Assembly: GCA_965371515.1 (NCBI GenBank) | Contig: CBDUYR010000005.1 | Coordinates: 9,312-73,311 of the forward strand | Length of the DNA stretch: 64,000 nt | From: an uncultured bacterium | GTDB lineage: Bacteria > Krumholzibacteriota > Krumholzibacteriia > Krumholzibacteriales > Krumholzibacteriaceae | Direction: 5' to 3' | Shown here: in pieces, positions 1 through 64,000 of the stretch | Layout: each line of letters opens with the position of its first letter | Numbering within the stretch: position 1 is the first letter of the stretch | The notes under the pieces: generated by a model | What the model saw: the letters and a program-made list of their open reading frames with translations, nothing else | What the model was told of the DNA's origin: nothing | Databases searched by the model: none | Position numbers and translations under genes: made by a program

Positions 1-588
1 GTCTCCTGTTGTCCTTCTTGGCCGTGATGAAGTCGAGGATGTCGGGATGGTCGACGCGCAGAATCGCCATGTTGGCGCCTCGCCTCGTGCCTCCCTGTTT
101 GACAGTCTCGGTGGCAGCGTCAAAAACCGTCATGAACGAGATCGGCCCGCTCGAGATACCCTTGGTCGTCTTGACCCTGTCGTTCTTAGGGCGGATACGC
201 GAAAAGGAGAATCCCGTGCCGCCGCCACTCTTGTGAATAAGCGCCGTGTTCTTGATCGTCTCGAATATGCTCTCCATCGAGTCTTCGATGGGAAGGACGA
301 AACAGGCGGAGAGCTGCTGGAGCTCTGCGCCGGCGTTCATCAACGTCGGTGAGTTGGGAAGAAAATCGAGGGTGGCCATCATGTTGTAGAACGTCTCCTC
401 CCAGGCGAGGCGGTTCTTGTTGTCGCCGTACCGCCGCTCGGCCGAGGCGATGTTCGCCGCGACCCGCTGGAAGAGTTCCTCCGGTGTCTCGGTCAGATTT
501 CCCTTTACGTCCTTGCGTAGATACCTTCTCTCGAGCACTCTGAGAGAGTTGTTGGATATCCGTGGTTCGAGACGGCCTGAAGACATGA
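1..588 (-). CDS. nrdJ: Adenosylcobalamin-dependent ribonucleotide reductase (class II), N-terminal part; gene continues past window start
   Basis: Manual reverse-complement translation from ATG at 588: [26 protein letters not shown]...[11 protein letters not shown]...[15 protein letters not shown], typical class II RNR N-terminus. The ORF track missed it because the stop lies off-window. Confidence 0.8.
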
Positions 589-760
589 TAACCCCCGGTG
601 ATGTAAGAATTTACCTATGTTGAAGCAATATTTTCCGTGTGCCCCGAATAGTGCCATATCTTGGGGCAAGTGCAAATATCGCATACTACATTTAGGGCGT
701 CAACAGATTTTTCCCACCTGTCCGCATTATGTGATATTTGCTGATGATTGTCTGTAACTC

Positions 761-774
761 ATATGAATTCATAT
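761..774. promoter_or_regulatory. 14-bp perfect palindrome atatgaattcatat in the AT-rich divergent intergenic region between nrdJ and the outer-membrane protein gene; candidate operator
   Basis: Read directly; the sequence is its own reverse complement and sits in a low-GC island (589-880) in an otherwise 62% GC window. Confidence 0.3.
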
Positions 775-882
775 TGTTATGATAAAGCAATTTCGTGACC
801 GAACCGCCGGAAAGGGTTCGCAGGTGTCAAAATAATGTGTTATTATCGCCCCGGGCTGAATCGCAGAGACGAGGTGGCAAAG

Positions 883-1581
883 ATGACTTGTCGGAAGACC
901 TTGGGGAATATGAACAGGATGATATCGGGGCTGAAGACTTGGTTTCTGGGAACGACGGTTGCGGCGGCGATGGTGCTCATCCCGGCGCAGGTGAATTCCC
1001 AGGTATTCGGCCAGTACACAACGGCGGCGATTTCTCATCTCGGCGAGGGAACCGTATTCGCCGCGGCCGGAGACGCGAGGTTCCGAAGCGGGCTGGCGAC
1101 GAGATTCCTCATCACCGGCAGGAGCGACCTCGGGCTGCAGTTCGGCTACACCCGCGCCGAGGAAGTCGACAACTACGGCTTCGGCGCCGACTACAAGTTC
1201 TACATAATCAACGAGGACCCCTCTACCCCGCTCGACCTCTCGGCCGACATATCTCTCGGCTGGCTAGGCGGTTCGGGCTACAGCAGGGGGATCTTCACAG
1301 CGGCCTTCATGATCAGCGGCATGATCGATCCGGAAGCGAGGATCAGGTTCGAGCCGTATGGATCGGTCGGGTTCATCGGGCAATACTTCTTCGGGAAAGG
1401 CAGCTGCGAGGAACGGCGGCCCGGCGCCTGGCCGTGCGACGACGACGACTGGTCGGCAGATTCGAACCTGCTGCTCCGGGGCGGAACGAAGATCTGGCTC
1501 ACCGACGACTACCAGCTCTACGTGGAACTCGACTACGACGGGAAGACCATGATCGGCGCCGCGATAAACGTGGTGTTCTAG
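883..1581 (+). CDS. Outer-membrane beta-barrel protein (hypothetical)
   Basis: ORF 835..1581; ATG at 883 preceded by gaggtgg. Signal peptide MISGLKTWFLGTTVAAAMVLIPAQVNSQ, alternating beta-strand pattern, C-terminal ...AAINVVF with terminal Phe typical of OMPs. Confidence 0.5.
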   Translation: MTCRKTLGNMNRMISGLKTWFLGTTVAAAMVLIPAQVNSQVFGQYTTAAISHLGEGTVFAAAGDARFRSGLATRFLITGRSDLGLQFGYTRAEEVDNYGFGADYKFYIINEDPSTPLDLSADISLGWLGGSGYSRGIFTAAFMISGMIDPEARIRFEPYGSVGFIGQYFFGKGSCEERRPGAWPCDDDDWSADSNLLLRGGTKIWLTDDYQLYVELDYDGKTMIGAAINVVF

Positions 1582-1591
1582 ATCCTGAGAA

Positions 1592-2356
1592 TTACTTGCC
1601 CTTGAAGATAACGACGGCGGTGATGTTGTCATCCCCGCCGTATTTGATTGCGGCCTTGATCAGTTTATTACACGCCTTCTTCGGATCGTTCTGCTCGACG
1701 ATCGATTCGATCTCATCTTCTGGAACCATCGAGAACAATCCGTCGGAGCAGAGCAGGATCTTGTCGCCATCCTCGAAGGCGATCCCCTCGTGGATGTCGG
1801 GAGCCACCTCTTTCCTCAGTCCGACGGCGCGCGTCAGAACATTGCGGCGTGGGTGCTTGACTGCCTCGTCCCTGTTGATCAGCCCCTTCTGGACCATCTC
1901 GCCGACGAGGCTGTGATCCTCGGTAAGCTGCTCGATCTTTCCTCCACGGATCAGATAGGCGCGCGAGTCACCTGCGTGCGCGATGTTGTAGTTATCGGGA
2001 AAGAGAGCGACCGATGTGCATGTCGTACCGGCTCTCCCCTTCCTTCCGTTGCCGACATGCTTGAATACACGCCTGTTCGCCTCCCTGAAGGCGACCCCCA
2101 GTGTCTCTATCGCGGACTTGCCCTTTTCCGAGTAATAGATGTCGCCCATGACCTCGACGACCATCCTGCTCGCTTCCTCGCCCGAGAAATGTCCACCCAT
2201 TCCGTCGGTGACCACGACGAGGACGCCCCTCGACTCGCGCAGCTCGTCGGTTTCCGGATCGAAGATCCCGTAGTAATCCTCGTTCCTCTCCCTCACCGAG
2301 CCGCGGTCGCTCGCGGCCGAGATGATAAATGGCCAGTTGCTGTACTCGTCGATCAT
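1592..2356 (-). CDS. PP2C-family Ser/Thr protein phosphatase
   Basis: Motifs RERNEDYY, VVTDGMGGH, HAGDSRAYL, LLCSDGL, GGDDNITAVVI. Confidence 0.8.
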   Translation of the reverse strand: MIDEYSNWPFIISAASDRGSVRERNEDYYGIFDPETDELRESRGVLVVVTDGMGGHFSGEEASRMVVEVMGDIYYSEKGKSAIETLGVAFREANRRVFKHVGNGRKGRAGTTCTSVALFPDNYNIAHAGDSRAYLIRGGKIEQLTEDHSLVGEMVQKGLINRDEAVKHPRRNVLTRAVGLRKEVAPDIHEGIAFEDGDKILLCSDGLFSMVPEDEIESIVEQNDPKKACNKLIKAAIKYGGDDNITAVVIFKGK

Positions 2357-2413
2357 CTATCCGTCCAGTTCTGATGTCCCTTATGTTTGAATCTCTTCAG
2401 TATCTTTTGTCTT

Positions 2414-2875
2414 TCAAATCGACTGCCAGCTCTCGGGCAGCCTGAGCGTCATCACTTTCGTCGAGGCGATCTCGATACCGGCGAGGTCACGCGAATCCCT
2501 GACACTGTCCGGTATCCTGTCGGTCGTCGCGGGTCCGAACCCGAATCTCTCGAAATACACTTCAGTGCCCGGGACCGCCAGCACCCAGACGCTGTCGCAC
2601 CGGTCCGAAACGTATGCAAGGACCCTGCTTACCAGCGCGGTCCCGATTCCCTCGCCCCTCTCATCCTCCATTACCGCCACAAAGTGCAGGAGACATTCCT
2701 TTTCGAACTCTCTCGAGCCCGTAATGCCAGCGAGAGATCCGTCAGAATCGAATATTCCGAAGAGATCGCAATCCGCAGAGTACCTGTTCTTCAGGCGTTC
2801 CGATTCGAGAAGTCTGCCTATCTCCATCTCGAGTCTGGGATTCAACTCGGTTATCCTGAAGACCTGGCCGCTCAT
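2414..2875 (-). CDS. GNAT family N-acetyltransferase
   Basis: 153 aa; acetyl-CoA-binding motif RGEGIGTALV, typical GNAT size. Confidence 0.65.
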   Translation of the reverse strand: MSGQVFRITELNPRLEMEIGRLLESERLKNRYSADCDLFGIFDSDGSLAGITGSREFEKECLLHFVAVMEDERGEGIGTALVSRVLAYVSDRCDSVWVLAVPGTEVYFERFGFGPATTDRIPDSVRDSRDLAGIEIASTKVMTLRLPESWQSI

Positions 2876-3046
2876 CTTCTCCCGCTAATCCCCGCATGTT
2901 CAGCCACAGCCGCCGCTTGGACCCCACCCCTGCGGGACACCGGCCCCTTGTATCCACGGCCGCCTGATGCTACATTACCGCGAGAGATTAATATCTGATG
3001 ATGTGAAGGTCAAGCCCTGATATCGGAGTCCGGGAAGGAGAACGAT

Positions 3047-3739
3047 TTGAGCAGCAATACCGAGGTCTTCAGCCGGATCATCGACGGCGCCGCGGCGGCC
3101 ATCTTTGATTTCGACAACGTAATCGTCGACTCCGAACCATTCCACTACAGGGCCTATTCCGAGGTGTTCGCCGGGAAGGGCCATACGATCGACCGTGAGG
3201 AATACTGGGTGGAATGGACTTCGAAGGGCGGCGGCGCCGAGGGCGAAATAAAAAGGTGCGGGCTCGATCTCGATCCTGCCGAAATCCGGAGCGAGAAGGA
3301 CCCGATATATTCCTCGTACTGCATAAATGGTGAGATCCCACTCTTTCCCGATGCTGTCAGGATCACACGGCTGTTCGCGAACTCCGGCCTCAGGACCGCC
3401 ATCGCGTCCGGATCGTACAGCCATGACGTCAGGGCGCTGCTGAAAGCCCACAATATCGAGCGTCTGTTCGAGACGGTCGTGGGAAAGGACGACTCGGGGC
3501 GTATCAAGCCTTTCCCCGAGCCCTACCTTCTCGCCGCCGAGAGGCTCGGGCTCGAGCCGGGAAAATGCTTCGCCATCGAGGACGCCGAAAAGGGCGTCAT
3601 CAGCGCTCATGCTGCGGGAATGAAGGTGATAGTCGTGGAAACCGCCGTAACTGCGGCCGTCTCGATCGCGGGGGCCGACCTGCACCTGTCGGGACTCGGC
3701 GAGTTGTACGAGGTGATGCTCGATTCGGGAATGAGTTGA
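3047..3739 (+). CDS. HAD-superfamily hydrolase (beta-phosphoglucomutase/phosphatase-like, subfamily IA)
   Basis: DFDNVIVDSE motif I, later AIEDAEKGV / K...D motifs; 230 aa. Confidence 0.75.
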   Translation: MSSNTEVFSRIIDGAAAAIFDFDNVIVDSEPFHYRAYSEVFAGKGHTIDREEYWVEWTSKGGGAEGEIKRCGLDLDPAEIRSEKDPIYSSYCINGEIPLFPDAVRITRLFANSGLRTAIASGSYSHDVRALLKAHNIERLFETVVGKDDSGRIKPFPEPYLLAAERLGLEPGKCFAIEDAEKGVISAHAAGMKVIVVETAVTAAVSIAGADLHLSGLGELYEVMLDSGMS

Positions 3740-3803
3740 TTTCCGGTACTGGTCCGCACCGCTGCCCCGACATTCCAGCCGAGTTCCCGCGGCGGGCACT
3801 TCT

Positions 3804-4790
3804 CTATCTCATCATCTTCTTGATGGCACCCCAGCTCGATTCCTCTGTCGCGATGATTCCGTGCGTAAACGTCGTATCCGTCGCGGCGCACTCAACGAAC
3901 GAATTGTCGATGACCTCACCTGACAGGTCTTTCGTCAGCGAGAATGCCTTGTAATATAGAATGGCACCCTGGGGCGCGGCTGCGTCGTAGAAGTACAGCG
4001 GCATACCGTACGCGCTCGGCATCTCGATGACGAGACGTCCGTCGCCGTAACCGGCAGGATACCCATCGGTACTGGCCCTTATCACCGTCGTGTTGCCTTC
4101 GCCCGCGATCCAGGTGAGCTTAACTGCAACCCCGTATCCAGCCGTAGCTTCGAGCTCTACAACGGGGAGGTTGGGCTCCTCGCAGATCGGCTTCTGACAC
4201 GTGTAGAGATACCCGGAACCAACGTAGCCGCCGTGCTGGGGCGAGAACATGTAATGCTCATTATAGCCCCAGTCGGTCGCGAACATCCTCGCCGTGTCAT
4301 AGTTCGGTCCGAGGTTTATCCACGTCAATTCCGATCCCTCGGCGGGCTTGATAAGGACGTGTCCGGCGAGTTCCGGACCGCAGAGCGGCTGGCAGGCCTC
4401 GAGCTTGAGGTTGCAGATGTAGATCTCTTCGAGCCTGGACATCGACTCGTCAACGATGCTGACGCAGTTGGCAGGTGTGAATCCGACGATACTGTCGTTC
4501 GACTCCACGCCGAACTCGAGGTAGGTCACGCCCTCGTGGACGTTGTAGAACCAGATCGGGACCTCGATGATCTCCTCACCGGGCATCCTGTTCCTGCTGC
4601 ATATGATGTCGGCGGGGATATCCTCGGCGTTGCCGAAATGGACGGCCAGCCGGACGAGATAGTCGAATTCGAAGAATCCGGGGGCAAGCATCAGCGAGCC
4701 GAAACACTGGGCGTTCGCCCCTCCGGAAGGAATAATCGTTACAAATGCCAGAATAAGCACTGGCAATAAAAATAGGGGCTTCCTGAACAT
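3804..4790 (-). CDS. Secreted hypothetical protein
   Basis: ORF 3804..4913; internal Met followed by signal peptide MFRKPLFLLPVLILAFVTIIPSGGANA; no recognizable family. Confidence 0.45.
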   Translation of the reverse strand: MFRKPLFLLPVLILAFVTIIPSGGANAQCFGSLMLAPGFFEFDYLVRLAVHFGNAEDIPADIICSRNRMPGEEIIEVPIWFYNVHEGVTYLEFGVESNDSIVGFTPANCVSIVDESMSRLEEIYICNLKLEACQPLCGPELAGHVLIKPAEGSELTWINLGPNYDTARMFATDWGYNEHYMFSPQHGGYVGSGYLYTCQKPICEEPNLPVVELEATAGYGVAVKLTWIAGEGNTTVIRASTDGYPAGYGDGRLVIEMPSAYGMPLYFYDAAAPQGAILYYKAFSLTKDLSGEVIDNSFVECAATDTTFTHGIIATEESSWGAIKKMMR

Positions 4791-4975
4791 GACGATATCG
4801 TTCCTCCATAGAAGGATGAGATGGATAGCCCCCTCCACGAACCGATATTTAACAACCCACTTTCGACAATTAAAATTATGACATATACCAACAGGAAAGT
4901 CAAGATTGTACATTAATCAGGACATTAACTTTATGTTCGTAAGGATTTTTAACTTCATCGCGGAGGGTCTGAGGA

Positions 4976-6394
4976 TCAATCCCGTTTCTTCCCTTTGTTT
5001 TTCCCTTTGCTCTTCTCTTTGCTCTTCTCTTTGCTCTTCTCTTCGCTTTTCTTGTTATTCTCTCTTTTATCGTTTTTCTCGTTTTTTCTCTCGCGGAGGC
5101 GCCTCCAGTACTCGAGCCGTTTGATCATCTCCCTCTCGAATCCGCGCTCGACCGGCTCGTAATACCTCCTGCCGGCGATTTCCGCGGGGAAATACTCCTG
5201 GGCGGCGACGGCGTCGGACTCCTCGTGCGGGTAGATATATCCATCCCCGTACCCGAGATCCTTCATAAACCTTGTCGGAGCGTTCCTGATCCAGAGAGGG
5301 ACAGGCAGGGGACCGTGCTCTTCCACATCGGCAGCGGCCGCTTTGTATGCCGTCTCGAGGGCATTGCTTTTCGGCGCCAGCGCTAGGTATGTCACGGCCT
5401 GGGCCAGGGCGAGCTTTCCCTCGGGCATCCCGATGAACCTGACCGCTTCCATCGCCCCGATCGTCAACTGCAATGCCTGCGGATCGGCGTTACCGACGTC
5501 CTCCGAGGCGAACCGGACCAGGCGGCGGGCGATATAAAGCGGATCCTCTCCCGCCTCGAGCATCCGGGCAAGCCAGTAGAGGCCCGCGTCGGGGTCTCCC
5601 CCCCGCAGGCCTTTATGGAGGGCCGAGATGATGTTGAAATGTTCCTCGCCCTTCTTGTCGTAGCGGATGCTCCTTCTCTGGACCGCTTCCTCGACAGCTT
5701 CGCGCGTCAGTGTCACCGGACCCGCGCCGGGAAAGGAAGCGACGGCCATTTCGAGCGCGTTGAGCGCAATCCTCGCATCGCCGCTGGCCAGGTGTGCGAG
5801 GTAACCGAGGACCTCGCTGTCGGCATCGACGGCCCTTTTCCTGAAGCCTCGTTCGTCGTCATCGAGGGCGGCGCGGAGGATCCCCGCGATGTCTGCCTCG
5901 CTGAGCGACTCGAGGACGAACACCCTGCATCGTGACAGCAGCGGCGAGATCACCTCGAAGCTGGGATTCTCCGTCGTGGCTCCGATCAGGATTATCGTAC
6001 CATTCTCTATGTGGGGGAGAAAGGCGTCCTGCTGGGCCTTGTTGAACCTGTGTATCTCGTCGATGAAGAGGATCGTCCGGCGGCCGTTGTAGCCGAGCCG
6101 CTGGGCCGCCTCGCCTACAATCCTTCTGACATCGGCTATTCCGGCCGTCACGGCGGAGAAGAACACGAAATGCACGTCGACCTTCTCCGCTATGATATGG
6201 GCGAGCGTCGTCTTGCCGCACCCGGGCGGGCCCCAGAAGATCAGCGACGACTCGAGCGTCCCCTGTTCGAGCATACGCCTGAGGATCTTCCCCTCACCGA
6301 CCACGTCGCTCTGGCCGAAGAACTCGTCGAGGGTCTTCGGTCTCATGCGCTCCGCGAGCGGAGGCGCAATATCTGTGGAAAACAAGTCGTCCAT
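4976..6394 (-). CDS. rarA: Replication-associated recombination protein A (AAA+ ATPase RarA/MgsA) with lysine-rich repetitive C-terminal tail
   Basis: GPPGCGKTT Walker A, ILFIDEIHRFNK Walker B / sensor, RarA-specific helical lid and C-terminal domains; tail ...KSEEKSKEKSKEKSKGKNKGKKRD. Confidence 0.85.
   Translation of the reverse strand: MDDLFSTDIAPPLAERMRPKTLDEFFGQSDVVGEGKILRRMLEQGTLESSLIFWGPPGCGKTTLAHIIAEKVDVHFVFFSAVTAGIADVRRIVGEAAQRLGYNGRRTILFIDEIHRFNKAQQDAFLPHIENGTIILIGATTENPSFEVISPLLSRCRVFVLESLSEADIAGILRAALDDDERGFRKRAVDADSEVLGYLAHLASGDARIALNALEMAVASFPGAGPVTLTREAVEEAVQRRSIRYDKKGEEHFNIISALHKGLRGGDPDAGLYWLARMLEAGEDPLYIARRLVRFASEDVGNADPQALQLTIGAMEAVRFIGMPEGKLALAQAVTYLALAPKSNALETAYKAAAADVEEHGPLPVPLWIRNAPTRFMKDLGYGDGYIYPHEESDAVAAQEYFPAEIAGRRYYEPVERGFEREMIKRLEYWRRLRERKNEKNDKRENNKKSEEKSKEKSKEKSKGKNKGKKRD
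4990..5045. repeat. 12-nt tandem repeat (tttgctcttctc, about 4 copies) encoding (EKSK)n at the rarA 3' end
   Basis: Direct reading: ctttgctcttctctttgctcttctctttgctcttctcttcgc. Confidence 0.7.
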
Positions 6395-6423
6395 CGGATT
6401 ACTTCTGGTCAGATTTCTCGATC

Positions 6424-6468
6424 ATGTGCGGTCCGGTTCCCTGATTATGTGTAGTCCGGTTCCTTGTC
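6424..6468. repeat. Imperfect 21-22 nt tandem duplication of the glpX 3' end straddling its stop codon
   Basis: atgtgcggtccggttccctgat / atgtgtagtccggttccttgtc, about 17/21 identical. Confidence 0.4.
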
Positions 6469-7389
6469 GAAGAAATGCTCGGTTCGCAGGAACCTCAGAG
6501 TACCGCTCTTGCTGCGCAAAACGAGGCTGTGAGTCACGGCGCCCCCCGGTCGGAAGTTCACACCCTCGAGGAAAGCACTCCTCGATACCCCGGTCACGGC
6601 GAACATGATGTTGTTTCCGCCGGTGAGGTCCTCGATGCCGAATACCCTTTCATAGTCACTGTCCTCGTCGGACTGTCCCGACTCCTCCCTGACCAGCTGT
6701 CCCTGAAAACCCCCACCGAGACAGGCCAGCGCCGCCGCCGTTATGATCCCCTGCCGGGTGTCGCCCGTCCCGAGCGCCACGTCGATCCCCGTATCGGGCA
6801 GCACGGCCGCGAACGCGGCGGCGAGGTCGCCGTCGCGGACGAGTTCGATCCTTGCCCCGGCGCGCCTGACCTCGTCGATGAGGTTGGCGTGCCTCTCCCT
6901 GTCGAGGATGGCCACGGTCAGGTCCTCGACGTAGACGCGTTTCGCCTCGGCGATCCTGACCAGCTGGTCGAAGATCGAGCTGTCCAGATCTATACAGTCG
7001 GCCGCATCGCTGCCGACTACGATCTTTCTCATGTATCTCGCATTGAAATGCCTGAACGATCCCCTCGGGCCGATGGCTATGGCGGAGATGGCGTTCCCCT
7101 GCCCGTCGGCCAGCGAGCCCATCCCCTCGAGCGGATCGAGGGCTATATCGACCTCGGGATCCTCGCCCGAGCCGACCACGTCGCCACGGCGCAGGACGGC
7201 ATCGGGGATCTCGTCCCTTTCTCCGATGATAACGTTTCCGGTGATCTTGATGCCCTTGATCACGATGGCCATAGCCGCCGCGGCCGCCCCGTCGGCGGTT
7301 ATGGGATCGCCCTTCCCCAGCAGCCGGGCGGAAGCCAGCGCCGCCGCCTCGGTCGCTCGGACCAGTTCAAGGGCCAGATTGCGATCCAA
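6445..7389 (-). CDS. glpX: Fructose-1,6-bisphosphatase class II
   Basis: N-terminus MDRNLALELVRATEAAALASARLLGKGDPITADGAAAAAM and overall colinearity with GlpX family; 314 aa. Confidence 0.85.
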   Translation of the reverse strand: MDRNLALELVRATEAAALASARLLGKGDPITADGAAAAAMAIVIKGIKITGNVIIGERDEIPDAVLRRGDVVGSGEDPEVDIALDPLEGMGSLADGQGNAISAIAIGPRGSFRHFNARYMRKIVVGSDAADCIDLDSSIFDQLVRIAEAKRVYVEDLTVAILDRERHANLIDEVRRAGARIELVRDGDLAAAFAAVLPDTGIDVALGTGDTRQGIITAAALACLGGGFQGQLVREESGQSDEDSDYERVFGIEDLTGGNNIMFAVTGVSRSAFLEGVNFRPGGAVTHSLVLRSKSGTLRFLRTEHFFDKEPDYT

Positions 7390-7403
7390 ATCTCATTCCC
7401 TCC

Positions 7404-7835
7404 TTATTCCTCCCTGATCGCCGGCATGCCGTCTTCATCGACATCATCCTGCCGCTCTTCTCTGACGGCAACGACCATCTCGTTCAGTTCCTTCGCCATC
7501 TGGTACTGATGGATAGCGAAGATCACGGGAAGAAGGATGTACGCCACCCCCGCGGTAAGCGGGACGGCGAAGATCTGGATCACGAAGGTAAGCCAGAACC
7601 AATTCCATTGACCGAGGTAAATGTAGCCTACCGGCCCGAGCAGTATCCAGCCGAGGAAGAAACCGAGCGACGCCGCGACCCCTGGATTCCTGGTATCCTC
7701 GGGGACGCTGAGACGGGTCAGTTCGTACGCGTACAGCTTTCCACCGCCGGGAGGCGCCTTTTCGAGAGGCCTGCCGCAGTTTTCGCAGTACTCGCTTCCT
7801 TCTTTGACTTCACTACCACATTGCTGGCAGTACAT
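7404..7835 (-). CDS. Zinc-ribbon domain membrane protein (hypothetical)
   Basis: MYCQQCGSEVKEGSEYCENCGRP zinc ribbon followed by 3 predicted TM helices; ATG at 7835 has SD ggaggt 7 nt upstream. Confidence 0.5.
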   Translation of the reverse strand: MYCQQCGSEVKEGSEYCENCGRPLEKAPPGGGKLYAYELTRLSVPEDTRNPGVAASLGFFLGWILLGPVGYIYLGQWNWFWLTFVIQIFAVPLTAGVAYILLPVIFAIHQYQMAKELNEMVVAVREERQDDVDEDGMPAIREE

Positions 7836-8159
7836 GATGTTTACCTCCGCTTTTGGAATCCTCACTTCCTGTTACGTCAGCCGGAGGAGGATTGTTTCTC
7901 TTTCGTCTAACCATTTTATAGAACAGGGGCATAGAATAACAACGGTTTTTTTACTGTTTTACCGGCGTAAAGGCCTATGAAACAGATTCATGGACCGGAA
8001 TCGGCGGCGTCTGAACCAGATTGACGCCGAATGAAGAATGAGGACTTCTTCTCATAACAATATCGCGCCGGGATTACACCGGAATTCCATATATGATCTA
8101 TCTGCTGAAGGTGACTGCATATTGTGGGTAGAGGCGTGAGCAGATCTGCGTGAGAGGAT

Positions 8160-9365
8160 TCACCGGCCGCTTTCGCTGCGTGCCTTTCTGAGGCTCTCGA
8201 GATTGACGATGGCGGTCACATTCTCGGGGTCGAGCTCGAGCGTCCTCACGAGAAGCCTCTCGGCTTCGTCCAGTTCGCCGATGGACGCAAGCATCACCGC
8301 GAGGTTGATCAGCCCCGTCGGCCAGTCATGCCTCTGGTCAACGACTCCCCGCTGGATCTCGATCGCCTCCTCGGTACGCGAGAGCCTGTGAAGACACATC
8401 GCCACTCTGTCGAGGTTCCCGGGAGTCTCAGGGAGGGTCCGGAACAGGACGAGGGCCTCCCCGTATTCGCCTTCGCGGAAGAACAGCCGGGCGAGACGCT
8501 TCGCCGCCTTCTCGTCGTACTGCTCGTCGAGCATCTCCCGCAGGACCGTCTCCGCTTCCTCCGTCCGCCCCGACCTCGCCAGGGCCTCGGCATAGTTGAA
8601 CCTGATCTCGCGGTCGGCCGGATCGGCCGCCAGGGCTTCTTCGAGTGGTTTGACCGCACGGGAGGGCTGGCTGCTCCTCAGCATCAGGAGCCCGAGCTGG
8701 TAGAGAAAATCGGGAGTCATACCGCCCGCGCGTTCCGATTTGACGAAGAGCGTCTCCGCGAGAATGGGATTCGCCTCGGCGACAAGCATCCCCTTGAGAC
8801 CTAGCAGGTACGAATCGCCGGGCGCGTAGTCGAGCCCCTCGTCCACAATGGCGAGCGCCGCTTTCTCCTCCCCCCTCCTGATCCGGACGACGGCGAGGTT
8901 TCTGTTTATCACCGGGGTGTTCTCAGGCCCGCAGAACATCTTCGCCTCGTTGAGCTCGGTAAGCGCACGTCCCGTCTTGTCCGTCTCGAGAAGCAGCACG
9001 GCGAAATTCAGGTGCGTCTCGCACACCGCGTAGTCGGCGAGCAGCGATTCCTCGAAGAGAACCACCGCCTCGTCCACACTGCCCGTCCTCCAGAGGGCTT
9101 CGGCTTTCTGTCCCTTGAGCCTCGGGTCGGTGCCTCCCGCGGCCTCGAGACTATCGGCTATCCTTATCACCTCATTGTATCCGCCGCGTTCCAGAAGGGT
9201 CAGTATCTGCGTGTCGATGTCACGCCTCGGCTCATCCCAACCTTCCTCCATCGCATCCCTCACGCTGCCCCCGCCGCTCCCGGCGCACGCGCCGAATATC
9301 ACCGGCGTGAGTATGGCAGTCGCGAGGAAGATCATCCGGAACGTTCTTGCAGCATGCATATCCAT
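8160..9365 (-). CDS. TPR-repeat lipoprotein
   Basis: Signal/lipobox ...LTPVIFGACAG followed by multiple TPR-like helical repeats. ORF extends to 9431; start chosen at MDMHAARTF, which is uncertain. Confidence 0.55.
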   Translation of the reverse strand: MDMHAARTFRMIFLATAILTPVIFGACAGSGGGSVRDAMEEGWDEPRRDIDTQILTLLERGGYNEVIRIADSLEAAGGTDPRLKGQKAEALWRTGSVDEAVVLFEESLLADYAVCETHLNFAVLLLETDKTGRALTELNEAKMFCGPENTPVINRNLAVVRIRRGEEKAALAIVDEGLDYAPGDSYLLGLKGMLVAEANPILAETLFVKSERAGGMTPDFLYQLGLLMLRSSQPSRAVKPLEEALAADPADREIRFNYAEALARSGRTEEAETVLREMLDEQYDEKAAKRLARLFFREGEYGEALVLFRTLPETPGNLDRVAMCLHRLSRTEEAIEIQRGVVDQRHDWPTGLINLAVMLASIGELDEAERLLVRTLELDPENVTAIVNLESLRKARSESGR

Positions 9366-9447
9366 ACGGGGAAATGATAAGGTCGCACGGCCGACGAGTG
9401 CCAGATATTTCTGGGATATTATGTCATTCACTGAAGGACGAACGGGG

Positions 9448-9993
9448 TTACGTGGATTTCTTGAGACCCTTGGTGCGTTGCTCCATGAGCTTGTGCCGCA
9501 GCCTGCCTAAGTACCTGTTCAACGGGTGGTCGCGGTCGATGAATGGGATCACCGGCTTCTTGCGAACCCCCATGCGGGAGAGCTCGAGCGCCGCGGGGGC
9601 GTTCGTGTTGTCCAGCCTGTAAGCCTTCATGAGGTTCTCTCTCGCCTGCATGCGGTCGCCTCTCTCGAGCAGCACGCGGCCCAGGTTGACGTACAGCATC
9701 GGGTCGCGTTCATGCCCTGCGAGCTTCAGGGCCATCCTGCACATCCTCTCGCCCTTGGCCTCGTCGCCCATCATCGACTCGCATAACCCCATCGTAGAGA
9801 GATATACGGGATTCTCGGGAGATATCTTCAACGCCTGCTCGAGGAGTTTCATGGCCTCGCCGTAGTTATTTTTTTTAATATTGGCTTCCGCCTTGACGTA
9901 GAATTCCCTCGATTCGAAGGTATCTCTCGGCTCAAGCATCAGTTTGTCTGTCAATTCGTGTCCTCCGGTTGCAAAATCCAACCGGGCCGGCAA
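9448..9993 (-). CDS. TPR-repeat protein
   Basis: TPR-like repeats (YGEAMKLLEQALKISPENPVYLSTMG...); 181 aa. Confidence 0.5.
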   Translation of the reverse strand: MPARLDFATGGHELTDKLMLEPRDTFESREFYVKAEANIKKNNYGEAMKLLEQALKISPENPVYLSTMGLCESMMGDEAKGERMCRMALKLAGHERDPMLYVNLGRVLLERGDRMQARENLMKAYRLDNTNAPAALELSRMGVRKKPVIPFIDRDHPLNRYLGRLRHKLMEQRTKGLKKST

Positions 9994-10236
9994 AGCATTA
10001 AAATCCGAACCCGTTCCAATATTTGAAGTTACACAAACATCGCAGGCCTGGAGGCCGTTCTACGCCGGATTTTGCAATAAACGTTCCGTTAAGACCGGTT
10101 CGACCGAGAAAGCAAACACCTCACCCTGGTGGGCCAGTGACTGGCTATATTGACAAAAACGGCTTACTACGCTATAATTTACGTACATTGGACGCATTCC
10201 TTTTGGACCGGGAACGCGCGCGCTGCATCAATAAGG

Positions 10237-11484
10237 ATGTGTGAATTGAGAAAGATTCTTCTTACAGGCGTGCTGCTCGTCGGCGCCCTTTTTCTATCTG
10301 CGGCCGGGGCACATGCCCAGGAGTTCGGTTCGATCCAGCTGGTCGGCAATTTCAGCGGGATCACCTGCGAGCCTGACGACGCCGCCAACAACATGGATCC
10401 CATAGGCGGGAACGTCTGGCAGAAGCTCAAGCTGATCAACGAGCCGGACGACCCCGACACGATATATTTCAAGTTCACCGCGGACGGATCGTACATGCCC
10501 ATGCACTGGGGATGGTCGTTCGTATATGGCTGGGGGACTGCCGCCTATGACTGGAACCCACCGTCGATCGCCTCGGTGTTGCCCGACAGCGGCTACTGGT
10601 ATTTCTTCTTCAACGATTCCACGTACGAGTACTGGCTCGACAGGCCTGACGCCAGCATCGTGGGCACCCTCGAATCGGATCAGCCGGGTGTGCCGGACGG
10701 AGCCGTCGTCAGCCTCACCAGCACGAGCGACGGTCATGTAGAATCCTGCTCGCAGTTCCAGGGCAAGAATTTCGATTTCTCACATCTTCCGGATGGCGAG
10801 TTCGTCGTCCTGGCCAGCGCTCCAGGATACAGGGACACGATGGTCACCGGGATCATGACATCTTCCGGCACGGCTACACAGATATCCCTGACGCTCGTTC
10901 CCGTCACCGCCGTCCAGGTAACAACTGCGCAGTGCGAGAGGGTCAATGGTGGCGTGGTCCTTTCCTGGATCGCGTACTGCTGCGGCGAGACGACCGGTTT
11001 CGACATCTACCGAAGCGACAGCTCCGACCTTGCCTCTGCCGTGAGGAGAAACGAGGAACCGATTTACGGCATCACGAGTTTCAGCTGGTTCGACGAATGC
11101 GACGAGCCGCAGGTCGACAGGTACTACTGGCTGATCGAGCTCGATTCCGCCGACCCGACAATAGTCGGGCCGCTGTTCGCACCGGGGCTTCCCGGAGTGC
11201 CCAGTTCAATAGGCCAGAACTACCCCAATCCCTTCAACCCGGCGACTACGATCCCGTTCACGGTCGGATCGTCCGAAAAGGACAGCCGGGTGACGATCGC
11301 TTTCTACGACGTGTTGGGCAGGACTATAGCCAGGCACGATCTCGGTCATAGATCCGCCGGCGACCACGCGTACGTCTGGAACCCGGCTCTCTCTTCGGGA
11401 AGGTCCATGCCTTCAGGCGTTTACTACTGCAGGCTGCAGATCGGCAAGAAGGCATTCAACCGAAAGATGATTCTGCTCAGGTGA
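10237..11484 (+). CDS. Secreted protein with carboxypeptidase-regulatory-like beta-sandwich and Por/T9SS C-terminal sorting domain
   Basis: Signal peptide MCELRKILLTGVLLVGALFLSAAGAHAQ; C-terminus QNYPNPFNPATTIPFTV...TIAFYDVLGRTIA...YVWNP...SGVYYCRLQIG...KMILLR matches the TIGR04183-type T9SS CTD pattern. Confidence 0.6.
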   Translation: MCELRKILLTGVLLVGALFLSAAGAHAQEFGSIQLVGNFSGITCEPDDAANNMDPIGGNVWQKLKLINEPDDPDTIYFKFTADGSYMPMHWGWSFVYGWGTAAYDWNPPSIASVLPDSGYWYFFFNDSTYEYWLDRPDASIVGTLESDQPGVPDGAVVSLTSTSDGHVESCSQFQGKNFDFSHLPDGEFVVLASAPGYRDTMVTGIMTSSGTATQISLTLVPVTAVQVTTAQCERVNGGVVLSWIAYCCGETTGFDIYRSDSSDLASAVRRNEEPIYGITSFSWFDECDEPQVDRYYWLIELDSADPTIVGPLFAPGLPGVPSSIGQNYPNPFNPATTIPFTVGSSEKDSRVTIAFYDVLGRTIARHDLGHRSAGDHAYVWNPALSSGRSMPSGVYYCRLQIGKKAFNRKMILLR

Positions 11485-11618
11485 TAAATGCTCGCATCGC
11501 CGGGGGGAGTTCCGGATTGAACGGATCGAAGTACAGGAAAATCATCCGGGACATGATAGTCCCACAGACCCGGGTCTGCCATGCCCGGACCCGGGTCACC
11601 TTTTTCAGGATATCATCC

Positions 11619-13529
11619 ATGCTCAAACCCGGGTTCCCTTCAGTCGTCATCCTTCTCGTCGCGCTGGTCCTCCTGCCGGCAATACCTGCCGGCGCCGATG
11701 AGAACGCGATCGATCTCGGCAAGCCGCGCCCTATCAATCCCTCGACAAACAACGGCTTCATCCCGGGAGATCCCGAGGCGATGGAGTTTTTCGACTTCGA
11801 GGGGCCCGTCTTGTACAATCCCGACCAGGACGTGAAGGACCATTCCATCGTGATCGTCGACGGCGTCTATCATATCTTCTACATCGTGGCCAACGAGAAA
11901 ACCTTCGGCCATGCCACGTCGACCGACCTTTCCCGGTGGACCTTCCACGAGCCGGTACTTTCGAGGGGACAGCCGGGAGACTGGGACGCCATAGATATCT
12001 GGGCGCCGTGCGTCGTCCTCATGGAAGGGACGGAGGACCACTACCTCATGTTCTATACCGGCGTCAATCCCTCGTGGGCCCAGCTGACCGGGATAGCCTA
12101 TTCGACGAACGGCAACCTCGACTACTGGACCAAGGCCGGCGAAGCGCTCATTGAGCCGTTCGCATGCGATACTTTATGGTGCTCCTGGAGCGAGAACGAG
12201 TACAGCAATTTCCGCGACCCCAACTTCTTCGAAGATGATAGCGGTTGTTATCTCACACAGACAACCAGGACCAGTGCCGAGTATGGAGCCGTGGCGCTCA
12301 CGAGCGGAGACGGCAGGTTCTCCTGGAGCGATGCCGGACCGATGTACGTGCACGAAAACTGGCACCTGCTCGAGAGTACGTTCCTCCTCAAGCGGAACGG
12401 GAAGTACCATCTCTTCTTCACTGAAGAAGGCCTCGGCGGAACCTCGCACATGTTCTCCGATTCACTGACGAGTGGATGGAATATCATCTACAGGTCGATA
12501 ATCGATCACGGCCACGCCCCTGAGATCACGCGGACCCCGTCCGGGGCCGATATCATCTCGAGGCATACGTCATACCTCGACTACACGGGGGACAACGTCT
12601 ACTCTATCAGGTTCGACACCCTCCTGTGGAGCGGCGACGACCCCATAGTCGACCTCGCGCCGCCGCTGGGAGACTGGACCATTCTGAGCGGAGACGCATT
12701 CGATCACCAGCCAGTCTTCGGGGACGCATTCGCTTTCCGCGGCGACGACACGACGAAGGTCGGTTTCGAGGGAAACTGGTGGATAGGGACGGCGGAGAGA
12801 TTCGACGGTCCGATATTCGGATACAGGCCCGGTTCCAAGCAGGGAGACGGGCCGAAAGGCGCCATCCGCTCGAGGACCTTTACCGTGACGGGAAGATCGA
12901 TGCGACTTCTCGTCGGCGGAGGGGATTATCCGGATTCATGTTTCATCGCGCTGATAGACGCCGGCACCGGCGAGACGGCCTACAGCGAGACGGGGCGCGG
13001 TGTGGAAACGATGGACGAGAGGTTCTGGAATCTCGAGCCTTTCATGGGCCGGCAGGTCTACATAGAGATCGTCGACGACTGTTCGTCCCCGATGGGACAT
13101 ATCAACGTCGACTCGATCGAGGAAAGCCCGTTCCCGACACGCACGAGCTCGGCCTCGCCGATCTCCGGCGAATTCGTTCCCGTGAAGGATGGAGACCAGA
13201 ATCCGGCGACAGTCTCGATTTCTGCACCGGAAGGCGCTGCGACTCCATACCCCTCTGAAGAAGTATCATGTTCTCCCAATCCGTTCAATCCCGTCACAAC
13301 GATCAGCTTCACGGCCAGTCCGGGCAGCCTGGTCGAGGTGGTAGTGTTCTCCATTGCAGGGAAACGGATCCGCACCGAGACCGTGATGGCATCCAGCGAC
13401 GGGACCGGTTCCGTCGTATGGGACGGCAGGAGCGACTGCGGACAGCAGGTCGCTTCCGGCATCTACGCCGCTGCCGTCCTCGAAGGCGGCAGGATCGTCG
13501 GCATGACCAAGCTTGTGCTGCTGAGGTGA
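11619..13529 (+). CDS. Secreted beta-propeller glycoside-hydrolase-like protein (GH43/GH32-superfamily-like) with T9SS C-terminal sorting domain
   Basis: Signal peptide MLKPGFPSVVILLVALVLLPAIPAGA; propeller-like motifs DGVYHIFY, WDAIDIWAPCVV, YLMFYTG, KYHLFFTEE; C-terminus SPNPFNPVTTISF...VVFSIAGKRI...VVWDGRSDCGQQVASGIYAAAV...KLVLLR. Confidence 0.55.
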   Translation: MLKPGFPSVVILLVALVLLPAIPAGADENAIDLGKPRPINPSTNNGFIPGDPEAMEFFDFEGPVLYNPDQDVKDHSIVIVDGVYHIFYIVANEKTFGHATSTDLSRWTFHEPVLSRGQPGDWDAIDIWAPCVVLMEGTEDHYLMFYTGVNPSWAQLTGIAYSTNGNLDYWTKAGEALIEPFACDTLWCSWSENEYSNFRDPNFFEDDSGCYLTQTTRTSAEYGAVALTSGDGRFSWSDAGPMYVHENWHLLESTFLLKRNGKYHLFFTEEGLGGTSHMFSDSLTSGWNIIYRSIIDHGHAPEITRTPSGADIISRHTSYLDYTGDNVYSIRFDTLLWSGDDPIVDLAPPLGDWTILSGDAFDHQPVFGDAFAFRGDDTTKVGFEGNWWIGTAERFDGPIFGYRPGSKQGDGPKGAIRSRTFTVTGRSMRLLVGGGDYPDSCFIALIDAGTGETAYSETGRGVETMDERFWNLEPFMGRQVYIEIVDDCSSPMGHINVDSIEESPFPTRTSSASPISGEFVPVKDGDQNPATVSISAPEGAATPYPSEEVSCSPNPFNPVTTISFTASPGSLVEVVVFSIAGKRIRTETVMASSDGTGSVVWDGRSDCGQQVASGIYAAAVLEGGRIVGMTKLVLLR

Positions 13530-13604
13530 CTTCCCCTCTCGAGACAAAGACCGTGTTTCCCTTTTTTACTCGCCCGGCTTCTACCTGAATGCTATCTTGA
13601 ACAC

Positions 13605-14246
13605 ATGAAGCATCTTGCATTGACAGCCACGGTTATCGCGGCGGTGCTGTCATCAGGACTCTCCGCGGAGGGCAGCGAGAGTATCAAGAGCAAGGAGATC
13701 CTGGGAATCAGGATCGGCGGCATCCACAGCACCTCCGGGCTCGACGAAGCCTTCGGGTCGGGGAGCGAGCTCGAGATCTATTTCTACCACGGTCTGACAT
13801 CGTCGGCGGCGTTAGGCATTTCTCTGTCGGGGCACGATTTCGGAAAATCGCGGCTTCCTGAAAAAGATCTCGAGTTCCTCGGGATTCCCCAGCCGGTCGA
13901 TTTCATGATCTACTCCCTCACCGGATGCCTGATGGCGAAGACCGACCTGTCGAAAAAGCTCAGGATCAGCGGCGAGTTCGGCGGGGGACTTTACACGAGT
14001 ACCACGAGCATTCCAGCCGGCGCTATGATAGAGGGACGGATCACATATAACCATCCGGGGCTTTACGTCGGCAGCGAGCTCTCGTGGCGTCTGTCGAAGG
14101 GCGGGATCCATCTCAGCCTGGGCGGGAAGTGGCATTACGCATTCACGGGCACCGATTACAGGCAGCCGATTTACGTATACACGGGCAGGGACTATACGCA
14201 CTTTTTCCAGGTGACTCTCGGCATATCCTTTTACACTGACGACTGA
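13605..14246 (+). CDS. Outer-membrane beta-barrel protein (hypothetical)
   Basis: Signal peptide MKHLALTATVIAAVLSSGLSAEG; amphipathic beta-strand pattern; small OmpA-like 8-10 strand barrel size. Confidence 0.45.
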   Translation: MKHLALTATVIAAVLSSGLSAEGSESIKSKEILGIRIGGIHSTSGLDEAFGSGSELEIYFYHGLTSSAALGISLSGHDFGKSRLPEKDLEFLGIPQPVDFMIYSLTGCLMAKTDLSKKLRISGEFGGGLYTSTTSIPAGAMIEGRITYNHPGLYVGSELSWRLSKGGIHLSLGGKWHYAFTGTDYRQPIYVYTGRDYTHFFQVTLGISFYTDD

Positions 14247-14286
14247 GCCGGCCCGCAACACGGCAAGGGAATCACGGTCTTAAAAA

Positions 14287-14835
14287 ATGGAGGCAGAGTT
14301 GAGCGACAGGGAAGAGCTTAAGAAGATCCTGATCGAACGGTCGATTCTCAAGGGTGATTTCACGCTGGTCTCGGGCAAGAAGAGCACCTACTACATCAAC
14401 GGCAAGATGACGACCCTCCACGCAAAGGGCCTGTACCTTTCCGCCAGGCTCCTGCTCGAGAGCCTGGGCGACCTCGAATACGACGGGTTCGCCGGTCCGG
14501 TCATCGGCGCCGATCCGATCATCGGGGCACTGCTCGCCCTTTCGGCCGAGCGTGGCGAGGAGAAGGAAGGCTTTCTCATCCGAAAGGAAGCGAAGGGTCA
14601 CGGCACACAGAAGCTCGTCGAAGGAAAACTCGAGTCGGGAATGAAAGTGATAATCGTCGAGGACGTCGTCACCACCGGCGGCTCCCTTCTAAGGGCGGCG
14701 GAGGCCATAGAGGCCGGCGGCGGCGAGATCGCTGCGGTCCATGTGCTTGTTGACAGGGAAGAAGGCGCCGTGGACAGGATCGCCGGGGCAGGTTACGAGT
14801 TCAGGTCGCTCTTCAGGGTCAGCGAGCTTCTCTGA
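14287..14835 (+). CDS. pyrE: Orotate phosphoribosyltransferase
   Basis: PRPP-binding motif KVIIVEDVVTTGGS; type I PRTase fold of PyrE length (182 aa). Confidence 0.8.
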   Translation: MEAELSDREELKKILIERSILKGDFTLVSGKKSTYYINGKMTTLHAKGLYLSARLLLESLGDLEYDGFAGPVIGADPIIGALLALSAERGEEKEGFLIRKEAKGHGTQKLVEGKLESGMKVIIVEDVVTTGGSLLRAAEAIEAGGGEIAAVHVLVDREEGAVDRIAGAGYEFRSLFRVSELL

Positions 14836-15229
14836 CCTCGGCAAAGCATATCCCGGTCGCCACGACCGCTCCGCCACCAAACAGTCCCTTCCACTTCACG
14901 CGCACCGATACCCGGCTGACCTCGCCGGACGGATCGCGCACGATTCTGGTGTCGAGCCAATATACGGCGCCGCAGCCGTCGTCGCAGCTCATGATCCGGC
15001 CTTCCGCGGAGCATTTTCCCGTCAGCTTCATCTCTTCCATCGCCCTGTCGAGATGCATCTCGGCGATCATAGACGCCTCTGCGGCGGGATCCCAGTTCTT
15101 CGACTCGGCGCCCGTGAACAGCATGGGTGACGAGATGACGCACGCCAGGAGAAGACTCGAGACTGCTGTGAGGATAACGATTTGAGTAGATCGAATCCGC
15201 TTTTCCACCGGTGTCCTCCCACAAGACAT
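14819..15229 (-). CDS. Small secreted hypothetical protein (3' end overlaps pyrE convergently)
   Basis: Signal peptide IVILTAVSSLLLACVISSPM; several Cys (SCDDGCG). Weak call; alternative-frame ORFs exist. Confidence 0.3.
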   Translation of the reverse strand: MSCGRTPVEKRIRSTQIVILTAVSSLLLACVISSPMLFTGAESKNWDPAAEASMIAEMHLDRAMEEMKLTGKCSAEGRIMSCDDGCGAVYWLDTRIVRDPSGEVSRVSVRVKWKGLFGGGAVVATGICFAEVREAR

Positions 15230-15353
15230 CTATCAGGAAACACCCCGTAGCGGAAAAGCATCGCATTAAACATGCCAGAGGGAACCCGGCCCGCCGGGGA
15301 GGCGGATCTGGTATCGAGAGTATGTAATCGTCCTGATCAGAGCAGTTTGCGGA

Positions 15354-16118
15354 TCAGGGCATCGTAACCGCTGTATCGCTCTCCATCACCGTGAAGAAAT
15401 CGTCGGGGAAATCGACGCCGAAACTGACGACCGGTAACAGAAACTCGAAGTATTCCACGTTCTTGTAGTAGCCGGTAAACCTGTTGGGGAACCAGATACC
15501 GTCTGTCTTGACGTAATCGGAATACTCCTCCCTGAAGGAGAAACTCGAGTCGGAAACGCTTGAAATTGTGACCTGCCTGACGAGGAACGACTCCTCGTCG
15601 AGGCCGACATCGACGATGTTGTCCATCTTCTCGAACCTGATGTGATACAGGCCGTCCCAGTATTTGCTCTCGATATGCTCCAGGGCAAGCCCGCCGGCGT
15701 TCAGGTAGTCCAGGATCATCGGAAACCTGTACCCGATCATCTCGACTTCCCACTCCGGTACGTCCGCCGCCCCCTTCCTGCGAGACCACGCGAGCCTCTC
15801 ACTCTCGTTTACTACTAGGAGCTGAAGATCGACGACCTCTCCCTCGAAGACCCTGTATGTCTTCGTCTTGTATTCCATTCCCCTCTGAAATACGTCGAAG
15901 GGATAGTTAGTCGCGACATGTCCCGGCGGGAGCTGTTTTCTGAATCCCCTGCCCTCGAAGCTCGTAAGCAGGGGGAGGTTCCTCTCTCCGCCATATGCCT
16001 TTAACATCTTCTCGACGGCGTCTTCCGGGTCCTTCACGTTCCCCGAGCACGACGCGATCAGCGCCGCGGAGGCGACCAGCGCCAGTGTCAATTTAACGAA
16101 TCTTCCCGATCCTGTCAT
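15354..16118 (-). CDS. Lipoprotein (hypothetical)
   Basis: MTGSGRFVKLTLALVASAALIASCSG lipobox; ATG at 16118 preceded by aaagggga. Confidence 0.5.
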   Translation of the reverse strand: MTGSGRFVKLTLALVASAALIASCSGNVKDPEDAVEKMLKAYGGERNLPLLTSFEGRGFRKQLPPGHVATNYPFDVFQRGMEYKTKTYRVFEGEVVDLQLLVVNESERLAWSRRKGAADVPEWEVEMIGYRFPMILDYLNAGGLALEHIESKYWDGLYHIRFEKMDNIVDVGLDEESFLVRQVTISSVSDSSFSFREEYSDYVKTDGIWFPNRFTGYYKNVEYFEFLLPVVSFGVDFPDDFFTVMESDTAVTMP

Positions 16119-16165
16119 GGAAGCCACATTCTCCCCTTTCGATCTTCTTCTTACAATCACGCCGA

Positions 16166-17155
16166 TCACTGGAGATGCCCGGACTCGATCAGCTCGTTTT
16201 TTCCGTCTCTCGCCAGGGCGTATGAAAATCCTTCTTTGAGCGCGAACGCGCCGATCTCACCCCTTTTATTAACCGCGATATAGCCTACCTGGAAATCGAT
16301 CTTCCCGCCCTGCTTCTCGAATATCCTTTCGAGAGCGGCCCTGCAGGCCTTCTCCGGGGACATCCCCCTGCGCATGTTCTCCACTACGAGGAAACTGCCG
16401 CATGTCTTGATGACGGCCTCTCCCCTGCCGGTCGCCGCGACGGCGCCGACCTCGTTGTCGACGTACATCCCCGCGCCGATTATCGGCGAGTCTCCCACTC
16501 GCCCGTGTATCTTGAATGCCAGGCCCGAGGTCGTGCATGCGCCGGCGAGATCGCCGGCCGCGTCGAGCGCGATCATTCCTATCGTGTCGTGGTTCTTCTC
16601 GCCCCCGGGAAACCAGTCGTCCTTCCCGCTCAACCCCGACTTCCACTTAACCCAAGCCTTCCTTGCTTCCTCGGTCAACAGGTCCTCGCGTTCGAAACCG
16701 ACCCTGCGCGCGAACTCCTCGGCGCCCCCTCCGACGACCATCACGTGGTCGGTGTCTTCCATCACCCTTCGGGCGATCGATATCGGATGCTTGTATCCCT
16801 CGACGAACGCAGTCGAACCGCAGTTCCCGTCCGGCCCCATTATGCATGCGTCGAGCGTCACCCTGCAGTCCTCGTCGGGGATGCCGCCGTAACCGACGCT
16901 CCTCACCTCAGGGTCCGCCTCAGGGACCTGCACACCGGCCTCGACCGAATCCAGCGCCGTCCCTCCCGACGAAAGTATCCTCCATGCGGCATCGTTCGCC
17001 GCAATCCCATGTTTCCATGTCGATATCACGACGGGGCCGCCCCTGCCGCCACTCCCGGCGGGACCGGCGAACAACCTGTCCATTGGGATGAGCCCGCCGG
17101 CTGCGCCGAGGGCCGCGGACATCTTCAGAAAAGTTCTACGCGTGAAGCCTGGCAT
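16166..17155 (-). CDS. Ntn-hydrolase of the isoaspartyl peptidase / glycosylasparaginase (asparaginase 2) family, Tat-secreted
   Basis: Twin-arginine signal MPGFTRRTFLKMSAALGAAG; autoproteolytic site HDTIGMIALD; GAGMYVDNEVGAVAATGRGE motif. Confidence 0.7.
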   Translation of the reverse strand: MPGFTRRTFLKMSAALGAAGGLIPMDRLFAGPAGSGGRGGPVVISTWKHGIAANDAAWRILSSGGTALDSVEAGVQVPEADPEVRSVGYGGIPDEDCRVTLDACIMGPDGNCGSTAFVEGYKHPISIARRVMEDTDHVMVVGGGAEEFARRVGFEREDLLTEEARKAWVKWKSGLSGKDDWFPGGEKNHDTIGMIALDAAGDLAGACTTSGLAFKIHGRVGDSPIIGAGMYVDNEVGAVAATGRGEAVIKTCGSFLVVENMRRGMSPEKACRAALERIFEKQGGKIDFQVGYIAVNKRGEIGAFALKEGFSYALARDGKNELIESGHLQ

Positions 17156-17331
17156 CGGTTCCTCCTTTTACCGTCGAAAGATCGTCTGGAGGATTATATT
17201 TCAACGCGCCGTGAGGTTCCACAGAGAAAAGTCCTCGGAGCGCCGATAAAAATACCGGGCGGCTGCCGGATGCCTCCGCCCGGTATGTCTTCTGATCGCA
17301 AGCGGCCACGACGTCGGGCCGCCGTCTTCCT

Positions 17332-18045
17332 CTAGCCGAGCCTGCGCCTGACAAGCTCCTTCTTGAGCTCGGAGATCGCCTTTGTCGGATTTAGATCCTT
17401 CGGGCATGCCTCCACGCAGTTGAAGATCGTATGGCAGCGCCACAGGCCGTGCCTGTCGTCGAGCGCCTCGAGATGCTCTGCGCTCCCCTCGTCCCTGCTG
17501 TCGGCGATAAACCTGTAAGCCTTGAGGAAGGCGTGAGGACCGAGATACTCCTTGTCCGCCCAGAACGAGGGGCATGACGAGGTGCATGAACCGCAGAGGA
17601 TGCACTCGTAGAGGCCGTCGATCTTCTCCCTCTCCTCGGGGGACTGGAGCCTCTCCTGGTCGCTCGGGGGCGGCGAGTGGGTTATCAGGTACGGCTTCAC
17701 CGCAAGTATCCCGCGCACCAGCGGATCGAGGGAGACAACAAGGTCCTTTATGACGGGATAGCTGCGCATCGGCTCGACAGTGATCGTCGATCCACCGACC
17801 TCGAGCACCTGCGTCTCGCATGCGAGGTTGTTGACCCCGTTGATCGTCATCGCGCACGAGCCGCAGATCCCGCTCCGGCACGAACGCCTGAAGGTCAGGG
17901 TCCCGTCCTGTTTCCACTTGATCTCGTTGAGAGCGTCGAGGAGTGTCGTGCCCTTCTCCACGTCGAGCTGATACTCCTGCATGTAGTGACCCCGACGCTC
18001 GTCGTCCGGATTGAAACGATTGATCCTGAACGTGATCATTGCCAT
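17332..18045 (-). CDS. sdhB: Succinate dehydrogenase/fumarate reductase iron-sulfur subunit
   Basis: CRSGICGSCAM (2Fe-2S), CILCGSCTSSCP (4Fe-4S), CHTIFNCVEACP (3Fe-4S). Start at MAMITF; ORF extends to 18132. Confidence 0.85.
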   Translation of the reverse strand: MAMITFRINRFNPDDERRGHYMQEYQLDVEKGTTLLDALNEIKWKQDGTLTFRRSCRSGICGSCAMTINGVNNLACETQVLEVGGSTITVEPMRSYPVIKDLVVSLDPLVRGILAVKPYLITHSPPPSDQERLQSPEEREKIDGLYECILCGSCTSSCPSFWADKEYLGPHAFLKAYRFIADSRDEGSAEHLEALDDRHGLWRCHTIFNCVEACPKDLNPTKAISELKKELVRRRLG

Positions 18046-18058
18046 TCCGGGGCCTCCT

Positions 18059-19846
<1,788 letters not shown>

Positions 19847-19852
19847 GACAGG

Positions 19853-20215
19853 TCAACCTCCGTACTGGAACGAGATCATCGTCAGGGCGCCGTAAACAGT
19901 AAAAACAAGCCCGATGACGGCGATAACGCACCAGATAAGTATCCTCATCCACTGAATGTGGATGTAGTCGCCGAGGACGAGCCACAGACCGTACAGCCCG
20001 TGCATCAGCGCCACGACGAGGAACGAGATGTTAATTGTCTTCCAGAGAGGAGTCGCCACGCGCTCGGCGATCGTGCCGTAAGCAAGCTCGTCCTTCATCA
20101 GAACGTGCAGCACAAGGACGTGGACGAACAGGACAATAGCGAGATAGAGCCCGCTCAGGCGGTGGAAGAACCACCAGAGAGCTCCGCCCGACCTTGTTGT
20201 CTCATTATAACCCAT
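19853..20215 (-). CDS. sdhD: Succinate dehydrogenase hydrophobic membrane anchor subunit
   Basis: 120 aa, 3 TM helices, conserved His; position between sdhC and sdhA. Confidence 0.65.
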   Translation of the reverse strand: MGYNETTRSGGALWWFFHRLSGLYLAIVLFVHVLVLHVLMKDELAYGTIAERVATPLWKTINISFLVVALMHGLYGLWLVLGDYIHIQWMRILIWCVIAVIGLVFTVYGALTMISFQYGG

Positions 20216-20228
20216 TGCGGCCTCCCTT

Positions 20229-20600
20229 CTAACCCGTCGCGGACATCATCCGCGATATCATTACCGCGGCGGAGGCGCCCCAGCAGGCGAGCCATACCGC
20301 TACGGCGATGACGAAAAGCGTCTTCTGCTTCTCGACCATCACGCCCATGTCTATCAGGGTGATCCTCAGTCCATTGAACATGTGGAAGAAGATCACCCCG
20401 ACGAGCCCGATCTCCATAAACTTGAATAGCGGGCCGCCGAAGAAGTGCATAATCCCGTCGAAGGATTCCTCACCGCCGGACAGGTGGCTGATCACCCATA
20501 TATGCAGGAGCAGGTAGAAGATCAGCCCGAGGCCTGAAAGGCGATGAAGGATCCATGCAAACGTGCCCGCATGGATGCGGTAACGCTTGATCACCCTCAT
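20229..20600 (-). CDS. sdhC: Succinate dehydrogenase cytochrome b556 subunit
   Basis: 123 aa, 3 TM helices, HRLSG motif (also present in sdhD); first gene of sdhCDAB. Confidence 0.65.
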   Translation of the reverse strand: MRVIKRYRIHAGTFAWILHRLSGLGLIFYLLLHIWVISHLSGGEESFDGIMHFFGGPLFKFMEIGLVGVIFFHMFNGLRITLIDMGVMVEKQKTLFVIAVAVWLACWGASAAVMISRMMSATG

Positions 20601-20702
20601 CGGGTTCCTCCCGGGTTAAAGAAAGCCGTGGGCTCCGCGGCGATCGCCATGGAACCCGATTGACCTTACTCTGTAAACGACTTGATCAGCAGTAACGGGT
20701 GC

Positions 20703-20731
20703 AATATAGCACAGGAAAATGTGGTCGTCAA
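20703..20731 (-). promoter_or_regulatory. Putative sigma70-type promoter of sdhCDAB
   Basis: On the minus strand: TTGACG, 17-nt spacer, TATATT; about 100 nt upstream of the sdhC start. Confidence 0.35.
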
Positions 20732-20810
20732 CGTTCGACGGAAATCAGTGTTATTTACTGCGACCATTCATCATGCCCCGGGGGTTCCGCCTATGGAAAC
20801 CCCTGCCCCG

Positions 20811-23369
20811 TCAGGACTTACGGCCTCGCTCTCCCTTGCGCAGAAGCGTTCTGCGCAGTTTGTTCTCGAGCTCGGTCGGCAACGGTTTGCCCTCGGGCCT
20901 CTCGGCGTACCCGCCGCCGTCGTCCTCGAGCGGAGCCGGCTCGTACACCTCGAGCTCGAGGAGCAGGTGCAGGATGACGAGCGCTGCCTCCTTGTCGGGA
21001 ATCATCCCCCGCCCGCCCGTGTCAGGATCAAGCTGGGTGAACGGCGGTATGGGTGAACCGACGCATGAGGGGCACCCCCTTCTGCACTCGCAGGACTGTA
21101 TCAGCTCGAGCGACGCCTGCATGATCTCTTCGATTATGTCGTAGCACTTCAGCGCGAAACCGAGCCCGCCGGGGTACTTGTCATATATATAGAGAGCCGG
21201 TCCGCCGGTCGAACGCGAGTTCACCGTCGTTCCGATGTCGAGCGGGTCGGACATCACAAAGAGCGGCACGACCTCCCTGAGGATATTGGAGAGACCGAGC
21301 AATCCCTCGGCCGGCACCCTCCCCCACTTGCGTACTGCCGCGAGCGCATCGCCGGGGGGCTCTATCCACATGCCGGCGGTCTCGAGGACCTGCGGCGGCA
21401 GGTCGCATTTGCCGTAGCCGATCGAGTCGCGGCTGCCGAACTTTATCTTTTTGAACATGAAGGTCAGGTCGGTCACGGAGACATCACCGAAGGCGATCGG
21501 GCTTATCCTCCACAGGCCGCTCTTCTCTTCGCGGTCGACCTTGACCTGGGTCTCGGTGATCGACTGGGTGTAGTAATCGACGTTCGTCTTTTCTATGAAC
21601 GCGATTTTTTTCTCCGTATCGAGGTCGCGGACGAAATACGTCTCCGCCTCGTGGAGGTATATCGCCTGTTGATGTACCTGCTGGAAGGCGCTCGCCTCGT
21701 CGATCGTGCCGATGACCCTGTTTCCGTCCGACTCGTCGACGATCGTATAGATGTTCGGCGAGATGTTGCGAAGATTTATATCGGCGCTCGGGTAGCCGTG
21801 TCCCCGCCAGAACCAGCTCCCCTTGACGAAATTGAGATCCCTTTCCTCCTCTAGGAGCTGTGCGATCGCCGGGGCGTACTCACCCATCTCTTCGACCTCC
21901 TTCGCCGCGAGCGGGAGTTCGAAGGCGGCGGCTCGCATCTGCCCGAGAAGGACGTGCGGATTCTCCGGGTCGATTATCGCGTTCTCGGGGGAGCGCCCGA
22001 AGAAATAGTCGGGGTTACGCGCGAGATACTGGTCGAGCGGGGTATTGTGCGGAATGAATATTATCAGCGAGTCCTCCATGCCTCGGCCCGCCCTGCCGGC
22101 CTGCTGCCACGTCGATGCTATGCTCCCCGGGTACCCGACTATGACAGAGGCGTGCAGCGCGCCGACATCGATGCCGAGCTCGAGAGCGTTGGTGCTGATC
22201 ACCGCCTTGAGCTCGCCCTCAAAGAGGCGCCGTTCTATCTCCCTTCGCTCCTCGGGGAGGTAGCCGCCGCGGTATGGATGCACCGAGTCGGCCATCGAGG
22301 CGCGGTGCTTCGAGAGCATGTCGCGCACGTATCTCGTGATCACCTCGCTGACGACGCGCGCCCTGACGAAAGCGATCGTCTGGACGCCGTCGAGGACGAG
22401 CCGCGTAACGAGCTCGGCCGCCTCGGCATTCGAGCTCCTTCGCTCCATCCCCGCCGCATCGAGATTGGGTGGGTTCCACATAAGGAACGTCTTCCTCCCC
22501 CTCGGCGAGCCGTCCTTCGTGACGACCTTCATCTCCCGTCCGAGCAGGCGTCCGGCATGCTCGCCGGGATTCGCGATAGTGGCGGAGCTTGCCGCAAATA
22601 CGGGCTTCGACCCATAGTGGTCGCAGATCCGCAAGAGTCGCCGCATCACGTTTGCAACGTGCGAGCCGAATGCGCCGCGGTAACTGTGTATCTCGTCGAC
22701 CACGACGAAACGGAGCCTCGCAATAAACGGCGCCCACCTGGCGTGATTGGGGAGTATGCCCGAGTGGAGCATGTCGGGATTGGTCAGCAGGACGTTCGCA
22801 CCGTCGCGGAGTTTACGGCGAAGCGGACCGGGCGTGTCGCCGTCATACGTACCCGCCTCGAATCTGATCCCGTCGCCCTCCCTGTAGCGCTTCAGCACTC
22901 TGAGCTGGTCCTGCGCGAGAGCCTTCGTCGGATAGAGATAGAGCGCCCTGCTCTCGGGATCATCGAGAAGGGATTCGAGGACGGGGATGTTGTAGCAGAG
23001 GGTCTTCCCGCTCGCCGTTGAGGTTACTATAACCGTATCGGTCCCGCCGCGAAGGGCCTCGACCGCCTCCACCTGGTGTGTGTAGAGATGCTCCACCCCC
23101 GAGCCGGCGAGAATGGCGGCGAGACTTGCCGGGAGCGGTTCACCGAGCTCGCCGAATCGGGCTTTGCGCAGCGGTATCTTGTGGCTGTGAACGATCTGAC
23201 CGTCGTACAGGTCGTCGACTGTCACCTTGCCGAGGAATCTTTTTACGTCCAAGGCGTTCCTTTCCTCTGCCCCGCCCATCACCGGTCCCTGCACACACGG
23301 TGAAGATTGCCGTGCGGTTGAATCAGGGGCCGGAAAAATCATAATACTTCTGCTCAGGGGTTGATGCAA
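20811..23369 (-). CDS. mrfA: DEXH-box helicase with C-terminal DUF1998 zinc-finger domain (MrfA/YprA-like DNA repair helicase)
   Basis: Motif I TASGKT, DExH as VVDEIHSYRG, QQAGRAGR motif VI, C-terminal Cys4 cluster SCECRRGCPSC; order and size match the B. subtilis YprA/MrfA family. Start codon uncertain (TTG at 23369 or ATG at 23342/23279). Confidence 0.8.
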   Translation of the reverse strand: MHQPLSRSIMIFPAPDSTARQSSPCVQGPVMGGAEERNALDVKRFLGKVTVDDLYDGQIVHSHKIPLRKARFGELGEPLPASLAAILAGSGVEHLYTHQVEAVEALRGGTDTVIVTSTASGKTLCYNIPVLESLLDDPESRALYLYPTKALAQDQLRVLKRYREGDGIRFEAGTYDGDTPGPLRRKLRDGANVLLTNPDMLHSGILPNHARWAPFIARLRFVVVDEIHSYRGAFGSHVANVMRRLLRICDHYGSKPVFAASSATIANPGEHAGRLLGREMKVVTKDGSPRGRKTFLMWNPPNLDAAGMERRSSNAEAAELVTRLVLDGVQTIAFVRARVVSEVITRYVRDMLSKHRASMADSVHPYRGGYLPEERREIERRLFEGELKAVISTNALELGIDVGALHASVIVGYPGSIASTWQQAGRAGRGMEDSLIIFIPHNTPLDQYLARNPDYFFGRSPENAIIDPENPHVLLGQMRAAAFELPLAAKEVEEMGEYAPAIAQLLEEERDLNFVKGSWFWRGHGYPSADINLRNISPNIYTIVDESDGNRVIGTIDEASAFQQVHQQAIYLHEAETYFVRDLDTEKKIAFIEKTNVDYYTQSITETQVKVDREEKSGLWRISPIAFGDVSVTDLTFMFKKIKFGSRDSIGYGKCDLPPQVLETAGMWIEPPGDALAAVRKWGRVPAEGLLGLSNILREVVPLFVMSDPLDIGTTVNSRSTGGPALYIYDKYPGGLGFALKCYDIIEEIMQASLELIQSCECRRGCPSCVGSPIPPFTQLDPDTGGRGMIPDKEAALVILHLLLELEVYEPAPLEDDGGGYAERPEGKPLPTELENKLRRTLLRKGERGRKS

Positions 23370-23431
23370 TAATTAGTAACAATGTTGCCGGCCACCGAGG
23401 CTGTTGCATGCGTGGAGCTGTTCCGGCCCTA

Positions 23432-24478
23432 TTAAATATTCGTCAAATATACAGTGATCAATTCGAGCATCGAGAGCAGGTCGAGACGGTTGTGATGGAT
23501 CACGGCGGCCATCTGCCGCGCGTCCTTCGTGCGGACGAACTCGTGATAGGCGCCGGGTATCTCGCTCCCGGGGATGTCGCCGGTCCTCTTCCTGCCGAGT
23601 ACGAACCGTTCGAGTGTCTGGAGCCTGTGGTTCGGGGTCCGTCCCTTCATCAGGGACCTCGATATCGGCAGCAGGTCGATGTGTGACCGGGGCATACTCA
23701 TCGGCAGACCATGAAACGTCATCCTGCTCGCGAGAAACGGGATGTCGAAGGTGTTCCCGTTGAAAGTGACCAGCACCTCGCGGGAATCGAGCATCGAGTA
23801 GACGAAAGACAGGACGGCACGTTCCTCGGTGTAGTCCCTCGCGAAGAGCTGGTCTACGATGAGATCTTCGCCCTCGCTGTACATCAGCCCCACGAGAAAG
23901 AGGGGGGTGTTGCGCAGGCCTGTCGTCTCGAGATCGAGATAGACGACTCCCGCCGGCGATGAGGTCAGTGCCTGCAGTGAGCGGCATCCGGCGGGTAGTT
24001 TCGCCGGTGACGAAGCGATGGCGTTGATGTACTCCTGGTGCGTTGCCGCCCCTCTTTCCCAGATCTCTCCGGCCGGTTTGCACACCCTGTAAAACCATCC
24101 CGCCGGTGTCTCGACAGGTTCGCCGGGGATGAGGTCCTCGATCCGGCCGGGGGTCGGCACCGTGAAGAGCTGCTCGTCGGTCACGGGGATATCGGCAAAA
24201 ACAGGCACCTCCGGCCTCGGCGCGCCTTCCCCCGCAGGCGGTCTCTCGCCGGCAGGCGGCGCCTCGGGAACAGGAGGAACCTGCGCCACAGGAGGCGTCC
24301 CGGTCTCTTTACGGCCCCCGAAAACCCCTCTGGCGCGCTTTTTGAGCCGTTCCAGCTCGTTTCTCAAATCGTGTCCGCTGTCTTCCGTCACAGTTATCGA
24401 GCCCTCTCTGTATGTCCTGTCATCCCCGGACATGATAAAGCCTGCCGCTGAAGCGTTCAAGCGGTCCGTATCTTGCAA
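23432..24478 (-). CDS. mrfB: RNase H-like (DnaQ-fold) predicted exonuclease, MrfB/YprB-like
   Basis: VVYLDLETTGL ... VTFNGNTFDIPFL ... HNRLDLLS: DEDDh-type exonuclease motifs as in COG3359/YprB; N-terminal Pro-rich linker; directly upstream of the mrfA-like helicase. Confidence 0.6.
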   Translation of the reverse strand: MQDTDRLNASAAGFIMSGDDRTYREGSITVTEDSGHDLRNELERLKKRARGVFGGRKETGTPPVAQVPPVPEAPPAGERPPAGEGAPRPEVPVFADIPVTDEQLFTVPTPGRIEDLIPGEPVETPAGWFYRVCKPAGEIWERGAATHQEYINAIASSPAKLPAGCRSLQALTSSPAGVVYLDLETTGLRNTPLFLVGLMYSEGEDLIVDQLFARDYTEERAVLSFVYSMLDSREVLVTFNGNTFDIPFLASRMTFHGLPMSMPRSHIDLLPISRSLMKGRTPNHRLQTLERFVLGRKRTGDIPGSEIPGAYHEFVRTKDARQMAAVIHHNRLDLLSMLELITVYLTNI

Positions 24479-24550
24479 TCTACCGGATAATATGTACTTT
24501 TACTTGACGACCCCCGGGGTATGTGGATATTTTACTCCGAACAGACGGAA

Positions 24551-25921
24551 ATGATGATGAACAGAGAAAAGAAAATAACGATATTCGTGATCATCGCGGC
24601 GATAATCTCCGCGGTCCTCATAACGTCTTTGAACAGGGAGGCGCCGAATGAGGAGCCGGAGATCTCCTCCGCGTCCATGCTCGCCGAGGCTGCATCCGGC
24701 CTATCGGAACCCGTGCCCCCATCTCCCCCCGAACCGGAGTACAGCGGTGAGATCAGGAAAAACTCGAGCTTCTTCGATATAATGACCGCCTGCGGCGCCA
24801 CGCCACAGCAGATCTACGACATCGCCGGCAAGGTCAAACCGGTATACAATCTCAGCAGGATCCGGCCGGGACAGAAATACGAAATATTCACCGGCGACGA
24901 CGGATCGATAGAGAAGATCCTTCTCTCCATCGACGAAACGGGCTACGTCGAGATAGCCTGCTCCCCCGAAGGTATCGAGGCCGAACGCAGGGAATACCCC
25001 TACGAAATCACGGTAAAGGAAGCCTCGGGGATAATCACCCAGTCGCTCTTCATGTCCTTCATGGACCAGGGCCTGCCGATCGAGCTCGGCGCGAAGCTCG
25101 TTGATATCTACGCATGGGACATAGATTTCTTCACCGAGATCAGGAAGAACGATTTTTTCCGAGTGATCTACGAGGAACGCAGGATGCTCGACGGCCCCGA
25201 CCACGAGGAAAAGACGGGGGTCGGTATTATAATCGCCGCCGAGTTCAACACGAGTGGTACCAGCCGCTACTGTTTCCTCTTCGATAACAAGACGGATTTC
25301 GCCGATTACTTCGACGACGAGGGCAAATCGCTGCGCAAGCAGCTCCTCAGGGCGCCCCTGTCGTACACCCGGATCAGCTCGGGATACAGCAAGAGGCGTT
25401 TCCATCCCGTGCTTCACACCTACGCCCCTCATCTCGGCATCGACTACGCCGCGCCTACAGGTACGCCTGTCCAGTCGACCGGCGACGGGACGGTGATGAC
25501 AGCCTCGAGGACGAGAGCCAACGGGAATTACGTCAAGATAAGGCACAACAACAGCTACATCAGCTACTATCTCCATCTGAGCCGCTTCGGCAAGGGAATA
25601 AAGCAGGGCACGAAGGTCAAGCAGGGTCAGACGATCGGCTACGTGGGAGCGACCGGCTACGCTACCGGGCCCCATCTCGATTACCGCGTCAAGAAGAACG
25701 GCAGGTTCGTCAATCCCCGCAGGCTGAAGCTACCTCCGGCAAAGCCCGTAAGCGATGAGAACATGGCCGTCTTCACGGCGAAGCGCGATTCGCTCATCGC
25801 CGTGCTGAGATCGGTGCCGGTCCGCGACCCTCACGGTGAATACTTCGCCGAGGGCGGCGGGCTCGCATCCGAGGCTCCCGGGAGGCCGGGCGGAAGCGGC
25901 GGATCCCCACTTCCCCACTGA
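24551..25921 (+). CDS. M23 family metallopeptidase (peptidoglycan DD-endopeptidase-like) with N-terminal membrane anchor
   Basis: HLGIDYAAPTGTPV, GNYVKIRHNNSYISYYLHL, GATGYATGPHLDYRV: M23/LytM signature. Confidence 0.75.
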   Translation: MMMNREKKITIFVIIAAIISAVLITSLNREAPNEEPEISSASMLAEAASGLSEPVPPSPPEPEYSGEIRKNSSFFDIMTACGATPQQIYDIAGKVKPVYNLSRIRPGQKYEIFTGDDGSIEKILLSIDETGYVEIACSPEGIEAERREYPYEITVKEASGIITQSLFMSFMDQGLPIELGAKLVDIYAWDIDFFTEIRKNDFFRVIYEERRMLDGPDHEEKTGVGIIIAAEFNTSGTSRYCFLFDNKTDFADYFDDEGKSLRKQLLRAPLSYTRISSGYSKRRFHPVLHTYAPHLGIDYAAPTGTPVQSTGDGTVMTASRTRANGNYVKIRHNNSYISYYLHLSRFGKGIKQGTKVKQGQTIGYVGATGYATGPHLDYRVKKNGRFVNPRRLKLPPAKPVSDENMAVFTAKRDSLIAVLRSVPVRDPHGEYFAEGGGLASEAPGRPGGSGGSPLPH

Positions 25922-25924
25922 GCG

Positions 25925-26503
25925 ATGGACTCCACCAGACGCATTCTCGTCCACACATGCTGCGCATCGTGCTCGAGTTATGTCCTCGAATACCTGCTGC
26001 AGGAATACGACGTCACCGCTTATTACTACAATCCGAACATACAGCCTGCGGCCGAATACCGGCTGAGACTCGACGAGATGAGAACGGTCTGCGGGCGCCT
26101 GGGAATCGCGCTGGTCGAAGGGCCGGGAAATTTCGAGGAGTGGGACGCGGCGATCGCCCCCTACGCCCACCTTCCCGAAAAGAGCGAGAGGTGCCGGGTC
26201 TGTTACCGACTGAGGCTCGAGGAAACGGCGAGAAAGGCTGCCGAAGCGGGAATCGGACTCTTCACGACGACCCTGTCGGTCAGCCCCCACAAGATCCACG
26301 CCTGGATCGTCGAGGAGGGCCGGGCTTCCGGAGAGAAGCACGGCGTCATCTTCCTCGAGGAGGACTTCAAGAAAAAGGGCGGATTCCAGGAGAGCTGCAG
26401 GAAGAGCCGCGAGTTCGGCCTCACGAGGCAGGATTACTGCGGGTGCCTGTTCAGTCTGGAGGAAGCGAAGCTGAGGCGGAAAGAGTCGGATTCAGCGCGT
26501 TGA
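25925..26503 (+). CDS. queH: Epoxyqueuosine reductase QueH (DUF208)
   Basis: HTCCASCS N-terminal motif, CRVCY, CGC: QueH Fe-S family pattern; 192 aa. Confidence 0.8.
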   Translation: MDSTRRILVHTCCASCSSYVLEYLLQEYDVTAYYYNPNIQPAAEYRLRLDEMRTVCGRLGIALVEGPGNFEEWDAAIAPYAHLPEKSERCRVCYRLRLEETARKAAEAGIGLFTTTLSVSPHKIHAWIVEEGRASGEKHGVIFLEEDFKKKGGFQESCRKSREFGLTRQDYCGCLFSLEEAKLRRKESDSAR

Positions 26504-26509
26504 TCGGGC

Positions 26510-27529
26510 TTAAACCCGGATCAGGATCTGCTTCCCGGCCTGCGGAAGCGCCTCTCCTATTACGGCGGCATACCCGGCGCCGGAATTCCTGATACTGTCT
26601 ACGAGACCCTGCGCCTTCTCTGCGGGCAGGGATATCAGCAGGCCGCCTGAGGTCTGCGGGTCGTGCAGGAGCATCATCTGTTCTCTCGTCAGGCTGCCCT
26701 CGACCTCCAGTGCAATGCTCGTGAACTGCACATTAGACATTCCGCCGCCGGTGAGAAGGCCCTGCGAGGCGAAATCGGCCGCATCGGGAAGAAGGGGAAC
26801 GGCCTCCATATCGATCGCGATCGTCACGTCTGACCCCGTGGCCATCTCGAGGGCGTGGCCGGCCAGCCCGAATCCGGTTACGTCCGTGCAGGCGTGAGCA
26901 CCCGCTGCGACCATCGCCCTGGCCGCCGGTGCATTGAGCGCGGTCATCTGATCGATAAAGAGTCTCTCCTGCTCCTCGTCGAGGACCCCCTTCTTCATCG
27001 CCGTCGAGTAGATGCCCGTACCGAGCGGTTTCGTCAGGATGATCGCGTCGCCAGGCCTGGCGCCCGCTGTGAGCACGACGTTGTCGGGATGGATCGTCCC
27101 CATGATCGAAAGGCCGTACTTCAACTCGGAATCCGTCATCGTATGGCCGCCGACGATGACAGCGCCCGCCTCGTTGACCTTGTCGGCGCCGCCCCGCATC
27201 AGGAGCTCGAGCGCCTCGATCTCGAGCTTTCCCTCGGGAAAGCCGATGATGTTGAGCGCCGATACCGGCTCCCCACCCATCGCGTAGACATCGCTCATCG
27301 CGTTCGCGGCGGCGACCTGCCCGAACATGTAAGGATCGTCCACTATTGCGGGGAAGAAATCGACTGTGAGGATGATCGCCCTGTCGTCGCTCACGCGCAC
27401 TACACCGCAGTCATCCGCCTGGCTCGTTCCGACGATCACGTCCGGATGGTCCTGGGGAGGGAGTTTATGTAAAACTGGCCACAACTCCGTCGGGCTGAGC
27501 TTGGAAGCTCAGCCCGAACACGAAGCCAT
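26510..27529 (-). CDS. selD: Selenide, water dikinase (selenophosphate synthetase), selenocysteine-containing form with in-frame TGA at 27509..27511
   Basis: ORF-track protein (26510..27484) is SelD lacking its N-terminal catalytic loop. Extending upstream in frame gives ATG(27529)-MASCSG-[TGA]-ASKLSPTELWPVL, which aligns with E. coli HGAGCGCKISPKVLETIL (Sec at the catalytic Cys17 position). Confidence 0.75.
27459..27515 (-). promoter_or_regulatory. SECIS-like mRNA hairpins at the selD UGA
   Basis: mRNA gggcugagcuu-cc-aagcucagccc is a perfect 11-bp stem containing the UGA; a second hairpin ggaguu...aacucc lies about 20 nt downstream. Confidence 0.4.
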
Positions 27530-27589
27530 GGCCGTCAAACGGTACTTCTTTGACATATTCCACCCTTTTCAGGTGACAGGCCAGGAAGA

Positions 27590-27763
27590 TCATTCTACCG
27601 GCGCGATTGCCTCCGTGGGGCATACTTCGACGCAGGCGCCACAGTCGGTGCAGGTGTCAGCATCGATCTTGTACTTATCGTCGCCCTCGCTGATCGCCTC
27701 TACCGGACACTCCGGCACGCAGGCGCCGCAGCTGATGCACTCGTCACTGATAACGTGAGCCAT
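27590..27763 (-). CDS. 2x[4Fe-4S] ferredoxin
   Basis: CISCGACVPECP and CTDCGACVEVCP; ATG at 27763 with SD ggagga. Confidence 0.7.
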   Translation of the reverse strand: MAHVISDECISCGACVPECPVEAISEGDDKYKIDADTCTDCGACVEVCPTEAIAPVE

Positions 27764-27840
27764 TTCTTCCTCCAATGAGGTGGTTCAATTCCTAAAAACC
27801 GTTTCTATTAAATATATAATTCCTCGAATCCGGTCAATAA

Positions 27841-30483
27841 TTATCGTCGCATCATCCCGGGCGGCATCGATTTTTTTTCAGGAGGTTCCCCTGAGGGCAG
27901 CAGGCGCACGAAGAGGGTTTTTCCCCAGATAAGGCGGCCGGCCATCTCCCGGACGGCTTCGAATGGAGCCGCCGCGATGAGCTCCATACCGTCTGTTCCG
28001 CCCCTGTAGAGGTGGTTCAGGCTTATCCCGAGCGCCTCGCCGGCGCATGAGAGCTCCCTTCTCGAGAGCCTCGACACGAGGCGGCTCTTCGCCGTGGCCG
28101 CCTCCGCCGCCGTCACAGGATCGGTTGAGATCCCTTCTATGTTCTCCCTCAGGGCCTTTTCAGCCTTGTCTGCGTTTTCTCCCCTGGTGCCCAGTCTCGC
28201 CGCAATTACTGCATATCCAGCAACCTGCGTCATCGAGCAACCGGTCGAATAGGCCAGCCCTCTCGTCTCCCTGATATCGAGCTGCATCCGCCTGCTGAGG
28301 ATCTCGCAGGAGACAGCCAGCGCTGCTATTTCCTCCGGGGAGAGACCGTCGACCCTCCAGGCAGCCGCCAGGTAGGCGCCGCTGCCTGGGGATTCGCCTT
28401 CGACCGTACCGGGCTCGTATTTGTCGGCACCCTTTTGGCAGGGTATCCTGTTCGAGACAGGGGCATCGCCGAAGATATCACGTAGAAGGTCCATCCCTTC
28501 GGCCTCCTCCGATGCAGTGACAAGCGTCACCACACCACCCTTGTACTGGAAGATATTGCGTCGCGTAACGAATATGTCGGCCGAATCGGGAGCCGCCCAC
28601 CTCCCGGGAGACCTGTAAAGGGCTTCTCCGAACCTGTGGCCCGGGAAGAGACCGCCGTATACGGTCTTTTTCAGCGTCGCGGATGAGTGCCCGGTCCGGA
28701 TCCCGACTTCTCTCGCTACAAAGGACGCAGCCTCGCCTATATCGGCCTGGGTCATTTCCATCTCTGAAAGGAAGCGCTGCAGCATCCCGGCCGCTTCCCT
28801 CATCCTCCCGGCAGGCGTTTCCAGCCTGATTAACGCCCAGGATGGATTTATCAGGTAATCGTCCATCGGTATGTACGGGTTGTCTCCCCACTGGATCCTC
28901 GCTCCCAGGGCTGCCAGGTCCTCTTCCAGCCTCTGTCCTCCCGCCGAGTTCTCGAGGATGATGAAAAGTGCCGAGACGGCGTCGCTCTCCATCTCTCCCG
29001 CGCACGCCCTCCCCGGCAGGGTCAGGCATAGCGCCTCGACCGGAGAGCCCTTCCGGTACCTTACGCCTGCGGCCAGCCCTCCTGGAAGGATCTCGAAGAC
29101 CGCCTCTCCCCGTTCGATCCTGACATCAGGCGCCCGGTCGATCGCCGAGAAGCCGTTGAATTCCGGCTCGCCGAGATATCCGCCGACGAGTTTCGCGATC
29201 TGTCCCTGCTTTACCTTTTCAACTGCCGATACCGCCTCGAACCAACCCGCCCCGGTGACCGCCATCGCCTCCCCGTTGAGCATCACGTAGAAATGGTACC
29301 TCTCCCTGTCGAACATATCCGAGGATGCAAACGACGTCTTCGCCCTTTCGAGCTCCTTTTCATCGGGCTGCCACTCCGCCAGGCCCTTGACCGCTTCGAG
29401 GAGGATGCCGGGATCGACAGGATCGCTGCCCTGTCCCTCGACGCTGACGCGCAGCGCGGCGAAATCCTCGTGCACTTCTATCCCGACGAACGGCTCCGGC
29501 ATGCCGGCCTGATCCGCCGCCGCCTTCAGCGGGGACGACGGCGCCCCGAGCATCTCGGCGAGCAGCAGCGCCGCGGGAAAGAGCTTCTCACCCGCTGCAG
29601 GCATACGGACAAGGAGATCGACCCTGCTCCCGGCGCCTTCCACGACGCGGGCCGTGATCTCCCCGCTCCATCTCGGCTCGAGCACCGGTTTTTCCGTACC
29701 CCTTCCCTTCCCGCCGTTTTTTGCGCTCCCGCCGCCCGTGCTGCAGGCAGCATTGAAATAATCGTCTATCCAGCCGAGCGTCCTGCTGCGCTCGAAATCT
29801 CCCGTCACGAATATCCTCATCCTGTCAGGCGTATAGCGGGACCTGTAGTATTCGATGATCCTGTCCCTCGACACGCTTTCGATCGTCGACTGATAGCCTA
29901 TGACCGGCTCGCTGAGGGACGAGCCCCTGTAGAGGTAAGAATCGGCCGCCCTCGAGACGGCTTCACGAGGATTGTCGAACCCCTGGCTCATCTCCTCGAG
30001 CACGATCTTCCGTTCCTTCTCGATCTCGGCCGGCGTAAACAGCGGGTGAAGGAGCATCTGGGACAGTATCTCTATCGATTCCTCGAGCAGGTCGGAGCGG
30101 GCGAGAAGAAAATATACCGTCACTTCCTTCCTCGTGAATGCGTTGAGAAACGCGCCGTTGTCATCGACCCAACCGCTTATCTCCTCGCGGGTGAACCTCT
30201 CCGAACCGTCGAACAGCAGATGCTCCAGGAAGTGCGTGACGCCGCGCGTATCGGGGGTCTCGTAGGCCGATCCAGCCCTTACGGCCACTGCTACGAGGAC
30301 AGAGCCCGAACCGGGGTAGCCTTCGAGTACGATCTCGAGTCCACCGGGGCGGATAACCGTCTCCGGAGAATTACCGGAATTACTCGAAGCCGAGCCGTAT
30401 GCGGCTGTCGCTGCAGCAATGACAATTAACAGGATAATTCCGGCGGTGCTGTATCGGACCGCCGTTTTCATCAGTCGGATCAT
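27841..30483 (-). CDS. Secreted insulinase-family (M16) zinc peptidase with two tandem M16 units
   Basis: HFLEHLLFDG inverted zincin motif (HxxEH); second pseudo-repeat later in the protein; signal peptide MIRLMKTAVRYSTAGIILLIVIAAATAAYG; ATG at 30483 with aggagg SD. Confidence 0.7.
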   Translation of the reverse strand: MIRLMKTAVRYSTAGIILLIVIAAATAAYGSASSNSGNSPETVIRPGGLEIVLEGYPGSGSVLVAVAVRAGSAYETPDTRGVTHFLEHLLFDGSERFTREEISGWVDDNGAFLNAFTRKEVTVYFLLARSDLLEESIEILSQMLLHPLFTPAEIEKERKIVLEEMSQGFDNPREAVSRAADSYLYRGSSLSEPVIGYQSTIESVSRDRIIEYYRSRYTPDRMRIFVTGDFERSRTLGWIDDYFNAACSTGGGSAKNGGKGRGTEKPVLEPRWSGEITARVVEGAGSRVDLLVRMPAAGEKLFPAALLLAEMLGAPSSPLKAAADQAGMPEPFVGIEVHEDFAALRVSVEGQGSDPVDPGILLEAVKGLAEWQPDEKELERAKTSFASSDMFDRERYHFYVMLNGEAMAVTGAGWFEAVSAVEKVKQGQIAKLVGGYLGEPEFNGFSAIDRAPDVRIERGEAVFEILPGGLAAGVRYRKGSPVEALCLTLPGRACAGEMESDAVSALFIILENSAGGQRLEEDLAALGARIQWGDNPYIPMDDYLINPSWALIRLETPAGRMREAAGMLQRFLSEMEMTQADIGEAASFVAREVGIRTGHSSATLKKTVYGGLFPGHRFGEALYRSPGRWAAPDSADIFVTRRNIFQYKGGVVTLVTASEEAEGMDLLRDIFGDAPVSNRIPCQKGADKYEPGTVEGESPGSGAYLAAAWRVDGLSPEEIAALAVSCEILSRRMQLDIRETRGLAYSTGCSMTQVAGYAVIAARLGTRGENADKAEKALRENIEGISTDPVTAAEAATAKSRLVSRLSRRELSCAGEALGISLNHLYRGGTDGMELIAAAPFEAVREMAGRLIWGKTLFVRLLPSGEPPEKKSMPPGMMRR

Positions 30484-30542
30484 CAGGCCATACCTCCTGG
30501 AGATCTGTGTGTGTTTCCTGGCAATCTTCGAAAACAATGATA

Positions 30543-31913
30543 TCAGAGAATATGGATCGCTTTGCCCTCGATCGCCTCGGCCGCTTCGGCAAGAGCCTCG
30601 GAGAGAGTCGGATGAGGGAATATCGAATCGGCGAAGTCATGGGCAGTGAGCTTCCTGCCCAGCGCCACGATCCCGGCCGGGAGAAGCTCCGTCGCCTGCG
30701 GCCCGATAATGTGGAGGCCGAGAAGCCTGCCGTCTTCCTTCGAGGCGACCCACTTGACGAATCCCTCCTCTTCGCGCAACCCCTTCGCCTTGCCGTTGGC
30801 GGCGAAAGGGAACCTTCCCGCTGCGATCTCGATCCCTTTATCCTTCGCTTCCTGCTCGGTCAGCCCGACGCGCGAGACCTCGGGAAGGGTGTATATCGTC
30901 GTCGGCACAGCGCTGTAGTCGATCTCTGCACCCTTTCCGAGGGCGTTAGCCGCGGCTACAACTCCTTCCCGCGTCGCCACGTGGGCGAGAAGGTATCCTC
31001 CTATGACGTCTCCGGCCGCAAAGACTCCGTCGACATTCGTCCTCATCCCTCCATCGACGGTGATCCCCGCCTTCGACACCTCGACTCCCGCCTCCTCGAG
31101 GCCGATGCCGGCGGTATTGGGCCTCCTGCCGACCGATACGAGCGCGATCTCGGCATTGATCTCTTCTCCGCTCTCGAGCAGCGCCTTCACCCCGCCGCCG
31201 GTTTTCTCGAGCGACGATACTTTCGCCCCGAGATGCAGCGTGATGCCTTTCTTCTTCAGGTAGGTCTGGAGGAATCTCGTTATGTGAATGTCCTCCGTTG
31301 CGATTATCGAGGGGAGCATTTCGACGATCGTCACATTCGTGCCGAAGGCGTTGAAAACGGAAGCGAACTCGCAGCCGATCACACCGCCGCCAACTACGAT
31401 CATGCTCTCCGGAATCCTCCCGATATCGAGAAGATCGGTCGAACTGAGCACTGTCCTGCCGTCGAACTCCATTCCCGGCAGCTCGATCTCCGACGAACCG
31501 GTGGCGACTATCACAGACCGGCCGCTGACCTTGCCGTGACCCTCGACCTCGACCTCGCCGGGTGAGACGAGACGGCCGCGGCCTTCCACGATGTCGATCC
31601 TGCTCCCCTTGAGGATCTTCCTTACGCCGCCGACGAGGCTGTCGACCACGTTGTTCTTGTGCGCCATGAGAGCGGCAACATCGACCGATATTCTGCCCGA
31701 GACACCCGATCCCTTCCCCGTTGCGGCGAGCTCGATGAGGTGCGCAAGCCCGTGAAGGGTCTTCGTCGGAATGCAGCCCCTGTTGAGGCATACGCCGCCG
31801 AGCCTGTCCTCCTCGACGAGACAGACGCTCGCACCGAGCTGCGCGGCCCTTATCGCGGCAGGATAACCTGCGGGGCCTCCCCCCAGCACGACAATATCGT
31901 AACCGGATGACAA
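30543..31913 (-). CDS. lpd: Dihydrolipoyl dehydrogenase (E3)
   Basis: YDIVVLGGGPAGY, redox-active GGVCLNRGCIPTK, C-terminal HPTLSEA; TTG start at 31913 with aaggagg SD 7 nt upstream. The longer ORF to 32036 would overlap the LytTR gene, so it was rejected. Confidence 0.8.
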   Translation of the reverse strand: MSSGYDIVVLGGGPAGYPAAIRAAQLGASVCLVEEDRLGGVCLNRGCIPTKTLHGLAHLIELAATGKGSGVSGRISVDVAALMAHKNNVVDSLVGGVRKILKGSRIDIVEGRGRLVSPGEVEVEGHGKVSGRSVIVATGSSEIELPGMEFDGRTVLSSTDLLDIGRIPESMIVVGGGVIGCEFASVFNAFGTNVTIVEMLPSIIATEDIHITRFLQTYLKKKGITLHLGAKVSSLEKTGGGVKALLESGEEINAEIALVSVGRRPNTAGIGLEEAGVEVSKAGITVDGGMRTNVDGVFAAGDVIGGYLLAHVATREGVVAAANALGKGAEIDYSAVPTTIYTLPEVSRVGLTEQEAKDKGIEIAAGRFPFAANGKAKGLREEEGFVKWVASKEDGRLLGLHIIGPQATELLPAGIVALGRKLTAHDFADSIFPHPTLSEALAEAAEAIEGKAIHIL

Positions 31914-31927
31914 GATCGGGCCTCCTT

Positions 31928-32698
31928 CTATTTTCCCTCTGCCTTGTTCTTGAGAAGCTGGGCCTGCGTCCTCGTCAGCTTTATTTCCGTCGAGGAGCTG
32001 TCTTCCAGCGTCATGACGTAGTTGCCGCCCGACCACGGGACTATCTTGCCTATCTTTCCGACGTTGACGATACCGTCGGAGCCGAGCCGCAGGAAAACCG
32101 CCGGGTCCAGCTGGGCCTCGAGCTCGTCCAGGTCGGCGTAGTTCGTGACGAAATCACCGTCATCCGTGTGGGCGACCACCTCGCGGCCGCGCTTCTCGAG
32201 CATCGCGACCCTTCCGGTGTCGACCAGGTCCATCCCGCCTTCTTTCTTCACTACGATCTTGGGCAGGAATTTCCGGCCGACATGAATACTCTCGACCAGT
32301 TTCTTCAATTTCTCGACGAACTCGCCGCGAGAGGGCATGATCGCCCTCGCCCTCTCGATCGCCCCTTCGAGACGGTCCTTCTCGATCGGCTTGAGCAGAT
32401 AATCGACTGCGTTTATCTCGAAAGCCCTGATTGCGTACTGGTCGTACGCCGTTGTGAACACCACGAGCGGAACATCGCCCGAGTCCACGAGCCTTCTCAC
32501 TACGCCGAACCCGTCGAGAACGGGCATCTGGATGTCGAGAAAAATTACATCCGGAGAAAGCTCAGACACCATCGTGACCGCTTCCTCCCCGCCGGCCGCC
32601 TCGCCCACCACATCGATGTCGCCGACCTGCTCGAGCAGGTATCTCATCTCGTCGCGCGCGAGCTTCTCGTCATCCACGATCAGTACACGTACCGGCAA
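31928..32698 (-). CDS. LytTR-family two-component response regulator
   Basis: Receiver domain (VLIVDDE...FLDIQMP...) plus C-terminal LytTR DNA-binding domain; 256 aa. Confidence 0.8.
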   Translation of the reverse strand: MPVRVLIVDDEKLARDEMRYLLEQVGDIDVVGEAAGGEEAVTMVSELSPDVIFLDIQMPVLDGFGVVRRLVDSGDVPLVVFTTAYDQYAIRAFEINAVDYLLKPIEKDRLEGAIERARAIMPSRGEFVEKLKKLVESIHVGRKFLPKIVVKKEGGMDLVDTGRVAMLEKRGREVVAHTDDGDFVTNYADLDELEAQLDPAVFLRLGSDGIVNVGKIGKIVPWSGGNYVMTLEDSSSTEIKLTRTQAQLLKNKAEGK

Positions 32699-34010
32699 CT
32701 TCCTTCCCCCTTCCGGCGGACCGGGGAATAAAGAGCCTGACGATCGCGCCCCCTCCGGGACGCGAGTCTATCTCCATTCTTCCCTCCCCGCAGGTGTATA
32801 TATCGAGTCTCTCGGCAACGTTCTTCAGGCCCACTCCCCTGGAGAAAAGCAAGCCTATATCGAGCGGGCCCGTCTCGGGGCCGTCGTTTTCGACCGTTAT
32901 CTCAGTGCCGCCCTTGACCGGGGCGGAACTGATACTGATCCTGCCGCCTTCGGTCCTGCAGGCTATGCCGTGCTTGACGGCGTTCTCCACGAGCGGCTGG
33001 AGGAGCAGCGAAGGCACCTGGATTCCGAGGGTCCTCTCATCAAGCTTCTTGACGACCTCGAACCTTTCGTCTCCGAACCGTACCCTCTCGATCGAGAGGT
33101 AATCGTCGAGGAAATCGATCTCGTTCGTGAGCGAATGTGTGTCCCCCGTTTCATCGAGCGATTTCCTGAATATCGACGACAGCCGCCTCGTCATCTCCCT
33201 CGCTCGCTCCGCGTCGACCCTGATCAGCGATGTTATCGAATTGAGCGTATTGAAGAGAAAATGGGGATTTATCTGGCTTCTCAGCGTGGTCAGCCTCGCG
33301 TGAACGAGCTGCTTCTCTTCCTCCCGGTGTATCAGCTCATCGCGGGCGTTTACGGCGAGCTTCAGCGCCATCCCCACCGTGTAGACAAGCACTGCAAGGT
33401 CGATAGTGATGAAGAGCCAGTCCCTTACGGGATATCCGTATATCAGCCCCGTCGTCTCGTACCTCCCGAGGAGCTCGTATCGCATGAGAGCGAAACCGAT
33501 GCACAGCACCACGGGGATGAAGTCCCTGTCGAGAGCGCCCCGGAAGAGGCGATCGAGAAAGTTGTAGATGGTAAGGAAGGGGTTGAGGGAGAAGTTCCAC
33601 ACCTCGCCTCCCCTTCCGAGCCTGGAGTAGATGAACCCCGAGACGAGGCCTGCGACCGTGTAGAACGGCAGGGAGACCGTTTCCCCGATCATGAAGCAGG
33701 TCAGCCCGATGACAAATCCAGTCCCTGCGCCGACCCACGTCCCGCCGATCAGTCCGGCTACGATCACGCCCTCGAGCGATAGGTCCATCGCGGCCTGCGC
33801 CGACATCTTCCTGATCAGCACGCCCACCGAGAATATCACGGCGAGCAGTACTGTCAGCTTGACCTTTTCTCGCGTGGGGACAGAGACCTTCACGAGTATG
33901 TCGCCGGTGAAGCGGAATCCGAGCACGAGGCTCGTTATCCCCGCCATCACGGCGAGCCTGAGCAGAATGTTTATCAGCGCAAGCTGATCCTGGGTGAAAG
34001 CGAGCGGCAT
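32670..34010 (-). CDS. LytS-type sensor histidine kinase (His_kinase PF06580-like, multi-TM N-terminus)
   Basis: 5-6 TM helices, then SQINPHFLFNTLNSI (LytS/YehU-type H-box), HATPase motifs LVENAVKHG, GVGLKNV; overlaps the regulator gene by 29 nt. Confidence 0.75.
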   Translation of the reverse strand: MPLAFTQDQLALINILLRLAVMAGITSLVLGFRFTGDILVKVSVPTREKVKLTVLLAVIFSVGVLIRKMSAQAAMDLSLEGVIVAGLIGGTWVGAGTGFVIGLTCFMIGETVSLPFYTVAGLVSGFIYSRLGRGGEVWNFSLNPFLTIYNFLDRLFRGALDRDFIPVVLCIGFALMRYELLGRYETTGLIYGYPVRDWLFITIDLAVLVYTVGMALKLAVNARDELIHREEEKQLVHARLTTLRSQINPHFLFNTLNSITSLIRVDAERAREMTRRLSSIFRKSLDETGDTHSLTNEIDFLDDYLSIERVRFGDERFEVVKKLDERTLGIQVPSLLLQPLVENAVKHGIACRTEGGRISISSAPVKGGTEITVENDGPETGPLDIGLLFSRGVGLKNVAERLDIYTCGEGRMEIDSRPGGGAIVRLFIPRSAGRGKEVAGTCTDRG

Positions 34011-34049
34011 CCTGGTCTCCCTGTTCCGGCGAAATCGGTGCTGAACCCG

Positions 34050-34652
34050 TTACATGCGCCGGCGGTACATCCCGAGTATGAATTCCTCGTACTGTTTCTG
34101 AGTGTGAAGGCCCTCCCACTTGTAGAACAGCTCGTCTTCTCTCGTAACGACGTGAGTGGTCGGCAACCTGCCGGCCCTGCCGAAGAGGCCCGGATCGCCG
34201 CCCGGCAGAAGCACTTCGAACCGGGCGTCGTTGGCATTGACAAACGATCTCGCCACGGAAACGCCCCCCTTGTCAGTGACTATCCCGAGGACCGTCACAT
34301 TCACATGAAATTTTCGCTGGATCTCGTTCATGATCGGTACGAGCTTCTTCGAGTCGACGTTCCACGTCTCGATGTAATTGACCAGCAGTATCTTCCTGCC
34401 GTAATCGGATATCTTCTTTTCCTCGCCGTAGAGGGTCACGAATGTGACATCCGATACCGACCGTGAGCCGGCGGTCTCCGCCGCGGCGGGCGCCTTCCCG
34501 GCATCGGAGTCGTCGGCCGGCGATTTCGCGCCGTCTCCATCCCCCGAGCAGGATACGAGCAGGAATACGACAGCCGCAGCCGTCAGAGAGACAGCAAGCA
34601 CCTTGAAGACCCGGGCTTTCCTTTTCAGGACAGGACCGTACAGCATCATCAT
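34050..34652 (-). CDS. Thioredoxin-fold (TlpA-like) lipoprotein lacking the CxxC motif
   Basis: MMMLYG...LLVSCSG lipobox; TlpA-like LLVNYIETWNVDSKKLVP where WCxxC is replaced by WNVDS; start ATG overlaps the ACAD stop (ATGA). Confidence 0.5.
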   Translation of the reverse strand: MMMLYGPVLKRKARVFKVLAVSLTAAAVVFLLVSCSGDGDGAKSPADDSDAGKAPAAAETAGSRSVSDVTFVTLYGEEKKISDYGRKILLVNYIETWNVDSKKLVPIMNEIQRKFHVNVTVLGIVTDKGGVSVARSFVNANDARFEVLLPGGDPGLFGRAGRLPTTHVVTREDELFYKWEGLHTQKQYEEFILGMYRRRM

Positions 34653-35800
34653 CGCTCCTTGATCAGCAGTCCTGCGATCGTGTTCTTCTGGATCTCCTTC
34701 GTACCCTCGTAGATCTCTGCTATCTTCGCGTCCCGGTAGTAACGCTCGACCTCGTACTCGGTCATATAGCCGTATCCGCCGAGAATCTGGATCGCCTCGT
34801 CGGCCACCTGGACAGCGGTCCTGGCAGCTATGTACTTTGCCATCGATGTCAGCTTGGGATCGATCCGCCCCTGGTCGAAGTTCCACGCAGCCTTGTATGT
34901 GAGCAGTCTCGCGTACTCGATAGCTGTGGCCATGTCGGCGAGTTTGTGCTGTGTGACCTGGAACTTTGCCAGCGGCCTGCCGAACTGCTCGCGCTCCAGC
35001 GAATAGTCGATAGCCCTTTCGAACGCTCCCTGGGCGATGCCGAGCGCCGTCGCGGCGATCTCGACACGACTCTCGTCGAAGAACTCGAGGACCTGGTAGA
35101 AGCCCTTGCCGTCTTTGCCGATGATGTTGCCCGCCGGTACACGGACGTTGTCGAATATCACTTCAGCCGTCGAGGTCATCTTGATTCCCATCTTCGCGCC
35201 GACGTCCTCTGTCGAGAGTCCCTCGGCACCCTTTTCGACGAGAATCGTCGCCATCCCCCTGTACGAAGGCTCGGCCTTGTCGTCGGTCTGGCAGAGCACG
35301 ATGTAGAAGTCGGCGATCTGTCCGTTTGTGATGAACATCTTGTTGCCGTTTATCACCCACGAGTCGCCGTCCATGACCGCCCTCGTGTCCATCCTCGTGA
35401 TATCGCTGCCGTGGTTCGCCTCGGTGAAGGCGCCTGCCGAGATCATCTTTCCCTGGGCAACGGCGGTGAGATACTTCTGCTTCTGCTCGTCCGTGCCACA
35501 CCGCATGATGATCTCGGAGGCGAAATCGGAGAGGGCCAGAGCCGTTCCAAGGCCGGAATCGCGCCTGCAGAACTCCTCGACGACGAGGACGTTCTCGATC
35601 AGGCCGAGGCCCGATCCCCCTGCGTCGACGGGAAAATGCAGCCCGATGAAGCCCAGCTCGCTGGCCTTCTGCCAGAGTTCCTTCGGGAAAGAGTGCTCTT
35701 CCTCGTGCTTGAGAGCCAACTCCCTTGTGAATTCACCTTTTGCAAAGCTGCTTGCCGCTTCCTGAATTTCCTTCTGTTCGGTACTCAGCTCGAAATCCAT
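34649..35800 (-). CDS. Acyl-CoA dehydrogenase
   Basis: Typical ACAD N-, middle- and C-domain sequence; catalytic Glu near YEGT; 383 aa. Confidence 0.85.
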   Translation of the reverse strand: MDFELSTEQKEIQEAASSFAKGEFTRELALKHEEEHSFPKELWQKASELGFIGLHFPVDAGGSGLGLIENVLVVEEFCRRDSGLGTALALSDFASEIIMRCGTDEQKQKYLTAVAQGKMISAGAFTEANHGSDITRMDTRAVMDGDSWVINGNKMFITNGQIADFYIVLCQTDDKAEPSYRGMATILVEKGAEGLSTEDVGAKMGIKMTSTAEVIFDNVRVPAGNIIGKDGKGFYQVLEFFDESRVEIAATALGIAQGAFERAIDYSLEREQFGRPLAKFQVTQHKLADMATAIEYARLLTYKAAWNFDQGRIDPKLTSMAKYIAARTAVQVADEAIQILGGYGYMTEYEVERYYRDAKIAEIYEGTKEIQKNTIAGLLIKER

Positions 35801-35982
35801 CTCATCCTCCCCTAAGCCAGATCGAACGACTTGAAAAATAACCTGATATGGTATCTTAACCCATGAAATTACTATAAGTTCCGCAAGCCTAACAGATGCT
35901 AACGCCCAAAATCAACACATAGTTAAAGCCCCCGCAAGGGTCTGGAACAGTTTTTGCGGATATTCCCCCCGGAGTGTGATAA

Positions 35983-37287
35983 ATGAAGGTTATTGTTGTA
36001 ATTTCGGTCGTTTTTCTGGCGGCGGGCATGCTCGCCCCCTGTCTTAATGCCCAATCCTCATCCAGGATCGAGGCGGAGCGTCTCTTCGTCGAGGCGCAGA
36101 AATCTCTCGCCCGGGGCGACAACGTAAAGGCCGAATCGTACCTGATGAAATCTCTGAAGTCCGACGACTCTTTCACATCGGCGATCTGGCAGCTCTCACA
36201 GATCTACGAGAAACGGGGCCGGCTCGAGTATGCACGCGAGCTGCTGCTGAGGGGGCTCCAGCAGGAACCCGACGCGACCTGGGCCCGCGACAAGCTGGCC
36301 CGGATGGAGAAGGCTCTCACAGGCAAGCTGCTGACCGAGGCTGAGCGCCTCATGGGCAGGGGTCAGTACGAACAGGCGATCCCCAAGTTGTCGCTCTACC
36401 TCGGCATAAAACCGTACGACCCCGTTCCGCTCGTTCAGATGGCGAGGTGCCACCTCGCCATGGACAACCTCGATTCGGCGAAGGAATATCTCATACAGGC
36501 CACCGAGCGTGACCCCTCGAACACCGAGGTCATGTCACTGCTCGACGAGGTCGAGAGGCGTTCCGACAAGGCCGCTGTCGAGGCCGCCCTGAGGCGGGCC
36601 CGCGCTGTCCTCGCCTCCTACACTCCCGAGACGAAAGGACAGGCCGAGAAAGCGCTGAGCAACGTACTGGCGCTTGATCCGGAGAACACCTGGGCGCGGG
36701 AGAAACTTAGGGAGATCGCGCTTCTCGAGGAGGAGCAGCAGAAGATTCCTCCAGCCAAAGAGGCCGTGGCAAAGGGAGTCGCCAGGGGTGTCGAGGCGAT
36801 AAAGACGCTCGAGGAGCCTACATCGCGTGTCATCTCCGTCCTGAGATCGAATGTGCTGATCGTCATTCTCGTCATGATCGCTGTCCTTCTCGGGCTTAAT
36901 CTCAGACGCAGGAAGAAGTCCCGCAGCTATCCGCTGCAGGGGAGCCTGTCGCTGATACCCATCCTCGACGTAGTCTCCCTGCTCAACAGCAACCTCAAGT
37001 CGGGAAGGTTGATGCTCGTCTCGCAGTCCGGTCGTAGCGAGGTATTCTTCGAGAAGGGTGAGATCATCCATGCGCGGATAAAGAGCTGGGACGGAAAAAC
37101 GGCGTTCCACAAGATAATGACGCTGCGAAGCGGCCGCTACGTTTTCAACAACCACCTGCCCAGCGTCCGTCACACGATCACCGAGCCACTCAGCCTCCTG
37201 CTGCTTTCGATGAAGTCCCAGAAACAGGAGCAGAAGAAGGCTCCCGGAAAGAGACCCGCCAGGCAGAAGGAAGAGATTTTCAACTGA
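35983..37287 (+). CDS. TPR-repeat protein with single TM helix and C-terminal DUF4388-like domain
   Basis: Signal MKVIVVISVVFLAAGMLAPCLNA; TPR repeats; TM VLIVILVMIAVLLGL; C-terminal GSLSLIPILDVVSLLNSNLKSGRLMLV...GEIIHARI resembles DUF4388. Confidence 0.55.
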   Translation: MKVIVVISVVFLAAGMLAPCLNAQSSSRIEAERLFVEAQKSLARGDNVKAESYLMKSLKSDDSFTSAIWQLSQIYEKRGRLEYARELLLRGLQQEPDATWARDKLARMEKALTGKLLTEAERLMGRGQYEQAIPKLSLYLGIKPYDPVPLVQMARCHLAMDNLDSAKEYLIQATERDPSNTEVMSLLDEVERRSDKAAVEAALRRARAVLASYTPETKGQAEKALSNVLALDPENTWAREKLREIALLEEEQQKIPPAKEAVAKGVARGVEAIKTLEEPTSRVISVLRSNVLIVILVMIAVLLGLNLRRRKKSRSYPLQGSLSLIPILDVVSLLNSNLKSGRLMLVSQSGRSEVFFEKGEIIHARIKSWDGKTAFHKIMTLRSGRYVFNNHLPSVRHTITEPLSLLLLSMKSQKQEQKKAPGKRPARQKEEIFN

Positions 37288-38865
37288 TCAGATGTCGAGT
37301 ATCTCGGACTCGGGAATGCATGCACCCGCTACACGGCTGTAGCGCGTCTCCCATCTCAGCGACGGGATCATCTGCTCTCCACTCCTGCGACAAGCCTCGT
37401 GGAACTTCTCGTGCACATTTTTCATCATGTCCTCGATATCTTCGGGACACTTGCCTACGATGAAGTGGACCCACGACGAACCGCCCTCTCCCTTCGAGAC
37501 TACGTGTTCGTTCGACAGGACCGAGCACATCACGCTCTCCAGCGTGCCGACCATCCTGGAGGCATTGTCGGAGGCTCCGACCATCCGCATATCGATAAGG
37601 CAGAACTCGCTGCCGGTGAGATCGGCTCTCTCTATCATCATGTGAAGCGGGCTTACGAGGTCCTTCTCGCGCTCGAATGTCGGTTCGAGCGGCAGCCTGA
37701 TGCTGATCGTGTTCCCCGAACTGATGTCGAGCTCGGCGTCGAGGGCATCGGCCAGTCTGCTTAGAACCAGTCCCCTGTGGGCCTCGTGGAACGAGAGATA
37801 GTCCTTCAGGCCTTCCCTGATCGACCTGAGCCAGCCGCTCGACCTCGGCCTGAGATAGATCTTCAGGCTCCTTTCAACCCCGCCGTGGTAACAGATCTCT
37901 TCCTTTATCGAAGAGCTGCACTCGATGAACGGCGCCTCGCCCAGCCAGGTGTTGTACGCCTCGATCGCGGTCACGACGAAGTCCTTGAGGCTTCCCCTGC
38001 CGGTGAATACTGTCATCTCCGGCATACCGATCTTGTAGCCGCGAAGCTTGTTGTCGCGCTGAAGCTTCTCGAAGACAGGCTTCAAATCGTGTCTGGCCCT
38101 TGTCAATGTCCGGCAGACCTTCATCTCCTCTGACTCGATCATGAATATCTTCTGTAGTTCGTCGAGGTTCGCTATAAGTTTCTCGACGTTTCTCCACCCG
38201 ATATCGAGGAGCTTCTCCTTTTCCTCACCGACGAGAGGCTGCTCGCTGAGAATCTTGACGGCGTTTCTTATCGCCGTGAGTGGAGTCCTCATCCTGTGGG
38301 AAAGAGAGGTGGCGAAGCGGGACCTCAACTCGTCGAACTTCTTCCAGCGTGAGAAATCGTGGATCAGTACGTAGAAGGCCGCGGGTTCACCGGGGATCCC
38401 GATCGACCTGACTTCGAGTCCGAGGAGTTTGCGCGTCTCCTGGTCGGACAACGTCACATCGACGTAAGTGATGGCCGATCCGGCCGACGTGCACTTCTCG
38501 AAGAGACTGTCGGAACAGCTTCTCTCGATGATGCCGGCGATCTCCGCGTCGGTCGCAGCGGAGAGTATGCCGCGGGCGCACCTGTTTGCGAAGATCGGCG
38601 TCCGTGTGTGGTCGAGTATGACTACACCCTGCTCGACCGGCTCGAGAAGGCTCTCGAGAAGGGAAGAGGCCGGAGAGCCGCCGCTGCTCACGCTGTCGCA
38701 TGAGGCGGATGCCCTTGTCTCCATTTCAGGTATCGTTTCGACATGATGCGTTGCCATCGGTGCATTCCTCGCAGCCAGAGTCTGTCTTGACGAACAACAG
38801 GCAACGCAAGGTATGTGCCTCGTATCAGCGGCAACTTTACGGAAAGGCTGCAGACTCTGCTCCAC
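37288..38865 (-). CDS. Sensor-like protein with HisKA phosphoacceptor domain but no recognizable HATPase_c motifs
   Basis: SLSHRMRTPLTAIRNAVKIL H-box. No N/G1/G2 boxes found by eye in the C-terminal 250 aa. Start uncertain (alternative MATHHVE). Confidence 0.45.
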   Translation of the reverse strand: MEQSLQPFRKVAADTRHIPCVACCSSRQTLAARNAPMATHHVETIPEMETRASASCDSVSSGGSPASSLLESLLEPVEQGVVILDHTRTPIFANRCARGILSAATDAEIAGIIERSCSDSLFEKCTSAGSAITYVDVTLSDQETRKLLGLEVRSIGIPGEPAAFYVLIHDFSRWKKFDELRSRFATSLSHRMRTPLTAIRNAVKILSEQPLVGEEKEKLLDIGWRNVEKLIANLDELQKIFMIESEEMKVCRTLTRARHDLKPVFEKLQRDNKLRGYKIGMPEMTVFTGRGSLKDFVVTAIEAYNTWLGEAPFIECSSSIKEEICYHGGVERSLKIYLRPRSSGWLRSIREGLKDYLSFHEAHRGLVLSRLADALDAELDISSGNTISIRLPLEPTFEREKDLVSPLHMMIERADLTGSEFCLIDMRMVGASDNASRMVGTLESVMCSVLSNEHVVSKGEGGSSWVHFIVGKCPEDIEDMMKNVHEKFHEACRRSGEQMIPSLRWETRYSRVAGACIPESEILDI

Positions 38866-38906
38866 AACGTGGAACTATAGGAACATCGGTATTTCGCAGA
38901 ATGCAT

Positions 38907-39740
38907 TCAGGGTGTTGTTTTTACAGGCTGAGCGTCTTCCGGATCGCGTTTTCCCTTCCAGGCACCGGGGAACCTCCACGTGATCCCTATCTGGACCATC
39001 GAGTTCCAGACACGTTCGAAGCTGTCCCCGGAATCGATGCCGCCTGAAAGACTGACGTCGAAGCCTCCCTTCAACCGCGTCCCCGCGGCAAGCAGGTAGA
39101 CCTCCCTGTAATCGCCGTTCCTGAATAGCTGCGCGAAGACGGAGAAATCGATCGTGAGCGAGCGAAAGGGCTTCAGCCCGAGAAGGACACCGGCCAGAGC
39201 GTAGTTCTCGGACCTGTAGAATTCCTCCTCGACCTTCCGTCCGACGAGCGTGTAGGTCGCGGAGCAGCGGAAATCGAACATCTCCGAAAATCTCCTGAAC
39301 TCTAGCCCGGCGCCTCCATCAAGGCTTTCTCCCGCATACGGCCAGAGGCTCGCCGATCCCGTCGGGATGCGCATGTCACCCCTGAAGAACAGGCCTGAGA
39401 TCCTGAGGGAATCGCCTACGATCCTCAACTCGGCGCTGAGAAGCAGGTCGGCAAAGCCGTGATTGTACTGCCCGCCGTGCCGCAGTACGGGATAGAAGAT
39501 CTGCATCCTGACATGGGTGCGTTCGCCGTTCCGGAATCCTGTTTCGAACGAAAACACGGTGGAGTTCTCGTGCTCCCCCTTGACAAACGACTGCCCGATG
39601 TCGAGGATCACACGGGCAGTATCGATTCGCCCGTAATATGTCGGCAGGTTGAGAAAAGGCCCAGTGGCTCTTGCAGGCTTCGGGGCAGACAGGATCAATA
39701 CGATGGCGATAAGACAAAAACTGAAAAACCCAGTCTTCAA
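38907..39740 (-). CDS. Outer-membrane beta-barrel protein (hypothetical)
   Basis: Signal (M)KTGFFSFCLIAIVLILSAPKPARA with TTG start at 39740; C-terminal ...GITWRF. The longer ORF to 39866 would overlap the upstream zinc-ribbon gene. Confidence 0.4.
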   Translation of the reverse strand: MKTGFFSFCLIAIVLILSAPKPARATGPFLNLPTYYGRIDTARVILDIGQSFVKGEHENSTVFSFETGFRNGERTHVRMQIFYPVLRHGGQYNHGFADLLLSAELRIVGDSLRISGLFFRGDMRIPTGSASLWPYAGESLDGGAGLEFRRFSEMFDFRCSATYTLVGRKVEEEFYRSENYALAGVLLGLKPFRSLTIDFSVFAQLFRNGDYREVYLLAAGTRLKGGFDVSLSGGIDSGDSFERVWNSMVQIGITWRFPGAWKGKRDPEDAQPVKTTP

Positions 39741-39751
39741 GGTCAGGCCTT

Positions 39752-40168
39752 TCAGGTCACTCCCTCGAGAAGACGAATCTTGCCCTGGTTGACGAAGTTC
39801 ACGATTATCGTCTTTCTGTGGCCGGGGAGCTCTTCTTTCGCGATTACCTTTCCGTAGTCGTTCCACGACCTGTGATAGATCACATCGTCTACCACGTACT
39901 CGCCTGACTCTTCGTATTCCTTCGCATGCTCCTTTTCCTCGTCGTCGAGGTCTTCTGGAGCGAGCTCGGACGGCTCGGCGCTCGCGTTGGCACCTTTCCC
40001 CTCATCATCTTCCGTCATGTAGGGAAGGAATCCTTCGCAGCCGGGGCATTTGAGCCATATGACATCGTTGCTCTCGCCCCCGTCTATGATTTCCATATCG
40101 AAATCTTTTTTACATACACTGCAATGCTGGTTGATCAGCCGCTTCTTCGCGACCTTGTCGGTAGCCAA
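39752..40168 (-). CDS. Zinc-ribbon protein (hypothetical)
   Basis: HCSVC...CPGCEG Cys4; acidic linker; conserved-looking C-terminal domain. Confidence 0.45.
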   Translation of the reverse strand: MATDKVAKKRLINQHCSVCKKDFDMEIIDGGESNDVIWLKCPGCEGFLPYMTEDDEGKGANASAEPSELAPEDLDDEEKEHAKEYEESGEYVVDDVIYHRSWNDYGKVIAKEELPGHRKTIIVNFVNQGKIRLLEGVT

Positions 40169-40202
40169 AGCTGTTTACCTCCACCAAAAAAGATGCTGAG
40201 GA

Positions 40203-40385
40203 TCAATCTTCGATTCTGCAGCAATCGTCCGCCTCGCGCGCGGCGAGATATCTCATCCCACAGACCGGACACCTGTGCTTACCGTCCAGCCTCCCATCCG
40301 CTTCGGCCTTGGCGAGTAACCTGTGGAACTTCACGTAGTTCTTGCTCTTCTGGAGTATCGACCCTTCGTGTCCTTCCGGCTTCAT
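40203..40385 (-). CDS. Small CxxC protein (hypothetical)
   Basis: MKPEGHEGSIL...HRCPVCGMRY...DDCC. Confidence 0.3.
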   Translation of the reverse strand: MKPEGHEGSILQKSKNYVKFHRLLAKAEADGRLDGKHRCPVCGMRYLAAREADDCCRIED

Positions 40386-40679
40386 TGCTTCTCCTCCCGT
40401 CCCTGGACATGAAAGACCCGCACCACACCATGCTGTGGTACCGGAGTCATATTTGTACAATATATGGTGCTCTTATACCACCATTCGGTGCAGTCGTCAA
40501 CACTAATCCTCGATATTTGACATGACCTGTGGCTGCAGGAAACAATATATCACGGAAGTCCGGACATTGCAAGTGTGTGGCCGTAACTTATTGTATTATT
40601 TAATATTATGGTGCCTATGGGCAGTCCGTCCTGTCGGCATATCGAAGATTCTCCGGAGATTCGCCGCTGCCGCGGAAGG

Positions 40680-43052
40680 TCAGCGGATAATAACAATCTT
40701 CTGAACCTGTTCCTTCGGGCCGGCCTTGACCTTCATGAAGTAGACGCCCGTCACGACCTGCTTGCCGCGGTCGTCAAGACCGTCCCAGGTAAGCGTGATG
40801 ATCTGCCCGCCGAAGACACCCAGCTCGTACAGATGCCTCACATGCCGGCCCGCCACGTCGTAGATGTTGACGAGGATCTCGGTCTTCGTTTCGGCCGTCG
40901 GAGCTCGAAGCATATCTCTCGAGTCTCCGGTTCCCGAAGGATCGAAATAACTTCTCGGCACGTCTATGCTGAAGGTACTCCCCCTGTCGTCGGTGGGATT
41001 GGGGATGATCGAAGAGACGAAGTTTCCCGCGAGCGGTACGATCGCCGTCTCGGCCATCTCTTTCGACTCGTAGTGCAGCGTCGTCGGTTCGCTGTTGATA
41101 ACGACGTTGATCTCCCCGACGACCTGGTAACTGTACTTGTGCCCGGGCATGACTGTGTCGTCAATGTAACGGTAGCGCCTGTATTCGTCGTTATAGCTGT
41201 ATGTGCTGTCGCCATGGACAGTTCCAACCAGTTCCCTCGACGACCTGTCGGTCAGGTCCAGCCGGTACACATCGAATCCTGCACCGAATATCTCACTGGC
41301 CGTCTTCCATCTGACCTCGATACTGCCGGGCTCCGCTATCGCCATTGCTTCGTAATATCGAATGCCGACGAAATAGACCATGACGCTTGTGGTGTCGCTC
41401 AATTCCACGAGGTTCTCGGCAGCGAAGCGGATCCGGTTCTCGCCCGGGTCAAGTCCTTCCTGAAGGATGATGCCCGCACTGAAGCTCGAAGCTCCTGTAA
41501 ATCTGCCTGGAGCCTCCTTGAAGAATCCGTCGTTTATCGCTATCTGGAAGCTCACGATCTCGGGCGCGTAATCGATTCGCCGGTATTCCTCTATTCTCGT
41601 GTTCTGGTTCGGCACTGGTGTCTGTTCGACGTCGACCCAGATGAGTATGTCCCCGTAGAATGTCGTGTCGGATTTGGGAGTGTATGCCTCGATAACGGGC
41701 ATCACTTCGTAGAGATCCGGAATCGAATTCGGAACACTCTCGCCCGTGAAAATATTGTATTCGTCGGCCAGCCCGACCTGACCCATCGTCCACGGACAGA
41801 TCGGCAGCGGCTCATTTAACAGCGCATCGTTCATGATGCAGGGCCACCCCGCGCCGCAGTACCTATGGTACGAATTAGCATTGATGTAGTTGAGGTATCC
41901 GGATCTGGCGATACACGAAATCTCGGCGCTGGCGGCTTCGTCGAGCGCCCAGAAGACATGGCTCATCTCGCGGATGAACACGTGCGCGAAATTGAGGCCG
42001 CCCCCTAACCCGCACGCGGGATAAGGAACAACCATGTACGGTCCCCCGAGAAAGATCGTATACCCGACGTATTCGCCGCCAAACCCCCGCCAGCATTCGT
42101 TCACGCTCGCATCGGCTACAAAGGCGGTGAATACCCAGTCGTAGAGGAGAAGGCCGTCATCGCCGAGATCTCTTGCTCTCATCGCATTATTGAAATAATG
42201 TGTCATTTCGGATGCCGGAGCGTCACTCGGGATCTCTATATCGTAGCTCTCCGCCAGGTAGGTGATCGCCTCCGAGATCCAGATCGGATCAGTGTTCCAG
42301 TCGCCCTCGATAGGCTCCCGCGATACCGGCACACGGCGATGCAGAGAGGGACAATTCACTTCGAACGCCAGCGGCACCCAACGGGCTTCGTTCTGGTACT
42401 GGGAAAGTCCGAGATAGACGTCGCGTACTGCATTGCCGATCTCGTCATCCGTCCAGTTCTCGCTCTGCACGCCGCCCGAGCTCTCTGGAAAGATGAGATT
42501 GATGAGGACATTGCCGATGAGAAACTCTGAGTTCTGATCCATCGCCCTGTCAGCTATCTGAGCGGGTGCTCCTTCTCTCGGGTCAACAGATTTCGATACG
42601 GTCCTCTCGACGATATCGTGCGGCTTCTCTAAAACGAGGTCGACAAACGATTCCTTCGTGATCGGCCTCGCCATACTGAGGATCTTCTCCTGATCGAGCA
42701 GTCCCCTCGCCACCTTGAGAGTGACAAGGTCGACCTCCATCGGATCGATCTCCGTCGGGTCGGTGACAAACCGGATGTCGAGTTCCCCGAAGTCGGCTTC
42801 GCCGGCGCCTGCGGGGAACCTTCCGAATATCATCGTCGGGGGCAGACCGAGCAGGCCCTTCGCTCCCGCCTTCTCGGCGATCTCCATCGCCCTCCTGAAC
42901 GAACCGTTGTCGCCGTTCCTTATGAGTACGACGGCCTGCCTGAGGCCGTATTCGGTCTCGAAGTTGTCCGCAGATGACCTTGCCGGGAATATGATTAAAA
43001 CGGTGAGAAAACAGATGACGGTTATTGCGATCCTCTTCACTTTCCACCTCAC
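40680..43052 (-). CDS. Large secreted protein with Por/T9SS C-terminal sorting domain (function unknown, possibly a hydrolase)
   Basis: Signal peptide MRWKVKRIAITVICFLTVLIIFPARSSA; C-terminus EILVNIYDVAGRHV...TLTWDGLDDRGKQVVTGVYFMKVKAG...KIVIIR matches the T9SS CTD pattern; Cys-rich central region. Confidence 0.55.
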   Translation of the reverse strand: MRWKVKRIAITVICFLTVLIIFPARSSADNFETEYGLRQAVVLIRNGDNGSFRRAMEIAEKAGAKGLLGLPPTMIFGRFPAGAGEADFGELDIRFVTDPTEIDPMEVDLVTLKVARGLLDQEKILSMARPITKESFVDLVLEKPHDIVERTVSKSVDPREGAPAQIADRAMDQNSEFLIGNVLINLIFPESSGGVQSENWTDDEIGNAVRDVYLGLSQYQNEARWVPLAFEVNCPSLHRRVPVSREPIEGDWNTDPIWISEAITYLAESYDIEIPSDAPASEMTHYFNNAMRARDLGDDGLLLYDWVFTAFVADASVNECWRGFGGEYVGYTIFLGGPYMVVPYPACGLGGGLNFAHVFIREMSHVFWALDEAASAEISCIARSGYLNYINANSYHRYCGAGWPCIMNDALLNEPLPICPWTMGQVGLADEYNIFTGESVPNSIPDLYEVMPVIEAYTPKSDTTFYGDILIWVDVEQTPVPNQNTRIEEYRRIDYAPEIVSFQIAINDGFFKEAPGRFTGASSFSAGIILQEGLDPGENRIRFAAENLVELSDTTSVMVYFVGIRYYEAMAIAEPGSIEVRWKTASEIFGAGFDVYRLDLTDRSSRELVGTVHGDSTYSYNDEYRRYRYIDDTVMPGHKYSYQVVGEINVVINSEPTTLHYESKEMAETAIVPLAGNFVSSIIPNPTDDRGSTFSIDVPRSYFDPSGTGDSRDMLRAPTAETKTEILVNIYDVAGRHVRHLYELGVFGGQIITLTWDGLDDRGKQVVTGVYFMKVKAGPKEQVQKIVIIR

Positions 43053-43163
43053 TTATGGATAATCATTGTTACCGGCTAAAAATAAGATGCGGGACGGGTA
43101 CAATCAAACTAAAATGCTGGATTCCGTCAGAGTCATCCGGGAGACTGTTTGACGGTTACGATG

Positions 43164-43928
43164 TCAGTTTTCCGCTTCTCTTCCGGGTGTAGAATAATCT
43201 ATGAGAACCGATTCGGTCACAGTCACCTTGGGCCTGGTCTCGCGCGGGTTCCTGCCTCCCGGATAACTCGTCTTAGATGTCCGTTCCACGCGGCTTCTTA
43301 CGAGGCCCCAGAAAGGCACCTCGGAGGAGATCCTCAGGATGCTCCTCTCCTCCTCAAACCGCTCCGCCGTGATCCCTCCCATCGCCACGTCGCGCCTGTC
43401 GCTCCTGAAATACTCGAAGACATCGCACCGGAAAGTCCCGGCCGGCACCTCCACGCTCTCCGCTTCGTGCTCCTGCCTCTGCAGCCCCTCGCTTCTCTTG
43501 AGGAAAAGCCTGCCGATTTCGAAATCCTCGAGTTCCTCTAAGGACGGCTCCCTGAAAGGCTCGGTGCCGTCCCTGACCAGGATATCGCCGATGCAGGCGT
43601 AGAACTCCTCGGGGGTCTTCATCTCTTCCGCTCCGGCGCACAGGGTGAGACGAACTGTAATCGTCTCCGCGGCGATCGGAGGCCAGGTGGTAGAGGTTAT
43701 CTCGAGGCCGGCCCCGCCGGAGCCCTTTCCCGTCACTTCGAGCGTGACGAGCGAGCTGTCCCTGATGCCGTGGGCTTCCGATATGATAAGATACGATACC
43801 GATGTCCCCGCAGTGAAATCGACCGAGTGAAGCGAGACTCCAGGTACGAGAAAGTCGACTTCCGCCGTGGCGGGAGACGATGCGACGATCAATGTTCCCA
43901 GCGCGAGACAGGCCGATATACGGTTCAT
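43164..43928 (-). CDS. Secreted hypothetical protein
   Basis: Internal start MNRISACLALGTLIVASSPATA (signal peptide); no family recognized. Confidence 0.4.
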   Translation of the reverse strand: MNRISACLALGTLIVASSPATAEVDFLVPGVSLHSVDFTAGTSVSYLIISEAHGIRDSSLVTLEVTGKGSGGAGLEITSTTWPPIAAETITVRLTLCAGAEEMKTPEEFYACIGDILVRDGTEPFREPSLEELEDFEIGRLFLKRSEGLQRQEHEAESVEVPAGTFRCDVFEYFRSDRRDVAMGGITAERFEEERSILRISSEVPFWGLVRSRVERTSKTSYPGGRNPRETRPKVTVTESVLIDYSTPGREAEN

Positions 43929-43944
43929 GGGATCATCCCCCTCT

Positions 43945-45334
43945 TTATCTGTGAGCCTCGGCAGCGCCGGTGCTGTCGGCCAGCGCCCTGTGCCCCACTC
44001 TCGCCCAGAAGGTCTGAAAATCGAAATGCGGGCTCTGCCTGGCGTTGTGGCATTCCCGGCAGACCTTCCTGGCTCTCTCCCTGTATTTACCGTTGCGCGT
44101 GTGTTTTGTTCCCGGTCCGTGACAGGCCTCGCACTGGACTCCCCTGAGGTTGATGCCGCCCTTCTCATCCGATTCCGGGTCGTATCCGCTGAACCTGCCG
44201 TATCCCGTCGTATGGCACGGAAGGCATCTGGCATTCCTGTCGTTCCCAGATTCTGTGAGCCTCCTGAAGGCGCGGAAGTGGGGACTGACCATGAAATCCG
44301 AGGCGGTGCCGTCGTGGCAGCGTGCGCAGATCTCCATCCCGATATACTTCTCTCTCAGTTTGCCCGTAAGGGGATTGCGAGAGACAAACTGCGTGACCTG
44401 CATCCTCTTCCGCCTCTGTCCCTGCTCGAGATGAAAATCACTGAGCATCGAGGCGACCATCGTATCTATCGGGGCCGACTTGGGAAGAGTTACCAGCATC
44501 GTGTCGGTCAGCTCCCACCTGCCTTGCACCGGTGTCATCACCGCCCACCCGAGAGCGCGTCCCTTGTCTCCCGAATAGAGGACGGGGACTCCAAGGTCAT
44601 GGAACGATCCACCGGTCGTGTCGGCGCAGTCGCTCGAAGCCTTCTCGCCCCGCTCGGTATGCCCGCGGATCACGAGATCTATCCCCTCTATTTCGAGGAG
44701 CAGCGGTTCGAGCATCTCGCGCCTGAAGTGGGCGAGGAGAATAATCATTTCACACCCATCCTCGCGTAACTCTGCGGCCACTTCCCTGCCCTCGGCAATC
44801 GGATCTCTCAGATCGATACCGGTCTCACCTGCCGGCTCTTCGCCGAGCAACGCAAAGATCCCTATCTTCGTGCCTCCCACTTTCTTGATGATGTAAGGTG
44901 GGAATATTCTCTCGTCCTCGTAGTAAAGATTTGCGCAGATCACGGGAAGGCCCGTCTGCGCCTCCTCCCTTATCGCCTTGAGCTCATACGACAGCTCGTT
45001 CTCACCGACGGCCACGGCGTCATACCCGGCCAGCACCATCATGTTCGCGAGGAACCGGCTCCTGTACATCTCCAGGATGCCCTTCCGGGCATAGAAATCG
45101 CCGGCGGAGAGGAGCAGCAGGCCGGGGGACTCCGCTCTCATCCGCTTGAACTCTGCGGCCCGCCGGGCCACACCGCCTGAGGCGGCCTCGCCTCACCCGG
45201 CCGGGACGAGGTGCCCCTGAGTGTCGCCGGTGAATACTATAGTCACCGATTCTTCAGTGGAGCATCCCGCCGCGAGGGCGAAGAAGAGAAGAGCCGGCAG
45301 AGCCAGCTTCAATATCAAGGATATCAGCATCATG
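43945..45334 (-). CDS. Lipoprotein: 5'-nucleotidase-like metallophosphoesterase domain (degenerate motifs) fused to C-terminal tetraheme cytochrome c; in-frame TGA at 45193..45195 (candidate selenocysteine)
   Basis: ATG 45334: MMLISLILKLALPALLFFALAAGCS-TEESVTIVFTGDTQGHLVPAG-[TGA]-GEAASGGVARRAAEFKRM..LLLLSAGDFY..GYDAVAVGENELS (compare UshA LHTNDHHGHF...LLLSGGD...AIGNHEFD). C-terminus has CARCH, CLPCH, CEACH, CRECH. Confidence 0.55.
45157..45192 (-). promoter_or_regulatory. GC-rich hairpins immediately 3' of the in-frame UGA (SECIS candidates)
   Basis: mRNA after UGA: ggcgag-gccgcc-uca-ggcggu and guggcccggcgggccgca (ggccc-ggc-gggcc). Confidence 0.3.
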
Positions 45335-45410
45335 TTTATGATTTTAACGTGTAGAGAAAAAGGGGCAAAGCGAAAATATTCTCCTTGCCCCTGTATAATG
45401 CAAACCCCTG

Positions 45411-45704
45411 TTACTTGGCTACACGGCCCTTGAGAGACTTGCCAGCCGAAAAGGCGGGGAACTTGGTCGCCGGAATCATGATGGTCTCGCCCGTCTGGGG
45501 ATTGCGGCCCTTGCGTTTCTTGCGCTTGCGGGTCTGGAAGGTGCCGAATCCAGTGATCTGTACTCTTCGCATAGCCGCGAGCTCTGTCGCGATTATGCCT
45601 TCCTTCGGAGCGGTGCTGAAGATCGCGTCGACAACCATGGCCGAATCCTTCTTCGTCATGCCCGTCTTCTTTGCGACCTTCTCGATGAGATCAGTCTTGT
45701 TCAT
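45411..45704 (-). CDS. HU/IHF-family DNA-binding protein
   Basis: [21 protein letters not shown]...GFGTF...RNPQTGE..IPA...F..GK.LK: canonical HU fold sequence; 97 aa. Confidence 0.85.
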
Positions 45705-45878
45705 TTCGTATCACCTCCTTCGTTTTCGTAATTGGACTGGCGCCAGATTAGCGCGGCCTTATGGGGTTGTCAAGACTTTTATGTCTGTTTTTCCCGTTCT
45801 CATCACTATTTTCAGGTGTGCGCCGCCTGTAGACCGCAACAGTACAGGGAAAATACATACCGGCCCAAACAAGATTCA

Positions 45879-48800
45879 TCAGTTGAGGAATCCCGGCACC
45901 GTCCCGCCAAGCCCCCGCTTTCCCTGCTCGTACTTGAGGTCGCGGTGGGCCTTGATCTGTATCTGGAAGTAGTATGAGTAATCGTCGCCGAACCTGCGGT
46001 GCACGAATCCCGCCTGCCAGCAGTGGAGGTCTCTTGTGATGCTGTACTGTTGCGACGTAAACTCGCGCCGCTGGATATCGAAATAAGAACTGAATGTTAT
46101 CTTCCAGTTATTCGTCAGGTTGAGGTTGCCCCTCATGTCGACCTTGCTCGTCGGGCGGGACATGCTCGAACCGCCAAAACCCGAATAGCTGTACCCGAGA
46201 TTCAATGACCAGCTCGTACCTCGTCCCGGAGCGCCGGGCCGCCTCGAGCTGCCGGGCTGTTCGGTCTCCCATTCTTCCTCATCGAAGTCGGAGACGAAAC
46301 CGTCGTACGTGTCGAGCTCGTCGACCTCCTCGTCCTCCGGCTCCTCCTCCCGTACAGAGCCGAGCTCTTTCGCCACTCTGATCTTCTCTCGCTCAGGCAA
46401 GTCCCACTTTCCCAGCCAGGAGAATCCGCCGCCGAAGCTCATGTTAGTCGAGAAATTCGTCGAGAGGATCTCCCATTCGTAAGGATCGATCGTGTGATTC
46501 AGCGATATCGAGGCAAGCCTGCCGACCGAGGTCCTGATACTCGACCGGATGTTCGAGAACTGCCTTTCGGACACGTCGGGGTTGAAGGAACCGTTCATGT
46601 TCCACGTGAAGGCGTTGTTCTTTTTCGACTCCTGGCCGTTCTTGAGGTATTTCAGGTCGATCACGTTCCTCAGCGACCAGCTGTACCCCTGCGACTCCCG
46701 CTGATTCGACGTCAGCGCCGGGACGTACGACCAGGAGATCGACGGGTTGAACGTGTGACGGATCCCGACGAGAGAGCCTATGTTCGGATAGAAGACGCCA
46801 TACAGCGTGGTTCCGACGCCGAGGGAGAAGCGCATCGACACCTCGTTCTTGTACTTTTCGTCCGGTGTCGGGCCCGACAAGTCCGTGCCGTATACAGGCA
46901 TCCCCGGCGTGATCCCGATAGCCGGATAGATTCCATTCACGATATCGATGAACTCCAGCGAGGATTCCGAACCCTCCAGGTTGGAGGTGAACCTGAAATT
47001 TCCCGTGTCGTCCCCGTTGTCGAGCCAGTCGACGGTCACATGGTCCGATCCCCAGCCGGACCAGGAGTTGATCGAACTCTCGATCTCGAAAGCGAGCAAG
47101 GTACCGGTATTGTATACGCCCTCGGTTATCGTGATGTCGCCGCTCTCCAGGCCGTTGAGGATGATCCTCAGGAGGCTGTTCGAGGGATCGACCGTTATCG
47201 GCACCGAAACGGTGTCACCCGTCATGACGGCCGGCCGGGGCGGCAGAATGTACTTGGGATTTATCTGGTCCTTCAGTGTGTTGGCGTATCTCCAGTTCAG
47301 TCCCACCGACGGCGCGATGTTGATGCCTATTACTTTATTCTGTTTGCTGAACGACATACCCGAACTCGCTGTTATATCTTCCCTTCTTCTCGCGTCACTC
47401 TGCGACGTAGTCCGTGTCGCTTTGAGATTGGGCGCCCAGGTGACTTCGCGGAGGACCCCCTCCCATACGCCCTTTTCCGAGCCCGAGTGCTTCTCGCCGA
47501 ACCACAGCGACATCCTCGGCAGATTGATTGACAGGGATGGAAAAGTGCCCGAGATGCTCACCTCGTTCGGGTTATCGGAGCTGACGTTGAGTTTCTGGTT
47601 CCTGCTCGCCGAGAGACCGAGCCGCGTGCCGCCCCAGTTCTTGTTGAAACTGACGGTCGAGTATATCCGTCTGTCCACCACGCGGGCGACATCATCGGCG
47701 CGGTAGACCGAAGAGGGCGCCTCGTCACTGCTTACAAAGCTGAGGTTGCTGCGAAGCGATGCGGTTTTGCCGAACGTCTGGTTGTGACTCGACTTGAACG
47801 TCCACTCGTACGATTTCCTGTTGAAGTCCCTGAAGAAGTCGAGGTTAACGTTTCCGCCGAGCACGTATCTGACCTTGTACCTGTTGGTCAGGTGTACGCG
47901 GAAGTTATTGTTCTCGTTAAAATCGGTCGTCAGTATGAAATCGGTATAGTCGTTCGTCGCCCAGTAGTACCCGATCCCCCTGATGAAACGGCCGTCTCGG
48001 CTGTTGAGGCCGATGTCGAAGTTAGGGCGGAGCAATCCCGATTGGCGGCCGCGGCGTATTGAGTTGACCATGTATGGAAGCCAGAAGCAGGGGATCTCGC
48101 CGAGGTAGAGAGTTATCGGGCCGGATACGATCTTGTCGTCGATATAAACCTTCATCCTGCCGGCACGCATCGAGTAGTGTGCTTTCCTGTAGTCGCATGT
48201 GGTGTAGGTCGACCCGTAGACCTTTAGCACGTCGTCGCCCTGCTTGAAGATCCTCTTGCCGAGATAATACCCCTGATCGTACTCGGTCGATCCGTCCATC
48301 ACAAGGCCCCCCTCGGTCTCCATATCGTACCCCATCCCGTATCCGTACATCATCTGCCCGTTCTCGTCGAGCGCCGGCTCGCCGTGAGCGTCGAGGATGT
48401 TGAGCCTCGAGCTGAAGTTTATGAATTCGGCGGTAAGGATCTTGTTCTGATAGTTCACTTTCGCGCCGTCGTACATGACGAAGTCCTCGGTCGTGGCAAA
48501 GTACTCGATCTCGTTCGCCTCATAAGTGATCTTCTCGGCGTCCCTGCCGAACTCCCTGAATACGATCGAACTGTCGACTATCGCGGCGAGCGAGTCGATC
48601 GACTCTCCCGCGCCGAGTGTGAGATAGTTGTACGTACCCGAGGCGTTGCCGGTAATCTTCACGTATCTCAGGTCCGGCCCGTCGAACCTGAAGAACATCG
48701 TGTCGCCCCTCGAGTAGTTGTTCGAGATCTTGTTTTCGGTCCCCTCGAAGGGATAGTACATCGCCATCGCATTGCCGAAGATCTGAACCGAGTCCACTTC

Positions 48801-49808
48801 ATCGTTCGACATGTGTATCACGATCGAGTCGCCCTCGATCCACGAGTCCTCGATCCACTGGGATTCGAGTCTGGGAGTTTCGGTCAGACGGCCCTTCTCG
48901 GGGAGCACGATCCTTTCCACGCCCTCATCGATGTAGTAGAGAAGCACCCTCTCCCCGGACATGCCTGACGGGCCGCTGCTCGCGATCGGGTTGCCGAAGA
49001 GCTCCATGTACCCCTTGTCGTTGAAAATCGCCGCCGAATCACATTGCGCCCTCGTGCGCCCCTTGAGCATGTTGACGTTTCCTACTGCCGTACCGACGTC
49101 CTTCTCCATGTCGTAGCTCATCCACTCGCTCGTCACCCGCCCCTCCTCCTCGGCATGATCGTCGAAGACGAGGACCGGGCGTTCGTACATGATCGCCTCG
49201 CCGGTGAGACGGTGAAACCGCCCGCGCGAACCAGAGATGGAAAAATCCTCCGCTGTGTCTATTATGACTACATCCCTCCACGCGTCTGCGATCTCGGTCG
49301 ACCTGTCGTAGAAAATCGAGTCTGCGTACATTACCCTTGTACTGTCTGAAAGGCGGACGTTGCCGGTCAGGACAAGCGTCCCTTCATCCCTGTCGTACTC
49401 GGCTCTCCGGCAGGTGACTTCGAGCCCCTCGTCGATCAGCCTCACGTTATCTATCATTACAAGGACGTTCTTCTCGCCGTAATACTCGCCGAGGTCACTG
49501 AACATCCGCATCGATCCGTCGATTCCACGGACGTCCCCCACGAGTATCGTGCGCTTGAGATCGGGATAGTGACGCCCCCGCTCGCTTGTCACGGTGGCGG
49601 TCTGGTGGTCGATTCGTACATCGCCCTCCATGTGCCAGACCTGGAGCCCGTCCTCGACCCTCGACTTGAACGTGTTGAACCTGATCCGGTAGAGAGACGT
49701 GTCGCCCGGCGATGCGGTGTTCTGCTGTGAACGGGCCGTGGGCGGCGCACCTCCGACCGCGAAGAGTATCGCGGCGATCGTCGACGTTATTGCGAGGACC
49801 CTTTTCAA
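45879..49808 (-). CDS. lptD: LptD/OstA-family LPS-assembly outer-membrane protein, unusually large (1309 aa)
   Basis: Signal MKRVLAITSTIAAILFAVGG; N-terminal OstA/LptA-like beta-jellyroll (LQVWHMEGDVRIDHQTATVTSERG); long C-terminal beta-barrel region with Y/F-rich strands. Confidence 0.55.
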   Translation of the reverse strand: MKRVLAITSTIAAILFAVGGAPPTARSQQNTASPGDTSLYRIRFNTFKSRVEDGLQVWHMEGDVRIDHQTATVTSERGRHYPDLKRTILVGDVRGIDGSMRMFSDLGEYYGEKNVLVMIDNVRLIDEGLEVTCRRAEYDRDEGTLVLTGNVRLSDSTRVMYADSIFYDRSTEIADAWRDVVIIDTAEDFSISGSRGRFHRLTGEAIMYERPVLVFDDHAEEEGRVTSEWMSYDMEKDVGTAVGNVNMLKGRTRAQCDSAAIFNDKGYMELFGNPIASSGPSGMSGERVLLYYIDEGVERIVLPEKGRLTETPRLESQWIEDSWIEGDSIVIHMSNDEVDSVQIFGNAMAMYYPFEGTENKISNNYSRGDTMFFRFDGPDLRYVKITGNASGTYNYLTLGAGESIDSLAAIVDSSIVFREFGRDAEKITYEANEIEYFATTEDFVMYDGAKVNYQNKILTAEFINFSSRLNILDAHGEPALDENGQMMYGYGMGYDMETEGGLVMDGSTEYDQGYYLGKRIFKQGDDVLKVYGSTYTTCDYRKAHYSMRAGRMKVYIDDKIVSGPITLYLGEIPCFWLPYMVNSIRRGRQSGLLRPNFDIGLNSRDGRFIRGIGYYWATNDYTDFILTTDFNENNNFRVHLTNRYKVRYVLGGNVNLDFFRDFNRKSYEWTFKSSHNQTFGKTASLRSNLSFVSSDEAPSSVYRADDVARVVDRRIYSTVSFNKNWGGTRLGLSASRNQKLNVSSDNPNEVSISGTFPSLSINLPRMSLWFGEKHSGSEKGVWEGVLREVTWAPNLKATRTTSQSDARRREDITASSGMSFSKQNKVIGINIAPSVGLNWRYANTLKDQINPKYILPPRPAVMTGDTVSVPITVDPSNSLLRIILNGLESGDITITEGVYNTGTLLAFEIESSINSWSGWGSDHVTVDWLDNGDDTGNFRFTSNLEGSESSLEFIDIVNGIYPAIGITPGMPVYGTDLSGPTPDEKYKNEVSMRFSLGVGTTLYGVFYPNIGSLVGIRHTFNPSISWSYVPALTSNQRESQGYSWSLRNVIDLKYLKNGQESKKNNAFTWNMNGSFNPDVSERQFSNIRSSIRTSVGRLASISLNHTIDPYEWEILSTNFSTNMSFGGGFSWLGKWDLPEREKIRVAKELGSVREEEPEDEEVDELDTYDGFVSDFDEEEWETEQPGSSRRPGAPGRGTSWSLNLGYSYSGFGGSSMSRPTSKVDMRGNLNLTNNWKITFSSYFDIQRREFTSQQYSITRDLHCWQAGFVHRRFGDDYSYYFQIQIKAHRDLKYEQGKRGLGGTVPGFLN

Positions 49809-49844
49809 TCGACTCTTTCCTTCAGTCTGCAGCGCCGGCTTGTC

Positions 49845-50780
49845 TCAGTCAATTTTACCGAGCGCCATCATCGAGGCCCCGACGAGCGAGGCCATGTTTC
49901 CCAGCTCCGCAGGGACGACCTTCACCGAAGCGAATATGTCTGCCATCAACTGCCCGCGCATCGATTCCCTCGCCGGTTCGAGGATCAGGTCCCCGGCTCC
50001 GGCCACCCCGCCTCCGACAGCGATCACCTCTGGATTAAAGAGGTGTACGATGTTCGCAAGCCCCGTTCCGAGCGCACGTCCCGCTGCGGTAAACGCCTCG
50101 ATGGCCACTTCGTCCCCACCGGCGGCCGCCCCGGCGACATCTTTCGACGTGAGGCTTTCGCTGTCCTCGAGGACCGATTCAGCGCCGGCCGCGATCGCCG
50201 ACCTGGCCCTTGAGACTATCGACGAGGCGCTGGCCATCGCCTCGAGGCAGCCGGCCGTTCCGCAGGTGCATTTCGGCCCCGACGGATCTATGACCTGATG
50301 ACCGATCTCGCCGGCCAGACCCTGCCATCCACGATAGAGACGGCCGTCGGCGACCACGCCGCCGCCTATTCCCGTCCCCAGCGTCATGCAGACGAAGTGC
50401 TGCGTACCCCTGCCTGCCCCGAGGATATATTCGCCCCATGCGGCGCAGTTGACGTCGTTGTCGACCGTCACCGGCATGCCGAGCGCGCCGGAGAAGAGTC
50501 CGCGGAGATCGAGATCCTCCCAGCCGGGCAAGTTCGGGGAATAGTACAGGTATCCCTTCGAGCCGTCTATCAGTCCCGCGCAGTCGATACCTGCGGCAAC
50601 CATCTCCGGATGGCCGGCACGTCTTTCCTCGAGCCACGCCGCAATCCTCTCCGCCGCATACCGCGGGCCTTTTCCGGCCAGGGTGGGAATCTTTTCCCTC
50701 TCGACTATCTCGCCCTCCGCCGACACGATGCCCAGCTTGATGTCCGTGCCGCCTATGTCGACACCGAGTATCTTCTTCAT
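49845..50780 (-). CDS. ROK-family sugar kinase (glucokinase-like)
   Basis: ILGVDIGGTDIK, ROK zinc motif CTCGTAGCLE; 312 aa. Confidence 0.75.
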   Translation of the reverse strand: MKKILGVDIGGTDIKLGIVSAEGEIVEREKIPTLAGKGPRYAAERIAAWLEERRAGHPEMVAAGIDCAGLIDGSKGYLYYSPNLPGWEDLDLRGLFSGALGMPVTVDNDVNCAAWGEYILGAGRGTQHFVCMTLGTGIGGGVVADGRLYRGWQGLAGEIGHQVIDPSGPKCTCGTAGCLEAMASASSIVSRARSAIAAGAESVLEDSESLTSKDVAGAAAGGDEVAIEAFTAAGRALGTGLANIVHLFNPEVIAVGGGVAGAGDLILEPARESMRGQLMADIFASVKVVPAELGNMASLVGASMMALGKID

Positions 50781-50806
50781 CACGTTTCCTTTCACCGATG
50801 CGCCGC

Positions 50807-52036
50807 CTACATATGAGCGACGGCCTCCTCAACCGCAAGATGCGATCCTAGTATCAGCATCGTATCGCCCGACCTTGTCAGACTGCCGGCGAGCTTCATC
50901 GCCCCGGCCATTCCGCGAGTCGGCCTTAAAGTTGCCATGCTCCTGACTGTCGCCGCCTCATCGGAAAATCTCGTGGCGAGTTCGTCCCGCCCGGCGGCCC
51001 CTTTTTCTTTGAGGGGCACCAGAATTATCTCACGCGCAGATCGCATGGCCTTCGCCGGGAACCTGCCTAGTCGTTTCCTGGCCATCACACCGAACACGAT
51101 GACGTTCCTTTCAGGGGGAGAGAGTCCGAGGAGCGTATCGAGCGAGGCGCATAGCGCCTCCTCGTTATGTGATACGTCAAGAATCAACCGTGGTTCCCCG
51201 TTAAGTACCTGAAATCTTCCGGCGAATGCCGCGTCGGCCAGCCCTTTTCGTACGGCGACCCTGCCGGGACTACGCCCCGGCATGAAGATCTCGGCCACCC
51301 TTACCGCCGTCGCCGCATTGGAGATCTGGTGCCTCCCGATCATCCTCGTCCTCACCGTTCCGTAATCGCGCAGCGGTGTGGCAAGAGAAAAAGTCATTTG
51401 CGCGGCGGCCGTACTCCCCGCCGATAGATCGACATCCCGTGATACCGGATAAAACGGGATGCCCATTTTCACGCAGTGCCTGCCCGCTCTTTCCTCGAGT
51501 CCCTTCGTGGATAGATTGGCGACGAGAGGGGCGCCCGGCCTCGTTATACCGAGCTTCTCGTCGAGTATCCTCGCCCTGGTTCCGCCGAGATGTTCGCTGT
51601 GGTCTATCGCGATTCCGGTTATCGCCGTAACTCTCGCGTCGACGAGTCTCGTCGCGTCGAGACGACCTCCGAGGCCGACCTCGTAGACTGCCGCGTCTAC
51701 ATTCCGCTCGTTGAACCATATCGCCGCGGCGGCAGTGACGCCCTCGAAGAAGGTGAACGGCGTCTCGTCGTAACATTCCCTCAACTTTCCTGTGATGCGG
51801 TCGAGTTCGGGGCTGGGGATCTCCTCGCCGTCGATCCTGATCCTCTCGTTTATCCTGAATAGATGGGGCGAGTAGAAAGTGCCTGTCCTGAGGCCCGCGG
51901 CCCGCAGGATCGACGACACGAATGTCGTTACCGAGCCCTTGCCGTTAGTCCCGGCTACGAGAATAGCGGGCACGTCTGCCTGCGGATCCCCGTGATAACG
52001 GAGGAGGGCGGTGATGTTCTCGAGGCCGAGCCGCAT
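50807..52036 (-). CDS. folC: Bifunctional folylpolyglutamate synthase / dihydrofolate synthase
   Basis: VAGTNGKGS P-loop, Mur-ligase-like middle and C domains. Start at MRLGLENITALL; the longer ORF to 52180 is Arg-rich and low-complexity. Confidence 0.75.
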   Translation of the reverse strand: MRLGLENITALLRYHGDPQADVPAILVAGTNGKGSVTTFVSSILRAAGLRTGTFYSPHLFRINERIRIDGEEIPSPELDRITGKLRECYDETPFTFFEGVTAAAAIWFNERNVDAAVYEVGLGGRLDATRLVDARVTAITGIAIDHSEHLGGTRARILDEKLGITRPGAPLVANLSTKGLEERAGRHCVKMGIPFYPVSRDVDLSAGSTAAAQMTFSLATPLRDYGTVRTRMIGRHQISNAATAVRVAEIFMPGRSPGRVAVRKGLADAAFAGRFQVLNGEPRLILDVSHNEEALCASLDTLLGLSPPERNVIVFGVMARKRLGRFPAKAMRSAREIILVPLKEKGAAGRDELATRFSDEAATVRSMATLRPTRGMAGAMKLAGSLTRSGDTMLILGSHLAVEEAVAHM

Positions 52037-52088
52037 CTTCGTCGGTCTCAAAGAAAAGAGAAAATCAATCGAGGGAAAGGGGATTCCC

Positions 52089-52994
52089 CTACCTGATAAG
52101 CGTGATCGTGTTCTGGCCATTCTCCCTCTGCTCCGCCTCCGCGCCTGCCAGCCCGGAGCCCGTGAGCGAGTCGAGAACAAAAACGAGGGCTTTCTTGAGC
52201 TCGCGGCGGTTCTTGATCATGTCTATCATCCCGTGCTCGAGCAGGAACTCGGAGCGCTGGAATCCCTCTGGAAGCTCCTCGCCGACCGTTTCGCGGATCA
52301 CCCTCGGACCGGCGAAACCGACAAGGGCCTTCGGCTCCGCAATGATCACGTCGCCCTGGAACGCGAACGAAGCGGCCACGCCGCCCGTGGTCGGATTGGT
52401 AAGTATAGAGATGTAGGGAAGCCGTGCCCGCGACACGGCGGCGACAGCGGCGGATGTCTTGGCCATCTGCATCAGCGAGAGGATCGACTCCTGCATACGC
52501 GCGCCGCCCGAGGCGGAAAGGATTATCAGCGGAAGCCGGTTGTCTATGGCGAAATCGGCGACCCGCTTGATCTTCTCGCCGACGACCGATCCCATGCTGC
52601 CGCCGAGGAAACTGAAGTCGAGAACGGCGAGGGCGACGGGGTGGCCCCCGATGGCTGCGGCACCGGTGATGATCGCCGAGTTGCGACCCGTCTTCTTCTT
52701 CGCGTCCCTTATGCGGTCGCTGTACTTCTTGCTATCCCTGAAGTGAAGGGGATCGACCGAGGACAGTCCTGTCTCTGTCTCCTCGAAAGAGCCTTCATCC
52801 ACCAGTATATCAATAAATGCTGAGGCGTTTATCCGGAAATGGAACTCGCACTTCGGGCATACTGAACGCTGCCTGAGCAGTTCTTTCCGGTATAGGATCT
52901 CGCCGCAGGAGGGACATTTTTCCCAGAGCCCGTCCGGGACTTCCTTCTTCCTCCAGGTCTTGATCCCCTGTTTTGCCTTCCTCAGCCAGTTCAT
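52089..52994 (-). CDS. accD: Acetyl-CoA carboxylase carboxyltransferase beta subunit
   Basis: N-terminal Zn ribbon CPSCGEILY...CPKCEFH, then crotonase-fold carboxyltransferase GGSMG/GGARMQE. Confidence 0.85.
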   Translation of the reverse strand: MNWLRKAKQGIKTWRKKEVPDGLWEKCPSCGEILYRKELLRQRSVCPKCEFHFRINASAFIDILVDEGSFEETETGLSSVDPLHFRDSKKYSDRIRDAKKKTGRNSAIITGAAAIGGHPVALAVLDFSFLGGSMGSVVGEKIKRVADFAIDNRLPLIILSASGGARMQESILSLMQMAKTSAAVAAVSRARLPYISILTNPTTGGVAASFAFQGDVIIAEPKALVGFAGPRVIRETVGEELPEGFQRSEFLLEHGMIDMIKNRRELKKALVFVLDSLTGSGLAGAEAEQRENGQNTITLIR

Positions 52995-53114
52995 GTCGTC
53001 ACCTCTCGGACTGCCGGGATGATTTCTGCCCCGTTGCGGGGATCCGCCCCGTTCCCGGGACTTTCGGCGTTCACTTAATTTAACACCCTGCAGGGAGCGT
53101 CAAAAAGCGTTTTT

Positions 53115-53894
53115 TTACATCTTCGCAAGTAACGGAAGCATCCGGGATAGCGCTTCCGCCCCCCTCTTACCCTCCTCCAGCACCTCCATATGCCCTGTAG
53201 CGCCCATAGAAACATTCGGAGCGAAATTCGTGATAAACGACAGGCAAGCCGCCTCGAGCCCTTTTTCAGCCGCTGTGGCGAGTTCTGGGAGGGACGACAT
53301 CGTGGCTGCGTCGGCCCCCATCAGGGCCGCTGCCACCGCTTCCGCAGGCGTCTCGTAGGCCGGCCCTGCGGTCCAGCAGAGCACCCCATCGGCGACCTCG
53401 ATTCCCGATTCGGCGGCTGCAGAGGCCACCAACCCGCGAAGACGCAGCGATACGGCGGGCCTTGCCGATGACCTGAACCGGGAATCGCTCCACGGCAGCG
53501 CGACGATCCCAGATGGGAGCAGCCAGGACCCTACGGGCAGAGACCGCTTCAGGCTCCCCGCCGCCTGGGTGAGAATGATCCGCCGGCATCCAAACGCCGC
53601 AGCCGCCGCTGCGGCGCTGCCCGCGCCGTCCCATTCCGCCCCCTCGTAGAAATGCGCCCTTCCGGCGAAGACAAGCAGTCTCCCTCTCCCCGTATCGAGA
53701 AGAAGAAGCCTTCCCGGATGACCCTCGACGGCAGGAACGATCAAGCCTTCGATGCCGGCATACCCGGCCTCGGCGAGCACCTTTCCAGGCCATCTTCCGG
53801 GAGACAGGCCCGAACCGATGACCACGGCAGTACCCGCAGCGCCCTTCAGCTCAGCCGGGAATCCGCCCGTACCAATGTTTTCCCCGCTCGTCAA
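53115..53894 (-). CDS. Purine nucleoside phosphorylase (PNP family 1, PunA-like)
   Basis: VVIGSGLS, EGHPGRLL, FAGRAHFYEG signature. Confidence 0.65.
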   Translation of the reverse strand: MTSGENIGTGGFPAELKGAAGTAVVIGSGLSPGRWPGKVLAEAGYAGIEGLIVPAVEGHPGRLLLLDTGRGRLLVFAGRAHFYEGAEWDGAGSAAAAAAAFGCRRIILTQAAGSLKRSLPVGSWLLPSGIVALPWSDSRFRSSARPAVSLRLRGLVASAAAESGIEVADGVLCWTAGPAYETPAEAVAAALMGADAATMSSLPELATAAEKGLEAACLSFITNFAPNVSMGATGHMEVLEEGKRGAEALSRMLPLLAKM

Positions 53895-54382
53895 TCCTTC
53901 CCCCGATCGATTTCATTCCCGCTTTTATTCCGTATGTCCTTCTCGAAGATCAGAGCGTCCTCGCCCGAATCGGGATAGTAACCCTTCCGCCGGCCGACCT
54001 GCCTGAAACCGTGCTTCTTGTAGAACCTGATTGCGCGGTCGTTGTTCATCCTCACCTCGAGGACCACAATGAGGCATCCCATCTCCCTGCTCTTTTCCAC
54101 TGCCTCGGAGAGAAGCATCGCGGCCGCCTCACCGCCCCTGTCAGCGGGGGCGATCGCTATACTGAGGATGTGCAGTTCCTCATACCCGTACCAGGAAGAT
54201 ATGTAGCCGATGATCCTGTCGCCTGAGAGAATTACGAGGTTCTCCGTATAGCTAGACAGGTAGAGCTGCATCGTGAACATGCCTTCGTCCCACGGCACGG
54301 GGAACGACACGCGTTCGATCTCGAGGAGCGGGGGTATGTCTTCCTGGACCATTCCCCGGATGACAAGCTCCCCGGGAGTCAT
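53891..54382 (-). CDS. rimI: Ribosomal-protein-alanine N-acetyltransferase-like GNAT
   Basis: GNAT fold; position immediately downstream of tsaB as in the conserved tsaE-tsaB-rimI cluster; start at MTPGELVIRG. Confidence 0.6.
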   Translation of the reverse strand: MTPGELVIRGMVQEDIPPLLEIERVSFPVPWDEGMFTMQLYLSSYTENLVILSGDRIIGYISSWYGYEELHILSIAIAPADRGGEAAAMLLSEAVEKSREMGCLIVVLEVRMNNDRAIRFYKKHGFRQVGRRKGYYPDSGEDALIFEKDIRNKSGNEIDRGKD

Positions 54383-55104
54383 CGGCCGCCCCCGGGCCGG
54401 AGTTTCGCGGATGAAGGCAGCTTGGCGTCGGGCGGCCTTATGTATAGAGGTTCGAGAGCCGAGAGCCCGTCGTAGGGAACGGCATCGCCCTCGAGAGCCA
54501 GCGCCGCCGCTATCGACGCCGACGGCGTCGACCATCGCGGACCGCAGTAACGTGTTCCCGCGGGAAGGGCCTCCACGAGCTCACCGCGGTAATTTTCAGA
54601 TCCGGTGCCGCAGACGATGACGGGTCCATCGATACCGGTCTCCAGGATGCGTCTGCCCAGCGAACCGGGAACGGACGCAAACGGCGGCAGTATCTCGACG
54701 GGAAGATCGCCGGATGTATCGTACACCGCCGCGTAGACCTCTCCCCTGCGGGCGTCTATCAGCGGGAGAACGGGTACGCCGGCGAACGGAACGGCGGCCG
54801 CGAGCAACTCGAGCGAACCTACAGCGGCCACCGGACGCCTGGCGACTGCCGCAAACCCCTTCACCGTGGCAAGGCCTATCCGCAATCCGGTGAACGAACC
54901 TGGACCGATCACCGTGACGAACAGGTCGATCTCCTTTATCGCCGCGCTGGCTGCGGCGAGGCATTCGTCTACCGCGGGCATGAGAGTGGCCGAATGTGTG
55001 TCGCTCGCGTCGAATATGATCTCGCAGAGCGGTTCGCTACCCCTCGTAACAGCCACGCTTCCCTTCATGTGCGAGGCGTCGAGAGCAAGCACGAGCGGCT
55101 TCAT
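54379..55104 (-). CDS. tsaB: tRNA threonylcarbamoyladenosine biosynthesis protein TsaB (YeaZ)
   Basis: LALDASHMKGSVAV, GPGSFTGLRIG: Kae1/YgjD-like inactive paralog pattern. Confidence 0.75.
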   Translation of the reverse strand: MKPLVLALDASHMKGSVAVTRGSEPLCEIIFDASDTHSATLMPAVDECLAAASAAIKEIDLFVTVIGPGSFTGLRIGLATVKGFAAVARRPVAAVGSLELLAAAVPFAGVPVLPLIDARRGEVYAAVYDTSGDLPVEILPPFASVPGSLGRRILETGIDGPVIVCGTGSENYRGELVEALPAGTRYCGPRWSTPSASIAAALALEGDAVPYDGLSALEPLYIRPPDAKLPSSAKLRPGGGR

Positions 55105-55610
55105 GCTCCCTCCTCCCATCCCTCGAGGGCATCCATTATCGCGGGAGGCGCCGAGATCTCGATCTCCCTCTCATCGCGGTCCGTTATCCTGATCGATATT
55201 GTCACGTCGAATTCCATTGTTCCTTCGGGGAGCCGGTCTCCCCATTCGACCACGACGATGTTCCTTCCATCGACGGCGTCGAACATCCCTATCCTCTCGA
55301 CCTCACCGAGCTCCTCGAGCCTGTAGAGGTCGTAATGAAGAAGGGGCACATCACCGCCCCGGTATTCTTCGACGAGGATGAACGTCGGGCTGAGGATCTC
55401 GGCCTCGATGCCGAGGCCTGCGGCAATACCCTTGACCAGCGCCGTCTTTCCGGCCCCGAGCCGTCCCTCGATCGAAAGGGTAGTGCCGAACGGGATGATC
55501 GCGCCGAATCGCCTGCCGAGGACAAAGGTCTCTTCCGGCGAATGTGTCAGGATCGTCCCTGTGTGCGACGGCCCCACTGTACCGTCCAGCCGTTTAACGC
55601 TGTTACTCAT
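55101..55610 (-). CDS. tsaE: tRNA threonylcarbamoyladenosine biosynthesis ATPase TsaE (YjeE)
   Basis: GRLGAGKTALVKG P-loop, SPTF, HYDLYRL motifs. Confidence 0.7.
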   Translation of the reverse strand: MSNSVKRLDGTVGPSHTGTILTHSPEETFVLGRRFGAIIPFGTTLSIEGRLGAGKTALVKGIAAGLGIEAEILSPTFILVEEYRGGDVPLLHYDLYRLEELGEVERIGMFDAVDGRNIVVVEWGDRLPEGTMEFDVTISIRITDRDEREIEISAPPAIMDALEGWEEGA

Positions 55611-55696
55611 ATTGATGCGGAGTCTAACCGACCGGGGGAAGCGCGCCAACAATAACCTTACTTGACGATGATAGGTGAATCCCGCCGGATGACACG

Positions 55697-57277
55697 TCAC
55701 CTCGGGGTCATCGTGATGCAGGGGATGATCATTTCCTCGAGCGAGATGCCACCGTGCTGAAATGTGTCCTGATACAGCTTCTCGTACTCGTGAAAGCGGG
55801 TCGGATAGACGAAGTAGTAGTCCTCCCTCGCGAGGATGTAGTTCTTCGACGGGCTCTCGGCGGGCAGCCTGAAGTCTGCCGGTTTCCGGATGAGCAGAGT
55901 CTGTTTGGGATCGCCGTTGATGTTCTCACCGAACTTGTACCTCAGGTTGGTCGACGTCTCCCTGTTGCCGTGCACGAGGCTCGCCTTCTGCCCGAGGATC
56001 GCTCCGTGATCGGTGGTGATCACCACGGTCGCGCCAAGCTTCGATATCTTCTGGAGGATCTCGAAGAGGGCAGAATGGATGAACCACGACCTCATCAGCG
56101 ACCTGAACGCGCTCTCGTTGGGAGCGATCTCCTGCAGGATGTCGCTCTGGCTCCTGCCGTGGGCGAGAATGTCGAGGAAGTTGAAGACCATAACGACCAG
56201 ATCGAGCGCGCCGTACGTGTCGACCTGCCTGCGGATGTCATTCGCCTCGTCGGCATTGTAGATCTTCGCGTACTTCGTCTTGAGGTGACTCATTCGGGCT
56301 CTCTTCATCTGCAAGTCCATCAACTGGCTCTCGTACCTGTTCTTGCTGAATTCATCCTTGGAGCGCTCCAGCCAGAGCTCGGGGTGCTGTTTCTCGATAT
56401 CCTCGGGATAGAGCCCCGCGAAGATCGAGTTGCGTGAGTACGGAGTCGCGGTCGGAAGGATCGAATAGTACGAATCCCTCGTGATGTTGAAGAAGGGAGC
56501 TATGATGTCCTCGATGGTGAGCCACTGGTCATACCTCATGCAGTCGATCACTATGAAGTAGACCTGCTTCTTCGCGTTGAGGTGCGGGAAGATATATTTA
56601 CGGAATATGTCGACGCTGAGCGTCGGTCCATCGTTGGAGCGCAGCCATGATGAGTAGTTCTCCTCTATGCAGCGTGCGAACTCGACGTTGCACTTCTTCC
56701 TCAGATCAACGTGGATCTGGTCCATGCCGGTCCCGCCGAACCGGTCGAACTCGAGGTCCCACTGACAGAGCTCCTGCTGGATCTGAGCCCACTGCTTCCA
56801 GTCGGGCCGCTGCGACACCTGGTCGTCTACTCTCCTGAACACCTGCAGGTAATCCTTCGAGGCAGCTCCCTCCTGGATACTGTGAGCCTCGAGAACGCGT
56901 TTGATCGCCGAGAATATCTGCAGGGGATTGATCGGCTTGAGCAGGTAGTCGTCTATCTTCATGCCGATAGCCTGGTTCATCAGCCCCTCGGCCTCGTTCT
57001 TCGTGATCATGATGACGGGGATGTTAGCGGAGATCTCCTTGATCTCCTGCAGTGTCTCGAGTCCGGTCTTGCCGGGCATCGATTCGTCGAGCAGCACGAG
57101 GTCGAATAGCTCCTTCGAGAGCACGCTGACCGCCTCGCCGCCGCTCGAGACTCCCTTCATATCGTATCCCTTCCCCTCGAGGAAGATCATGTGCGAGCGC
57201 AGCAGGTCTATCTCATCGTCGACCCAGAGTATCTTCTTCGCTTTCAATTCGCCGTGCCTTTCCAGAGTTGATCTCAA
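55697..57277 (-). CDS. porX: PorX-like response regulator: CheY-like receiver plus PglZ (alkaline-phosphatase-superfamily) effector domain
   Basis: KILWVDDE...LVLLDESMPGKTG...KP receiver; the long C-terminal domain ends ...TTDHGAILGQ...QHGGISLEEMIIP typical of PglZ; 526 aa, close to PorX length. Confidence 0.65.
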   Translation of the reverse strand: MRSTLERHGELKAKKILWVDDEIDLLRSHMIFLEGKGYDMKGVSSGGEAVSVLSKELFDLVLLDESMPGKTGLETLQEIKEISANIPVIMITKNEAEGLMNQAIGMKIDDYLLKPINPLQIFSAIKRVLEAHSIQEGAASKDYLQVFRRVDDQVSQRPDWKQWAQIQQELCQWDLEFDRFGGTGMDQIHVDLRKKCNVEFARCIEENYSSWLRSNDGPTLSVDIFRKYIFPHLNAKKQVYFIVIDCMRYDQWLTIEDIIAPFFNITRDSYYSILPTATPYSRNSIFAGLYPEDIEKQHPELWLERSKDEFSKNRYESQLMDLQMKRARMSHLKTKYAKIYNADEANDIRRQVDTYGALDLVVMVFNFLDILAHGRSQSDILQEIAPNESAFRSLMRSWFIHSALFEILQKISKLGATVVITTDHGAILGQKASLVHGNRETSTNLRYKFGENINGDPKQTLLIRKPADFRLPAESPSKNYILAREDYYFVYPTRFHEYEKLYQDTFQHGGISLEEMIIPCITMTPR

Positions 57278-58530
57278 TCGACGGGGAAGATGAGCTGGAA
57301 GGTCGTCCCCTCACCCAGGTGTGTATGAGCGACCTTGATCGAACCCCCGTGTATCTCCTCGACGATCCTCTTGACAAGGGCCAGTCCCAGCCCCCAGCCC
57401 CTGCTCTTCGTCGTGTAGCCCGGGTCGAAGACCTTCTTCTTCATCCCCGAGTTCATTCCCTTTCCGTTGTCGCGGAAGAGGATCACCACGGCGTTCTCGC
57501 CGCGGTCGACCCTCCCGGTAATATTAATCTTTCCGTTCTCCCCCGCAATCGCATCGAGGGAGTTTTTTATCAGATTCTCGAAGACCCATCCGAGCAGGTC
57601 AGCGCTGCAGCGGATCAGCGGCAGCTCTTCGATATCGATCTCGATCGTCGAGTTGATCTTCAGGGCCGGCCGCCGACGCTCGAAATAGTCGACCGTCTCC
57701 TCGATTATCGGGGAGATCTTCTGATATTCGAGGGAAGGTGCCGATCCGATCTTGCTGAACCTCGATGAGATCCTGCTCAGCCGGTCCACGTCCGCCGAAG
57801 CCTCGTCAATGGGCTCATCCAAGGCATTCGAACAACCCTCCTCGGACGCCTTCTCGCGGATGATCGCGAGCCAACCCATGATCGACGAGAGGGGCGTACC
57901 GAGCTGGTGAGCAGTCTCCTTCGCCATCCCCACCCAGATCAACCTCTTCTCCCCGGTCTTGACGGCCCGCATCCCGAGCAGGCCGAACAGGATAAAGATA
58001 ATAAACACACCGAGCTGCACAAACGGCGCTACACGCAACTCCCTGCTCAGTTTCGAGGCACCGTAATGGATCACCAGCGCGAGCGTTTCCGATTCGACGC
58101 TGACAGGATCGTTGATCCCGTCGAACTCCATGGCGGCACGCTGCACCTTCTCGAGCAGCGGATCGTCTGGATCATCCGGATCGAAATCTATCACCCTGCT
58201 GTACTCGTCATCGGCCAGCATCTTGATCCCGATGCCGCTCCACACTATCGGCCTTCCAGCACGGTCGGTCAGGACGAACGGGAGCGTTATCGCTTCCCGG
58301 ACCTCCCTGATGAAATCCTGGCTAGCTTCTTCACTAACGTCTTTCAGTGCGATGCCGATGAACTTCGAGAAAAGCCTTGTAGTATGCCCGGACTGGGCCT
58401 TCATCCTCGTCATGAGGCTATTGTTGTACCAGAAAGCACCGGTGACGAGTATGACCGTGCCTGCCAGAAAGTATATTTTGAGGAGAACCGGCAGATTTCC
58501 CGGAATTCTCAGCGCGGGCCTACGCTTCAA
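57274..58530 (-). CDS. porY: Sensor histidine kinase (PorY-like partner of the PglZ regulator)
   Basis: 2 TM helices; H-box ETAHQLGTPLSSIMGWL; N/G boxes LIKNSLDAI, FRDNGKGM, GWGLGLALV; overlaps the regulator gene by 4 nt. Confidence 0.65.
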   Translation of the reverse strand: MKRRPALRIPGNLPVLLKIYFLAGTVILVTGAFWYNNSLMTRMKAQSGHTTRLFSKFIGIALKDVSEEASQDFIREVREAITLPFVLTDRAGRPIVWSGIGIKMLADDEYSRVIDFDPDDPDDPLLEKVQRAAMEFDGINDPVSVESETLALVIHYGASKLSRELRVAPFVQLGVFIIFILFGLLGMRAVKTGEKRLIWVGMAKETAHQLGTPLSSIMGWLAIIREKASEEGCSNALDEPIDEASADVDRLSRISSRFSKIGSAPSLEYQKISPIIEETVDYFERRRPALKINSTIEIDIEELPLIRCSADLLGWVFENLIKNSLDAIAGENGKINITGRVDRGENAVVILFRDNGKGMNSGMKKKVFDPGYTTKSRGWGLGLALVKRIVEEIHGGSIKVAHTHLGEGTTFQLIFPVD

Positions 58531-59791
58531 TGTACTCCTGTCCTCCCATGTAGGGGACCAGTGCCTTCGGAATCCTTATTTTACCGGTCGGGGTCTGGTT
58601 CAGCTCGAAGATCGTAACGATGATCCTCGGCAGGGCGAGCCCGGAACCGTTCAGCGTGTGCACGAATTCCGGTTTCGCGCTCCTCTCCCTTTTAAACCTT
58701 ATCCGGGCCCTTCTCGCCTGGAAATCCTCGAAATTGCTGCAGGATGAGACCTCGAGCCACCTGTCGGAACCCGGCGCCCACGTCTCGATGTCGTAGCACT
58801 TGGCCGCCGAGAAGCTCAGGTCGCCGCTGCACAGCTCTATGGCGCGGTAGGGTAGCTCCAGGACCTCCAGAACAGCGCAGGCGTCGTCGAGCAGGATCTC
58901 GAGGTCCTCGTATGACCTCTCCGGCAGGGTCCATCTCACCATCTCGACCTTGTCGAACTGGTGCACTCTTATCATACCCTTCGTCTCCTGGCCATAGCTC
59001 CCCGCCTCCCTTCGGAAGCAGGGGCTGAATGCAACAGCCTTCATCGGGAGATTTTCACCGTCGAGAACGGCGTCGCGGTAGATATTTGTCATCGGTACTT
59101 CCGCCGTCGGGATCAGGAAGAGGTCGTCCTTCTCGCAGTGATACATGTCTTCTTCCATTTTCGGAAGCTGGCCGGTGCCTATCATCGAATCCCTGTTCAC
59201 CATGTACGGGACCGCCAGTTCCTCGTATCCCTGCTCCCTGTGGATATCGAGCATCAGAGAGACGAGCGCCCTCGAGAGCCTCGCACCGTCGCCCCTGAGG
59301 ACAACGAAGCCCCTTCCGGATATCAGCGAGCCGGCCGACATGTCGAGGATACCGAGCTTCTCCCCGATCTCTTCGTGAGGAAGCGGTTTTTCGGGCAGCT
59401 CCGGTATCTCGCCCCAGCGCCTTACTTCTGGATTGTCGGCTTCGCACGTCCCGTACGGGACAGAGTCGTGGGGAATGTTGGGAATGCCAAGCTCGAGCGA
59501 GGCGATCTTCTCTTCTATTTCTTTCAGCTCACCGTCTATCTCCTTGATCCGGCCTGAATTCTCCTTCATCTCCTCCATGAGAGATGACGGGTCGTCGCCC
59601 TGCTTCTTGAGGGCGGAGATCTCTTTCGATACGGTGTTTCTTCTCTGCTTGAGCTTTTCCGTCTCCTGGATCAGGTCGCGCATCCTGCCATCGAGCTCGA
59701 GGAATCCGTCGATATCAAAATCAGCGCCCTTTGCGGCAACGCCCTTGCGTACTTTTTCCGGATCTTTCCTTATCAGTTTTCTGTCGAGCAT
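58520..59791 (-). CDS. serS: Seryl-tRNA synthetase
   Basis: N-terminal coiled coil; class II motifs FRREAGS, GMIRVHQFDKVE, GSGLALPR. Confidence 0.9.
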   Translation of the reverse strand: MLDRKLIRKDPEKVRKGVAAKGADFDIDGFLELDGRMRDLIQETEKLKQRRNTVSKEISALKKQGDDPSSLMEEMKENSGRIKEIDGELKEIEEKIASLELGIPNIPHDSVPYGTCEADNPEVRRWGEIPELPEKPLPHEEIGEKLGILDMSAGSLISGRGFVVLRGDGARLSRALVSLMLDIHREQGYEELAVPYMVNRDSMIGTGQLPKMEEDMYHCEKDDLFLIPTAEVPMTNIYRDAVLDGENLPMKAVAFSPCFRREAGSYGQETKGMIRVHQFDKVEMVRWTLPERSYEDLEILLDDACAVLEVLELPYRAIELCSGDLSFSAAKCYDIETWAPGSDRWLEVSSCSNFEDFQARRARIRFKRERSAKPEFVHTLNGSGLALPRIIVTIFELNQTPTGKIRIPKALVPYMGGQEYIEA

Positions 59792-59798
59792 CGACCCG

Positions 59799-60707
59799 TT
59801 ATTCCTCCGGGATATTCCTGTACATCTCTATGATCTCCCCGCCACCCTTCTCAAAAAGGTCCTCGACAAGCGATCCCACTACGTTCAACTCATCCCCGGC
59901 CCATCCGTGTATCTCCGATGCGATTTTCGTCGATCCGTCGGGAGAGGCGATCACCGCGCTGAGCTCGTACTCGCCGTCCTCGAACTCGGCGAGAACGCCT
60001 ATGCCGCCCTTTCCGTCCCTGGACATCGTCCCGAGAAACGTCCTCTCGAGGATGACCTCTGCGAAACTTGCCGGATGATTGATCTCCCGCACGACCCCGG
60101 CGGCCTTCCTGTCCCCGGCGCGGACGATCAGCACGACGGCGCCCTGGCCGGCCGGCGGCATGCAGATCGACGGCGTGAATACCTCCACCACTTCATCCTG
60201 CCTGCCGAGCAACTCCACTTCCCAGGCTCGGGCCACAAAACCTCCGGTCTCGCCGTGATCGAGCATCTCCCTGAGTCCGGCGTAATCCTCGTCGCAATCG
60301 ACGAAATCGATATCGTCGCGGTAGTTGAGAAGCTGGCCCTTCAGTCCGGGGTCGCCGACTGCGATAGATATGTCGGCCGGCAGTTCGTCGAGGATCGTCT
60401 CCTCTTTCGATATAATGACGTTGAAGGGATTGCCCCTCTTCATCATCGCCCCTATCTCCAGCTTCCTGCTGAATTTCAGCGGGAGTTCGCCGGCCTCCAC
60501 AACGGCTATGTCCGCCCGGCCCCTAGATACGAGCCCGAGGAGAGCTGAGATCTCCGATACCGCCCGGCTGCGCGAAGAAATCTCCGAATAATCGGAGAAC
60601 TCGACGTTCCCGGACGATTCCCTCAGCGCCTCGATCACCGAAGCGGTGCTCGCCTTCGAGGCGAGATCGGCCTTCCCCGCTACGACCATAGCCGTGGACT
60701 TTGCCAT
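59799..60707 (-). CDS. Porphobilinogen-deaminase (HemC)-like protein with non-conserved catalytic/cofactor residues
   Basis: MPPAGQGAVVLIVR (compare HemC LPAVGQGAVGIECR), ADIAVVEAGELP (compare ADIAVHSMKDVP), ERTFL...GKGGIGVLAEF (compare ERAFL..EGGCQVPIGSYAEL); the cofactor-binding Cys and the KD dyad are apparently absent. Confidence 0.45.
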   Translation of the reverse strand: MAKSTAMVVAGKADLASKASTASVIEALRESSGNVEFSDYSEISSRSRAVSEISALLGLVSRGRADIAVVEAGELPLKFSRKLEIGAMMKRGNPFNVIISKEETILDELPADISIAVGDPGLKGQLLNYRDDIDFVDCDEDYAGLREMLDHGETGGFVARAWEVELLGRQDEVVEVFTPSICMPPAGQGAVVLIVRAGDRKAAGVVREINHPASFAEVILERTFLGTMSRDGKGGIGVLAEFEDGEYELSAVIASPDGSTKIASEIHGWAGDELNVVGSLVEDLFEKGGGEIIEMYRNIPEE

Positions 60708-60801
60708 TCGTTCCTGTTCCTTCTGAGTGAAAAGGATGACGCATTATGCGTACGCGGAAGAATCTATCACAAGGAGATTGTCGTGTAAAGAGCGGGAAAG
60801 C

Positions 60802-61926
60802 TCAGTCGTTGTGAACGGCCATGCTGGAGGAAGAGACGCCGCACTCGGAGAGTATCCGCTCGGCCTTCTCCCTCGACATGTCGAAGGTGACCATCCTGCG
60901 CAGGGCGAAAACAAATATCACCAGCTCGAACGCGGCGGCCACAGCGAGTGCCGCTGCGTAACCGAGGATCGTCAGGATACCGAGTGCTCCGAATACTGCC
61001 GAGAGCGACCACAATATCAGATCGACCTTCCTCGTCGAGCCGCATCCGAAGAGAAGGATGTGGTGGATGTGCATGTGATCCGCCTCGAAGGGCGGCCTTC
61101 CGCTCAACACCCTCCTTGTGAAGGCCAGTCCCGTATCGAGAAGCGGAACACTGAGAATGATCACCGCTCCCAGCGAGCGCATAAGAATATTTGTACCCGG
61201 CACAAGCACGATCAGCGAGATCAGCCCGAACATCATCCCGAAGAAGAGGCTGCCGGAGTCTCCCATGAATATCCTCGCCGGCGGGAAGTTGTACCTGAGA
61301 AAGGCCAGCGCCGCACCCAGGACGGCCAGCGAGAGGGCGGCCACCATCGGCTGTCCCAGCATAAGTCCCGCAACGGCGAACGCGGCCGCGCTGATTGCGG
61401 CGATACCGGAGGCGAGTCCGTCGATCCCGTCTATGAGATTGAAAGAGGTCGTAATCGTCAGCATCCAGAAGGCGACCAGGGCGAATGCGAGCAGCGCCAC
61501 GGGCATGGAGAGGTTGATCAGGCCGAAGTGCTCGAGAAGCCCCAGGCCTCCGGCGGCGACGAATATCGAGACCGTGATCTGGAAAAACAGTTTATACAGA
61601 TAATGAAGAGACCTGAGATCATCGATGATGCCGAGCAAAAAGATCAAAAACCCGCTTGCGATCAAGACCGGCAGGAACGCCCTGTTGACCGGGTGCTGCG
61701 GCAGGAAGAACAGGAATACAGATATCAGGGAAAAGATAATGGCTCCGATGATCGCCACACCGCCAATGTGGGCGATCTCTCCCCTGCCCGTGCGCCCGTT
61801 CGGTTTATCGGTGATCCGCCAGCGCACCGCAATCCCGATCGCCATCGGCGTGAGGATCAGGCCCAGGATGGCCGAGATAGCAAAGGTAATGATATAATCT
61901 GTCGCCGACAAGGCACACCCTCCCAT
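60802..61926 (-). CDS. Glycosyltransferase family 4 polyprenyl-phosphate sugar-1-phosphate transferase (WecA/MraY-like)
   Basis: 10-11 TM helices; IDGIDGLASG and FMGDSGSLFFG motifs. Confidence 0.7.
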   Translation of the reverse strand: MGGCALSATDYIITFAISAILGLILTPMAIGIAVRWRITDKPNGRTGRGEIAHIGGVAIIGAIIFSLISVFLFFLPQHPVNRAFLPVLIASGFLIFLLGIIDDLRSLHYLYKLFFQITVSIFVAAGGLGLLEHFGLINLSMPVALLAFALVAFWMLTITTSFNLIDGIDGLASGIAAISAAAFAVAGLMLGQPMVAALSLAVLGAALAFLRYNFPPARIFMGDSGSLFFGMMFGLISLIVLVPGTNILMRSLGAVIILSVPLLDTGLAFTRRVLSGRPPFEADHMHIHHILLFGCGSTRKVDLILWSLSAVFGALGILTILGYAAALAVAAAFELVIFVFALRRMVTFDMSREKAERILSECGVSSSSMAVHND

Positions 61927-62024
61927 TCGTGTTATTTTAAGAATCGTTTATGTTGGAAACCTTGTCAAGGACGAGTTGATACCCCGCATACCCCGGATAG
62001 AATCTTTACAATCCCGTTATCCCT

Positions 62025-63566
62025 TTATTTTAAACGCTTTATGAACGGGCGGAGCATCGGTTCGACAAGCCTGAGGAGATCGTCCTTTTCAACCGCTTTG
62101 ACCGCGAGAAGCGAGAAAAGGAATACCGCCGACAGCAGGGCGGCATAAACGACAGTCATCGGCAGCCCGGACGGCTCCGGGACTGACCGCGTGTAGATCG
62201 ACCAGATCAGCACAGCCGCGCCTGTGATCCTGACCGCCCTGGAAAGGTCCCCTTTTCTGCGCAGCCCGCCGATCTCGCGCGAGACGGCCGCCAGACCGAG
62301 GATCTCGATCGGGAGGTACGAAAGAAGCGTCGACACGACCGCACCCTCCGCTCCCCATCTGGGGATCAGGAGGGCATTGAGAATAAAATTCATTCCGGCC
62401 CCCGCGATGGTCAGCTTTGCGTACGTCCCTGCCCTGTTCGCAGCGATCAGCCCGGGTAGAATTACCGATCCGACACTGCGCATCACGATCAGCGGGATAA
62501 ACAGGACTAGTATCCCTGCCGATGCGGCGAACTTGTCGGAGAAAAGCCCCGTCACGAGCGGTTTAGCCAGACAGGCGAACACGGTCGCGACGCATGCAGA
62601 GTAAGCGAATGATGCCGTGATCGACCGGTTGACCAGATCGCTGCAGCGCTGCCTGTCGCCCGATGCCCAGGCGCCGGCCAGGGCGGGCCTCAGCGTCATC
62701 ACCAGCGCGAACATCGGGAAGAGCGAAGTCTCGAGGAGATTTCTCGCCATCGAGTAGATCCCCACGTCAACGGCGCCCCGGAAATATCCGAGCATGATCT
62801 TGTCGAGCAGCGAGTATATCGTCACCGACGCTCCGCTGACTGCGAGCGTCGCACTGAGGCGCCAGAGGCGCGTCCTCATCTCGCGGATCCGCTCCGGCGA
62901 GACCCTTTCCGTCCCTCTCGCCGAGAGATAGACGATGACCGCCGCGCCCGTGATCGCCGCGGCGGCTATGTACGCCCATATCACCCCGGTCGTTCCCAGA
63001 GCGAGAGATGCGGCGGTGGCAACCAGCCCGATCCTGATCGCGAGCATCACGGCACGCATGGCGAAGAGCATCCTGAACTTTTTCAGGCCGAGCATGATCA
63101 ACGCGGCGAGCTCGTTGAAGCTGACCGACAGTATCACCAGCCCGCCGAGCCGGAACAGCGGCTCCAGTTCAGGATCACTGTAGAGTGCGGCGATGGTCGG
63201 CGCCAGGAGAAATGCCGCAACGGATGTCGGAAGGGTGAACGCGAGGCGCAGCAGGAATGCAGCCCTCGCGAGCGGGCGGATCAGGACCGGCGAGGAAACG
63301 GCGTATTCGGAGACGAGCCTCGATCCCGCCCCGTCGATACCGAACTTCGCGAAGATCAGGAAGATCGTCGCCACCGCCATCGTCAGATTTATCAGGCCCG
63401 CCGCGCGCGGACCCATCGTCCTCGCGACGATCAGTGCCACGACGAACGCGCTTATCAGGGGGAGTGCCGTCGAACCGAAGGTCCAGAAATAGCCCGAGGC
63501 GAGGGATTCCTTGCCGGCATTGCGGTTGCTGTTGGAATTCCGGTCATCTATCTGTCGATCGTTCAT
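62025..63566 (-). CDS. Polysaccharide biosynthesis flippase (Wzx, MOP superfamily)
   Basis: 513 aa, about 14 TM helices, typical Wzx/RfbX composition. Confidence 0.65.
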   Translation of the reverse strand: MNDRQIDDRNSNSNRNAGKESLASGYFWTFGSTALPLISAFVVALIVARTMGPRAAGLINLTMAVATIFLIFAKFGIDGAGSRLVSEYAVSSPVLIRPLARAAFLLRLAFTLPTSVAAFLLAPTIAALYSDPELEPLFRLGGLVILSVSFNELAALIMLGLKKFRMLFAMRAVMLAIRIGLVATAASLALGTTGVIWAYIAAAAITGAAVIVYLSARGTERVSPERIREMRTRLWRLSATLAVSGASVTIYSLLDKIMLGYFRGAVDVGIYSMARNLLETSLFPMFALVMTLRPALAGAWASGDRQRCSDLVNRSITASFAYSACVATVFACLAKPLVTGLFSDKFAASAGILVLFIPLIVMRSVGSVILPGLIAANRAGTYAKLTIAGAGMNFILNALLIPRWGAEGAVVSTLLSYLPIEILGLAAVSREIGGLRRKGDLSRAVRITGAAVLIWSIYTRSVPEPSGLPMTVVYAALLSAVFLFSLLAVKAVEKDDLLRLVEPMLRPFIKRLK

Positions 63567-63578
63567 CAGATAACGGGA

Positions 63579-64000
63579 TCAGGGAAAATGCTTGTCGAGA
63601 ACATCGGCTATCCTGCCGGCAGTCTTCCCGTCCCACAGGGGAGGAAGGGAATGCTCCCCGATGCCCCGGTCGAGGATACCCGTCACGGCGGCCTCCACCC
63701 TGGAGGGATCGGTTCCCGCGAGGATGTTCGTACCCAGCTCGATCGTTATCGGACGCTCGGTGTTCTCACGCACAGTGACACACGGTATGCCGAGGACCGT
63801 CGTCTCCTCCTGGATCCCTCCCGAGTCGGTCACAACGATGCCTGCCGATTTCATCATCCCGATGAAATCGAGGTATCCAACCGGGTCGATCAACCTGAGT
63901 CGGTCTGATAGGGCGACAGGCGGATCGGCAGATTCGAGCATCTTCTTCGTCCGGGGGTGTATGGGGAATACAACGGGCATCCGCTCGGCCAGCCTCGAGA
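63579..64000 (-). CDS. wecB: UDP-N-acetylglucosamine 2-epimerase, C-terminal part; gene continues past window end
   Basis: ...VVTDSGGIQEETTVLGIPCVTVRENTERP...LAGT... matches the conserved WecB/MnaA C-terminal half. Confidence 0.7.
   Translation of the reverse strand, partial: SRLAERMPVVFPIHPRTKKMLESADPPVALSDRLRLIDPVGYLDFIGMMKSAGIVVTDSGGIQEETTVLGIPCVTVRENTERPITIELGTNILAGTDPSRVEAAVTGILDRGIGEHSLPPLWDGKTAGRIADVLDKHFP

Follow-up and report, generated by a model that had tools for sequence, protein, structure and literature searches.

The question raised by this locus is whether a TGA codon lying within a conserved reading frame ends one gene or is read as selenocysteine inside it. In the 64-kb stretch of DNA that we analysed (the window), the minus-strand gene 45333..43945 comprises 462 codons, namely 461 amino acids including Sec47 and a stop codon. 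It starts with ATG 45333..45331 and ends with TAA 43947..43945, and the TGA at 45195..45193 is the only internal stop in its translation. The initial annotation had extended the frame to an upstream ATG, which we found in that frame, though one base away from the position given for it (45334). Based on the translation, the Pfam and NCBIfam matches and the conservation of the frame in related genomes, we annotated 43945..45333 as the complete gene of an UshA-like selenocysteine-containing tetraheme lipoprotein. Its N-terminus reads MMLISLILKLALPALLFFALAAGC with the lipobox LAAGC and is followed by SVTIVFTGDTQGHLVPAG, the TGA, and GEAASGGVARRAAEF...LLLLSAGDFY. Nearly all loci of the clade of close relatives have a hydrophobic leader that ends in a lipobox-type Cys, and in the window the corresponding signal peptide (LAAG-C24) covers 45262..45333 on the minus strand. 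The protein has no other export signal, and this one is encoded upstream of the TGA. The first β-strand and a degenerate metallophosphoesterase motif I (VTIVFTGDTQG, 45214..45246, minus strand) align with TLVHTNDTHAH of the T. thermophilus 5'-nucleotidase 2z1a. In the PDB sequence search the match to 2z1a spanned query residues 20–227, and solved 5'-nucleotidases align with the segments on both sides of the TGA, the one resembling motif I and the one with motif II. The proposal that both motifs of one domain share a frame around a single TGA is thus borne out by the frame itself, by the 2z1a alignment and by the conservation within the clade. The output of the ORF finder for the locus contained only the 408-aa piece 43945..45171.

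We then considered how far the TGA is conserved. Close relatives were taken from a metagenome scan that used the N-domain only. A genome-contig profile scan with the full-length alignment was dominated by the generic heme motif CEACHGPG and yielded distant relatives only, which we used for the Sec/Cys pair. The TGA was kept in all 45 clade loci that cover the site, corresponding to 37 distinct sequences with the window included. In each of the 37 the frame and the lipoprotein signal are the same, and the TGA occupies the same codon. The identical TGA is present in four independent assemblies of the source organism, including a strain variant with 98% identity. Upstream of the TGA the clade DNA encodes, in frame, the lipoprotein signal and the pattern 'FTGD..G...P.G', and the clade alignment shows conserved amino acids with varying third codon positions, which indicates purifying selection on a coding region. 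The expected coding sequence upstream of the TGA was therefore observed throughout the clade, including the segment resembling motif I. Judged from these alignments, the TGA is conserved together with its flanking frame far beyond chance.

It could still be argued that the TGA is a genuine stop, separating a 46-aa peptide from a 408-aa protein that starts at GTG 45171, or that the locus is a pseudogene. Genes in this genome usually end in TGA, both ORF finders and public annotations give products of 398–417 aa starting past the TGA, and for one locus (L130) there is a separate 46-aa call. The public records for the clade do contain a signal-less fragment of 398–417 aa, and the best 120 database homologs (296–417 aa) start just past the TGA column, so we regard them as truncated gene calls. 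The start calls of the orthologs differ (M, V or none; 361–417 aa), as is the case for artefactual starts. Moreover, β1 and motif I of the fold would be missing from the 408-aa product, and it would have no signal peptide despite four c-type heme sites that require export. The attachment of c-type heme needs export, and the signal peptide for this tetraheme protein exists only with read-through of the UGA. Across the 37 distinct sequences, down to ∼45% identity, the 46 upstream codons vary synonymously while the peptide that they encode is conserved. Homologs with Cys at the TGA column are continuous proteins, and the same single stop would not persist across a phylum in a pseudogene. We consider a genuine stop or a pseudogene scarcely credible. 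A protein search with the N-terminal 136 aa as query returned six fragments, with neither a full-length nor a Cys form among them.

The residue inserted at the UGA was assessed from the same column in more distant homologs. For the 19 family sequences outside the clade we observed C-G-U (TGA) in ten and C-G-C (Cys) in nine. A TGA was found in L001, L002, L005, L008, L019, L024, L032 and L125/126; the nine homologs with TGC or TGT include L003, L004, L006, L007, L010, L015, L028 and L044. The check for Sec or Cys in homologs thus gave TGA in the 45 clade loci and TGA or Cys in distant homologs, and among the 45 clade loci there was no replacement of Sec by Cys. On the basis of the clade, the assemblies and these homologs the UGA codon (45193..45195, minus strand) is assigned to selenocysteine as residue 47 in the motif P-A-G-U-G. 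A second TGA gene is located at 26510..27556 on the minus strand. It encodes selD (selenide, water dikinase; TIGR00476, with AIRS and AIRS_C domains), which was likewise proposed to be a selenoprotein. Read through its TGA at 27511..27509, the product scored 371 bits against TIGR00476 (cut-off 125), and the TGA occupies the canonical Sec/Cys active-site position in the context CSG-U-ASK, in agreement with that proposal.

A different explanation is that the UGA is recoded but not as Sec, with Trp, Cys or Gly inserted by a suppressor or near-cognate tRNA, or that the codon is reassigned in this lineage. UGA is reassigned in some bacterial lineages (genetic codes 4 and 25), and selD is the only part of the Sec machinery visible in the window: we detected no SelA, SelB or tRNA genes within the 64 kb, where the large ORFs were checked for SelA and SelB. 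Reassignment is contradicted by the stop codon usage, as TGA is the commonest stop here and ends 22 of the 37 long ORFs, which indicates the standard code. Insertion of another amino acid does not fit the homolog column, which alternates only between TGA and Cys codons, the signature of Sec, nor does it fit the TGA at the canonical position of selD. The family is curated as a selenoprotein family, and a hairpin that fits the bSECIS model, with frozen synonymous sites, lies downstream of the UGA. We therefore regard recoding to another amino acid as very unlikely. That the in-frame TGA is a real selenocysteine codon, and the protein a selenoprotein as the initial annotation had suggested, is strongly supported by the sequence comparisons: the conserved TGA, the Sec/Cys column, the covarying SECIS hairpin, the selD TGA gene and a UGA that is not reassigned.

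The hairpin in question, GUGGCCC-GGC-GGGCCGC (45155..45171, minus strand), was identified as the bacterial SECIS core from covariation, frozen wobble sites and the bSECIS constraints. It has a stem of 7–8 bp and a 3-nt loop (GGC), lies 28 nt downstream of the UGA with −14.2 kcal/mol, and satisfies all published bSECIS constraints. The hairpin overlies the codons for V-A-R-R-A, and its first three bases are the GTG 'start' of the miscalled 408-aa ORF. In the clade comparison 93.7% of the cells of this helix (helix B) were paired, four of the seven pairs change on both sides, and the pairing beat 500 of 500 shuffles as well as all slid registers. The third-position entropy within the hairpin was 0–0.34 bits compared to mostly 0.8–1.9 bits elsewhere in the gene. 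When only the 69 nt downstream of the UGA were folded, the result did not differ significantly from shuffles (z = −1.2), so a comparative analysis was needed to recognise the SECIS, and Rfam at gathering thresholds returned zero matches for the whole window.

Two hairpins had been named for this region. The one with ggccc-ggc-gggcc is conserved and corresponds to helix B, whereas gccgcc-uca-ggcggu is not conserved across the clade and was rejected as the core SECIS. We also tried a lower hairpin (helix A), GAGGCG-AGGC-CGCCUC at 45179..45194 on the minus strand, in which the last two UGA bases take part. We saw it when the window sequence, L081, L084–L088 and L122 were folded, hence in the closest relatives only; across the family just 66% of its cells are paired, and we rejected it as the core element, retaining it as an optional feature. 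The conservation of helix B has to be read with some care. Codons for Ala-Arg-Arg-Ala are inherently self-complementary, 'GGVARRA' is also a protein motif of true 5'-nucleotidases, and the Cys-containing homologs L003, L004, L010 and L015 can form a similar hairpin, so that its conservation is partly confounded with coding constraint. For the Sec homologs L019 and L032 helix B is not formed at this register. The SECIS element of this gene overlies a protein motif, GGVARRA, that is ancestral to the 5'-nucleotidase fold.

The N-domain matched Pfam Metallophos (PF00149) with 35 bits, and PDB sequence matches had E-values of 1e-14 to 1e-10. With a structure model of the post-TGA body only, Foldseek matched the domain to CD73, UshA, YfkN and SoxB (E ∼1e-14) over ∼280–300 aligned columns including the linker helix. 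The metallophosphoesterase ligands D37, D79, H202 and H225 are retained. The Asp of motif I is kept, and the His of D-x-H is Gln39 in the window and variable across the clade. Catalytic residues are lost in three motifs: D-x-H is changed to D-x-Q (Q39), GNHE to GENE and GHxH to GHTE (E227). Several of these positions vary within the clade. Pfam gave no match for the 5'-nucleotidase C-terminal domain, and residues 336–440 match Cytochrome_C554 instead. As most metal and catalytic residues and the whole nucleotide-binding C-domain are lost, phosphoesterase activity is not expected, and the N-domain appears to be a catalytically dead 5'-nucleotidase-type domain.

The C-terminal third of the protein is a tetraheme c-type cytochrome domain of the c554 type (44047..44328, minus strand; PF13435, E = 8e-12). 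Its four CxxCH sites are C336/C339/H340, C370/C373/H374, C401/C404/H405 and C425/C428/H429, and all twelve heme residues are invariant in 19 homologs. Cytochrome c554 (1bvb) was also matched in the PDB sequence search. The initial annotation had overlooked this domain, as well as the extensive loss of the phosphoesterase catalytic residues.

Taken together, the window gene very probably encodes a selenoprotein of the UshA-like family in which UGA is read as Sec47 by way of a SECIS, giving an exported heme lipoprotein with a likely redox role. In the proposed mechanism the hairpin 45171..45155 would act as the SECIS and recruit SelB, on which decoding presumably depends, and Sec-tRNA(Sec). The UGA at 45195..45193 would then be decoded as selenocysteine 47 instead of a stop. 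The product would be exported via its N-terminal signal, presumably lipidated at Cys24, and probably loaded with four c-type hemes in the periplasm. Sec47 lies in the loop that joins motif I to helix α1, next to the vestigial di-metal pocket. Its most likely role would be that of a selenol, redox-active or serving as a ligand, which exchanges electrons with the fused tetraheme c554-like module. The protein would accordingly be a periplasmic, membrane-anchored oxidoreductase. In Candidatus Krumholzibacteria and relatives, where the Cys of the C-x-U motif is gone, a Cys in an inserted loop (Cys236) may take the role of its partner.

This insertion follows motif V, is specific to the clade in the family alignment and reads GEKASSDCADTTG in the window (44611..44649, minus strand). 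Cys236, encoded by TGC 44628..44626, is invariant in alignments A1 and A5. We found the insertion in every clade sequence without Cys at position −2 relative to the Sec, and in none of the 19 CGU/CGC sequences. The loop has low confidence in the structure model. Cys236 may thus be a relocated partner cysteine for Sec47. Both this partnership and the redox role are suggested by position and co-occurrence, and the latter represents a single evolutionary event.

Alternatively, the Sec could be a metal ligand and not the redox partner of a Cys. The vestigial pocket of D37, D79, H202 and H225 would then bind a different metal, with the hemes feeding this centre. Selenolate ligands have precedents in [NiFeSe] hydrogenase and in Mo/W formate dehydrogenase. 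Of the canonical metallophosphoesterase ligands, seven or eight in number, the clade keeps four; the Sec lies in the loop adjoining motif I, and its replacement by Cys is unseen in the 45 clade loci. Furthermore A, D, G or V is tolerated at −2, so that a vicinal C-x-U selenenylsulfide cannot be essential in the clade. However, variation at D79 and other ligands occurs already inside the clade (Gly in P0022 and P0111), and beyond it loss of the ligand positions is widespread while C-G-U/C stays. Accessory genes for metal insertion are absent from the neighbourhood, and a thiol partner that has moved accounts better for the joint loss of the −2 Cys and gain of Cys236. We consider a metal-ligand role unlikely. 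Returning to the redox reading, its most specific form would be that the clade has rebuilt the C-x-U couple in three dimensions, as a Sec47–Cys236 selenenylsulfide switch at the vestigial di-metal pocket, wired to the four hemes. We put this forward as a speculative model that is itself rather doubtful. If it were true, the chemistry of the pair would be strictly selenium-dependent, given the absence of Cys in place of Sec throughout the clade. The protein would then represent an envelope selenoenzyme of a kind not characterised before, such as a reductase that is fed by the hemes and acts on peroxide, sulfur or selenium species, and it might be handled by its LolA-like neighbour.

This neighbour, a 254-aa secreted protein with an open β-barrel fold resembling LolA/LolB/RseB, is encoded at 43164..43928 on the minus strand, 16 nt past the UshA-like stop. 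The third conserved gene, at 40680..43052 on the same strand, encodes a protein of 790 aa that ends in a T9SS type-A sorting domain (TIGR04183, 24.1 with a cut-off of 23). This T9SS cargo is without hemes and is syntenic in the clade and in L001. The gene order lptD–HU–UshA-like also occurs in Eisenbacteria and further lineages and may therefore reflect inheritance and not function. We also considered the neighbourhood as a clue to function, and with synteny reaching Eisenbacteria and neighbours of the LolA/RseB and T9SS cargo types it did not give a clear one.

The initial annotation had stated that no selenoprotein was described in the 5'-nucleotidase/metallophosphoesterase family. This was wrong. 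A 'COG0737, UshA-like' family with a CxU motif was reported as a selenoprotein family by Zhang & Gladyshev 2008 with 76 GOS sequences (PMC2398784), and it is also listed in catalogues of 2022 and 2026 (PMC9312934, PMC13188914). Two NCBIfam models cover UshA-like selenoproteins, NF041198 (UshA_like_PCGU) and NF049981 (family 2). NF041198 was the best NCBIfam match of the window protein (E = 5e-62), with 210.1 bits compared to a cut-off of 275 bits; the clade relatives reached 207–218 bits, and among the relatives tested only the marine L019 passed (363 bits). Since this cut-off excludes the clade, its genes are miscalled as fragments, and every public gene call that we saw for the clade protein is one without a signal. 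With a lower cut-off or a model built for the clade, well over a hundred selenoprotein genes would be recovered (at least 120 truncated clusters). The clade also provides a natural experiment in which the Cys of CxU is dispensable and the Sec is not, with Cys236 as a testable alternative partner. What is new here is only the lineage-specific Cys-less variant and its universal mis-annotation, the family being known since 2008. The current understanding of selenoproteins is unchanged and a catalogued family is refined.

Compared to the NF041198 family, the window protein has the same 5'-nucleotidase-type N-domain and C-terminal tetraheme c554-like domain. Along the 519-position profile, window residues 280–440 correspond to positions 358–519 and residues 22–235 of the clade relative L082 to positions 20–249. 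The Sec is at the homologous column with GG(V/L)ARRA five residues on, and in most Sec members the SECIS hairpin lies over the same codons. The differences concern the cysteines. P-C-G-U is replaced by P-A-G-U in the window. At −2 the clade has A, D, G or V but in no case C, whereas Cys is found there in 19 of 19 family sequences outside the clade. In addition, the clade carries the insertion (∼7–10 residues) after motif V with its invariant Cys, and a Cys form in place of the Sec was not seen within it. With NF049981 the protein shares a 5'-nucleotidase-type N-terminal region and a Sec soon after motif I. However, it scored 42.2 bits against a cut-off of 140 and matched only profile positions 1–93 of 262, and the catalogued motif there is CxxU as opposed to xGU in the window protein.

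With 5'-nucleotidase, UshA, CD73 and SoxB the window protein has in common the N-domain fold, the long linker helix and the 'LEP...GGVARRA' after motif I. It differs from them in the Sec of the motif I loop and in a tetraheme cytochrome domain that takes the place of the substrate-binding C-domain. The latter resembles Nitrosomonas cytochrome c554 (PF13435) in its four CxxCH sites over the full profile, but cytochrome c554 is a free-standing electron carrier, whereas here the domain is joined to a Sec-bearing domain and makes up the C-terminal module of a lipoprotein. ExtKL (NF040886) and the Sec forms of the octaheme TIGR04315 proteins of the tetrathionate reductase family (PMC13188914) are likewise envelope redox proteins that contain both Sec and c-type hemes. 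In sequence and architecture, however, both are unrelated to the window protein and show only a weak generic similarity in the heme motifs (TIGR04315: 19.8 bits, cut-off 375).

The gene under study lies on the minus strand of the window at 45333..43945. Its frame starts with the ATG at 45333..45331, which encodes MMLISLILKLALPALLFFALAAGC, a lipoprotein signal with the lipobox LAAG-C24. After the signal the frame reads STEESVTIVFTGDTQGHLVPAG, the TGA at 45195..45193 (Sec47) and GEAASGGVARRAAEFKRMRAESPGLLLLSAGDFY, from where it is free of stops up to the TAA at 43947..43945. The initial annotation had located this split ORF correctly, except that its ATG was one base off (45334). In a mechanical ORF list the sole entry for the gene is the 408-aa piece from GTG 45171, and the SECIS stem begins with this GTG, which gene callers use as start codon. 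Only 8 nt separate the ATG from the end of a sigma-70-like site (TTGCCC-16 nt-TAAAAT, 45341-45368, minus), so the mRNA would be almost leaderless. The site is overlapped by a GGGGCAA...TTGCCCC hairpin with a T-run (45355-45392) that resembles a terminator for the HU gene further upstream (45411..45704).

Homologs numbered 234 in a search of 5.8 billion proteins. Lengths among the best 120 are 296-417 aa and query coverage is 63-88%, in most cases 78-88%. These 120 start with '(M)GGVARRA' or just behind it, immediately past the TGA column; the majority of the homologs with a named source were assigned to Candidatus Krumholzibacteria. DNA of close relatives came from exact-protein look-up and from scanning metagenomes with the non-cytochrome domain. 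The codon is TGA in every locus covering the site (44 loci and the window, which amount to 37 distinct sequences with protein identities down to ∼45%), and in all of them it is preceded by an in-frame lipoprotein-type leader and the motif [FL]-[TGS]-[GS]-D-x-x-G-x-x-x-[PSA]-[ADGV]-G. Upstream of the TGA, amino acids are conserved and third codon positions vary, so selection acts on this segment at the protein level. No Cys form of the clade's Sec was found among its 45 loci or by a protein search using the N-terminal part. This organism's version of the gene occurs on 15 contigs from independent assemblies. Four contigs were read, three of them identical and one from a 98% strain variant; all carry the TGA, which rules out an error of sequencing as well as a private nonsense mutation.

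Outside the clade, a genome scan identified distant full-length relatives with 22-35% identity from many phyla, all sharing the segment ...E-P-C-G-[U/C]-x5-G-G-[LVI]-A-R-R-A. The comparison with homologs suggested by the initial annotation recovered both Sec and Cys among them: the Sec column holds TGA in the loci L001, L002 (both paralogs), L005, L008, L019, L024, L032 and L125/126, and TGC or TGT in L003, L004, L006, L007, L010, L015, L028 and L044 (Sorangium cellulosum). Such alternation classically marks a selenocysteine site. L019 is a Tara Red Sea 'Deltaproteobacteria' MAG and L032 a MAG labelled 'uncultured Enterobacterales'. L002, a Candidatus Eisenbacteria MAG (JAWKQE010000024.1), contains two tandem UshA-like genes (at 4877-4942 and 6052-6117), each with an in-frame TGA (APCG-U, LECG-U) and a hairpin downstream; the first appears to be without the tetraheme domain, CxxCH being absent from the reconstructed ORF.

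For the SECIS we used a gap-free alignment of 46 Sec-containing sequences, 66 nt from the UGA. It contains one conserved hairpin, GUGGCCC-GGC-GGGCCRC (columns 25-41, window 45171..45155), with 93.7% of cells paired, though the codons of Ala-Arg-Arg-Ala are self-complementary by nature and a similar stem is possible in some Cys homologs. Both sides changed in four of the seven pairs (GGCAC/GUGUC in L005, CUGGCGC/GCGUCAG in L008, UUGCUC/GAGCAA in L024, G-C to A-U in L095). The helix exceeded all shifted registers on every measure and 500 of 500 shuffles on all measures but the number of pairs changed on both sides, which 26 of 500 shuffles reach. It overlies the codons of V-A-R-R-A, a peptide also conserved in true 5'-nucleotidases, and therefore we compared synonymous sites. 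Third-position entropies of these codons were 0.21, 0, 0, 0 and 0.34 bits, against mostly 0.8-1.9 bits for four-fold codons elsewhere in the gene that are conserved to the same degree, which indicates selection on the RNA itself. Rfam gave no match. When the sequence after the UGA was checked against the published bacterial SECIS model, every constraint held for the 45171..45155 hairpin: the stem has 7-8 bp (model: 4-16 bp), the UGA-to-loop spacing is 28 nt (16-37 nt) and the MFE is -14.2 kcal/mol (-7.5 kcal/mol or lower). A second hairpin including the UGA is 66% paired and limited to the closest relatives. The conserved helix is not formed in the Sec-containing L019 (6052-6117) and L032 (6046-6111), where a shorter hairpin ∼19 nt past the UGA (GGCG-GUCU-CGCC / GGGC-GGUCU-GCCC) may substitute; the SECIS register thus seems to differ within one family.

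The claim that selD is also a TGA selenoprotein was borne out. The gene (27556..26510, minus) reads MSKKYRLTAMASCSG-TGA-ASKLSP with the TGA at 27511-27509 (CSG-U-ASKLSP), and its read-through product reaches 371 bits on TIGR00476, where the cut-off is 125. A Sec-containing SelD presupposes a working Sec machinery; no tRNA, SelA or SelB is encoded within the 64-kb window. TGA ends 22 of the 37 long ORFs of the window and hence UGA is not reassigned. In selD the UGA opens a perfect 6-bp hairpin (UGAGCU-UCCA-AGCUCA); unlike in the UshA-like gene, the SECIS-like structure therefore begins at the UGA itself. A public-style selD call (26510..27484, 324 aa) is shortened in the same way as that of the UshA-like gene. 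Directly upstream (27560-27620, minus), an ORF whose 3' end encodes ...ACVEVCPTEAIAPVE, a 4Fe-4S motif of the ferredoxin type, terminates a few codons ahead of selD.

Pfam assigns a calcineurin-like phosphoesterase domain to residues 31-226 and a cytochrome c554-type domain to residues 336-406. The four CxxCH heme-attachment sites had been missed by the initial annotation; all 12 of their Cys and His are invariant among homologs. Attachment of heme c requires export, and the sole signal peptide is encoded before the UGA, which argues independently that both parts form one protein. The gene is a real selenoprotein gene, whose UGA would be recoded by the ordinary bacterial mechanism. Solved 5'-nucleotidases align across the TGA (residues 20 to 227), in agreement with phosphoesterase motifs on both of its sides. 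In the 2z1a alignment TLVHTNDTHAHLEPVELTLSGEKTPVGGVARRV stands opposite TIVFTGDTQGHLVPAG---U-GEA-ASGGVARRA, which places Sec47 in the loop that connects motif I with helix α1, beside the ancestral di-metal site. The post-TGA body, modelled with AlphaFold (N-domain pLDDT ∼90), superimposes on CD73, UshA, YfkN and SoxB over ∼280-300 columns, long linker helix included, but has a heme domain instead of their nucleotide-binding C-domain. The phosphoesterase signature is eroded (D-x-H to D-x-Q and GNHE to GENE, both varying, and GHxH to GHTE) and D79 is not invariant among homologs; such erosion makes hydrolytic activity unlikely. Judged by position, lost hydrolase residues and domain fusion, the protein is most likely a lipid-anchored periplasmic redox enzyme. 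Sec47, possibly with Cys236, would exchange electrons with the fused tetraheme module.

A secreted 254-aa protein is encoded 16 nt downstream (43164-43928, minus). It has no Pfam or NCBIfam family and occurs in the same lineages only. Its model (pLDDT 83) is an open β-barrel of the LolA/LolB/RseB-like kind, and a single Cys, C168, is invariant. In L082 its reading frame overlaps that of the selenoprotein gene. The following 790-aa protein (40680-43052, minus) has a C-terminal T9SS type-A sorting domain and ∼680 N-terminal residues without a family match. One segment of the protein, AHVFIREMSHVFWALDE, resembles a degenerate zinc-protease motif. Synteny of its gene with that of the selenoprotein holds throughout the clade and also for L001. 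On the other side of the selenoprotein gene lie HU and lptD (45411-49808), and the order lptD - HU - UshA-like recurs in L001, L002 (Eisenbacteria) and L125/126 at 28-29% protein identity, an unusually deep synteny for genes that have no obvious functional link. The arrangement may therefore be a gene order inherited within a region for envelope biogenesis, and not a functional operon.

The best NCBIfam match is NF041198, 'UshA-like (seleno)protein' (UshA_like_PCGU; E = 5e-62, both profile halves), with only a weak match to NF049981, 'UshA-like (seleno)protein family 2'. The initial annotation's belief that no selenoprotein had been described among 5'-nucleotidases and metallophosphoesterases is incorrect: 'COG0737, UshA-like', motif CxU, is listed as a selenoprotein family with 76 GOS sequences (PMC2398784) and again in catalogues of 2022 (PMC9312934) and 2026 (PMC13188914). 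This catalogue literature reports no function for the family. On NF041198 the window protein scores 210 bits and its clade relatives 207-218, below the 275-bit cut-off, and consequently annotation pipelines never extend these genes; only one of eight relatives tested passed (marine L019, 363 bits). The Cys of P-C-G-U, present at the -2 position in 19 of 19 non-clade family sequences, Sec and Cys forms alike, is replaced in the clade by Ala (mostly), Asp, Gly or Val. Every clade sequence also has a 7-10-residue insertion after motif V, absent from all C-G-U/C sequences, with the motif S-[SD]-D-C-A-D-T and an invariant Cys (C236, TGC 44628..44626) in a loop modelled with low confidence. Gain of Cys236 and loss of the -2 Cys would fit a relocated thiol partner of Sec, a correlation that is only suggestive as the two changes amount to a single evolutionary event. 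The gene is a member of the UshA-like selenoproteins, a broad family that has been catalogued before, and departs from the curated NF041198 equivalog in two defining features, the score and the Cys of CxU.

Follow-up and report, generated by a model that had tools for sequence, protein, structure and literature searches.

The question raised by this locus is what could be made by a gene that joins a phosphoesterase-like domain to four heme-binding motifs and carries an in-frame UGA codon near its start. The gene lies in a stretch of 64,000 nucleotides from an uncultured Krumholzibacteriota bacterium, and this whole stretch, as analysed here, is called the window. An earlier note, made from the letters of the DNA, had read positions 43945-45334 as a lipoprotein that unites a degenerate phosphoesterase domain with a tetraheme cytochrome c.

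Reading frame and the UGA codon

Translation of the minus strand yields a complete coding sequence at 43945..45333, with 462 codons including UGA-47. A single frame leads from adjoining ATG starts (45333/45330) to a TAA stop (43945-43947), and the TGA at codon 47 is its sole interruption. The lower end of the span given in the earlier note is correct, but the upper end, 45334, overshoots the frame by one base and should be 45333. A mechanical list of open reading frames holds only the 408-aa part that follows the TGA. The database gene calls for the 120 homologues listed likewise all begin past the UGA, with lengths of 296-417 aa (mostly about 400 aa) and query coverage of 63-88%. Because start codons are annotated after the UGA, public protein sets miss the signal peptide, the first beta-strand and the selenocysteine (Sec) of these 120 homologues.

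The product begins with MMLISLILKLALPALLFFALAAG-C24 and continues with VTIVFTGDTQGHLVPAG-U-GEAASGGVARRA. A putative signal peptide ending in the lipobox-like sequence L-A-A-G-C24 was read from the sequence at 45262..45333 on the minus strand (Cys24 codon, 45262-45264). By eye, L-A-A-G-C24 is compatible with a permissively defined lipobox, and most relatives in the Krumholzibacteriota clade, although not all, share the Cys: an equivalent ...GC is found in L001, L006-L007 and L009-L012, L005 is ambiguous and L008 has none. It is plausible from these features that the gene product is a periplasmic selenoprotein anchored by lipid, with the anchor itself putative and predicted from the lipobox-like sequence.

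The intergenic stretch after hup (45341..45391, minus strand) was both read by eye and scanned for consensus elements, and gave weak indications in each case. A terminator-like hairpin, GGGGCAA...TTGCCCC, with a T-run was read at 45357-45391, and the scan found a promoter-like TTGCCC-16-TAAAAT at 45368-45341 that overlaps this hairpin and ends 7 nt before the ATG. The window has no Rfam match at gathering thresholds, and no tRNA, including tRNA-Sec, was found in it.

The in-frame UGA lies at 45193..45195 (minus strand), within the motif P-A-G-U-G-E, and the codon is conserved in relatives. L001 and L004-L012 keep the TGA with conserved protein sequence on both of its flanks, and this joint conservation holds in relatives of 46% to 95% identity. 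Among 77 species-level loci in which the region is readable, position 47 is TGA in 60, a Cys codon in 16 and neither in 1. Sorted by motif, these are 56 CxU, 4 xGU, 16 CxC and 1 neither, where the CxC count consists of 15 loci assigned by script and one (L067, VCGC) assigned by eye. The one relative with neither Cys nor Sec, L077, has kept the rest of the protein.

Downstream of the codon is a SECIS-like hairpin (45154..45172, minus strand), identified by a hairpin search and by covariation, with an 8-bp stem UGUGGCCC / GGGCCGCA and the triloop GGC. The hairpin lies about 20 nt downstream of UGA-47, and its triloop begins 31 nt past the U of the UGA. Among the 65 Sec forms, 49 have a perfect stem of 7 bp or more at that position, as do only 2 of the 15 Cys forms (Fisher p = 1.4e-5). 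Across 57 Sec forms, 82.5% of alignment cells are paired, compared with 35-47% when the partner strand is slid, and cells with changes on both sides number 62, compared with 23.9 in shuffles, none of 500 shuffles reaching the observed value. It is only the position-specific hairpin that separates Sec from Cys forms, as the folding energy of the whole segment downstream of the codon does not (p = 0.16-0.44), and the window segment folded alone gives a z of only -1.7. The hairpin overlaps the conserved codons for GGVARRA, and part of its sequence conservation is consequently due to coding. However, the compensatory changes and the contrast between Sec and Cys forms are not accounted for by this overlap. 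The retention of UGA in 60 of the 77 loci, its replacement by a Cys codon in 16, and a covarying hairpin that is mostly absent from Cys forms show, as comparative evidence, that the UGA encodes selenocysteine and that its decoding is aided by the downstream hairpin. The possible Sec of the earlier note is in this light a real Sec codon.

The phosphoesterase-like and tetraheme domains

Residues 29-290, approximately, constitute a 5'-nucleotidase-type calcineurin-like domain with degenerate motifs (44464..45249, minus strand). Pfam Metallophos (PF00149) matches residues 31-226 with 35.3 bits against a cut-off of 21.5, a phmmer search of PDB sequences retrieves 5'-nucleotidases at E = 1e-14, and Foldseek aligns the N-domain and linker helix of the 408-aa model with E. 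coli UshA and human CD73 (E about 3e-16). The UshA/CpdB-type N-domain of the earlier note is borne out by these matches. Structures were modeled with AlphaFold2 for the 408-aa post-UGA part (pLDDT 87.6) and for a full-length Cys-form relative, whose pTM of 0.89 suggests that the domains of the modeled protein hold a fixed arrangement. In the 408-aa model, residues 237-261 form a long helix that corresponds to a linker at about residues 291-315 of the full protein (44389..44463, minus strand), which we read as predicted to stand at the place of the 5'-nucleotidase inter-domain helix. The substrate-binding domain of these enzymes, 5_nucleotid_C (PF02872), has no Pfam match at E <= 1.

Alignment to solved 5'-nucleotidases reveals how far the catalytic motifs have decayed. 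Motif I, ancestrally DxH, reads D37-T-Q39 and has lost its His; motif II (GD) is kept as G78-D79; motif III (GNHE) is G110-E-N-E, with the ligand Asn replaced by E111 and the catalytic His by N112; and the His of motif IV is kept as H202. For motif V (GGH), HMMER alignments of 'DLVIRGHTE' with 'DVVVGGHTN' from snake-venom and Thermus 5'-nucleotidases give R223-G-H225(-T-E), in which the His is kept. The reading of motif III as GENE in the earlier note agrees with this alignment, but its equation of GGH with SGDKG does not, as SGDKG (254-258) is a later segment. The catalytic His has been lost, as the note held, and the alignment adds the loss of the motif I His and the motif III Asn, but to call the metal ligands lost without exception is too strong for this protein, in which D37, D79, H202 and H225 are kept.

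Within the clade, D37, D79, E111, H202 and H225 are conserved, and four of the seven ancestral metal-ligand positions still have the ancestral residue. H202 is present in 118 of 118 homologues and H225 in 117 of 118, and D79 accounts for 99 of the 101 residues at its column, where the remaining 17 sequences have a gap. The wider family is far less constrained at the ligand positions (D79 in 61, E111 in 55, H202 in 61 and H225 in 63 of 114 representatives), which argues that dimetal chemistry is dispensable for the family. The N-domain is thus a 5'-nucleotidase N-domain fold without the catalytic His, two or three of the metal ligands and the nucleotide-binding C-domain. With catalytic motifs that are degenerate and no metal-ligand position conserved across the family, the term degenerate phosphoesterase is apt. 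Compared with E. coli UshA, CD73 and SoxB, all of the 5'-nucleotidase family, the window protein has Gln for the motif I His and Glu-Asn for the motif III Asn-His, carries a heme domain where these have the nucleotide-binding C-domain, and contains Sec.

The C-terminal part, at about residues 330-450 (43984..44346, minus strand), forms a tetraheme module of the cytochrome c554 type. Its four attachment sites for c-type heme are C336ARCH, C370LPCH, C401EACH and C425RECH, encoded at 44314-44328, 44212-44226, 44119-44133 and 44047-44061 on the minus strand. Pfam Cytochrome_C554 matches residues 336-406 with 46.4 bits (cut-off 20.8), and phmmer searches of PDB sequences with the C-terminal part find OcwA (6i5b) and cytochrome c554, the second and third CxxCH aligning with CVGCH and CESCH of the latter. 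All four motifs named in the earlier note are therefore present, and a profile scan recovers Metallophos and Cytochrome_C554 in one open reading frame, without 5_nucleotid_C.

The likeness to Nitrosomonas europaea cytochrome c554 and to hemes 1-4 of OcwA (6I5B) includes four CxxCH motifs in the same order, sequence matches around hemes 2 and 3, and a shared pattern of distal His residues, with W-x-x-T-x-H past heme 1, a His past CHGPG and a C-terminal His. Here the domain is fused and has about 120 residues, whereas cytochrome c554 is a free cytochrome of 211 aa. Three conserved distal His residues (H352, H411 and H448) serve four hemes. Across the family, the four CxxCH motifs, H352 and H411 are invariant and H448 nearly so, and no conserved Met, Lys or Tyr that could act as a further heme ligand is found family-wide. 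Judging from homology with c554 and from the absence of a conserved ligand, the second heme (C370-x-x-C373-H374) would be the open one. Its vacancy could also be filled by a non-conserved residue or by a ligand from a partner protein.

Family membership and genomic neighborhood

The joining of these domains, which the earlier note considered unusual, turns out to be the defining architecture of a catalogued family. The NCBIfam model NF041198 ('UshA_like_PCGU, UshA-like (seleno)protein') matches the window protein with E = 5.2e-62, far outside what chance would give, and with 210.1 bits, below the curated cut-off of 275. The scores of relatives at about 30% identity (177-372 bits) fall on either side of this cut-off. 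The match covers profile positions 358-519 and reaches the end of the heme domain with the heme motifs included. As it runs through the heme region, the fusion is evidently the architecture of the family itself. Like other members, the window protein has an UshA-like N-domain, a linker and a C-terminal region with four CxxCH over its full length, and it has Sec at the same site before GG(V/L)ARRA, followed by a SECIS-like hairpin. It differs from the family beyond the first beta-strand, where P-A-G-U replaces the P-C-G-U/C (CxU) motif, so that Sec stands without the Cys for which the family is named. This Cys is Ala here and Val, Phe or Tyr in relatives. Further differences are an extra insertion with an invariant Cys236 and the lipobox-like sequence.

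A genome scan found relatives in at least 536 species genomes, among them Krumholzibacteriota, Eisenbacteria, Latescibacterota, Myxococcota, Acidobacteriota, Nitrospirota, Desulfobacterota and others. Planctomycetota also carry them, including the isolate Kolteria novifilia, and the best matches to the window protein are proteins from Krumholzibacteriota metagenome-assembled genomes. Judged by these comparisons, the window gene is a real, divergent Krumholzibacteriota variant of a catalogued and widespread selenoprotein family, with an architecture that is not new. The designation 'UshA-like, COG0737, CxU' has appeared in selenoproteome surveys since 2008 as that of a predicted family (PMC2398784, PMC9312934, PMC13188914). 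Our literature search found UshA-like selenoproteins in tables of predicted selenoproteins and no experimental or functional study of the family. UshA-like selenoproteins are common in uncultured anaerobes.

The gene order at the locus is a Mur-ligase-family gene, a ROK-family gene, lptD, hup, the selenoprotein gene and a gene of about 255 aa. The last of these is represented in the window by a gene for a secreted protein of 254 aa (43164..43928, minus strand) that begins 16 nt past the stop of the selenoprotein gene and is probably co-transcribed with it. Its product contains one conserved Cys, in the motif PAG-x-F-x-C, and has no match in Pfam or NCBIfam. Across loci of both xGU and CGU types, lptD is upstream in 31 and the gene of about 255 aa is downstream in 19, and the lptD-hup-gene-255-aa synteny is shared with C-G-U copies of NF041198 in other Krumholzibacteriota and related phyla. 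As A-G-U and C-G-U forms occupy the same genomic slot, they are positional orthologues and not paralogues.

This synteny looks like a phylum-wide order of housekeeping and envelope genes that carries little functional information. No sulfur- or selenium-metabolism gene flanks the selenoprotein gene, whose neighbors are lptD, hup and a T9SS-sorted protein. Neighborhood conservation across related genomes, proposed earlier as a check, holds for the lptD/hup/255-aa order in Krumholzibacteriota-like phyla and not outside them, where no neighbor is conserved except scattered thioredoxin-fold genes. In members from other phyla (P0134, P0206, P0175, P0166, L077 and L083), the protein is joined to a DsbA, GILT or glutaredoxin-like domain, and at L068 a thioredoxin-like gene (Thioredoxin_7) adjoins downstream. 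Taken together, these fusions, the neighbor at L068 and the Cys of the 254-aa protein point to a predicted role in thiol, disulfide or persulfide chemistry.

Candidate roles of selenocysteine 47

The most informative feature of the clade is the residue two positions before Sec, which is A, V, F or Y in place of the first Cys of the family. The P-A-G-U-type state, with Sec and without this Cys, is also found in L001, L004-L012 and L089. Elsewhere the Cys is strongly maintained: in alignment A1, C47 is invariant and C45 nearly so, and both Cys residues are present in all full-length Cys forms of the wider family (38/38 and 39/39). Comparison of clade and family alignments shows that Cys236 (44626..44628, minus strand) belongs to a clade-specific insertion, SSDCAD, located after motif V. 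It is present in 118 of 118 clade homologues, and its column is gapped in 114 of 114 wider-family representatives. C133 is likewise invariant in the clade. The loss of Cys45 accompanies the gain of Cys236, both between clade and wider family and in two more distant proteins, as P0121/L089 (43% identity) combines Y-G-U with the insertion Cys, while P0123/L090 (37% identity) has C-G-U and lacks the insertion. The swap amounts in effect to one evolutionary event. On this pattern of replacement, Cys236 has probably taken over as the partner of Sec47 in the Krumholzibacteriota clade.

With moderate confidence, and from sequence and analogy, we propose that the protein carries out heme-selenium redox chemistry in the periplasm and no hydrolysis, and that Sec47 and its partner Cys would act at heme 2. 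Three bis-His hemes would conduct electrons into or out of the second heme, for which no distal His is conserved across the family and whose counterpart in c554, OcwA and MccA is the open, active-site heme. No other reactive residue of the N-domain would be as invariant as the Sec47 selenolate, set in a loop directly past the former metal-binding motif I. Sec47 lies nine residues past the motif I Asp, and the fold would place it in the loop into the first helix, on the face of the former metal site. From there, Sec47 may reach a position at or beside heme 2 as a nucleophile or ligand, aided by the partner Cys, which would be Cys45 of P-C-G-U in most of the family and Cys236 in the Krumholzibacteriota clade. 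Compounds with S-S or Se-S bonds (polysulfide, selenite, protein or small-molecule disulfides, persulfides) would be the likeliest substrates, although this is a guess. The earlier preference for redox chemistry over nucleotide hydrolysis has become the more plausible prediction, given a protein without 5_nucleotid_C and with ligand positions that are not conserved family-wide. Several observations speak against the proposal: L077 has neither Cys nor Sec, the exchange of Cys45 for Cys236 counts as a single event, no flanking gene belongs to sulfur or selenium metabolism, and the clade-conserved D37, D79, E111, H202 and H225 would allow a residual metal site.

A precedent for such chemistry is MccSep (ExtKL, GSU2937-2936) of Geobacter sulfurreducens, a periplasmic pentaheme selenoenzyme shown in 2026 to be the polysulfide reductase of sulfur respiration (PMC13510729). 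In MccSep, a His and a Cys ligate heme 2, and 3.6 A from this Cys lies a Sec, supplied by a non-heme domain, that attacks the substrate and is required to reduce polysulfide and selenite (PMC13510729). The two proteins would share, by mechanistic analogy and not homology, a periplasmic multiheme c-type selenoprotein plan in which a non-heme domain supplies Sec, a partner Cys is present and heme 2 has no distal His. MccSep has five hemes, an Ig-like C-domain, a Sec near the C-terminus in a D-G-U-P loop and a tetrameric structure (PMC13510729), whereas the window protein has four CxxCH motifs, and its Sec, residue 47, lies within a phosphoesterase-like domain. Membership in the MccSep/ExtKL family was considered and rejected, because NF040886 gives no match at E <= 1, the hemes number four and the Sec position is different.

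It is possible, but in our judgment unlikely, that the protein is instead a periplasmic thiol-disulfide (selenosulfide) oxidoreductase, in which the C-x-U/C pair (here Sec47 and Cys236) redox-cycles, exchanging with substrate proteins or with partners of the DsbA type, and the hemes only carry electrons to or from the respiratory chain, with no catalysis at heme. Vicinal C-G-C/U residues are invariant in full-length forms, and CxC disulfides are the shuttle disulfides of Erv2-type oxidases. The DsbA-, GILT- or glutaredoxin-like fusions, present in at least six independent relatives, and the Thioredoxin_7 gene beside L068 would supply partners of the expected kind, but no thioredoxin-fold gene adjoins the window gene, and the DsbA-fused L077 is the very protein that lacks both Cys and Sec. 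The secreted 254-aa protein, counted here as probably co-transcribed, could contribute its single conserved Cys. The product of E. coli lptD needs disulfide rearrangement, and lptD is part of the synteny observed here. Nevertheless, the vicinal pair is broken in the clade of the window protein, and this alternative leaves one heme without a conserved distal ligand unexplained. Thiol-disulfide exchange and the heme-selenium proposal are not mutually exclusive.

Improbable, in our estimate, is a further alternative in which a metal is held by Sec47 and its partner Cys, either beside heme 2 or at what is left of the dimetal site (D79, E111, H202, H225), and a heme-metal or mononuclear oxyanion-reducing center results. 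The sulfite reductase MccA has a heme-copper site in which Cu(I) is held by Cys residues, and the heme scaffold here is of the c554/MccA type, with heme 2 as the active site. D79, E111, H202, H225, C133 and C236 are all invariant in the clade in the sense used above, but the putative ligands are unconserved in the wider family, unlike Sec/Cys, and sequence alone cannot reveal a metal. Least credible of all is that the protein has kept phosphoesterase or nucleotidase activity, or only carries electrons as an inert protein, and that the UGA is a plain stop, which would leave a lipopeptide of 46 aa and an independent protein of 408 aa, or else a pseudogene: although the Metallophos match exceeds its threshold and the 120 listed gene calls begin past the UGA, we reject an active nucleotidase for want of the catalytic His and the substrate-binding C-domain, and a stop or pseudogene because the 408-aa product would have no signal peptide despite the need for periplasmic heme attachment, and because the UGA is conserved across phyla with Cys as the only replacing codon type, coding conservation on both flanks and a covarying hairpin.

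The heme-selenium proposal can be extended, tentatively, from this protein to the whole family, which might then represent a second class of heme-selenium enzymes, of independent evolutionary origin, whose dead metallophosphatase domain presents Sec and Cys to an open heme 2. If so, its His/Cys- or His/Sec-type ligation and its S-S/Se-S chemistry would be convergent with MccSep, TsdA and SoxAX. With a Sec that does not vary, a partner Cys that can move and one heme for which no distal ligand is conserved, the protein would offer a testable model for such a second class after MccSep, and the Krumholzibacteriota clade would show the partner Cys migrating in sequence from Cys45 to Cys236 while the Sec stayed fixed.

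Gene order and signals upstream of the selenoprotein gene

In the window, the selenoprotein gene follows lptD (1309 aa; 45879-49808) and hup (45411-45704), all on the minus strand. This lptD-hup-selenoprotein order is retained in 31 species loci (among L001-L056) of Krumholzibacteriota, Eisenbacteria and related MAGs, and it appears to reflect synteny shared across the phylum and not a functional operon. Within 45341-45391 (minus strand), 3′ of hup, there is a terminator-like hairpin (GGGGCAA...TTGCCCC) followed by a T-run. It is overlapped by a sigma-70-like sequence, TTGCCC-16-TAAAAT, which ends 7 nt upstream of the selenoprotein ATG, and no Shine-Dalgarno sequence for the selenoprotein gene is visible in this region. 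If this promoter is real, the selenoprotein mRNA would be nearly leaderless.

Secreted proteins encoded downstream

A gene for a secreted protein of 254 aa (43164-43928, minus strand) starts 16 nt past the selenoprotein gene stop, and the two genes adjoin in 19 loci, which include family forms both without (xGU) and with (CGU) a Cys two residues before Sec. The protein matches no known family in Pfam or NCBIfam. Its single conserved Cys lies within a PAG-x-F-x-C motif, and a VPFWGL motif is also conserved. Two genes downstream of the selenoprotein gene, in an arrangement conserved in nine loci, is a gene for a 790-aa secreted protein (40680-43052, minus strand) whose only recognised domain is a T9SS type A sorting domain at the C-terminus (TIGR04183, 24.1 bits).

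Homologues in public data and in other phyla

For all clade homologues listed (proteins P0001-P0120), the public gene calls begin past the UGA and are mostly about 400 aa long, so that signal peptide, first strand and Sec are all missing from them. These starts are a systematic annotation error. At three loci (L005, L008 and L089), a separate gene of 45-63 aa has been called for the N-terminal piece.

Two genes with Cys in place of Sec (loci L062 and L078) have kept an 8-9 bp hairpin where the SECIS element would lie, and may have switched from Sec to Cys only recently. In other phyla, relatives occur as fusions with DsbA, GILT or glutaredoxin-like domains (proteins P0134, P0206, P0175 and P0166; loci L077, 6911-9394, and L083, 7557-9593). 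In L077 both Cys and Sec are gone (…EAGKPGS…) and the hemes are retained. Finally, two Planctomycetota-type MAGs (L072 and L074) have a tandem copy: directly downstream of the first family member, on the same strand, there is another of about 500-520 aa.
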